Assembly (NCBI RefSeq): GCF_031769215.1
Contig: NW_026782000.1
Location: 186,001-250,000 of the forward strand
Direction: 5' to 3'
Source of the DNA: Ylistrum balloti
Taxonomy: Eukaryota
Length of the DNA stretch: 64,000 bases
Each line of letters starts with the position of its first letter. Position 1 is the first letter of the stretch. The position numbers were made by a program, and so were the translations under genes. The notes beneath the pieces are model-generated. The model was not told the origin of the DNA. It did no database searches and was given only the letters and a program-made list of their open reading frames with translations. This document shows, piece after piece, positions 1 to 64,000 of the stretch.

Positions 1-535
1 TTTTAATAAGTATTCTACTTCCTCAAAACCTAAGCACCACTGGCAAAATGAGTTCAAAGAGTTTAAGGATTTTATTGAAATTCAATCTGATTACATCATT
101 ATTACAGGGTTTAAAATGAGTCTCCATGCATAAATTTGGCATCGAAAAACAATTCATGACCTACATCCTGATCCAAATCAACTTGACTGGAAAGTGAACT
201 GAGCTTTTACATCGTCAATAGGTGAAAAGAGTGTTTTGATTAGTTAAAAACATATGAGTGAAAAAACAAATTGTGTAGATCTTCGTTTTTGTTGAATTTT
301 TATTGATATTCGATAATGACATCACTTTTAGACTCCAATTACTTTAGAATGAGGATAGCATGTTTGCTTATATGCATATATAATGAATTTTCTCCTTTTA
401 ACATTTGAATTTGTCTTGTGTTAAAACCAAAATTAATGATATAATCTCCATAAAAACAAGCATAATATTCCCTAAATATAACAAAGGACTGAATTTTACG
501 TACAACTTCTGATCCAACAAACTTGTGATACCAAC

Positions 536-3500
536 CTTTATCACAGTATGTAAACAGGCCAGGGCACACTGCCTGACCTTTGTGTGGTATGACCTCATTC
601 TTGAACCTTGACCTCCATCAGTGTCCGAATAATCTGAATCAGAACTACTAATCTTTGCCCAGACTGGCCTGTTGTCAACTGGTACTTCTAATCCAGCAGT
701 CATTGATGACCCTTGACCTTCACTGTGAACAACATCTCCATCTAAGGTCAATGTCTTCTCATCACCATCCTGATATTTACTCTGTTTCTCTGGTGATTTC
801 TTTGCTTTTTTCTTTTTTGTTTTTTTACTAGTTTGTGACCTAGCTGTACCCTGGGTGTCCTCTTCTGTTTTTTGGTCCCCTTGTGCAGCTGCTTGTTTGA
901 AAGGTGGCACAGCATATTGACTAAGAGGTGTGGGGTAGAGTCGCTCAGGAACACTCACTGGCAAACTGGACACACCATGAAACATGTAGGTCTAAATTTC
1001 GAAAAGACATAAAAAAAAAAAACAATACTGTATAAAAAAACAATAATGGATGATATCGGAAAGCTATAAATGCATTTGCTGCAAGAAAAGTAAATGTGCA
1101 TCACTGGAAAATTTGGAAAGGATCATGGAGACCTTGGGTCACTCTCCTTGAGGAATTATTTTTCATCTGCAGAATGGATAAAGTTTAACTCTTGGCAGTG
1201 TAATTATTATCCTGGTAAGATGAAAAATTAAATCATTAAAGCTGAACATTTCTGGTCACTAAACAATAAACGGAAGCATTTTTGATATAAACACAGCCTT
1301 ATTGCAGAAAATTTAAAATATGATGCCAAATAAAATTCATTACAATACACCAGAAACAGTTTATATACAGTATTGTGATTTTAATGATATTTCAAATCAA
1401 TTTCCCATCAACATGATTTTAGATTAATGACTTGATAAACTGACTTACTCGGACTCCAGCTAGTAGATAGCCAAGCTGATCTGTTGGCATCACCTTGGAG
1501 GCTGCCAACAGATTCTGTAGACCTCGTAACGCACAAATCAACACCTTAAATACAAAATATGATCTGATTAAGCAAAATAATTCCAAATATCAAAGTATGA
1601 TTATAAAATGATGTACTAATTTCTTTTAGTATTTGCACCAAAATCTTCACATTACGAGGTAGATGCAAAAGTTACAAATCCAGAACATGTCAAAATGTAA
1701 GTTTTTCTTTCTAAAACACCTTGGTGGAACTCCATGAAAGGAGGATTAAATTCAACACTGATCCAATACCAAATATCAGTACCTTGGTACAAAATATGTG
1801 TGATGTGCCAGTGTCTTCCTTAACTTGCATCAAAATCTTAATTAGATACAAAAAAACTGAGCTCCAAAGCATGTTAATAATCCTTTAAATCAACTCTAGA
1901 AAAGGATAGTTTAAACCCCATGGGTACCTCAATTAAAATATCACTGTCCTAATGCAATTTGTTGTATTTCATCACTTGCACCAAACTCTGAACATTTAAC
2001 TAGGGTTCAAATCAACTTTCTAAATTTAAGACTTAATTGCCCAACCTTGATGATGCTTCAGACATTTGAATGAAATCCATTTAAGCATTAAGAAAGAGCA
2101 GCCTTTTGAAGTAAAAATTTTGACTAACTTTCCCATTTAGAGCCCCATCCCTAGGGACTGAATCAACTTTCTGAATTTAAGATATGATAATTCACCTGCA
2201 ATGATGTTTCAGATTGAATTTGATTAAAATCTACCCATGTATGAAGAAAGAGTAGCGTTTTGAAGCAAATTCTCAGTTTTGAGCACTGCCCCTAGTTCCC
2301 TTGGGGTCAAATCCACTTCCTGAATTTAAGAAATGATTCCCAAACAAAAACAATATTTCAGACCACCTTTGGTTAAATCCTTTCAAAGCATTAAGGAAGG
2401 GTAGAATTTTGCAGCAAAATTATGGACTAATGTTCCCATTATGGACCCTTTCTCCAGATCCCTAGAGGTTGAATTAATTGTCTGAGCTTAAGAGATGATT
2501 CCTCATTCACAATGATGTTTCAGACCACATTTGGTCTAAACCCATTCAAGTATTAAGGAATAGTAGCATTTTGAAGCAAAATTATGGACTAACTTTCCCA
2601 TTATGGGTTTGATTCTGAGAAATAATAATGCACATGCAAAAATGTTTCATACCAAATTTAGTTGAATTCTAACAACGCATTTAGAAAAAGTAGTGTTTTT
2701 AAGCATTGTATTGTCTAACTATCCTTTGGAACTCAGGTCCCTAGTAGCTGAATCAACTTTCTGAATTCAAGAATTAATTCCCCACCCCAAACGATGTTTC
2801 AAACCAAATTTGGTTAAAATCAGCAAAGTCATTAAGCAAGAGTATTGTTTTAAAGGAAAACTTTATGTACAGTCGACGGCACGTGATGACAGACAGTGCA
2901 CAATAGCAAAAGGTCATCTTGACCTTGCAGGTCAGATGACCTAAAATCTAATGGCAACACCAGAGTGACAAGGATGGAAGTGGCGAGCTTAAATACCTAT
3001 TAAATACAAATATATTCTGAATCATATTGGAGTCTGCAACTATACCTAGAACCAAGTTTGATCAGAAAATATAAAAATCATTTTGGATAAGTAGATTTTT
3101 ACACAAAACATCATAGTGATTATATCACCTTGCACTGCGTATTCATCTCCATCTTTGTTACTGGGACAGCATGTAGAATATTCATAAACACTTCAAAGCA
3201 TGTCAAAGAGTGATGATCCTCTAGATAAGACTGGCCCGCCACTCTGTAACATTAAACACAATCAAAACTATAAATAACAAGGTGTGATGATCCTCTAGAT
3301 AAGACTGGCCCGCCACTCTGTAACATTAAACATAATAAACACATCAAAACTATAAATAACAAGGTGTGATGATCCTCTAGATAAGACTGGCCCGCCACTC
3401 TGTAACATTAAACACAATCAAAATCAAAACTTTAAAAAACAATGTGATATGATCAGCTAGATAAGACTGGCCCGCCACTCTGTAACATTAAACACAATCA

Positions 3501-6500
3501 TCAAAACTTTAAATAACAAGGTGTGATGATCCTCTAGATAAGACTGGCCCGCCACTCTGTAACATTAAACACAATCATCAAAACTATAAATAACAAGGTG
3601 TGATGATCCTCTCAAAACTATAAATAACAAGGTGTGAGACTGGCCCGCCACTCTGTAACATTAAACACAATCATCAAAACTATAAATAACAAGGTGTGAT
3701 GATCCTCTAGATAAGACTGGCCCGCCACTCTGTAACATTAAACACAATCATCAAAACTATAAATAACAAGGTGTGATGATCCTCTAGATAAGACTGGCCC
3801 GCCACTCTGTAACATTAAACACAATCAAAACTATAAATAACAAGGTGTGATGATCCTCTAGATAAGACTGGCCCGCCACTCTGTAACATTAAACACAATC
3901 ATCAAAACTATAAATAACAAAAAGTGATGATCGTCTAGGGAAGTCTGGCTCACCACTCAATAACATTACAAAATATGGTCATCATCCAGATATTTTAAAG
4001 ATTTTGGCATTGTTCATAGGAAACTATCAGATTCTGTTAAATCAAATCATAAGCTTGGCATGGCATATTAACTAGTGATGAGACAATGATTGGATATAAT
4101 CGATTATCTAATTATTTATGATGATCGACTACAATTTTTCAAAATGGATCATTGGTACCTCAATATTTTCGTATATTTCAGCAAAAAACAATATTCATAT
4201 CATGCATAATAAAAACGCCAACTGGCCATAATATTCATTCTTGTGTCAATTCCAGGCAAGTGAGGTATTTTAGGTTAAAGTTACAAAAATTTAAAATATT
4301 ACTGCAACAGTGAATGCTATGAATATTGAACATACAGTCAGCTGATTATGTAATTGATTAACAACCTCAGAAATGTTGTTCGATTTTAACTTATAATCAA
4401 TTATGGATTTCAACTGATTTCCCATAACTAATATCAATGTATTTAAATTGGACTTACTTTATAGTCAGGTTCTCAATACACTGGATGACCCCTCGTAAGA
4501 CATCCTCGTCACCTCCCTTCTCCGACAACAGTGGAATCAGTACACCATGATGTTTGTTGAGCAGTGTGTCATGGTACTGTAAGAAAACGTGTTGTGATAT
4601 CACACTCTATAACTAAATAATTTTCCTGTATACTTGCAAACAACAATAAGAAAGGTAAATGACTTAATGTTATGCATTTTGACTGAAGCAAACCTTCGAA
4701 TATCAGCCATATTGGATTGTGGCCCTTGGATTGAACCGGAAGAAGATGTCCTATATGTGAAAAAGACTACCTTATATGGTAATTGTAGTTAAACTTATTC
4801 TGGATTCTAACAAACATTAATTGATCTGAATATCCCATATTCTCTCTAAAAGACAATATCTGAGAATGTTATGTCAAAGTGCACACCTAGCCAAGCATCA
4901 CAATGGAGATACAAGGTGCCAGCAGAAACAGTAAAAAAATTACACTGAGGGTAGATATTTTACTTCAACAGCTGAATTGGTCTGAAATCAATATGCCATC
5001 AATAATGAGGAGTCATAATAGGAGAAAAGTTGTAAAAAAACAAAAATTGTAAAAACTATATTTACAAAGCATTAAACCATGCCTTGTAATATGTCAAGCA
5101 ACATCTATTCCAATTTTGTCAAAATATCAAAAAATAAAAATTTCAGATTGCCTGTAATCCAATAAATCTTTTCCTTACTTTGAGTCAAAGGTTTTGTGTT
5201 GGATTCCTAAGGTTTTATTTAAGAAGACAACTAGAGGTAACTATAGCTTTCGAAAGATCTGTGTCCTCACCTCATATAAGTGTGAAGATTCAATCTGACA
5301 AATGATATCTTAAATGCTATTTTGAATTTGATAATAACACTTTTTTGTACCTTTGTGAGTTGTCCACAGCATTCATATACCACTGCCCCCAGAGCCAATA
5401 AAATCTCTGACCGAGTCCAGGGCTGACATCTCTGTAGAGCTGATATCAGGTACTCAGTCACTAAATGCAGCGTCTGAACTGTAAGCTTCAGCTGAAATAA
5501 TTTCATTAATATCATTGTATTTTTCATAATGGTCGTACACATCTAGGTTATACTGAATCAATCACTAAAACAAAAGGATGCTTTATTAAAACCAAGTCAA
5601 TGAACTTTCCTTTGAAAAATATTACAAACGTAGGATGTATGGGGTATTGATATATTATACTGTTTTTAATAAGATTACATGTATTTTTATTTATTTCAGC
5701 ACCCAATCCAAATGCTGAAAGTTATGACTGAAATTTTCCAAAATTCTGGAAACATCACAAATCAATATACAAAATCTGTTTACATAGTAAAAGAAATTAA
5801 ACAATCTGTTTTAAGTGACAACAAATCAGATATAAATATACTGTATAAGTTATTGCGAGAAATATACATATATTCTATAATCAAATGAACCTGTAGTTTT
5901 GAAGATCTATCAATTTATTTATCATGGTCTAGAGCCAATGAATGTCAGAATTCCTGTCCTATAAAAAGTGAGAGTCACATCTGCATACTGACAGAAATTG
6001 TTGAAATAAAAAAATGACTTTTTTTCACAGTCAGACTAATTCACACTCATTAACTATACCTGCTGTTTTGCTGTAAAGTTGAAAATGGCTTGACAAATTT
6101 TAACCAGGAATCTTTCTTCATACAAAGGGACAACACTACAAAACTTTGTTATAAGTCTGTTGGCCTCCTACAAAATAAACATCCAGGAGATAAATATAAG
6201 TAATGTATTCTGACATTCAAATATTTTCCTCTAATTTACAAAATTCTTCAACATGTTTCAGTAAATAATTTTAATTAATGATTACATGTTTTTTTTTCTA
6301 ATTTACGAATGACTTCTAAAATATCTGTATATACTGCAATATACCTGCTAAAATATTGAACTGGCCTAGAGATAATTGATTTTAATAATCAAGATCAACT
6401 CGAATTTGATCATTTGGAAATTAATGCAACGTTAAAACCAGACAACCCATCGTGCGTTGCCATAGATAAAGTGGTTGTGATGATAGTTATTCAGCTGTGT

Positions 6501-6845
6501 TTTGCGTTATGAATGATAACAATTATTGGCGAATGCAACTGTTTAGTTTAAATAACTTGTCCGATTAAAGTAATTTATAAGGCTGTTTCTGTGTTGCTAA
6601 TAAACAAAAAGTCCATTTATAACTGTGACTCATTTCAGTCATCACTTTATCATCTCTGAACTATAAAAGCATACATCTTCTCTGACGATCCGTGTATAAT
6701 ATTCCATTGAATTAATTTCGTCCAAAAGTAAATTGAAGTTTGTTCTCGATGCTTCATCATCTTGGCGATAATGGAATCCATTCAAACGCGTGAAACACTG
6801 GAAAAATCGTTCTCTTTCAGTACCAGTGCCGTCTGCGTCCTCCAT
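536..6845 (-). CDS. HEATR6: HEAT repeat-containing protein 6, 5' part (7 coding exons; gene continues left of the window)
   Basis: Exons read manually, all GT-AG and phase-compatible: 6845-6675 (ATG; MEDADG...IVRED), 6167-6060 (EANRLITKFCSVVPLYEERFLVKICQAIFNF), 5491-5351 (SALQRCQPWTRSEILLALGAVVY), 4576-4458 (DEDVLRGVIQCIENL), 3243-3129 (VAGQSYLEDHHSLTCFEVF), 1544-1449 (ALRGLQNLL...DQLG), 991-536 (MFHG...LYPTPLSQY...SSSDSDYSDTDGG...RSYHTKVRQCAL). These match my recollection of HEATR6 (SSWTHREILQALAALVY, LYPTPLPQY, SSSESDFSDAEGG...RSYQAKVRQGAL). The track start at 6863 is a GTG; the ATG is at 6845. Confidence 0.9.
1900..2946 (-). mobile_element. Helentron-type non-autonomous element (HINE-like) with internal ~150-170-bp tandem repeats
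   Basis: The minus-strand 5' end TTTTAGGTCATCTGACCTGCAAGGTCAAGATGACC forms the subterminal hairpin. Internal repeated units (GAATCAACTTTCTGAATTTAAG...ATGATGTTTCAGACC) are shared with the other copies. The 3' end is not resolved. Confidence 0.65.
3210..3970. repeat. Minisatellite of ~77-bp units overlapping the HEATR6 exon 5 acceptor
   Basis: Nine near-identical copies of GACTGGCCCGCCACTCTGTAAC (3229, 3303, 3385, 3465, 3542, 3638, 3715, 3792, 3866) plus one degenerate copy at about 3943. Confidence 0.95.
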
Positions 6846-7129
6846 GTTGCAAATCCGGCTCACTATTTTCGAGGCTTCTTTGGTTTGTTAAATGTTCCAT
6901 TAATATAAGTCTAGATGATGTCCGAATGCCAATACGGAGTTATCACTTATCATTAATGTGAGAACAAAACAAATAATAAAACAGTGATATTAAATGTTGA
7001 AGTAATGGTTATTTTTACCTTGATAAAAATTTAAAAAATGTATAATTTCAATAATATTATTGACTTATATTGATAACTTAAACAATTGTGAAGTATAACA
7101 AAATTAGCGTAATGAACACTCAATTCAAT
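6846..7129. promoter_or_regulatory. Bidirectional promoter shared by HEATR6 and COQ5
   Basis: Divergent ATGs at 6845 (minus) and 7130 (plus) with 284 bp between them. The COQ5 start context AATATGGCGGCG is a YY1-type motif. Confidence 0.75.
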
Positions 7130-21291
<14,162 letters not shown>

Positions 21292-21760
21292 GAATTCTGT
21301 AAACAAATGAGAGATTTCCGTCAACTCTAAGTGAGGTGGGGTTTGTCTGAAGTGGATCCTGTGCAAGCGGATTATGTTTTCTCTCAACTGACATTTTACT
21401 GGAATTATTTGGTTTCAGAAACAGTGTAAGGATTTTTTAATTGTTGAACACGTTTATTTATTTCTACGGTTTTGGTACCGAGGCGACATTGATGTTAATC
21501 ACCAGAGTATTGAACTTTACTGTTGAAATATTGTTTATCTTAATGTATTACAAATATGATCTCTGAAGATCTGATTTTTTATATTTATCCGACAATAATG
21601 CCATGGATCCAAGCTATCACTTCTTACTCAAAGTCAGGATTATTACAGGACAAGAAATAGCATTGATTATTAAATTTACTGAATGTAAAGTAATCATGGG
21701 TAGGCTTATTGAAGGATAGGCTTATTGTGATAAAGATACAATAGTTTTCTTTGTCTCTAG

Positions 21761-22051
21761 TTTTTAGGTCATCTGACTGAAGCGTCTGATGACCTATTGC
21801 GATCACCTTTTGTCCGCCATCATCCATCATAAACATTTTCAACTTCTCCTCAAGTTATACATGTCTCATTGAGCTGAAACTTACCTGAAATGATCGTGTC
21901 ATGATCCTGACCAAAGTTTGTTAATTTCGGGTTGGTCCGAAATCCAACATGGCCGCCATCTTGAAAACACATTTTCAACTTCTTATCAAGTTCAAAATTT
22001 GAAATCTTTTATTTTATGTCAGATGACCGTTAAGGCCCATGGGCCTATTGT
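21761..22051 (+). mobile_element. Minimal HINE-like element (no internal array), in the putative COQ5 3'UTR
   Basis: 5' TTTTTAGGTCATCTGAC...CTGATGACC hairpin, (CCAT)n-like microsatellite, 3' GTCAGATGACC (22018) and AGGCCCATGGGCCT (22033-22046). Confidence 0.8.
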
Positions 22052-22340
22052 CTTAAGTTCTTTGCCTTGTAAGATGAAGTAGATGTCGCGTAACAGTACG
22101 TGGAAATTCGAAAGCTTTGGATTTTAAAGATTGGTTGTATGGATGATACCACAGCTGTCATAGATGAAGAATTTATATTGATACTGGTTTATAACTTTAG
22201 CTCTAAACTTTGCTAATTGTAACCTCTGGAAGTTTGATGGTTTATTTGTCCTTAACACTCAAGTGTGCCAATTGATTAACCCTGCTATAATGTTCAGATT
22301 ACTAGAATATATATTAATGATTGAAGAAATGTTATTTTGT

Positions 22341-22346
22341 AATAAA
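22341..22346 (+). terminator. Candidate COQ5 polyadenylation signal
   Basis: AATAAA about 1.05 kb after the stop codon, followed by U/GU-rich sequence. Confidence 0.4.
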
Positions 22347-22469
22347 GATGTCTTTGTAATATATCTACTGATTATGTGTTATTATGTGTGATAGGTTGTA
22401 TGGTATGCTGTGGTAAATTCTTATGTGGTATTTGCCAACAATTTCAGACCATGGTTTACCACAAGGTAT

Positions 22470-23110
22470 GCAGGTGAGAGAGAGATAGAAAGAGAGATGT
22501 CAGGGAGAGACAGACAGAGTGGGACAGACATCTAAACAGAGAGTTGGGAGTGGGAGCCCGAGAAAAGAGAGAGGAGGCAGCAACAAAGGAGAGAGACAAA
22601 GAAAAGAGACAGACAGAGAGGGGAGAGATGAAGAGACAGAATTGAGACATAGATGGGGGATACATAAATAGACACAAGATATAAATAGGATAAAGACAGA
22701 GATGGGAAGGTACAGAAAGAGGGAGAAACAGACATATGGAAGGAAGAGAGACAGAGATGGAAGACAGACAGACATAGATTGAGAAAATACAAAGATTGGA
22801 GAGACAAATAAAGCTATGGAGAACTGGAGAGATAAACAGAGACCAGAAGATTCAGGGACCAGGAAAGACAGAGATAGGGAGAGACAGACGGAGGGGAGAC
22901 ACAGGCAGACAGACGGAAGACACAGGCAGACAGAGGGGAGACACAGGCACACAGATGGGAGACGCAGGCAGACAGTGAGTTATAGACAGACAGAGGAGAG
23001 ACTGGCAAATAATGGGGATAGACAGACAGACTGAGGAGAGACACAGGCAGACAGTTGGGGAAAAGCAGAAGAGACACAAAGACAGGGAGGAAAGATGACA
23101 GACTGAGTGA
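22470..23110. repeat. Purine-rich GA/GACA cryptic microsatellite
   Basis: Strongly A+G-biased low-complexity tract. It accounts for all track ORFs at 22456-23079. Confidence 0.9.
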
Positions 23111-23839
23111 GGTAGAATGTCAATAACAATTTGTTATATCATTATGGGAGAACAGCATATTTTGTCTTTAATATGAGATTGCTAATATGCAATGTAATAA
23201 ATGGAACCATATGATACAGCTGTTTTGTCCTTAAGTAACATATCAGTGATACCAAATGGTGAAGGAATCAGCAACATTGGTACCATTCTATGGTCAGCCC
23301 CATTGTCTGCATTTTCTTTATATTGTACTGTTGAACACATAAATAATGACTGTAAAGTATATAACGGTAAATTTTATTTAACAACAAATATAGCAGGCTT
23401 TATAAATTTGTTCCACTCACAAATATCACATATAAAATCTAATAGTAAACTATAAGAAATCATAAATATAAAAGCTTTATAGTTGGCAAGAATGACCCTT
23501 GTCATCCCTTCCTTAGCACCATAGCATTGCTGTCTCATTGTCTCGGAAGTGCTCATTTTTGTTTAGAGGGAGGACAACTCTGATCAGAACTACATCAAGT
23601 AAAGAATACCACATTTCAATGTTTCAATCACTGTTCCGTCTATTTCCTGGTATATTTAGTAGCTGTAGCTAAAGAAAGTCCTACAAACTGCTACACTGTA
23701 CACATTCAAATCGAATAGGCGAACAATTATCACAAAAAGTAAAAACATGATTCTGTCTGACTGCATCTATATTCATAATCTCTGCAACGGATGGAAAAAG
23801 ATAATAACCGCCATCTTGATTACCGATAACTTCTTTCAC

Positions 23840-24154
<315 letters not shown>

Positions 24155-25541
24155 TCATCCAATTTTCAATATATCCCAACTCAGCATAATTTGAATTATT
24201 GATACAAAAAAAACCTAAAGAATTTTGACGAGTTCTGTACGAGTGATTTTATTCTGGCTTCCACGAACTTTAAGAAGGAATTTGCCTCTTTCACTTAGTG
24301 AAATTATACATCATGATAAATTGACTTGATGAAAACTGGAAAGTGATTTTTTAACATTTTGATTTTGGTCCATTATTTTGTGTTAATTTTAATCTATCAC
24401 TGTGAATTCCGCGAAAACAAAGAAAGCTGAACCCCTTGTCCGTCACGGAAGAAATGACCAACTCAATGGAGTTTAATTTATTAAAGATGTACAGTGAATA
24501 TCAGATCAATTTTGTTCCTGGAAAATGTCAGCAGAAATGTCGTTTCATATGACATGGTGAGTCACTACAGATTCAATGATATATTCATTTGTAGAAATAC
24601 AAGTGAAACTCGGCCTTACCACAAATTCAGATATAAGCGAATGTAAAATCTATGTCTGTAACATAACATTATGTATTTCTAAATTGCTCGTCGTAAATAT
24701 TGCATAACTTATGGTCGTTCCCAACACCACAGTGCCAAACGCATACACACAAATAGTAGTAATTCTACAATTACGCAATGCACGTTGTCCTATACGAATT
24801 AAGATATCAGTGATATACAAGGAAATAGAAGGTTAAATTTAGATCGCACATCCTGTTGAATCATTACAACGGGCGCTAGGTCGTACAAAGCCTGGTAAGC
24901 TTTACGACTCGTTACTGCATATTCTGTTCCAACTTAGAATCTCAATCACTTTCAAACCAATTATTTTTCACTTATTTCTTCTAGTCTCTAATATACTGTT
25001 TTTATTTCTGGTCTTTCGTTTCTAGTTTTAGATATATTACGTTATTGTGATTTCCTGTAAAGCTTAAATGAGTTTGAAAACATGGGCCCACAGCAGACGT
25101 AAGGGCCCGACACGGAAGGCAAGCTATGATATTTTGTATATATGGGAAGAAGGTTATATATGTACAGTATAACAAAGTATCTAGAAAACAAACAAAAAAC
25201 CGAGGGTTTGTGCCCGAAAAAAACCCTGAAATTAGTGGCATTTATGGTACTACAGAGATATTCAATATATTTCTTCATGACACATGTGCACGATCATAAA
25301 TACTTAACGATGTACATGTAATCTCTATGCACTTTGTGTCCGAGACACAGCTTTACATATTTAACATTGATTGTAGCTGTTCTGCGTGTAGATACATCAA
25401 ATGATAATAATTTCGACGCTTTCAGAAAAGTTATAAAAGTTAAATGTATCAAATAAAGTTACTTAAAGTGAGAGAAAGAAACAATTTTTACCTTTTTTCG
25501 CTGATTTTCCACAATGCTGTATGATGAAAGGGCAAAAAGTG

Positions 25542-25681
25542 ATGGCAACATTTGCCACAAGCATCCATGGACGCACTTTCAATTTCATTCATTGGCTAGA
25601 CACATTTCTACCATTTGACGAAATGAACGAGATTCCTTAGAGTCATATATCGAACCACAATTCACTGGGTTTTAGCAGACG
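25542..25681 (-). promoter_or_regulatory. LC8-A promoter module
   Basis: Plus-strand order: ATGGCAAC 25542, ATGGACGC 25567, ATTGG 25591, GTCATATATCGAACCACAA 25642, TAGCAGACG 25673. Lies just upstream of the exon 1 donor. Confidence 0.7.
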
Positions 25682-26149
25682 GCGCCGTATATTTCACGGG
25701 AAAACAGCCGTTCAACAAACGGCGGCTCATGTTCTTTCACGCGGATGAGGTAAAATTGATGAAAGCTTTAACAGGCCAGCTTATCGACAGCACATAGACT
25801 AGCATCGTTGCTATGACAATCTGACTTGAATAGTTAGAAATTTTCCATTGCGAAGCTTTTATCATCTGTTCACACATCCATCATTTGACGACTGCCTGCT
25901 GAAACACATTACGATCTTATTGGCATTAAGTGTGATCATCGATTACACCTGCACACATTCTTACGTGTGTGTTTTAAGACCTCTAGTGATTCAAAAAGAT
26001 CATCTAATATTTTCAATATATTATATATTGTACAAAGTCTTCGCTAATGTTAACTTATATTACGATTATATATTAATCACAACAACAGTCATCGCCTGTT
26101 AGGCTAGTGTCACAAGTGAGACTCCCAAAACTCCAATCTGAACGTTTAT

Positions 26150-26480
26150 TATTGACGCCGTGCTGTGGTGTTTGATGCCGTTGTATTATACATTGTTCCC
26201 ATTTGAGAACGTGACATTACTTACCTTGAATGACCAAAATTTACTTGGCGGGTGTCATCAATGAAACGGAAGACGCTTACTCTTCCAGAGCAACCGGTCT
26301 TATTCTCCTTGTACTTTTTCAGGAGCCCCCGTGTACATTTGTCTTTTGTCCAGATTATATTTTTTTGTTGACATGTCGGTACTTTCTTAATTTTTTCCCC
26401 CCAAAAAATATACTCACTAACCCCACCCCAACCCTTCCTGTTCCAACTCAATGTTTTGTTTTTAAGTTTCCGTTTGTGTT
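26150..26480 (+). mobile_element. 3' non-coding segment of a Penelope-like/retroposon family
   Basis: GAGAACGTGAC...GAATGACCAA...GCGGGTGTCATCAATGAAACGGAAGACGCTTAC...GGTCTTATTCTCC is shared with 57270-57390, which follows a PLE RT relic. Confidence 0.55.
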
Positions 26481-26837
26481 AGCCACATACACGCCTCCTT
26501 TAGTCTGGCTGCTTTTCGCGCATGAGCAAACGTTTAGACATAAACTTTAACAACATCATTTAGCTCACCCTCTTACCATTCACTTATGTGTCATTTGTAC
26601 AAAGGGTATTGTGTCATCAACAGGGACGCATTAATAACTAATACAGAAGTCCTCACGTAAGAAGGCTTTTATTTAGCACAGACATATACACTTGTACTCT
26701 GTTGACTTTCAGATGAATAGTATTACGCTGAAAGTCCGTTTTCTTGTACCTTGGAGTTACAGAGCAAGTTTTCTGTATTTCTATCCCCAATCCTAACTTG
26801 CACAGGGCCGGCGGAACGAGTGGGGGAGTGAGGGCTA

Positions 26838-26875
<38 letters not shown>

Positions 26876-27186
26876 CTTTAGCCTAGCCACTACCACCACC
26901 CCCAATAATTTTGTCAACATAAAAATAAAAATTTCAAATTGTGCACATGATATTTAATATTCAATGAATATAGTATATATATTCATTTCTTTGAATCATA
27001 TCGTTGAAATATTTCACTCTTCATAATATGAAAAGTTTAACTTGATCTTATCGAACAAAGAAACTATGCGAAATCAGTCATCTGATGTGAAGTTTCCAAA
27101 TACCCTCTCGCGGTTTTCATTGTTTACAAATTCATTTGCAACATCAACGGAATTAATAGATGCAGTCGCCTCTTTGTGGACATGAA

Positions 27187-30100
27187 CCCAGCAGGCATTG
27201 TACGTCAAATTTACGTCATATTTTCGTCAAATGATGGTCAGGACGTCACTGACGAGTATTTGACAAAGATCTGACGTAAATACCCTGACGTCAAATTGAT
27301 GTCAGAAGTAAAACGTCAGATGTACGTCAAGTGGCCAGAAAACCTGACGAAAATAAAATGTTCACAAAATGTTGATTTTGATTTCAGAAACGATCTCGGG
27401 TAAGCGTACTGTTACAGAAAATACTGCTTGTCCCACCTCCCGCCCCTTCAGTTCTAGTTTTGTCATGATTGAAACAACATTCATGTGATATGATACTCTT
27501 TATCCTTCATTAAGCAGTTCTTTCTACAGCTTCATAATTTTAACCAAGCTGTATAAATGGAAAAAAATATCTTGGTATATATTGTGGTTGATGTCAATCT
27601 GATTAAAATCCAGATCCCAAAATACATCACCAAATGCCGGTGGGTTTTTTTTTCTCTCCCTTTAATGGCACATCGAAATTTCGAAAAATAAAATCATCAC
27701 AAATACATCTACACGATAAGAAATTGTTCTGTGTCAACAAAAAGCTTTTGTTGGCTATTTGATGCTTTAATTTAAAAATTCAACTACTTTTAGTAAAATA
27801 TGGAACGATATGAATATCATCACCGGAGTAGTTCGTTCATACTTCCTGTCATTTGAAAATTCTAGCGGGCGCTGAGTGTTACGGCGGGAAACGAGGTCAC
27901 ATCGGTTTTTGAATTTTTTTTACATTTACGTTTGGATTTTTGTCTACAGCTGGTTTATTTTGCTTCATTCTCGGAAAAGGTGAGTTGGTTTATCGCTCAA
28001 TGTCTGAATTTGCACCGTTATAATTTTACTTTACAGATTACACGAGGTTACACAACTCGTGGCCACCGGATATGGTATTTCTTTCACTCGAGATAGGCTA
28101 GTTATGTTTCAAAAGTTATAATAGAAACTCGCTAAAGCTTGTATCTTTTGTAACTTAAAAAAAAATAACCAACTCGAGTGAAAGAAATGCAATAACCAGC
28201 AGTATTTTCTCTACTTCTAGCCATACAGAATACACAAAGAGATACAGCACTTTTTTGCTAAAATTTTCATATAACGTATCTATAAATCATTTTCACAAGT
28301 TGAATTGTTTTGGGATTTTTTAACCAGGTTTACTGTGCATACATCAATATTTTGACAAAATTGGCTGATATTTGAGAGAAAAATAGTTAATGTACAAATG
28401 TAGGTATGTGTGATATGGATATTCTACCTAAGGGTGTATAAGTTGGGGTCTTAACGGAGGCTTCAAAGGTTATAACCCAAATGGCTCCTGTATGTGTGGT
28501 GCAAATTTTGAAGATGCTATACACTTTTTCTTCCAGTGTCCTCTTTACTCACATATTAGACATCATGTTAATTCAGTATATGATTTATTAGGAAATGTTA
28601 ACCTTATTGCTTTGCTTTATGGTATCATTGGAATGTCGGATGAATTTAGTAGTTTTATACTTTATCATACTAGTTCTTATTAAAAAAAAACTAAAAGATT
28701 CTCAATTTACAAGTAATAATATATACATACAAATCCTATAGTTATAATATTTAGTATACTTAAGTAGTTGTAGATGTAGTGTGGGAGTGAGTATGTGAGT
28801 GGTTTATTTTCTTTTCTTTATTCTCTCTTTATTATTATAAACTGAAAAATACCATCCTATTATAAAAAAAAAAATGAATATATTAATTAATTTAAAATAT
28901 ACCGGTATCATTTGGGAAAAGACTCAATCCCATTGTTAATACTAAGTTTAGACTATTTATTTATAATATGTTATATAATTTGTTATGTATACTATTTATT
29001 AACAATAAAATATTTTGAAATTGAAAAAAAAAGTTATAACCCAAACTTCTTCACCTTGGGTAGAATATTCATATCCTACATTCTTCTTTAAATCTTTAAA
29101 GGAATAAATTTTCTTCCCCATTGCAATATTTTTTAACATTAAATGCAATACTAGAATAAAATAAAGAACAACAAATGTTACATTAGTATTAAGATCTATT
29201 GCATTGATCCTTTCAGAAAGCACACAAAGGTGTACAGACTGCAGAGACGCTGACCTGGAAGCAGTGATCGGGTACACATTAAAACATGTGCCCGACAGGA
29301 AAAGTGGAGAAGGAGGAAGACACCAGTAAATAATGTTATCAACATTTATTTACATGAATCTCTGTACCAACAATCAATATTTAATATTGCAAACCTATTT
29401 TCAGGCATAAAGTTTCATGGGAAAACTTCCTCTTTTATTATCTCTTATTTGTATTTAATAATTTGAAGTCCTTCTTGTAACATATTGTGACATTCATGTA
29501 TTGGGAAAAACATTGTCAACTTTTCATGGGAAATATGGTATACAAATCTTAATTTTAAGGGTTATTGGTATTATAATAAAATATACATTAATTTTGTTAG
29601 GGGCTCACTCTAACAGAGAATTAATATGAACATTTTATGTTTCAAACATTTTGTAATTTGTGCATTTGGAATGTTTCATGGTTGCTTTTTGTGTATGTAT
29701 TTATAAATTAGGTTTTATTGTAAAATCTTGAAAAGAAAATGAATATTTTGTTTCTATTGTGCATGTGTTAAGATAATGACTTTGATAGAAAATTTACACA
29801 TGAGAGTTCATATATACAGAAGCTTGTTTTTATTGTCTTTAAGACTAGTTTTGTTATATTTAAACAATGAAGATCATGTCATGAATAATTTCTTTTGTCG
29901 CTCTTGTCATTTTTGTAAATTTGTTGATTATTGTCATGATACATATATAATTTTTTTGCATTTATGCTATAAATAAAATTTGTAAGAGGAACTATATTTT
30001 GATTTATTTCATTAATATTACTTTTTAATTCTTCAAAGCATCCGCAACGTAACGCATCTGAAGTCAGATTCTGACTAATAAATGACGAAAATCTGACGTA

Positions 30101-30232
30101 AAATACTGACGTAATATAGATATCAGACATTTACGTCAATATTACTTTCATTTCTGACCATTATTTGACGTAATCCTGACGTCAGGATTAAGTCCAAATC
30201 CGACGTAAATTTGACGTAAAATGCCTGCTGGG
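27187..30232. mobile_element. EnSpm/CMC-like non-autonomous element nested in the above
   Basis: TIR CCCAGCAGGCA..TACGTCAAATTTACGTC / GACGTAAATTTGACGTA..TGCCTGCTGGG, with AA on both flanks (2-bp TSD) and dense subterminal TGACGT/ACGTCA repeats at both ends. Confidence 0.75.
28480..28700 (+). mobile_element. 5'-truncated CR1-group LINE fragment (ORF2 C-terminus)
   Basis: CMCGANFEDAIHFFFQCPLYSHIR is homologous to CTCGYIEDNFHYLFACEKYTNIR at the end of ORF2 of the full-length LINE in this window. Confidence 0.75.
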
Positions 30233-31131
30233 AAGTAGCATGCAGTTGTTCAGACGTTCTTGTGTCATTGTTGATCACAGATAGGCTTTGATTCTGCGCA
30301 ATGCTGATGCTGACCGTTCACTCACAGCATTGGTTGCTGGTATCAAAAGTAACAATTTCAGAAGTTTTACAACTTCGCAATCTCTCGTTGACTACCTGTT
30401 ATTTTGCGATTACATTTTCATTGTGGTATAAACAGCAGACGAAATCAAAATACGGTCCTGTAACTCCAGCAAAATTAGGTAAGCTCCTTATTTTCAAAAC
30501 ACAGCAGAAAATTTCTTTCAAATACAAATTATACCAATACAACATAAGAAATTTTAATGACCGACACAATATTTTTAGCATGACTTAAAAACATTTCAAG
30601 ACAAATGTATATATTATCATTCCTAGTAATGATTTGCAATTTACATTTCTTATTGTCATCATCAAAATTTGAGGAATTTTGCAAAAAAAAAAAAACATGG
30701 TTGAAAACAATTTTTTATGTATATTTTAGCTTTTAAATTTGCAACCAAACAATGCTAAAATCCACCAGCTTATGGGGGCTTCGCCCCCTGGCCCCCCACC
30801 AGGGCTTTGCCATGGCCCCACTGGGGGCCTTAAGGCGGCCCCAGACCCCCTGCCTTAATTATGTATGTCAGCCCTCTAATATCAAATTGCTTCCGCCGGC
30901 CCTGTTGCAGGCATGGTTTATTGTCGTGTCAAGATCATTGTTAAGAAATATTGCAACTGGTAATTTATGTAAAGAAGAGGAAATACGTTTTAGCACTCAT
31001 ATGCCGAGCACCATTTTATGATAGTGTGTCCAAGTGTTGGGGAAAAAAACTGTAATATTTAGACACAAACCAACTTTACTCGTCTCGACGCAAATATCAA
31101 TTGTTTTGTATCTTTCCTCGGCTGTATCTCT

Positions 31132-33894
31132 AACAAACCAACTGTCGTAAACAAACCAACTGTTGTAAACGAACTACCAGTTGTAAAACAAACCAACTGT
31201 CGTAAACAAACCAACTGTTGTAAACGAACTACCAGTTGTAAAACAAACCAACTGTCGTAAACGAACCAACTGTCGTAAACAAACCAACTGTTGTAAACGA
31301 ACCACCAGTTGTAAAACAAACCAACTGTAGTAAACAAACCAACTCTACTAAAACATACCAACTGTTGTAAAACAAACCAACTGTCGTAAAACAAACCAAC
31401 TGTTGTAAACAAACCAACTCTACTAAAACATACCAACTATTGTAAAACAAACCAACTGTCGTAAAACAAACCAACTGTTGTAAAACGAACCAACTGTCGT
31501 AAACAAACCAACTGTCGTAAAAAACCAACCGTTATAAAACAAACCAACTATCGTAATCGAACAAACTGTTGTAAAAAATAACCAACTGTTGTAAACAAAC
31601 CAACTGTCGTAAACAAACCAACTGTCGTAAACGAACCACCTGTTATAAACAAGCCAACTGTTGTAAACAAGCCAACTGTCGTAAACAAACCAATGTTCGT
31701 AAACAAACCACCTGTTATAAACAAACCAACTGTCGTAAAACAAATCAACTGTTGTAAACGAACCACCAGTTGTAAAACAAACCAACTGTCGTAAACGAAC
31801 CAACTGTTGTAAAACAAATCAACTGTCGTAAACAGTTGCAACTGTTGTAAACAAACCAACTGTTGTAAAACAAACTAACTGTCGTAAAAACCAACTGTTA
31901 TCAAACAAACCAACTGTTATAAAACAAACCAACTGTCGTAAAACAAACCAGCTGTCGTAAATGAACCAACTGTCGTAAACGACCCAACTGTTGTAAAACA
32001 AACCAACTGTCGTAAACAAACCAACTATTGTAAACAAACCAACTGTCGTAAACATACCAACTGTTGTAAAACAAACCAACTGTCGTAAAACAAACCAACT
32101 GTCGTAAACGAACCAACTGTCGTAAACAAACTAACTGTTATAATCAAACTAACTGTTGTAAACAAACCAACTGTTGTAAACAAACCAACTCTAGTAAAAC
32201 ATACCAACTGTTGTAAAACAAATCAACTGTCGTAAAACAAACCAACTGTCGTAAACGAGCCAACTGTTGTAAAACGAACCAACTGTTGTAAAACAAACCA
32301 ACTGTCGTAAACGAACCACAAGTTGTAAAACAAATCAACTGTTGTAAACAAACCAACTGTCGTAAAACAAACCAGCTGTCGTAAACAAACCACCTGTTAT
32401 AATCAAACTAACTGTCGTAAAACAAACCAGCTGTCGTAAACGAACCAACTATTGTAAACAAACCAACTGTCGTAAACATACCAACTGTTGTAAAAAAACA
32501 CCTGTTATAAACAAACCAACTGTTGTAAACAAACCAACTGTCGTAAAACAAATCAACTATTGTAAAACAAACCAACTGTCGTAAAACAAACCAACTGTCG
32601 TAAAACAAATCAACTGTTGTAAAACAAACCAACTGTTGTAAAACAAACCAACTGTCGTAAAACAAATCAACTGTTGTAAAACAAACCAACTGTTGTAAAC
32701 AAACCAACTGTTGTAAAACAAACCACCTGTTATAAATAAACCAACTGTTGCAAACAAACCAATGTTCGTAAAACAAACAAACTGTTGTAAAACAAATCAA
32801 CTGTTGTAAACAAACCAACTGTTGTAAAACAAACCAATTGTTGTAAACAAACCAACTGTTGTAAAACAAACCAACTGTCGTAAAACAAACCAACTGTCGT
32901 AAAACAAATCAACTGTTGTAAAACAAACCAACTGTTGTAAAACAAACCAACTGTCGTAAAACAAATCAACTGTTGTAAAACAAACCAACTGTTGTAAACA
33001 AACCAACTGTTGTAAAACAAACCACCTGTTATAAATAAACCAACTGTTGCAAACAAACCAACTGTCGTAAAACAAATCAACTGTTGTAAAACAAATCAAC
33101 TGTTGTAAAACAAACCAACTGTTGTAAACAAACCAACTGTCGTAAAACAAACCAACTGTCGTAAAACAAATCAACTGTTGTAAAACAAACCAACTGTTGT
33201 AAACAAACCAACTGTTGTAAAACAAACCACCTGTTATAAATAAACCAACTGTTGCAAACAAACCAATGTTCGTAAAACAAACAAACTGTTGTAAAACAAA
33301 TCAACTGTTGTAAACAAACCAACTGTTGTAAAACAAACCAATTGTTGTAAACAAACCAACTGTTGTAAAACAAACCAACTGTCGTAAAACAAACCAACTG
33401 TCGTAAAACAAATCAACTGTTGTAAAACAAACCAACTGTTGTAAAACAAACCAATGTTCGTAAAACAAACAAACTGTTGTAAAACAAATCAACTGTTGTA
33501 AACATACCAACTGTTGTAAAACAAACCAACTGTTGTAAAACAAACCAACTGTTGTAAAACAAACCACCTGTTATAAACAAACCAACTGTTGCAAACAAAC
33601 CAATGTTCGTAAAACAAACAAACTGTTGTAAAACAAATCAACTGTTGTAAAACAAACCAACTGTTGTAAACAAACCAACTGTTGTAAAACAAACCACCTG
33701 TTATAAACAAACCAACTGTTGCAAACAAACCAATGTTCGTAAAACAAACAAACTGTTGTAAAACAAATCAACTGTTGTAAAACAAACCAACTGTTGTAAA
33801 CATACCAACTGTTGTAAAACAAACCACCTGTTATAAATAAACCAACTGTTGCAAACAAACCAATGTTCGTAAAACAAACAAACTGTTGTAAACG
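31132..33894. repeat. 2.76-kb satellite of 19/20-bp units AAACAAACCAACTGT(T/C)GTA(A), about 140 units, with higher-order blocks
   Basis: Direct reading. All track ORFs at 31059-33858 derive from it. Confidence 0.97.
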
Positions 33895-35584
33895 AAACGA
33901 TAAGAAATTATATTTCAGTTTATGTTATCAGGTCAGAGAGTACGCACCCTCCACTCATCTCACAACACACTCTCCGACACGTATAGATATTTTAAGACTA
34001 AATGATCCCACACAATAATATGTCTCCAGCTGACTTTCACGATATCTGACCATCTCTGGTCCCATATAATTATCCCCAAACCGCTGTGTTCCTATTGCCT
34101 CGAATGTTTTTCTTACTCTTCCCAGACCACACAATAATTAACTACGTTGCATAAAAACCATCCAAAATCCATATGTTATAAATATGTCCTCTCATAATGT
34201 TAACAAAAACAGGTTCTTTTGATTGAGCTACCTACAAATGATATTACCAGTTATGACAGTACTGTAATAAGAACACCTTACTCAGATATAATGGTTCTTT
34301 TATCTTCGTTATTTCATGTCGTTCGCGTGAAATCAAAATTTCTCGACATGTCAGACAGGATAATTTGTCAACACTATTCTAAATCATTTGTAATGGAAAC
34401 CAATTGATTAAAATCCTGTTTATCGCATCATTTATTTTGGTAAGTCATCTCAGCTCCATATGCACGTTCACTTTCCGATATGCTATCTTTCATTAACTGG
34501 AATGAAAATAGTTCAACATCCTAAAGAGATTGACTCTATGTACTGCTATTTTCAATACACTAGTTAGATTTGTACGACAACTCCGCAGCTAACAGGAAAA
34601 TGAGATTGATGATATAATGAGTGCCATCTAGTACGTGATCATTACAACGTCATTGTATTGGGCATAGAAAAGTCGACGGTTCCCCATCGAAATAACAGTG
34701 TCATTTAAGAGACTGAACTACCGATATTGAATAATTCATTTTAGTTCGAATCAAGTTAAATTTGGAATACTGGGGTAAAATTATGGGAAATATCAATACA
34801 GCCATTGAACAGTCTTCTTTGCGGCATTTATGGTGGACATAATATCACTGTGCTACTACGCAGTACGTTTGCCTGCCAAACTCTGTCATTTAGTACAGCC
34901 ATAACCACCCCAACCCCCTTGCTTCCTCGATATATTCAGAACTTCCGATCATTATCGCTCTCTGCATACCCCGAAAACATCAATGCAAAAAATTAAATGG
35001 GCTATGTACGACACCTTGTGGAGAAAACGTGAAGGCTAGTTTGATCCTTTGATGTACATCTAACGAATCTGTAGGTCGCGTAACGGTATAAGGTAATTTT
35101 ACTATTATATGTCCCTGAGATGCAGAGAGCAAACGTGATCACCCCTTGATACTAGAAACCACAGGGAGAATGGTTTGTGAAGATGTTCTTGTTTCTTCTA
35201 TCAATGTCAAAATAAAAGACAAGAAATTGTACAAAATGTAAGAAGAAATATATTATATTGTCAACAATTTATGTAAATAAACATATATAAAATACAATAA
35301 AAAATGTAAGTTACCATATCTTATCATAAAACATGGTTGTATTTGGTTTTCACCGGACAATCAGTCAATGCTTCGATTATTTGTCTTGGCGTCTTTTGTT
35401 AGAGTAGTACGGATACCCGAGAATGAATTTGGCGCGTTCTATTTGTCAACGTCAATGATGATAGGTATATAAAGTTTGAAAACCAATTACTTCAGGTTCG
35501 GAGACACCATTTTGTCCATCTATTGCAAACTGGATGCGGTTGTCAGCAGAAGAGATTGTTTCGCCATAGATACTACATGATAAT

Positions 35585-35884
<300 letters not shown>

Positions 35885-36749
35885 TTAGAAATGAGTATAT
35901 GATATACACGCACAGCCGAAGATTCAATACTTAACAGGACTCATAAACGTTTCTTTACAAAGCTGTGGACTATTTTTCAACAAAGGCGGAAACCATGAAT
36001 TTGACCTTGCATTAATCTGAAGCTCTGTATTATGGCCATGTTGTTAAAGAATCAATTGAATAATCTATACATCCGAAACTTGTATGAACATGTTTTGTAT
36101 ACAAGATATCCTAATTGTCACATTTTCTTAATAAGAACATAAGAAGAGTATCGTACATTTCTGTATCATAACGATATGCTCATTTATCAGACACTTGAAT
36201 AGGATTAATGGGATACATGGTAAAAGTATACTATGTTTTCTTATTGTTAGTGCAGTCTTGATGCATGTCTTCAGTCATATTGGCATTTCTTGAAAAATTC
36301 GGTACCCCTGGCAACGGTACCCATCGTCATAATAAGCTTTTACATGGATCTAGAATACTATCTCACAGAGATTAATGGTCGTGATATCAAAATGAGGCAA
36401 ACATCAATAACTTGCCTGTCAAAATTTCCTGAATACACAACTAGATTCCTAGATTCAAATATATCATGCACAATATCAAAAACAGAATTCCCGTATTGTC
36501 CCAGCTCCGCGGCGCGTTTGTATACTACAGTGTCCCCGGCACACAAGTATCATGAATTAGGCATAACGTGTGGCCCCTACTACTATCATGAACATGACCG
36601 AGCTGAATAAGAAAACGAGAAGTTAGTTGATCATCAGGCATGAAAACTAATTTAAAGAGTAATATATTCGTATTTACCTGTTGTTGTGTTCTTCTAGGCG
36701 GTCGACTAGTTTGGCCGGTGTTTGGTTTTAGAATAATATTCAGGATAAC

Positions 36750-36896
36750 GGTAGCAACAGACATCTATGGACGCTGTATGCAGAGTTTCCATTGGTTAGA
36801 TAAAATTTTGTATCGCTATTTGATTGGTAGTATTTCGGGTATATATCCAAAGTCGTATATCGACCCACAAGCCTCCACTCACTCGATAGCAGACGA
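36750..36896 (-). promoter_or_regulatory. LC8-B promoter module
   Basis: GGTAGCAAC 36750, ATGGACGC 36767, ATTGG 36791 and 36823 (32 bp apart), GTCGTATATCGACCCACAA 36852, TAGCAGACGA 36887. Confidence 0.72.
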
Positions 36897-38298
36897 CGCC
36901 TTTTCAAACAGTCCGGACATCGAACTGTAATTTTAGTAATACTAAAAATCCAACAGTTTGTATATATATATGGTATTTTCACAAACTCGATATTTAGTTT
37001 AGTTTAAACAATATTTTATTCAATGTTTAACATTTAGATATACATATAATTCAAATCTTAACTAAGAGGATTTGGTAACAAGCTTAAAGCTTATGTAAAA
37101 CCATCTCCTAAAGTGTTATACCATTCACATATCGACAGAGTGGTCCAACTAAAAAGGAATGCTGGTGGCAGCTATAAAATTACAATCCGAGTACTGATCA
37201 TGTGTTTGAAATGTAGTCGCGTGCAAATTAGATATGAGTTGTTTTTAATTCCCTATATTACCTCTGAACTGAGGAGTGCAGAGAGTATAGAATATTATAA
37301 CATATATAACATAACATTTGGTATAATTAAGAATAGATACATAGTAAGTACAATAATAAAGTATAAAGGTACATAATAAGATAGTTGTACATGCACATTG
37401 AGAAACCGACCTTATAATGTGGGAAGCATAATGATAAATTGGTATTAATACATTTGAGTAAGTAAAATATTGTGCAAGATATGCACTGCAATGCTAATTT
37501 TGTAGGCCTACAGCACACAGGGGTTGGGGATACCCCTATCAGCAAGGTGTTGCAGGCTCTCAATTTTTTCACAAAAAATATAAATACATTATGCCATGCA
37601 CATATATCATCATTTTAAAGCCCAATTGATGCATGCATTGGGTATAGTCATATTTGCAATTTGTAAGAATATAAGTGTAGTACACTATACAACATCATTA
37701 TGCAATATAATGATAAGTTTGTAGGCTCACAGCACACAGGGGTTGGGGATAGCCCTACCAGCAAGGTGTTGCAGGCCCACAATTTTCACAAAAGATGTAA
37801 ATACATTATGCCATGCACATATATCATAATTTAAAGCCTAGTTGACGCATACATTGGTTATAGTAATATTTGCCATTTGTAAGAATGTAAATATGGTACA
37901 ATATGGCGACATAGCAATCATGAAAAATAATAGGTACAGTATTTGTAGTGAAGGTAAATCATTATAAGTATATAATATGTCCATACTAAGGGCAAGTATA
38001 TTATATTAACTAGGGACTAAATTTCATATTACTGATACATGTAAGTTCTTTGCGGATACCGTTAAAGTACGTATATGTTACGTTGGTAAATAATGCGTGA
38101 ATGGATATCTACATTCAACTAAAGACAAATATAGTATTTCTACGCAGTTTAGAGCGAGTATGGGTAAGTAATTTATGATTACATTGGTAAGAGGTACAAG
38201 ATTTGCAATGAAAGTACATCGTGACCAAGTGATTGAGAACGAGATTGTTGTTAGAGTAAGCACAATCAAGTTATTTTTACAAATGGAAATGGATACGA

Positions 38299-41200
38299 TC
38301 ATGCAAATCGTTCACTTTTCATTATATATTCTTGAACAGCTGATACGATTTCTTCGTTTTGCTGTATAGTTAAATCGGGATTTCCACAGAGTAGACATTC
38401 AGTATTTAAATCATAATTGAGTGCCCAAATGTATTGTTCTCTTATGTTTGTGTATTTTTCACAAGCAAATAAATAATGAAAGTTGTCTTCAATATAACCG
38501 CATGTACAAAAAGGATCGTCGCTAATGTTTTTCTCAAAGAGGTGTGCTTTTAAGCTGCTACATAATAGTCTAAGTCTCGAATGGTATATTTGGGCTGTTC
38601 TGTTTCCATAGGATCGGTAACTAGGCGATTTACCTTTGTCTCTATAAAGATAATGTTTAAGGACAGACACAGAGGGGTTTTCTCGTATAGTGGTAGGTAG
38701 ATTGTTCCACAAATGGACAGTAGAAGGAAGGAAGGAGTTTTTGTAGAAACTGGTTTTAGTTTTAATGGTAGATAAATGATTCGATTGTCTAGTTCTCATA
38801 TTATGTATTTCGGAATTTCTCCGTGGAAGTATATTAGAAAGAGAAGACGGAGTATGGTTATAGACCATGTTGTGGAGCTTGATAATCTTATGTTTTTTCC
38901 TGCGTTCTGCTAATGTGTCCCAACATGTATCTTTATATAACAATTCTATACTTACCAATTTTGTTGCTCCAGTAACAATCCGTGCTGATTCCTTGTGAAT
39001 AGATTCTAGTTTATTAATAAAGACAATTGGCAAAGAATCCCAAACAACATCAAGGATCGGCAAAATATATGAGAAATATAAACGTTCTAACGTGCTACGG
39101 TCAAGAACAAATTTGAGCTTCCTTAGGGCAGATAACCTTTTGGACGCCTTCAAGATAATACCGTCAACATGATTAGCCCAACTTAAATCTTAATTGATAT
39201 ATACACCTAGATGTTTGTGTGTTATTACTTGATTGATATTTGTGTTATCCATACTAAGTTGTGGAAGGATAGTTTTTGAAGATTTCCTACTGATTAGTAA
39301 CGACTCTGTTTTATTTGCATTAAACGTAACTAGCCATTGATTACCCCAAGCATGAATATTACATAAGTCATTATTTAATACGTTGGCTGAGTTGATAGCG
39401 TTGTCTACTACGAGATAGAGGGTAGTGTCATCTGCAAATAATTTTATAATACTAGCAATGTCAGAAACTATATCATTGATAAAAATCAGAAACAATAAGG
39501 GTCCTAAAATAGAGCCCTGTGGAACCCCAGCTTTAATTGTACCATAGTTTGAAAATTCACCGTTTACCAAAACTCGCTGTTTCCTATCAGAAAGATAACT
39601 TTTTAACCACCCTAATAGCGTTCCCCTTATGCCTGCTTTGTTTAATTTATAAAGGAGACCCTTATGCCACACCCTATCAAAAGCTTTCCTTATATCTAGG
39701 AAAATAACCTGCACCTCCTTCCCACAATCTAAAGCTTTACCAATATCATTTGTAATAGTCAATAGTTGATTTATAGCAGAATCACCTCTTCTAAAACCCG
39801 ACTGGTGTTCGGTGAAAAAAGAAGAGTCTGGTAGAAAATTATACACATGTTTAAAAACACACCTTTCCATAACCTTTCCTATTATACTAATAAGGGAAAT
39901 CGGTCTATAATTTGAAACTACACTAGGGTCGTCTTTTTTAAATATAGGAATAACATTAGCCATTTTCCACATTTCGGGATATGATTGATTCGACAGTGAT
40001 TTGTTAAAAAGACTACAAAGAGGCCCACTTATTAAGTCAGGCCCAGGTGCTTTAGACGCTTCAAGTATACTAATAGCATCAGAGACGTCCTGCTGTGTAA
40101 TAGTAATATTTTCTAGTATGATAGTAATATTGTCATGATTAACTGGAAGGGGTCGATGTAAGTCGTTAAGTTCGGTCTGTTGAATAAAGTAGTCATTAAG
40201 AATAGTGGCTTTTTCTTTATCATCAATGTACTCTTGACCATTATAAATGATCATAGGTACGTCAGTAGTTTTACATGAAAAGTTAGTTAATGAGTTCAAG
40301 ACTTTCCACCAATTTTTAGAAGAGTTAGGAGTGGTTTGAAGGTAAGATGATATTTTTTTGTAATAATTACTTTTCGCCTGCCGAATAGTATCAACACATG
40401 TATTTCTGACTTTTCTGAATGTTTCCCAATGAAGTGGGTTCTGTGTAGTCTTGGCTTTTGCATGAATTCTTTTTCTAGTTCTGATCAATTTACGTATATT
40501 ATTGTGCATCCAAGGCGGGTCAGCTTTTCTTATTGTGATACATTTGTTTGGTATTGTCTCTGAAGCTATTTGAGTAATTGTTTTTGTAACATAATCTGCA
40601 TCGAGATCTGTAGATAATGCTTCTGTATCATTCCAGGTAATGTTATTTAATTTCTCACGATAATTGTTAAAATTGCAATCTTTGTATAACCATATACGAC
40701 GTTTGGTGCATTTACAGTTCGGTGGGCGTTTGAATTTCAGATACGCATATATAGGACAGTGATACCTTATATTACTTTTCAGAAAATTATCACCTACATG
40801 GGATTGTTCAACAATACCATCATTGCTAACGAGAAACACATCTAGTAAGGATCTTGAGGTTTCTGTGAAATGTGTTGGCTCATTTATTAACTGCTTTAAA
40901 GCGAATTGGTTCATAATATCTTTAATTACACTGTTATTCGTGGATAGAATATTGTCATTCAAATCACCAGTAATAAGAATGTTTGTAATACCTGTACTAA
41001 ATGCAAGTTCTATAAAGTAATGGATTAAATTCCAAGTTTGGTCGTTGATGTTTGGGGGGCGGTAAAAAGTGCCAAGTAGCAGTTTATGAGATTTCAAATG
41101 TAATTCTAGCCATACACTTTCAACATTCCTGACCTCGAGATCTTTACGCCGTTTGACGATGATGTTTTTCCGAACATAGACCGCGACACCGCCACCAATT

Positions 41201-41727
41201 CGCGTTTGTCTGCTTTGACAAAAAGGTGGATAAAAATGGCCGTGAATGAGATCATCAGACGACTCGTTTGAGGGGTTTAGCCATGTTTCGGTAAACGCAA
41301 GCACGTCAAAAGTATTCAGTTCAGTAAACAATACATCGATTTTATGAAGGATACTTTGCACGTTATAGTGAACAACACTTATGTCTTCGTCCGCTGTAGT
41401 TGGACCTGGATTGCTTTATACATCTCCACATTGAACAAGAAGATCATATAAGACTACAAGAATGTCTAATAGTAAAATGAAAGTAAGTAAGACATACCAA
41501 TTCTGACTTACTTTACGTGGATGTACCTTTTTAGGACCTCTAGTGATTACACCTATACCGTATAGGAAGATACAAGTGATCATGGGTAAGGCTTTCCATC
41601 CAAAGTTAAGTACCAGGTTTACTGCCAGTACAGTAATTGGATCTAAGCGTTTGTGTAAGGGTAATGTTAGGGATTTGTCATAGAAGGCGCCGGTAAGAGT
41701 TCGGTGGCTTATTACGTCACTCGGCAT
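38299..41727 (-). pseudogene. LINE ORF2: hydrophobic leader, 2A-like motif, AP endonuclease, reverse transcriptase, Cys/His C-terminus; two in-frame TAA stops
   Basis: Track ORFs 41416-41727, 39190-41361 and 38299-39153 are in one frame, broken by TAA at 41416-41418 and 39190-39192. APE motifs FTETWL, GGGVAVY, GTFYRPP, ITGDLND; RT motifs YRPISL, QSGFR, FLDIRKAFDRVWH, GVPQGSILGPLLF, LFADD, HKHLG. Confidence 0.93.
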
Positions 41728-42272
41728 CAGGTAATACCAGATACGTAGGAGAGGTAAGTACTTTTAAACACACCGCCTTCTACGCTTGAGAGTTCAAATA
41801 TAATTTTCAGATGAATAATGAAAAGTTTCACAAAAATTGTATACATGATCAGTACTCGGATGTAATGCGTTCCAATAACAAAAGCAATGAAAACAACAAA
41901 GTGTATATACATATAAAGAAACATATGGAGACATTTTGCACCATGGAGTTGAGATAAGTTAAGTATTCAATATGTACTTGTGCAGCAAAGTTGGCTAGCA
42001 AACGTTCAGAGTTATAAGATTGGTTTCGGTATGTAATATCAATATTTAATTATTAGTTAAAGTTAGTTATAGATATAATGGTTCCTATATCCTACGTCTG
42101 GGTATAATAAGTACAACAACGCTGCCAGTATTCAGCGTTCAGTAGAAACTAGGTTGCAACTCTCTAAAAAAAAGTCCACAGAGAGCTGGTACCGCGGGGC
42201 TTACATGAAACCCGGATACGTAGGGGTAGAGACACTTACGATCGGAATCAGATCGTGTACAAATACATATGG

Positions 42273-43060
42273 TTAATCTGAAATAGAGTCCGTCGATCCA
42301 CCACCGGATTTGGGAGCCGAGTCACGATTCCTATCGACGACATGGCCGTAAGGTACGAGATCGATCTCGCGTCGAATAGAGACTCTTTCACCCGCGAGGA
42401 TTTTCATGAAAATCTTGCCATCAATTGACCAGGTTTGCAATATTTTCTTGGTTTTCACTAAATTCCTTGCGTGGTAAGAGATGGAGTTTCTAATCTTGGT
42501 TAGATCCTCGTTAACCATTATGTGCTTATAACTTGGGATTTCTTTAAAGTGTTTCCTTGCCATCATGAGATTGCGTTTCGCTTCTCGACTAGATAACCTA
42601 GCAATGATCTGTCGTGGTTTATTACTCCTTCTGGGGCCAACACGGTGAGACCTTACAATGTCCTCTGGTCTGAGAACTACCCCTGGGAGTTTGGTAACCG
42701 CATCGAGGATCATTTCCGTTGTATTCTCGACACCATTGGACTCCTCGAATCCAGAGAATCTGACACATTCCCGGCGGCTGTATTGCTCGAGATCATCTAA
42801 TTTATATTTAAGATCGTCATTTTCAGTTTTGAGTGCATTTATTTCAGCTTTAAGAGGCACGATTTCATTATTCACGATACCCTGTATATCATATTTCGGA
42901 CGCTGAGGGCAATGCGCTGGATGTCAAGGTCAGACAGACTGCATGAGGGAGGCTGAGTGCCGGGGGTTGAAGTCATATGAGGTTGGGCAAGACCTTGAGA
43001 GAGGGGCAACATTGGCGATCCTTGGAAGCTGAGTTGCTGAGGAATATAGTTCATAGCCAT
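42273..43060 (-). pseudogene. LINE ORF1 (coiled coil plus RRM/L1-ORF1-like domain), frameshifted near 42885
   Basis: Track ORFs 42872-43060 and 42273-42875 join through a frameshift. Motifs LKTENDDLKYKLDDLEQYSRRECVRFSG, IVRSHRVG, IIARL, VNEDLTK, TWSIDGKIF. The frame probably extends upstream toward about 43200. Confidence 0.85.
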
Positions 43061-44689
43061 GATTGGATTATGGTGTTTACAGTCCGTAGATAGATAGCTT
43101 CCGTTCAGTATAGTGTCACAATGAGATAAAGAATTATCGAGCTTATTTTTTTGGGTGATCTCGACTTTAACGACGACGTGGATTGGTGTGAGCGTTCTCT
43201 TTTACCAGTGTTAATTATAATGCTCATATTACATAGATAGTACACAAATGGTTACGTACACATTCACTAGATTACACAGTACGCGCACTTGGTGAACCAG
43301 AGCACAGGTGAGTTGTTTATCGATCTATTAATAGGCTTCCGAAATCGAACGTACAGGTATTGTGGACATAACTGAAAGTCAATGAACTGTGACCTGAGAG
43401 CCGGTATACAAAATCTTGTAGTGACTTATATTATTAAATACAGACATTTTTACCAACTTTCCTCCGTCAGGAAGCTCCCTCTGTGCTCGATATTTCATCC
43501 ATTGATAAACAATTTAGAATTACGATCGTTACTAACTTAGATAGAAATTGAGAGATATTCCTCAAGTGGCAGCTGTTCCTGCAAAACTGTACATTGTTTT
43601 CTAAAGGACAGTGGCAATATTTATACGTACCAAACGAGAAAATGTCTAACAGTATATACACGAGAGAGAACAAGGCGGAACCACATAAAATTACTTGAAG
43701 TTGCCCCCCACCCCACCACACCCTCCACCCCACCACACCCTCCACCCCCTACCCCTCAATCTCCATCAAGTCAGTTAATTCTTCAGATAATTTCCTATAC
43801 TGCCCAGAAATGTTTATAGATTCTTGTGATACAGATGTTTCGCTACGTCTAATGATAGTGAAATAACGGGTAAAAACTACGGTGATATTATCATCAGCCT
43901 GGCATACCTTTTTACGTTTTAACCAATAAGAACGTTGCTTTCTACTTATTGCAATGAAACATTACCGATTTAACTGTTCGGAAGCAAATGTGTGAACGTG
44001 TTTTACGAAATTTTTGCTGTGTATACTTCAGGCTTTCTTCTTGTTTGATAACACTTATCTTTATAACAGAGAACAACGCAAAACATTAGAATTAGAATAC
44101 TTGTATGTAAAAAGCTACATGTAATCCAAAATGATGCTGTCTGGCTGTTGTAACTCATAGATATCCGATGTCAAAGAATAAGCTAATTTTTGGACAAAGA
44201 TCTACAAGATAATTTATATTGGGCCATATTTTTCTTTACAGATTACTCTTGAAAGATACAATTTAGTCAGCCAAATCCAGTATAATTGATCAATTGAAAA
44301 CTTGAAGACGACGTCCGAAGTTTTAATCAAGGAGAGATCCTGTTATAGACTTTACCTAGAATGCATAAAATAGAAACTTCTGGTTAACCATCAACCACTG
44401 CCCCCTTTCCCACCCCTTCATGAAAAATATGTATCATTGTCCTCTACATTTATCTAATATTTTTTTTATTCTACAAACGGACGCACCTGTGACCAAGCAC
44501 CATGCAACATATACCATCATCTTTAAATTGAATATGTACGTTTTTTTGATAACCAATACAAATTTCGTCACCTCCAAAACCTTACTTACATCAAACAAAG
44601 CAAATAAACACACATAGAATACACATCAGGTGCAATTGTGCCTGCATATGGTTAGTGACAATAAGCATTTGGGGAAATGCATGACTATT

Positions 44690-45440
44690 CCGGTTATATC
44701 AAAATAAGATCGATTTTCTAAGTACTCTAGATACTCAATAATGTACGATATCTAATTTGCAGATATGCTATATAGATCTAGCTAGATCGATTTACAAATG
44801 TCCTGGTTGCATCACAAAACGACAAATATGGCGACTTATTGGATTCAGCCATTACATTTCCCTGTCTATTTGTTGTAAGTATACATATACATTAGCATAT
44901 TTTGTCTATATAAATCAAATAGAAGAAACCGGTATATTTCAAGTTGTTACAACTGTTTAAATCGAACATCGTTCAGTTAACGATTTTGCCACCAAGATAT
45001 CGGCAACTGACTAACACCCAACTCATGGTCTGGAGAGATGCAGGTTGATGGACATTATGGTCGTTATAATAATCTTATTGAGAAATACCGTTTCTTTGTG
45101 TAACGTAGACTGGCCTCAGTCTCTAGAATATTTAATTATGAGCAAATTGAATCTCGTAATTCTGATTTCATGGAGATGTATGGTTCCAGACCTAATTTTC
45201 ACAGGAAAGGGAGATTAGCAAATAAAAATGTAGCTATTTCTTAACGAAACTTTGGGGATTGTAGCCAATCTTAAAAAATAAGAAATCGAGCGTGTTTGAT
45301 GCTCGTTAATACTGTCTGGCTGTTCCATTGTTGTTTAACCTTGCTTTCATTCGAGAACGTGATATTACGTGTTTGGTGTAAGATTTAAATGGAGAAAGTT
45401 GATAAAGCAACAGCCTCTTTCCGTTACGGAACAAGTAGTC
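44690..45440 (+). mobile_element. Decayed Penelope-like RT relic plus 3' tail (second copy at about 50290-51030)
   Basis: AYFVYINQI resembles the PLE RT motif AYGVYISQL. The tail (GCTCGTTAATACTG...GAGAACGTGATATTACG) is shared with 57215-57300. Confidence 0.5.
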
Positions 45441-47669
45441 TTGTCATCAATGTGTCATTTGCAGGAGTCTGCGTGTAAGTTTTCGTTCGTTCAGTATTTG
45501 TCCATAGCTTCATCTATTTTGCATTTGAATTAAGATTTAGATGACAAAATCGGAATTTTCGTTTTCAAAATCACTCCATATATTAAAGCGGTCTAATTGT
45601 GAATGGGCTAGGGGTATCTCCGTCAGTGAATGTGGGCTTGTCCGTAATCCTTTTTAAAAGTAAAATGAACATTATAGATGGATGCATTACATATATTAAG
45701 TGTTCAAGTTCTCATTTCATATGAGAGTTAATGCAATTAATTTTTGCATTTGAGCGGTCATTCATCAATTCTTCGATAAGATTCTACCCATATAACATAA
45801 GAAATGATAACATACCAATGTCCTTTTCATTACATAACACACAATAATATGTTTCCAGCTGACTTTCAAGATATCTAACCGTCTCTGGTTCCATATAATT
45901 ATCCCCAAACCACTGTGTTCCTATTGCCTCGAATGTTTTTCTTACTCTTCCCAGACCACACAATAATTAACTACGTTGCATAAAAACCATCCAAAATCCA
46001 TGTTTTATAAATATATCCTCTCATAATGTTAACAACAACAGGTTCTTTTGATTGAGCTATCTACAAATGATATTACCAGTTATGACAGTACTGTAATAAG
46101 AACACCTTACTCAGATATAATGGTTCTTTTATCTTCGTTATTTCATGTCGTTCGCGTGAAATCAAAATTTCTCGACATGTCAGACAGGATAATTTGTCAA
46201 CACTATTCTAAGAATGACTGCATTTTGATAATAACAAAATATGTTTCATATCACTATATATATCTTGTACAATCACTAATTTTCGGGCATTTATATGAAA
46301 TCTTATCCATGCCGTATCATATCAAGAGTCCTGTGGCTTATAGTTTAGGATTTTGCATTTGAGTCCATGTTGTGCAAAAAATAAACGTAAGTCATAAAAA
46401 TATATTTATTAGAATTAAGCTAGTGTCTGACGACCTTATTTTGGAACAAATGTGATGAGTTTCTTAAATCATTTGTAATGGAAACCAATTGATTAAAATC
46501 CTGTTTATCGCATCATTTATTTTGGTAAGTCATCTCAGCTCCATATGCACGTTCACTTTCCGATATGCTATCTTTCATTAACTGGAATGAAAATAGTTCA
46601 ACATCCTAAAGAGATTGACTCTATGTACTGCTATTTTCAATACACTAGTTAGATTTGTACGACAACTCCGCAGCTAACAGGAAAATGAGATTTATGATAT
46701 AATGAGTGCCATCTAGTACGTGATCATTACAACGTCATTGTATTGGGCATAGAAAAGTCGACGGTTCCCCATCGAAATAACAGTGTCATTTAAGAGACTG
46801 AACTACCGATATTGAATAATTCATTTTAGTTCGAATCAAGTTAAATTTGGAATACTGGGGTAAAATTATGGGAAATATCAATACAGCCATTGAACAGTCT
46901 TCTTTGCGGCATTTATGGTGGACATAATATCACTGTGCTACTACGCAGTACGTTTGCCTGCCAAACTCTGTCATTTAGTACAGCCATAACCACCCCAACC
47001 CCCTTGCTTCCTCGATATATTCAGAACTTCCGATCATTATCGCTCTCTGCATACCCCGAAAACATCAATGCAAAAAATTAAATGGGCTATGTACGACACC
47101 TTGTGGAGAAAACGTGAAGGCTAGTTTGATCCTTTGATGTACATCTAACGAATCTGTAGGTCGCGTAACGGTATAAGGTAATTTTACTATTATATGTCCC
47201 TGAGATGCAGAGAGCAAACGTGATCACCCCTTGATACTAGAAACCACAGGGAGAATGGTTTGTGAAGATGTTCTTGTTTCTTCTATCAATGTCAAAATAA
47301 AAGACAAGAAATTGTACAAAATGTAAGAAGAAATATATTATATTGTCAACAATTTATGTAAATAAACATATATAAAATACAATAAAAAATGTAAGTTACC
47401 ATATCTTATCATAAAACATGGTTGTATTTGGTTTTCACCGGACAATCAGTCAATGCTTCGATTATTTGTCTTGGCGTCTTTTGTTAGAGTAGTACGGATA
47501 CCCGAGAATGAATTTGGCGCGTTCTATTTGTCAACGTCAATGATGATAGGTATGTAAAGTTTGAAAACCAATTACTTCAGGTTCGGAGACACCATTTTGT
47601 CCATCTATTGCAAACTGGATGCGGTTGTCAGCAGAAGAGATTGTTTCGCCTTAGATGTTACATGATAAT

Positions 47670-47969
<300 letters not shown>

Positions 47970-48829
47970 TTAGAAATGAGTATATGATATACACGCACAG
48001 CCGAAGATTCAATACTTAACAGGACTCATAAACGTTTCTTTACAAAGCTGTGGACTATTTTTCAACAAAGGCGGAAACCATGAATTTGACCTTGCATTAA
48101 TCTGAAGCTCTGTATTATGGCCATGTTGTTAAAGAATCAATTGAATAATCTATACATCCGAAACTTGTATGAACATGTTTTGTATACAAGATATCCTAAT
48201 TGTCACATTTTCTTAATAAGAACATAAGAAGAGTATCGTACATTTCTGTATCATAACGATATGCTCATTTATCAGACACTTGAATAGGATTAATGGGATA
48301 CATGGTAAAAGTATACTTTGTTTTCTTATTGTTAGTGCAGTCTTGATGCATGTCTTCAGTCATATTGGCATTTCTTGAAAAATTCGGTACCCCTGGCAAC
48401 GGTACCCATCGTCATAATAAGCTTTTACATGGATCTAGAATACTATCTCACAGAGATTAATGGTCGCGATATCAAAATAAGGCAAACATCAATAACTTGT
48501 CAAAATTTCCTCAGTACACAATTAGATTCCTAGATTCAAATATATCATGCACAATATCTAAAAAGAATTCCCGTATTGACCCAGCTCCGCGGCGCGTTTG
48601 TATACTACAGTGTCCCCGGTACGCAAGTATCATGGGTTAGGCATAACATGTGGCCCCTACTACTATCATGAACATGACCGAGCTGAATAAGAAAACGAGA
48701 AGTTAGTTTAACAGCAGGAATGAAAACTAATTTAAAGAGTAACATATTCGTATTTACCTGTTGTTGTGTTCTTCTAGGCGGTCGACTAGTTTGGCCGGTG
48801 TTTGGTTTTAGAATAATGTTCAGGATAAC

Positions 48830-48976
48830 GGTAGCAACAGACATCTATGGACGCTGTATGCAGAGTTCCCATTGGTTAGATAAAATTTTGTATCGCTATT
48901 TGATTGGTAGTATTTCGGGTATATATCCAAAGTCGTATATCGACCCACAAGCCTCCACTCACTCGATAGCAGACGA
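48830..48976 (-). promoter_or_regulatory. LC8-C promoter module
   Basis: Duplicate of the B module: GGTAGCAAC 48830, ATGGACGC 48847, ATTGG 48871 and 48903, followed by the two distal motifs. Confidence 0.72.
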
Positions 48977-51671
48977 CGCCTCTTCAAACAGTCCGGACAT
49001 CGAACTGTAATTTTAGTAATACTACAAGTCCAACAGTTTATATATATATGTGGTATAATCACATATACGCACGAGACTGATTTTTCACAAACTCGATATT
49101 TCATCCATTGATAAACAATTTAGAATTACGATCGTTACTAACTTAGATAGAAATTGAGAGATATTCCTCAAGTGGCAGCTGTTCCTGCAAAACTGAAAAC
49201 TGTACATTGTTTTCTAAGGGATGACAGTGGCAATATTTAGACGTACCAAACGAGAAAATGTCTAACAGTATATACACGAGAGAGAACAAGGCGGAACCAC
49301 ATAAAATTACTTGAAGTTGCCCCCCACCCCACCACACCCTCCACCCTACACCCCCACCCCTCAATCTCCATCAAGTCAGTTAATTCTTCAGATAATTTCC
49401 TATACTGCCCAGAAATGTTTATAGATTCTTGTGATAAGATGTGATACGTCTAATGATAGTGAAATATAACGGATAAAAACTGCGGTGATATTATCATCAG
49501 CCTGGCATACCTTTTTACGTTTTAACCAATAAGAACGGTGCTTTCTACTTATTGCGATGAAACATTACCGATTTAACTGTTCGGAAGCAAATGTGTGAAC
49601 GTGTTTTACGAAATTTTTGCTGTGTATACTTCAGGCTTTCTTCTTGTTTGATAACACTTATCTTTATAACAGAGAACAACGCAAAACATTAGAATTAGAA
49701 TACTTGTATGTAACAGCTACAGGTAATCCAAAATGATGCTGTCTGGCTGTTGTAACTCATAGATATCCGATGTCAAAGAATAAGCTAATTTTTGGACAAA
49801 GATCTACAAGATAATTTATATTGGGCCATATTTTTCTTTACAGATTACTTTTGAAAGATACAATTTAGTCAGCCAAATCCAGTATAATTGATCAATTGAA
49901 AACTTGAAGACGACATCCGAAGTTTTAATCAAGTAGAGATCCTGATATAGACTTTACCTAGAATGCATAAAATAGAAACTTCTGGTTAACCATCAACCAC
50001 TGCCCCCTTTCCCACCCCTTCATGAAAAATATGTATCATTGTCCTCTACATTTATCTAATATTTTTTTTTATTCTACAAACGGACGCACCTGTGACCAAG
50101 CACCATGCAACATATACCATCATCTTTAAACTGAATATGTACGTTTTTTGATAACCAATACAAATTTCGTCACCTCCAAAAACTTACTTACATCAAACAA
50201 AGCAAATAAATACACATAGAATACACATCAGGTGCAATTGTGCCTGCATATGGTTAGTGACAATAAGCATTTGGGGAAATGCATGACTATTCCGGTTATA
50301 TCAAAATAAGATCGATTTTCTAAGTACTCTAGATACTCAATAATGTACGATATCTAATTTGCAGATATGCTATATAGATCTAGCTAGATCGATTTACAAA
50401 TGTCCTGGTTGCATCACAAAACGACAAATATGGCGACTTATTGGATTCATCCCTTACATTTCCCTGTCTATTTGTTGTAAGTATACACATACATTAGCAT
50501 ATTTTGTCTATATAAATCAGATAGAAGAAACTGGTATATTTCAAGTTGTTACAACTGTTTAAATCGAACATCGTTCAGTTAACGATTTTGTCACCAAGAT
50601 ATCGGCAACTGACTAACACCCAACTCATGGTCTGGAGAGATGCAGGTTGATGGACATTATGGTCGTTATAATAATCTTATTGAGAAATACCGTTTCTTTG
50701 TGTAGCGTAGACTGGCCTCAGTCTCTAGAATATTTAATTATGAGCAAATTGAATCTCGTAATTCTGATTCGTGGAGATGTATGATTCCAGACCTAATTTT
50801 CACAGGAAAGGGAGATTAGCAAATAAAAATGTAGCTATTTCTTAACGAAACTTGGGGGCTTGTAGCCAGTCTAAAAAATAGGAAATCGAGCGTGTTTGAT
50901 GCTCGTTAATACTGTCTGTCTGTCCCGTTGTTGTTTAACCTTGCTTTCATTCGAGAACGTGATATTACGTGTTTGGTGTAAGATTTAAATGGAGAAAGTT
51001 GATAAAGCAACAGCCTCTCTCCGTTACGGAACAAGTAGTCTTGTTATCAATGTGTCATTTGCAGGAGTCCACGTGTAAGTTTTCATTCGTTCAGTATTTG
51101 TCCATGTTTCATCTATTTTGCATTTGAATTAAGATTTAGATGACAAAATCGGAATTTTCGTTTTCAAAATCACTTCATATGTTAAAGCGGTCTAATTGTG
51201 AATGGGCTAGGGGTATCTCCGTCAGTGAATGTGGGCTTGTCCGTAATCCTTTTTAAAAGTAAAATGAACATTATAGATGCATGCATTACATATATTAAGT
51301 GTTCAAGTTCTCATTTCATATGAGAGTTAATGAAATTAATTTTTGCATTTGCGCGGTCATTCATAAATTCTTCAATAAGATTCTACCCATATAACATAAG
51401 AAATGAAAACATACCAATGTCCTTTTCATTACATAACACAGAAACCTTGTTTTTATAGGATTTAAATTTTAAAAAAAAATACATGACAAAAACGGGGATA
51501 GCCGTATTGAATTCATGCGGTAACGCTATTGTTCATGCTATGACATCACCACATATTTCCGTCCTTTCATACGCTCCAGGGTATACCACACTTGTGATAT
51601 CACTAGAGCCAATTCACTGGATAACAGACGAGTATATGGTAAGTATATATACGCATTCAGAATCCAGGTTA

Positions 51672-51720
51672 GTAATGGCAGAGACGTATATAACACATAT
51701 ATATACGTCTCTGGTAATGG
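51672..51720. mobile_element. 35-bp TIR-only transposon remnant flanked by 7-bp direct repeats
   Basis: GTAATGG | CAGAGACGTATATA acacata TATATACGTCTCTG | GTAATGG. Confidence 0.7.
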
Positions 51721-52185
51721 GAATGAAATTCAATCATAATTTCTCTTAATTCAGTATTTTGCTTACAGATTGATAGTAAAAGTTTCATTATTTACACTGC
51801 TAAACAGAACCCAATAATGCACGTATATTGCTATAAGCCGTAAAACGTAATCAATGTTTGATAAATGACAAACACAATTTCTGATTTGATCGCAATATTT
51901 TTATTCTAATGCCTATGTTGTGTAAGATCGTTCATATCAAATAACACTATAAATCAGTAACCTGGATCTGTGTAAACATGTATATTTAACAAAATGCAAG
52001 TAAACAATAGAAACATATTCCTATAATATAAATAGCAAGGAACAACACTGCAGTCTTTGGTCTTCCAGTGGTCAGATATTTCGGTGGTGGCAGTCTACTG
52101 ACATCTGTCTTGTACTGCGTATTTACCACTTTTGCCAAAAACTCCTCCAATGAATGTTGATTGAAAGCATATAAGATGGCGAAGC

Positions 52186-52578
<393 letters not shown>

Positions 52579-52861
52579 TTACAAAAAGTCACGAATTTGA
52601 TCTTGAACTAACCTGAAGCTCCGTAATATGACCACGTTGTTAGAGAATCAATTGAATCATTTATACATCCCCATCTTGTATGAACATGTCTAGTATAAAC
52701 AATATCCTAATTATCACATTGTCTTAACAAGAACATAATAGTATCTTACAGTTCTGTATCATAACGATATGCTCGTTTATCTTGAATGGGTTAAAGACAG
52801 GGCAAATATATACCATGATCTCTTATTGTTAGCTAATTCAATCTTGATTCCGGTCCCCTGT

Positions 52862-52942
52862 GTTACCCCTGGCAACGGAATGGGATTAGACAGGATAAAT
52901 GTATACCACGCTATCCCTTTTTCCGTGGTTGCTATGGGCAAC
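52862..52942. promoter_or_regulatory. Pair of RFX X-boxes in LC8-D intron 1
   Basis: GTTACCCCTGGCAAC (52862-52876) fits GTNRCC-N0-3-RGYAAC exactly; GTTGCTATGGGCAAC (52928-52942) has one mismatch. The homologous GGTACCCCTGGCAAC occurs in B (36301) and C (48386). Confidence 0.65.
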
Positions 52943-53643
52943 AGTATATATATATTTTAATCCCCCGTATACAAATCTTGATGAAGGTCATATGATCAAT
53001 TAAAATATATTTCGATAGCGACCAAAATGCAGAATTGTCAAAGAATGTTTTGACATGTGTGAAAATAAACATTCGACACGGAAAACATTTAAGCACTACC
53101 AAACGTAATATATCTATTCAAATTAGAATAAAAATTGTCTTAAACGTGCAGATATTTAATCTGGATGTAACACAATGTCACACAAATTACGTAATAAGAT
53201 TCTATAGATTAATTCTAAAAGAACCTAATGCCCTATGACCTTTCTTATCTCAGTGTCATGCTACCATCTTTTTTGTCATTTAAAAAATACAGAACATTTT
53301 CTGTTTTACTTCATTTAAGTTGATTAATTTATTCAAATAAGTATTAAAACACAACGCAAAAAATAAATACATCAACTGCGACTCTCTTCCAAAATGTAAA
53401 TATTTTCTGCGGTAACAAGCATAGCTACATGTGGCGGGCGACATTTCATCACATGTATTTTGACCTATTTAAACAACATGGGACCATCACCATAATTCAC
53501 ATATATATATTTAACTGCATATTTAAGATATATAATAGATAATCAATCCACACATACCTGTATTTTTCTTGTTTTCCTAAAAATAAACCACCTCGCTTCG
53601 TCTCACAGATATTTGTGGATTATGTCTATGAGAGGTAAGGAGA

Positions 53644-53784
53644 GTTGGTAGCAACCGACATACACATGGACACAGTATACGACGTTTTCATTGGGCATAG
53701 TGTGTTTTTTTATTGGCAGCATTACTGGCACATAGCAGTGTCGTATATCGACCCATAATCCTTTACTTCATTCGTAGCAGACGA
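53644..53784 (-). promoter_or_regulatory. LC8-D promoter module
   Basis: GTTGGTAGCAAC 53644, ATGGACAC 53666, ATTGG 53690 and 53712, GTCGTATATCGACCCATAA 53740, TAGCAGACGA 53775. Confidence 0.72.
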
Positions 53785-55241
53785 TATTACCTGAGCGAGC
53801 AGTGTTACTTCGATCTAGCGTACCGTATTTTATAGGGAATGAATCACTTGTGCAATGTTACCTGTTATGTGAATATATTTTATTTCAACGTTATCTATGG
53901 CACAAGGAAACACATTTTTGTAATAAATAGCAAAGATATATTTTCAAATATGTTACACATCAATGGATGTTGTTTAAGGTCGATATTCTAATGCGTGAAT
54001 ATGCGCCTTGGCATTTAGAATCGTTACTTAAATTATTTTTATTACATAGTTATACACAAGTGCATTCATATGCCGTAACATCAACTTCATTAACATTAAT
54101 TATCATTAATTTCATTAACTTCATCTAAAATGTGTTTCGTAACATTTGAATCAGTACCAGTAGACGACTTATCTCGGAGTGTGACGTGCAATTGTTTTCT
54201 TTGCGATAACTTCTACGCACAGTGTCCAGAGTGCAAAACGTACCTAGATTTGTGTAAAAGAGTTTTGATATTTCAATCATCATCTTACATACAACAACTT
54301 GAGGTGTTTATTTTGTCCGCTATAAAGGGCCTTCGGCGTCTATCGGCCGAATAGATTATCGAGACACCTAAATTTACATAACCGCTCTTAGATTTTTAAC
54401 TTTGTATTTGTTTTATGTTCTATGTATGTAATGTAATTTACGTAATATTGATGTCTTGATGTTTTTGGGTTAGTGCACCTCCCTATATAATTTTTGACAT
54501 TTACGATTAATTTCGGTGTTCTTCAATTCTCTTATATATTTCTAAAAACTACAAAAATGAGTAAATAAATCAAATCATTTTTTTCCATCACGAGTTTTGT
54601 TATGAGCGATAATTATACGACCAATTAAAGTTTATCATCATTTCAGTTTTTATCCACAGTAAGCTTATATAAATCCAAAAATCCACAAATCAGTAGTCTT
54701 TGGTAATGCAATATTCAATATATTCAATAAAACTTACTTTTCTGAATATCTCGCAACCACCATTGGGAAATACGAATTCTTCTAAAACACATGGTTGACT
54801 TGTTTCTTATATCTTTTTACTTTGTTTTCCTGTTTGTCTTATAAGCTTCCTATTTCATGGTAAAGTAACTATCTTATTGATTAAAGTTTTGTTTAGATTT
54901 GTCTAATTTCATGAACTACAACTACAATTAGGCGGGAATGTATAAATGTCTGGATAAGTGTAAGTGTTGCATGTCAAAGTTCGTCTACCCACTCAAACCT
55001 TGGCTATAGTGGCATATGCTTCAAATAGATAAAATATTATTCACTTATTCTCTAAATCTCATTTACATTTTATTTGATTTATATATTTCATGAAACATCA
55101 AAATGCCATAAATACTTCATTGTTTTGACTGGTGTTAAAACGTGTTAAAAGCAGAGGAATGTCTCTGATATTTCGTCTGCTTACACATAACTGTATGAAT
55201 CCATCAGTCGTCAAGGGATGTTGGTTTCTATACATAGCTTG

Positions 55242-55390
55242 TCGTCTGCTAGAAGCTAGAGGATCATGGGATGATATACGAATCTACCAAGATGCCAACT
55301 CTTCACTAATGGATGGAAGATGACGAACCAATCAAATAATTCCCCTATGCGTCCATGAATGTAGTTTTGTAGGTTGCTGTTGCTACCAAC
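55242..55390 (+). promoter_or_regulatory. LC8-E promoter module (reverse complement, matching gene orientation)
   Basis: TCGTCTGCTA 55242, GATATACGA 55273, CCAAT 55328, GCGTCCAT about 55349, GTTGCTACCAAC 55379. Confidence 0.72.
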
Positions 55391-55961
55391 TTTCACTTCG
55401 AAAGGCAAACTTTGAGTCGCATTGCATCCATCCACTGCGGATTCTAGAAAAAATACAGGTAAGTATTCTGTTCTGATACTTATGATGAATACATTAATAC
55501 ATTATTTTGCGAGCATCTGAATACTGATATGGATATATAAACACGGTGATGGATATCTGATGAGCGTAGTTCAATTTTGAAAATTAGGGATGTACAAGGA
55601 GTGTAGGAATGTGATCGCCTGATGAAGGCACGCGTTGCTCGGGGAATTAGTATTTTGTCTTAGATTTAATTTTTTTTTAAATACCATTTTGTTCTGTTTA
55701 GAATTATATATTTATTTTCTATGCATTGTATTCCGCATTTCTTTTGTTTTTATCTTCAATACAGCGACTTAATAATTCTATTTAATGTTCTCATGTGTAG
55801 CATTATATCATATATATAATAAAGACTATAATATCCGTGTTAAGGTTGGCCATACAGACTTAGATATGTTTCACTAACTTTTTTTTTGTTTTGATATTTT
55901 GCGTTTTATTAGGAACATTTTTTGCATGTGTGATATCACCTTTTACCGGTTTTGGTTCTGA

Positions 55962-56243
<282 letters not shown>

Positions 56244-56639
56244 TCTTGGAATGTGCCATCTCTAGACATATCATATATGCTGCATATAATTGCCTGCTAG
56301 ATTCTTTTAAGTTTTAGTTCACCGGCGTATTTTTCATGGAAGACTGAAACGACGAATTCATGCCATACATGAATAGAGATAGTGCTACGTTATAAAAGAA
56401 TACTTGGGATCAAAACGTGATTTCTGGTGTAATAATAACTTTTTATTGGAATATGTATTTTAAAAGGATCTTTGCTGTTTACTTTTTTTTGTTGTTTACA
56501 TGCATGACTGTTTATTAATTAAAGTTGTTACAATATGCATTTTTACACATGTAACATTCTTGTGTTATCTTGTTTGTGTCATATAATCAGATCGACCGAT
56601 CCGAATGACAGTCACAATAAACAGAAAATAATTTTCTGT

Positions 56640-57420
56640 TTGTTGACTTGTTTTTGTTCTCATGCGAAGTTGAAATTATTGAAAAGCTTATCACAAGTCA
56701 CAAAGACCTTGCAAAGTCGTTTAATTTCAGCTGCCGTTATATTGCTCACGTCTTGACTTTAAATAACAAGACATTTATTGAATACGTACATCGTGTATAT
56801 CCACCAGAAATAGAAATCAAAGATACGACAGACTCATCTACAACAGCTGCTTATCTCGATCATTTCCTACATTGAACGTAAAGATTTAAATTTCTCTATG
56901 GTGAATTTTCCATTTCTGGATAGCAATATTCATGCATCTCCAATCTATGGTAATTACATGTCACAGTCGATATTATAGGGCCTGTTCCCATTATCATGAT
57001 TTTCATGCAAGAAGTCATCAACTAATTGATAAACTCGTAACACAAGGGTTCAAAAGATACAGGTTGATTACAATTAGGGGAAAGTTTTGACAATCTCGTA
57101 ACACCAGGGTTCGAAAGATGCAGGTTGATGACAATTACGGGAAAGCTTAATGATCGCAATAGTGATCTCATTTTGAAATATTCTATTTCTTTGTGTGGCA
57201 GGAAGCTGGATGTATTTGGTGCTCGTTAGTGTGCCTGTTGATTTCTTTGCTTTATACCTTGTTCTCGTTTGAGAACGTGACTTTACGTACTTGGAATGAC
57301 CAAGGTTTACATGGCAGGTGTCGACGATGAAGCAGAAGACGCTTACTTTTCCGGAACTCCTGGTCTTATTCTCCTTGTACTTTGCCAGGCGTATTCGTGT
57401 TAATCTTCCTTTTGGTTCAT
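56640..57420 (+). mobile_element. Penelope-like element RT relic (3' portion)
   Basis: LAKSFNFSCRYIAHVLTLNN (degenerate RYIDD), YPPEIEIKDTTDSSTTAAYLD and VNFPFLDSNIHASPIYGNYMSQ, with frameshifts and deletions. Confidence 0.75.
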
Positions 57421-58952
57421 ATTTTGCCCTAGTTTTATGAATTTAAGTTTGAATTATGATGTCATCGGGGTATTTTCTTGATGTTCTTTGGTGGCCTCTT
57501 GTGATCGCCTTCTGTCATCCGTCCGTTAACAGTAGTTTGTTCTAATTCCTCAACTAAACTCTGAATTTTAATGAAAGTTTGCAGAAAAATTCCAGGACTA
57601 AATATGAGTGGAAAAGAGTGAATTATGCCGTCCCCAATCCCAGGGACCAAAACGAGTAATATTGATTAAGTATTTCATTTCAATACATGTGTGGTAGAAT
57701 CCAATACTATGACAGGATGAACGTTCCTTAAGGTGTTTTACCACAATTCTGAACTTAAGAGTAGCGGGATAGATCTATTTGTCACTCCAATTAGAATTAA
57801 GAAATTGTTGTACAGAAAATGAAATCTATAAATGCAATAGTTCAATGCATATATCATTCAGCTGTCAGTTTTCCTACAAGACGGCTATCTGAAATGAATA
57901 TCGGAAGTCCGGTTTATCGCATGTTTGTTTGGTTTCTCTTTCCTTTTCAATGGGTAGCATTACTTCCGACGGAAACCAGTCTTCCGTGATTTCATTGAAA
58001 TTTAATTAGTAACGTTAGTTGGTACCAATATCATGATCTCGGACGTGTAGCTGTTATGTATTAGTCTGGCTGTAACAAGAACTTCCATAAAAAGGCAGGT
58101 ATGATCACTGAAAGGTTTTAAAAAGCACAGAAAAAGACTTATACAGCTCTTAAAAATCACAATAACTGAGCGCAGGGTACCAGAATACGTTGGAATATCA
58201 ATTAAAAAAGGTAGGAGAAACGTGATACTGAAAATTAAGGAGACGTTAGGGCAAGTGGAAAACGAAGTGATTTCATCTAATGGCATATGGAACAAACATC
58301 AGAAAGAGGTTTAGGGGCAAACAGAGGGACATCCTTGCTGCAAGAGAGAAAACATCTAATCAGAATGGAAAGATTTTGTAAAGAAACGGATGAATCAAGA
58401 TCGACCAAAAAAGATGTTTCATGAAAAAAAAACACACATAACAAGTTGCTCATATGATCAGCATCGCTTCCGTGGATATTTCAGCAAAACCTAAACAACG
58501 GGCTTTTGACAATTATTTTCCATAACAGACCAAATATTTCATGATAATTAGCGTTTTACATTTATAAAAGACGGACATGATATCCACTCAGCTATCGTCC
58601 AGGCCTGTCGATATAACACTGTTTCACAATACTGAAACTTGATATATTGTTTTTAGTAAATAGGACGATACTTTGCATCCCAAACAGCGGATAGAGGCAG
58701 TTAAGCTACGAGAAAATCAAAAAGCTTGAAATGGCTGGGTTCCAGGCCATCGAGTAGAAAGGTTTGCTGAAAAGTTCCAGGTTATATACAACTGTGAGAG
58801 CTCATTGTTTATTCAGACTAAGAATGTATTTATATGATGTATGCGTCAAAAATTGCAATGTGTAAAATACCGATAAAAGGTGAATGATTTTTTTTTTATG
58901 AAAGACACATAAGGAAAATTTAGAATTAGATACAATAGAAACAAACAATGAA

Positions 58953-59003
58953 TACAACTGCAGCATTCAGCTGGTTTCATCCTTTTAGGACTCATCGGTG
59001 TTT
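58953..59003 (-). ncRNA. Degenerate minimal hammerhead ribozyme-like motif
   Basis: The minus strand reads CCGATGAG-TCC-TAAAA-GGA-TGAAAC-CAGCTG-loop-CAGTTG-TA. The core has two substitutions relative to CTGATGA...CGAAAC. Confidence 0.45.
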
Positions 59004-62000
59004 TAAGGACCTAAATTTTGAAACCTCGGAGGCGAAATTTCAAAATTGATTGATTGTATAATGCATTATTTGACTGCCACTGTGTCTTATTCTAAATCTT
59101 ATCAAAATGTGGTGTTTAGTTGTGGGTCTTTTATACAATATGCATGCACGTATTTCTTAACAACCCATGTCAGGTTGATAGGGGGAAATGGCTTATTTAG
59201 TTTCTTCGGTTACTTGATTCAAATAGCGAGATACTTCTTGCTTGTAATAACACAGAGGACACGGATGGAAATATCTGTAGCAGCCCAAGCGACTGTTATC
59301 AACAATATAGGATCTTAAAAGAGTTTTCATTTCATATGAAATTTTTGAAAAACGTGTCTTAGTTTTTACTTTTGGGACTCTTCCAGTGCAAAACTTATAA
59401 AATGTCATATTAAAGTTAAAAGTTAAGATACCTTATATCAAATAACCCAGGAAAGTTGCATTTTGGCAGGTTTGAAAAACCGAGGTATGGAGGACAAAAT
59501 CAAACGATAGCAGCTACTTTCAGTTCATCATGTAACGCCTTTGTTTATATAATGTCATCACAGTCACCTTTTGACTGTCGCAGTCAAGGAAAACCTTCCC
59601 AGGGTTTATTACATTTGTATGGAAAACTATAGCGTTGGCGAATTCACTAGATAACAAGCGTATTTTGTGATAAGATTATTTACTAGTCTAAGGGATATAA
59701 CCTACATCCGAGTTTAACTGAGGTACATCGCTCTGTGTTAACGCTCCTGAGATTCTGTAAGCTGTACATACTGTAAACAGGGATTTGGATTTCCGTGAAC
59801 AGGTCTATCGAGTACAACATCCACAAACTGCACTTGAATGGCAGAAGAATGACATACATCCTCGATACACCATGGGTTACGCTCGCTACTGATCTCTACA
59901 TTCATGAAAAGTCAACATATATGGTTCCGTGTGCGACAACCTGTGGACAAGACGAGAAGACTAGTTCGCTCCTTTGATATACTTCAAAAGAATCTCGAGG
60001 TAGTATAACGGTATATTGTTAAGTTTGGTGATGCTTCAGTCTATACCCGAAACTTGTTCTATACCAATCAAATAAATTGGCTTGTGCCAGGAGTGTGGAG
60101 AGCCATAGTGATCGTAACCCCCGGAGAATCGAGGATGCGTTGTCTTTAAGATTTTATACGACTTACTGGTTGAAGCTTTTAACTAAAAAATCGTTGAGTT
60201 GGAGAAATAGGCATAACCGTTAATTTTAGACTTTAATAGCATCACATGATAATCACTGGTCAGTTTTCATGGAGTTTTTTTGGTGTGTGTCATTATTCAT
60301 GTCTGGAAACCAATTACCGTGTTATATTTAAAGAAATTTGATAGAAACTACTAATCGCTACCAAGATCCCATTACAAGACATGAGAGTATCTTCAAATTA
60401 AAAAGAAATCTACATGTAATTAATTATTCATTCTTTTAACTTAATACATCTGGAGAAAACGTTCGACAAAACCGAATGGTGTTTTATGTGGTCTTATGTT
60501 GTTGATCTTAACTCCATTTTACACCAAACAGTAGATATAAGAATTCTTCAACAATTATTACAGAACTAGTGATTTTGGGGAGACTATTACCAATTCCGAT
60601 TGTTGGAGAAATTTCCTGTTAATGGTGATAAATCGTCTGCAATTGGTGTGAGGTTCGGGCTAATTGTCTCAGTAAATTGATTCACGACTCTAAAAAGCGA
60701 TCATGAAATATGATAGATCCGTCAACAATGACTCCCAGTTCACCGTTTTTCTCCTAAAGATTTTTAATTACCTTTAAATGTACTCTCTCCCTCACGTTTG
60801 ACTTCTATGCATAGACCGAAAATTTCTGTCTCTAAAATGATAAATGAATGTCTACATTCCAATTTCAATAAAAATGTTAATACCAATAACAGCATAATAA
60901 ACGTGAATATTGACGTAAAATTATCATTTTAGAGATAATTTTTTGTTGTTTTTAATTCTAACTAAAACTAATAGCAATGACCTTAACAATTGTCATGGTA
61001 ACATAGGATGGGCGTACTTTCGATACCGTTTTAGTGATTACGGGACTACGATCTTTCATCCTGCAACTGGCGGTGTTATTCTCGGAATCCACCTGCTACA
61101 TATATTTTATTTGTATTCGACAGTGACGGAAAACAAATGCATTTTAGCACCTACGTTAATTACTTTATAAATTACTTAAAAATCGCGTTTAATACTATTA
61201 ATTGCTGTTGAAATAAGCGATTTTATATATTTCATTGAACAAGTTCAATGGAGAAAATTCATGAAATCGCTGTCATATCCATTTAAGTTTGTAAATATAT
61301 CTCTGCGTGGAACAATTATTAAGGCGAACATTATTGGGCAAAAGTCAGCGTAGCGTCAACGGCAAGTAAACATCAATTAAACAACAAAATTGAAATTTTT
61401 ATGGTCTAGATATGATTTTCAACAAATGTTGCAGGATAAATAGTATACCAGGTATATGGCCCAGTGTTAAAATATAGCTACATTTTGGCTCGGGAAAGAA
61501 AGACACCTGGCTCGCCACTCTTCACCCTTGCCAAAATACAGTTTATATTATAAGACACTGACCACGTATTTTCTATTTATAGGAGCAGTGATTCTATACA
61601 TTGCCAAAGCAGTTAAGCAAAAAAATTGCAGCTTTCTCAAAATTAAATCTTTTCAATCACCTGATTACCTAACACAGAGAGAAAAGAAAATGTGCCTAGT
61701 GGTGACTTCTCTTGTGCTTACTTTTGTTTGTTCACCAATACGCGAAGTAAACGGTCTCCTCTTCTTGTACCTGTCATTATCTAATCTGTTCTACTTGTGT
61801 TCCATTCTATGCTGTATCTAGTGTGTACTTACCCCCAAGCAGACTTATTTTGTTGTCAATGACAAACGAATTTTATTTGTTACAAAAATAACACTAACAA
61901 ATCAAAGTGACAAATCACAAAGTTTACATGAGTAGGTTGGAAAACTACTCAACTTTTTGAAGTCGTGTATATAAAACTAGACAATCCATTTGTAGTAACA

Positions 62001-62755
62001 ACAGTTTATTTAGACTTTGTAAAATACACTCAATATTAAAGCACCAAATTAAATAATAGTACAAACAATTACACAGATGACTTCACACAAAATGGAATTA
62101 TTGTTGAACAAAGAAAAAACCCTAAATGCAGAGTTGGCACAATTAATAAAAAATAAAGCACACAGGTGCATCACTTATTGGGACTGGGACAATATCTTGA
62201 CATTCAACTGGTCTTTGGTATTTACTAACATCTCGCATGAATGAAACTCACTAATCAACCTAACATTTCTTTCACAAATTTATACAAACCACAAAGGTTC
62301 ATTATACTTTGATATGCAACATACCTGAATCACAACAAACCTATCATCATCCCAACCACAAACAAAAACATACTTACATAAAAGTTTTGTCATGCACATT
62401 AACAAATGTATTCTTTGGTCAATTTGTTAACTGTTCTTAGTCTAATGCTGAATCTTTTGAACTCATGATGTCAACTTCAATGAAAAAAATGTCAAACTGT
62501 CAATGTAAGATCTGTGTTTCTTCACAATGATATCAAAATTAAAAACTTCTACTCTGTAATATCAACAGTAAAACACATTTGGCAAAAATGTGAATTTGCA
62601 TTCACGAAGAAACACTTTGATTTCAAAAACAAGTATTCTTAATTCAACCTTACACAGATTACAGATGGAGGATTTTTTTCAGAAATTTCAGCTGTGGAAT
62701 AAAAGATGTCAAGGAAAACACTTCTGCTTAATTTCAGTCAACATCATTCTGGTGT

Positions 62756-63133
<378 letters not shown>

Positions 63134-64000
63134 TTAATTGTACCAATAATCACTGGAGATTACATAAACTTCAAGTTAAAATTGAACTTGACCCTGGGCA
63201 GGTCCAATATTGTATGTCATTCTACAATTGCTAGTTTGACTGACAATGACAGGGTTCTACAGACAATTCAATGCTGTATCACTCAATGATGTCTTCTAGA
63301 GGAATTGGTTGCTCTTGCTACATGAAAATGTACTTTTTTAAAATTAAAATACTATTCCTGCTGTCTTTGTGGCAGATCTATATCTAACAGCTGTTTTGCA
63401 TGTGGAATGTCCCATTCTTGTGTATATTCCTTCAATAAAGAGTGACATTGTACGAATATCTACACAAAAGGTGTCATCTACCTGCTAACCGACCTTTAAC
63501 ATACTGCAGTTAGGAGATTGGTTTTGAAGCCTTTTCGTCTCAAGAGTCATTCGATAAACCAATAGATTTGGGAAACATTTATATCCAGTGATTAGGTAAA
63601 CGTCAAATGAGGTTTTAGGTTCTCATCTATTTCAATTTTAATACGAACGACTTGCGCGTTTCATGTTTTGTCGCGTAATTCTGGAAGTAATAATCAAACA
63701 ACGTACATAAAAGGAAGTACCCAAATGAAAGAAGAGGGAAAAAAACGAAAGTCTGTACAGTCCCAGTATTCCTGTAATTTGATAAAATAATGTTCTAAAC
63801 AGAAGTACCGACAACTCGACAGTAGGTTTTCAGTATTTTGTCTTCAAAAGAAAAATGGGCCTTACGTATTTTCATTCGATACAAGAAATGCAAGATGGAG
63901 AACTTCCGTCAGGATGTACATGCAAAGTTTTCACTCAGATTTTTTTTCAATGTTGAATATGACGATATAATTAGTAATTATTTTAAGAATTTAACTAATT

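Follow-up and report, generated by a model that had tools for sequence, protein, structure and literature searches.

A LINE insertion and its reading frames

The window, by which we mean the whole 64,000-nucleotide stretch of Ylistrum balloti DNA that was analysed, contains a nearly full-length LINE whose features are the following.

36996..43485, minus strand: LINE copy of about 6.49 kb, near full length, recognised by homology to three other full-length and six 5'-truncated copies
43486..43495 (5' copy) and 36986-36995 (3' copy): target-site duplication of 10 nt, AAATATCGAG
42263..43060, minus strand: ORF1 region, 265 aa where open in other copies, frameshifted in the window copy
41727..41924, minus strand: short upstream ORF of 65 codons, whose UGA overlaps the ORF2 AUG as UGAUG
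38299..41727, minus strand: ORF2, endonuclease and reverse transcriptase (Pfam RVT_1 and Exo_endo_phos; ORF tables)
36996..38298, minus strand: 3'UTR of about 1300 nt
37480-37904: two tandem units of about 217 nt in the 3'UTR
37067..37109, minus strand: conserved 3'-tail hairpin, from the RNAalifold consensus of the A, B and C tails
36998..37023, minus strand: last 26 nt of the tail, shared at 100% identity with L086 and L087, which are elements of another bivalve assembly with about 48% amino acid identity in ORF2

The 10-mer AAATATCGAG is present singly at an empty paralogous site (near window position 49090) and on both flanks of the insertion, and the six truncated copies have six distinct 5' start points and one common 3' end base. 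The element thus shows the target-site duplication, shared 3' end and variable 5' truncation of a LINE. The order of its domains, Exo_endo_phos followed by RVT_1 (Pfam, both in the window copy and in one whose ORF2 is open), is that of an APE-type non-LTR element. This LINE is a recently active one; its empty site is clean, and natural sequence variants of it exist. The ORF2 of the window copy is interrupted by two in-frame TAA stops, at 41416-41418 and 39190-39192. The nearest named neighbours of the ORF2 protein are ‘unnamed’ proteins of bivalves (Pinctada, Mytilus, Mya); no Pfam family matched the ORF1 region, and an Rfam search of the element returned no matching family. The 3' end is without poly(A), terminating in ...GTTTAAACTAAACT, and carries the conserved hairpin, but since other stringent-type clades have these traits too, they do not decide whether the element belongs to CR1, the label used in a first-pass annotation of this DNA.

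The short upstream ORF is separate from ORF1 and lies about 300 nt after it. Its C-terminal ...GIT peptide and its overlap with ORF2 recur in related families, the overlap taking the form UGAUG in family A, subfamily B, L059 and F3, UAAUG in F2, and AUGA in L088.

Complementarity between the ORF2 leader and the 3'UTR

Two short segments of the element are complementary to one another over a long distance, and we refer to them as the arms of a putative helix.

41843..41866, minus strand: 5' arm, lying within the short upstream ORF, with a conserved 14-nt core at 41847-41860
37179..37203, minus strand: 3' arm, with one bulged U (37184 or 37185)

The first-pass annotation had reported the match as 19 bp perfect and 24 bp with one bulge, and we find both the letters and the placement of the arms to be as it described them. 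The 5' arm precedes the ORF2 AUG by 116-139 nt and the 3' arm is 183-207 nt from the 3' end of the element, so that the 4.6 kb between them cover ORF2 and most of the 3'UTR. A repeat search recovers segments 37185-37203 and 41843-41861 as an inverted repeat of 19 nt with 100% complementarity, and the 25-mer duplex of the two arms, as computed by RNAduplex, comprises 24 bp with one bulged U at -36.0 kcal/mol. Since RNAduplex applied to the whole leader against the whole 3'UTR returns a meaningless zipper, windows of 40 nt were used instead.

Between the leader (596 nt) and the 3'UTR (1301 nt), exact complementarity runs to 19 nt at most, compared with a maximum of 15 nt in 1000 local shuffles, and the arms form the only non-local inverted match of at least 13 nt across the whole 6.5-kb element. 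A chance origin of the complementarity is excluded. The helix is present in the minimum-energy fold of the entire 6.5-kb RNA, and the consensus local fold of the tail leaves the 3' arm unpaired and outside any predicted local hairpin.

A second, weaker pairing proposed in the first-pass annotation, between 37402-37417 and 42012-42027, fares differently. Its letters are as given (14 of 16 complementary, -14.5 kcal/mol), but 38% of shuffles contain one or more 16-mers in which at least 14 bases are complementary, which places it at the level of chance; it is also missing from the minimum-energy fold.

Conservation of the arms within the family

Both arms are unchanged in all ten copies that span both sites, and the possibility of a template switch specific to the window copy is thereby rejected. 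The 3' arm is exact at the 3' ends of the family. The 19-mer has 34 occurrences in the genome, all of them in this LINE family, so that we also reject the reading of the arms as some other repeat or as the terminal inverted repeats of a DNA transposon; elsewhere, matches with up to two mismatches occur in the number expected by chance. Two ‘short’ copies, C1061 and C31, were considered as a non-autonomous derivative that keeps both arms, and were rejected as such, being old and individually and differently deleted. Among contigs from runs of related organisms that were aligned to the element, those of organism C include many copies, 80-99% alike, and among the well-supported differences listed none falls inside an arm, an observation to which we attach little weight.

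Because the copies of family A are mutually 96-99% alike, the identity of their arms says little, a point in favour of a simple historical account of the complementarity. According to that account, a patch of 25-30 nt was reverse-copied in an ancestor, for instance by template switching, has no function, and is still there only by virtue of the family's youth. The edges of the complementarity are indeed sharp, with no similarity past 24-25 nt, as a small inverted copying event would leave them. The more distant subfamily B (~85%) carries both arms as well, and its changes, which are confined to the two ends of the helix, have cost it the outermost base pair on either side, with no compensating change; an eroding fossil would look the same. 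The old B copies have uncompensated mismatches, which is what is expected of dead copies and lends no support to pairing. However, A and B differ by no change within either 14-nt core, and the 3' arm lies inside the longest block of the 3' tail that is identical between them (36 nt), which argues against neutral descent from a single copying event.

Conservation of the arms in distant relatives

The comparison with more distant elements is more informative. L059, a relative from another organism, has an ORF2 that is 77% identical in amino acids and a leader that BLAST is unable to align, yet it keeps the 14-mer core of the 5' arm, at a distance of 123 nt from the ORF2 AUG as compared with 120 nt in the window LINE. 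Conversely, an old 3'-tail family, C, keeps the complementary 14-mer of the 3' arm with one A>G change, which leaves the base paired as U.G. Both cores have survived amid non-coding surroundings that have diverged by 17-50%, which counts against a functionless fossil. The first-pass annotation had held that absence of the pairing from the consensus and from relatives would count against it; instead, the family carries both arms, and L059 and family C each keep one of the two cores.

On either side of the core, the bases next to it differ between family C and the window LINE. The covariation argument that follows sets the 5' arm of one genome against 3' arms that belong to an old family of a second genome, the L059 contig being 4 kb long and without its own 3' arm. 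Paired with C-type 3' arms, the L059 5' arm reaches up to -42 kcal/mol (median -35), versus -30 with the arm of the window family, and the window-family 5' arm reaches -37 kcal/mol with A and B 3' arms, versus -14 to -33 with C-type arms. When the L059 flanks are shuffled, the observed values are attained in 2 of 1000 trials for the best and 0 of 1000 for the median; with natural random flanks the corresponding counts are 11 and 2 of 1000, so that overall the flank pairing has p ~0.002-0.01. BLAST independently found the L059/C-type complementarity, at 27 of 31 positions. This pairing implies exchanges of A-U to C-G and of A-U to U-A beside the core. The flanks thus appear to co-vary, as judged across two genomes, and no compensatory change in cis was seen within any single element. 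Flanks that differ by lineage and are nevertheless complementary are not given by neutral decay.

Searches for a more complete relative were negative in their scope. No full-length family C element and no L059-type 5' arm was found in this genome; protein word searches with the C-terminus and the N-terminus of ORF2, aimed at the L059 tail or close relatives, gave one short contig and nothing close; and a 20-nt tail word, run against metagenome and genome collections, had matches at chance level only.

The same data bear upon a second alternative, in which separate constraints preserve the two arms and their complementarity is idle. The 5' arm would then belong to the upstream ORF or act as a translation signal, and the 3' arm would open the tail module that the reverse transcriptase recognises; or else both would bind a common factor, a variant to which the palindromes AGTACT and TGATCA, contained in each arm, lend some colour. 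The 14-nt core of the 5' arm reads RVLI in the upstream ORF, in frame in both A and L059, so that part of its conservation could be coding. The 3' arm, for its part, is close to the 5' boundary of the tail module that is common to family C, whose short, leaderless copies still keep it. On the other hand, the peptide around RVLI is not conserved, while synonymous changes mark the C-terminal part of the upstream ORF, where conservation is genuine (leader alignment and peptides). Family C copies, moreover, look like 5'-truncated ends of LINEs rather than a leaderless element family. Separate conservation would require two exactly complementary 14-mers with matching boundaries to arise as a large coincidence, of order ~4^-14 per site, and it does not predict the matching of the flanks. 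We consider this alternative decidedly improbable.

Complementarity in other families of the clade

Two of the six other families of the clade, L088 and L089, have a leader/3'UTR complementarity of their own, unrelated in sequence to that of the window LINE. The L088 duplex comprises 44 bp, including 8 G.U pairs, and is attained in 0 of 150 shuffles; its energy is -62.8 kcal/mol in the sense RNA versus -43.5 in the antisense. The L089 duplex is composed of 13+7 bp (z -3.8) and is kept in an 88% relative. In a 7x7 matrix of leaders against 3'UTRs, the cognate pairs of the window family, L088 and L089 beat all 42 non-cognate pairs, although for L089 the cognate value is -37.2 against -36.7 for the best non-cognate pair, and its sense strand is not better than its antisense. 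In all three families with pairing the 5' site falls within the short upstream ORF, which in two of the three ends at the ORF2 AUG and in the third has a conserved ...SIT end.

In the remaining four of the seven families (F2, F3, L086, L087) we find no leader/3'UTR pairing above shuffles, and so the clade does not universally require it. The first-pass annotation had suggested a bridge from the leader to the 3'UTR that loops out ORF2; as a property of the window family this idea gains comparative support. The lack of an analogue in four related families counts in favour of the copying event, whereas the independent and sequence-unrelated complementarities of two other families speak against it. 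On balance, we regard the copying event as unlikely, though still a serious contender.

A third account, that the helix is a double-stranded trigger or target of host small-RNA silencing and does not serve the element, is in our judgement very improbable: the 24-25 nt length would fit the small-RNA range, but the arms lie 4.6 kb apart and are thus unlike a hairpin precursor, a harmful feature should not persist in master lineages across subfamilies and species, and the far better L088 duplex in sense RNA, with its 8 G.U pairs, is what one would expect if the transcript of the element itself maintains the structure.

A proposed mechanism

The comparison of relatives suggests, without proving, a selected RNA helix. 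We put the chances at about even that the arms form such a helix in the LINE's sense transcript, tying the ORF2 leader to the 3'UTR with ORF2 looped between them. Complementarity, conservation and architecture are direct observations; from these we infer, as a model, that the helix forms in vivo and what its role may be.

Under this model, the 14-bp core, extended to 24 bp in the window family, would form a helix joining the ORF2 leader to a part of the 3'UTR immediately before the conserved 3' tail, and the 4.6 kb of ORF2 and most of the 3'UTR would be enclosed as a loop. The overlap of the upstream-ORF stop with the ORF2 AUG suggests that ORF2 may be made by termination-reinitiation after the short upstream ORF. 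A ribosome on that ORF would have to melt the helix, and therefore its likeliest role would be to gate how often ORF2 starts. The helix would also hold the tail that is recognised by the reverse transcriptase beside the site where this enzyme is synthesised, favouring action in cis. Control of ORF2 initiation or of cis-preference had been raised as a possible role in the first-pass annotation. The tail hairpin at 37067-37109, whose pairs are kept in the A, B and C tails with no both-sided changes, is the putative recognition element of the reverse transcriptase.

More generally, and more tentatively, a clade of bivalve LINEs may close the ORF2 cistron by a helix between the upstream ORF and the 3'UTR, a cyclization element that would link reinitiation to the tail recognised by the reverse transcriptase and provide a physical basis for cis-preference; we think this broader statement somewhat likelier to be wrong than right. 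How ORF2 is translated from bicistronic LINE RNA, and why its product acts mainly in cis, are open questions (PMC3894237, PMC2881922). If true, a helix from the ORF2 start to the 3' tail would give a simple and testable mechanism for both and, as a cyclization element, would have no described predecessor among non-LTR retrotransposons.

Comparison with known systems

Full-text literature searches on this topic found no description of a leader-3'UTR interaction in a LINE, and the nearest precedents are Ty1 and RNA viruses. In positive-strand RNA viruses, as with the cyclization sequences of flaviviruses, an element of the 3'UTR pairs with a distant upstream site, coupling translation to replication. 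Unlike in these viral 5'-3' interactions, the upstream partner in the LINE is internal to a bicistronic RNA. The 3' translation enhancers of plant viruses work through kissing contacts between the loops of two hairpins, and they bind initiation factors. The LINE arms, by contrast, are predicted to make one extended and continuous duplex of 24 bp, not a contact between the 5-8 nt loops of two hairpins, and have no known factor-binding element. Long-range interactions of dengue and Zika viruses are cited in PMC7969010.

Stringent-type LINEs (L2/CR1-like, and their SINE partners) are recognised through a 3' stem-loop (PMC5135761, PMC5786205), and the window LINE resembles them in its conserved tail hairpin, its lack of poly(A), and a terminal part that is conserved across families of the clade. 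That recognition, however, is local to the last ~100 nt, whereas the 3' arm lies upstream of the hairpin and its partner is 4.6 kb away.

SART1, a non-LTR retrotransposon of Bombyx, has a UAAUG stop-start that couples ORF1 and ORF2, and nearby RNA structure affects ORF2 initiation, according to PMC3894237, which cites Kojima et al. 2005. In the window LINE, too, an upstream ORF stops at the ORF2 AUG, and its relatives conserve the overlap as UGAUG, UAAUG or AUGA across the clade. SART1 has ORF1 as its upstream ORF, and its RNA structure lies nearby on the downstream side; in the window LINE the upstream ORF is a separate short one, and the putative structure is a 4.6-kb bridge to the 3'UTR.

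A parallel among retrotransposons is Ty1 of yeast, whose CYC5 and CYC3 sequences are reported in PMC7969010, which cites Cristofari et al. 2002, to be necessary for genome cyclization and efficient reverse transcription. In Ty1, short complementary sequences of the genomic RNA pair over kilobases; the LINE likewise has an upstream and a 3' sequence whose match within one RNA is beyond chance. Ty1, however, is an LTR element with particles and a tRNA primer, whereas the window element, a non-LTR LINE, relies on target-primed reverse transcription; and while Ty1 pairs sequences near the ends of its RNA, the 5' arm of the LINE is internal, in the ORF2 leader and upstream ORF, and its predicted helix, at 24 bp, is longer.

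The element and its proposed long-range helix

The LINE under study is a minus-strand element whose parts follow one another, in sense order, as 5'UTR, ORF1, a 535-nt spacer, ORF2, 3'UTR and tail.

Window 43485 to 36996, minus strand: LINE, 6.49 kb, with a 10-nt target-site duplication on both flanks
ORF1: 265 aa in copies where it is open
Window 41727-41924, minus strand: upstream ORF of 65 codons, containing the 5' arm of the helix; its UGA overlaps the ORF2 AUG (UGAUG)
Window 41843-41866, minus strand: 5' arm, in the ORF2 leader
ORF2: about 1140 codons, with 2 in-frame stops in the window copy
3'UTR: 1300 nt, including two 217-nt tandem units
Window 37179-37203, minus strand: 3' arm, in the 3'UTR
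Tail: ends ...AAACTAAACT, without poly(A)

The empty paralogous site of the insertion is found within the same window: the upstream flank of the LINE (43486-45500) is duplicated at 49092-51100 with 97% identity, and this second copy is the empty site. Besides the window copy, 3 full-length copies and 6 5'-truncated copies occur in the genome (648 Mb in 1372 contigs); the latter have 6 different 5' starts, and all copies have one common 3' end base. ORF2 carries endonuclease and reverse-transcriptase domains, with some 110 extra N-terminal residues ahead of the former (window 41397-41727, the first ~110 codons). Among named sequences, the closest relatives are proteins of bivalves, together with DNA that is bivalve in origin but wrongly labelled as symbiont MAGs, so that a bivalve is the most likely host. 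The 3'UTR tandem units (window 37480-37904, ~217 nt each) are 84-92% alike; their region varies among copies, with many 3' matches beginning at one shared position, and the 3'UTR of copy C100 contains an insertion of ~1.2 kb.

The first-pass annotation had placed the two arms exactly. They match without interruption over 19 nt; allowing a single bulged U extends the duplex to 24 bp, with an energy of -36.0 kcal/mol. The longest complement between leader and 3'UTR in 1000 local shuffles was 15 nt, as compared with 19 nt in the real element, and there is no second non-local inverted match of at least 13 nt anywhere in the real element. The helix is included in the predicted minimum-energy fold of the whole 6.5-kb RNA. 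A second, weaker pair proposed at the same time (37402-37417 with 42012-42027) is at chance level and missing from that fold. When the tail is folded locally as a consensus, the 3' arm is predicted to be unpaired, with a conserved hairpin predicted ~70 nt downstream of it.

Conservation of the arms

Both arms are a property of the family, here called A, rather than of one copy: they are unchanged in all ten A copies that span both sites (96-99% alike), and the 34 genome occurrences of the 19-mer all lie inside this LINE family. Both arms are likewise present in subfamily B, about 85% alike. Where its 5' arm survives (two cases), the only departures from A are uncompensated ones in the terminal pair at either end, and its 3' arms have the A sequence in most copies. 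Across the last 320 nt, where A and B are 83% identical, the longest block of identity measures 36 nt and includes the 3' arm; the corresponding block at the 5' arm, 22 nt, is unexceptional for the leader. Individual old B copies have uncompensated mismatches in the arms, which are expected after insertion and hence uninformative.

More distant comparisons rest on two relatives. Only one close relative of ORF2 turned up in the protein collection searched: P0001 (77% aa), encoded on L059, a 4-kb contig from another organism. No BLAST alignment between its leader and ours extends beyond about 55 nt upstream of the AUG; a MAFFT alignment yields three common islands, among them the 5' arm's 14-nt core, located 123 nt before the AUG in L059 and 120 nt in A. 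Family C, from the same genome as A, consists of old, diverged, short 3' ends (70-78% alike) whose final ~250 nt of tail are shared with A. The complementary 14-nt core of the 3' arm is retained there apart from a single A>G substitution, which leaves a U.G pair; immediately outside the core, at either end, its bases differ from those of A and B. Since the L059 5' core and the C 3' core end alike, the boundaries of conservation match on both arms. A ~150-nt repeat adjoins an old LINE tail at one locus (L065, G000:C493:990042-990189); it has thousands of genome copies, 95-97% alike (3901 first-look candidates).

BLAST, unprompted, returned reverse-complement matches of 27-31 nt between the L059 leader and the 3' arms of family C, and duplex energies across arm combinations show reciprocal specificity, A pairing best with A/B and L059 with C-type arms.

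Duplex energies by combination of arms (kcal/mol)
A 5' arm with A/B 3' arm: -37
A 5' arm with C-type 3' arm: -14 to -33
L059 5' arm with C-type 3' arm: up to -42, median -35
L059 5' arm with A 3' arm: -30

With the core held fixed, the observed best and median values were reached by 2 and 0 of 1000 shuffles of the L059 flanks, and by 11 and 2 of 1000 natural random flanks. From A to the L059/C combination, the pair adjoining the core changes from A-U to C-G; at the opposite end of the core, A-U is replaced by U-A, C-G by U.G, and the bulged U by a G-C pair. That combination joins arms of two genomes, the 3' arm of L059 itself lying beyond the contig end, and neither a full-length family C element nor an L059-type 5' arm was found in this genome. 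The covariation is an apparent one, with this joining of two genomes as its plain weakness.

Other families of the clade

We compared the leader with the true 3'UTR in six further families of the same LINE clade, with 3' ends set by tail-end homology, scoring duplexes of 40-nt leader windows against block shuffles.

Leader/3'UTR duplex scores by family
A: z -6.5
F2: z -1.9
F3: z -0.1 to -2.0
L086: z -0.1
L087: z +1.2
L088: z -5.0, reached by 0/150 shuffles
L089: z -3.8

The L088 arms (L088 2891-2950 and 6557-6613; ENA ERZ25069870) occupy the ORF2 leader and the start of the 3'UTR, 51-110 nt before the ORF2 AUG and 23-80 nt past the stop codon. Their imperfect duplex (44 bp including 8 G.U) is much more stable in sense RNA than in antisense (-62.8 vs -43.5 kcal/mol) and identical in three 98% copies. 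For L089, the partners are a 5'UTR site and a 3'UTR site (13+7 bp, -38 kcal/mol); an 88% relative found in another sample retains this duplex, and all changes in it are one-sided. When all leaders were scored against all 3'UTRs (a 7x7 matrix), the cognate values for A (-41.1), L088 (-48.0) and L089 (-37.2) each beat 42/42 non-cognate ones, the lead of L089 being narrow (best non-cognate, -36.7). Leader/3'UTR complementarity of unrelated sequence, seen in A, L088 and L089, is thus recurrent in part of the clade, not universal.

The last ~100 nt of the tail can be aligned across several families. Its terminal 26 nt (window 36998-37023) are 100% identical to L086 6805-6830 and L087 6553-6578, both from another bivalve assembly, with ORF2 just ~48% identical to ours in protein.

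The upstream ORF

The stop/start overlap (UGAUG, UAAUG or AUGA) recurs in L059, F2, F3 and L088, and an upstream ORF with the conserved C-terminus is also present in L059 (1-167), L060, L061, L062, L064, L088 and L089; the overlap of its stop with the ORF2 AUG holds for most families. Our ORF ends in ...STYLSYVSGIT and those of relatives in ...YVSGVT, ...YVNGIT, ...YHIT or ...DSIT; the ...GIT-like peptide recurs in L059, F2 and F3, and the L089 ORF ending in ...DSIT likewise contains the 5' site. Judging from the leader alignment and the peptides, differences between A and L059 in the last 20 codons are mostly synonymous, and therefore the upstream ORF is probably translated. Its conservation, together with the stop/start overlap, points to reinitiation at ORF2.

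Discussion

We give a roughly even chance to the proposition that the leader/3'UTR pairing is selected, and a clearly lower one to any particular function. The observations agree with a helix that would close the ORF2 cistron and that ribosomes translating the upstream ORF would have to open; it may gate reinitiation at ORF2, or place the tail beside the nascent ORF2 protein. Of the listed runs of this species, none is recorded as RNA. A related element is partly covered by contigs of two runs from another organism, which we guess to be RNA.

Long-range cyclization is known in RNA viruses. Overlapping stop/start coupling is described for SART1 (PMC3894237), and long-range cyclization for Ty1 (PMC7969010). 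Full-text literature searches returned no leader/3'UTR interaction of this sort for LINEs, and the element had no match in Rfam.
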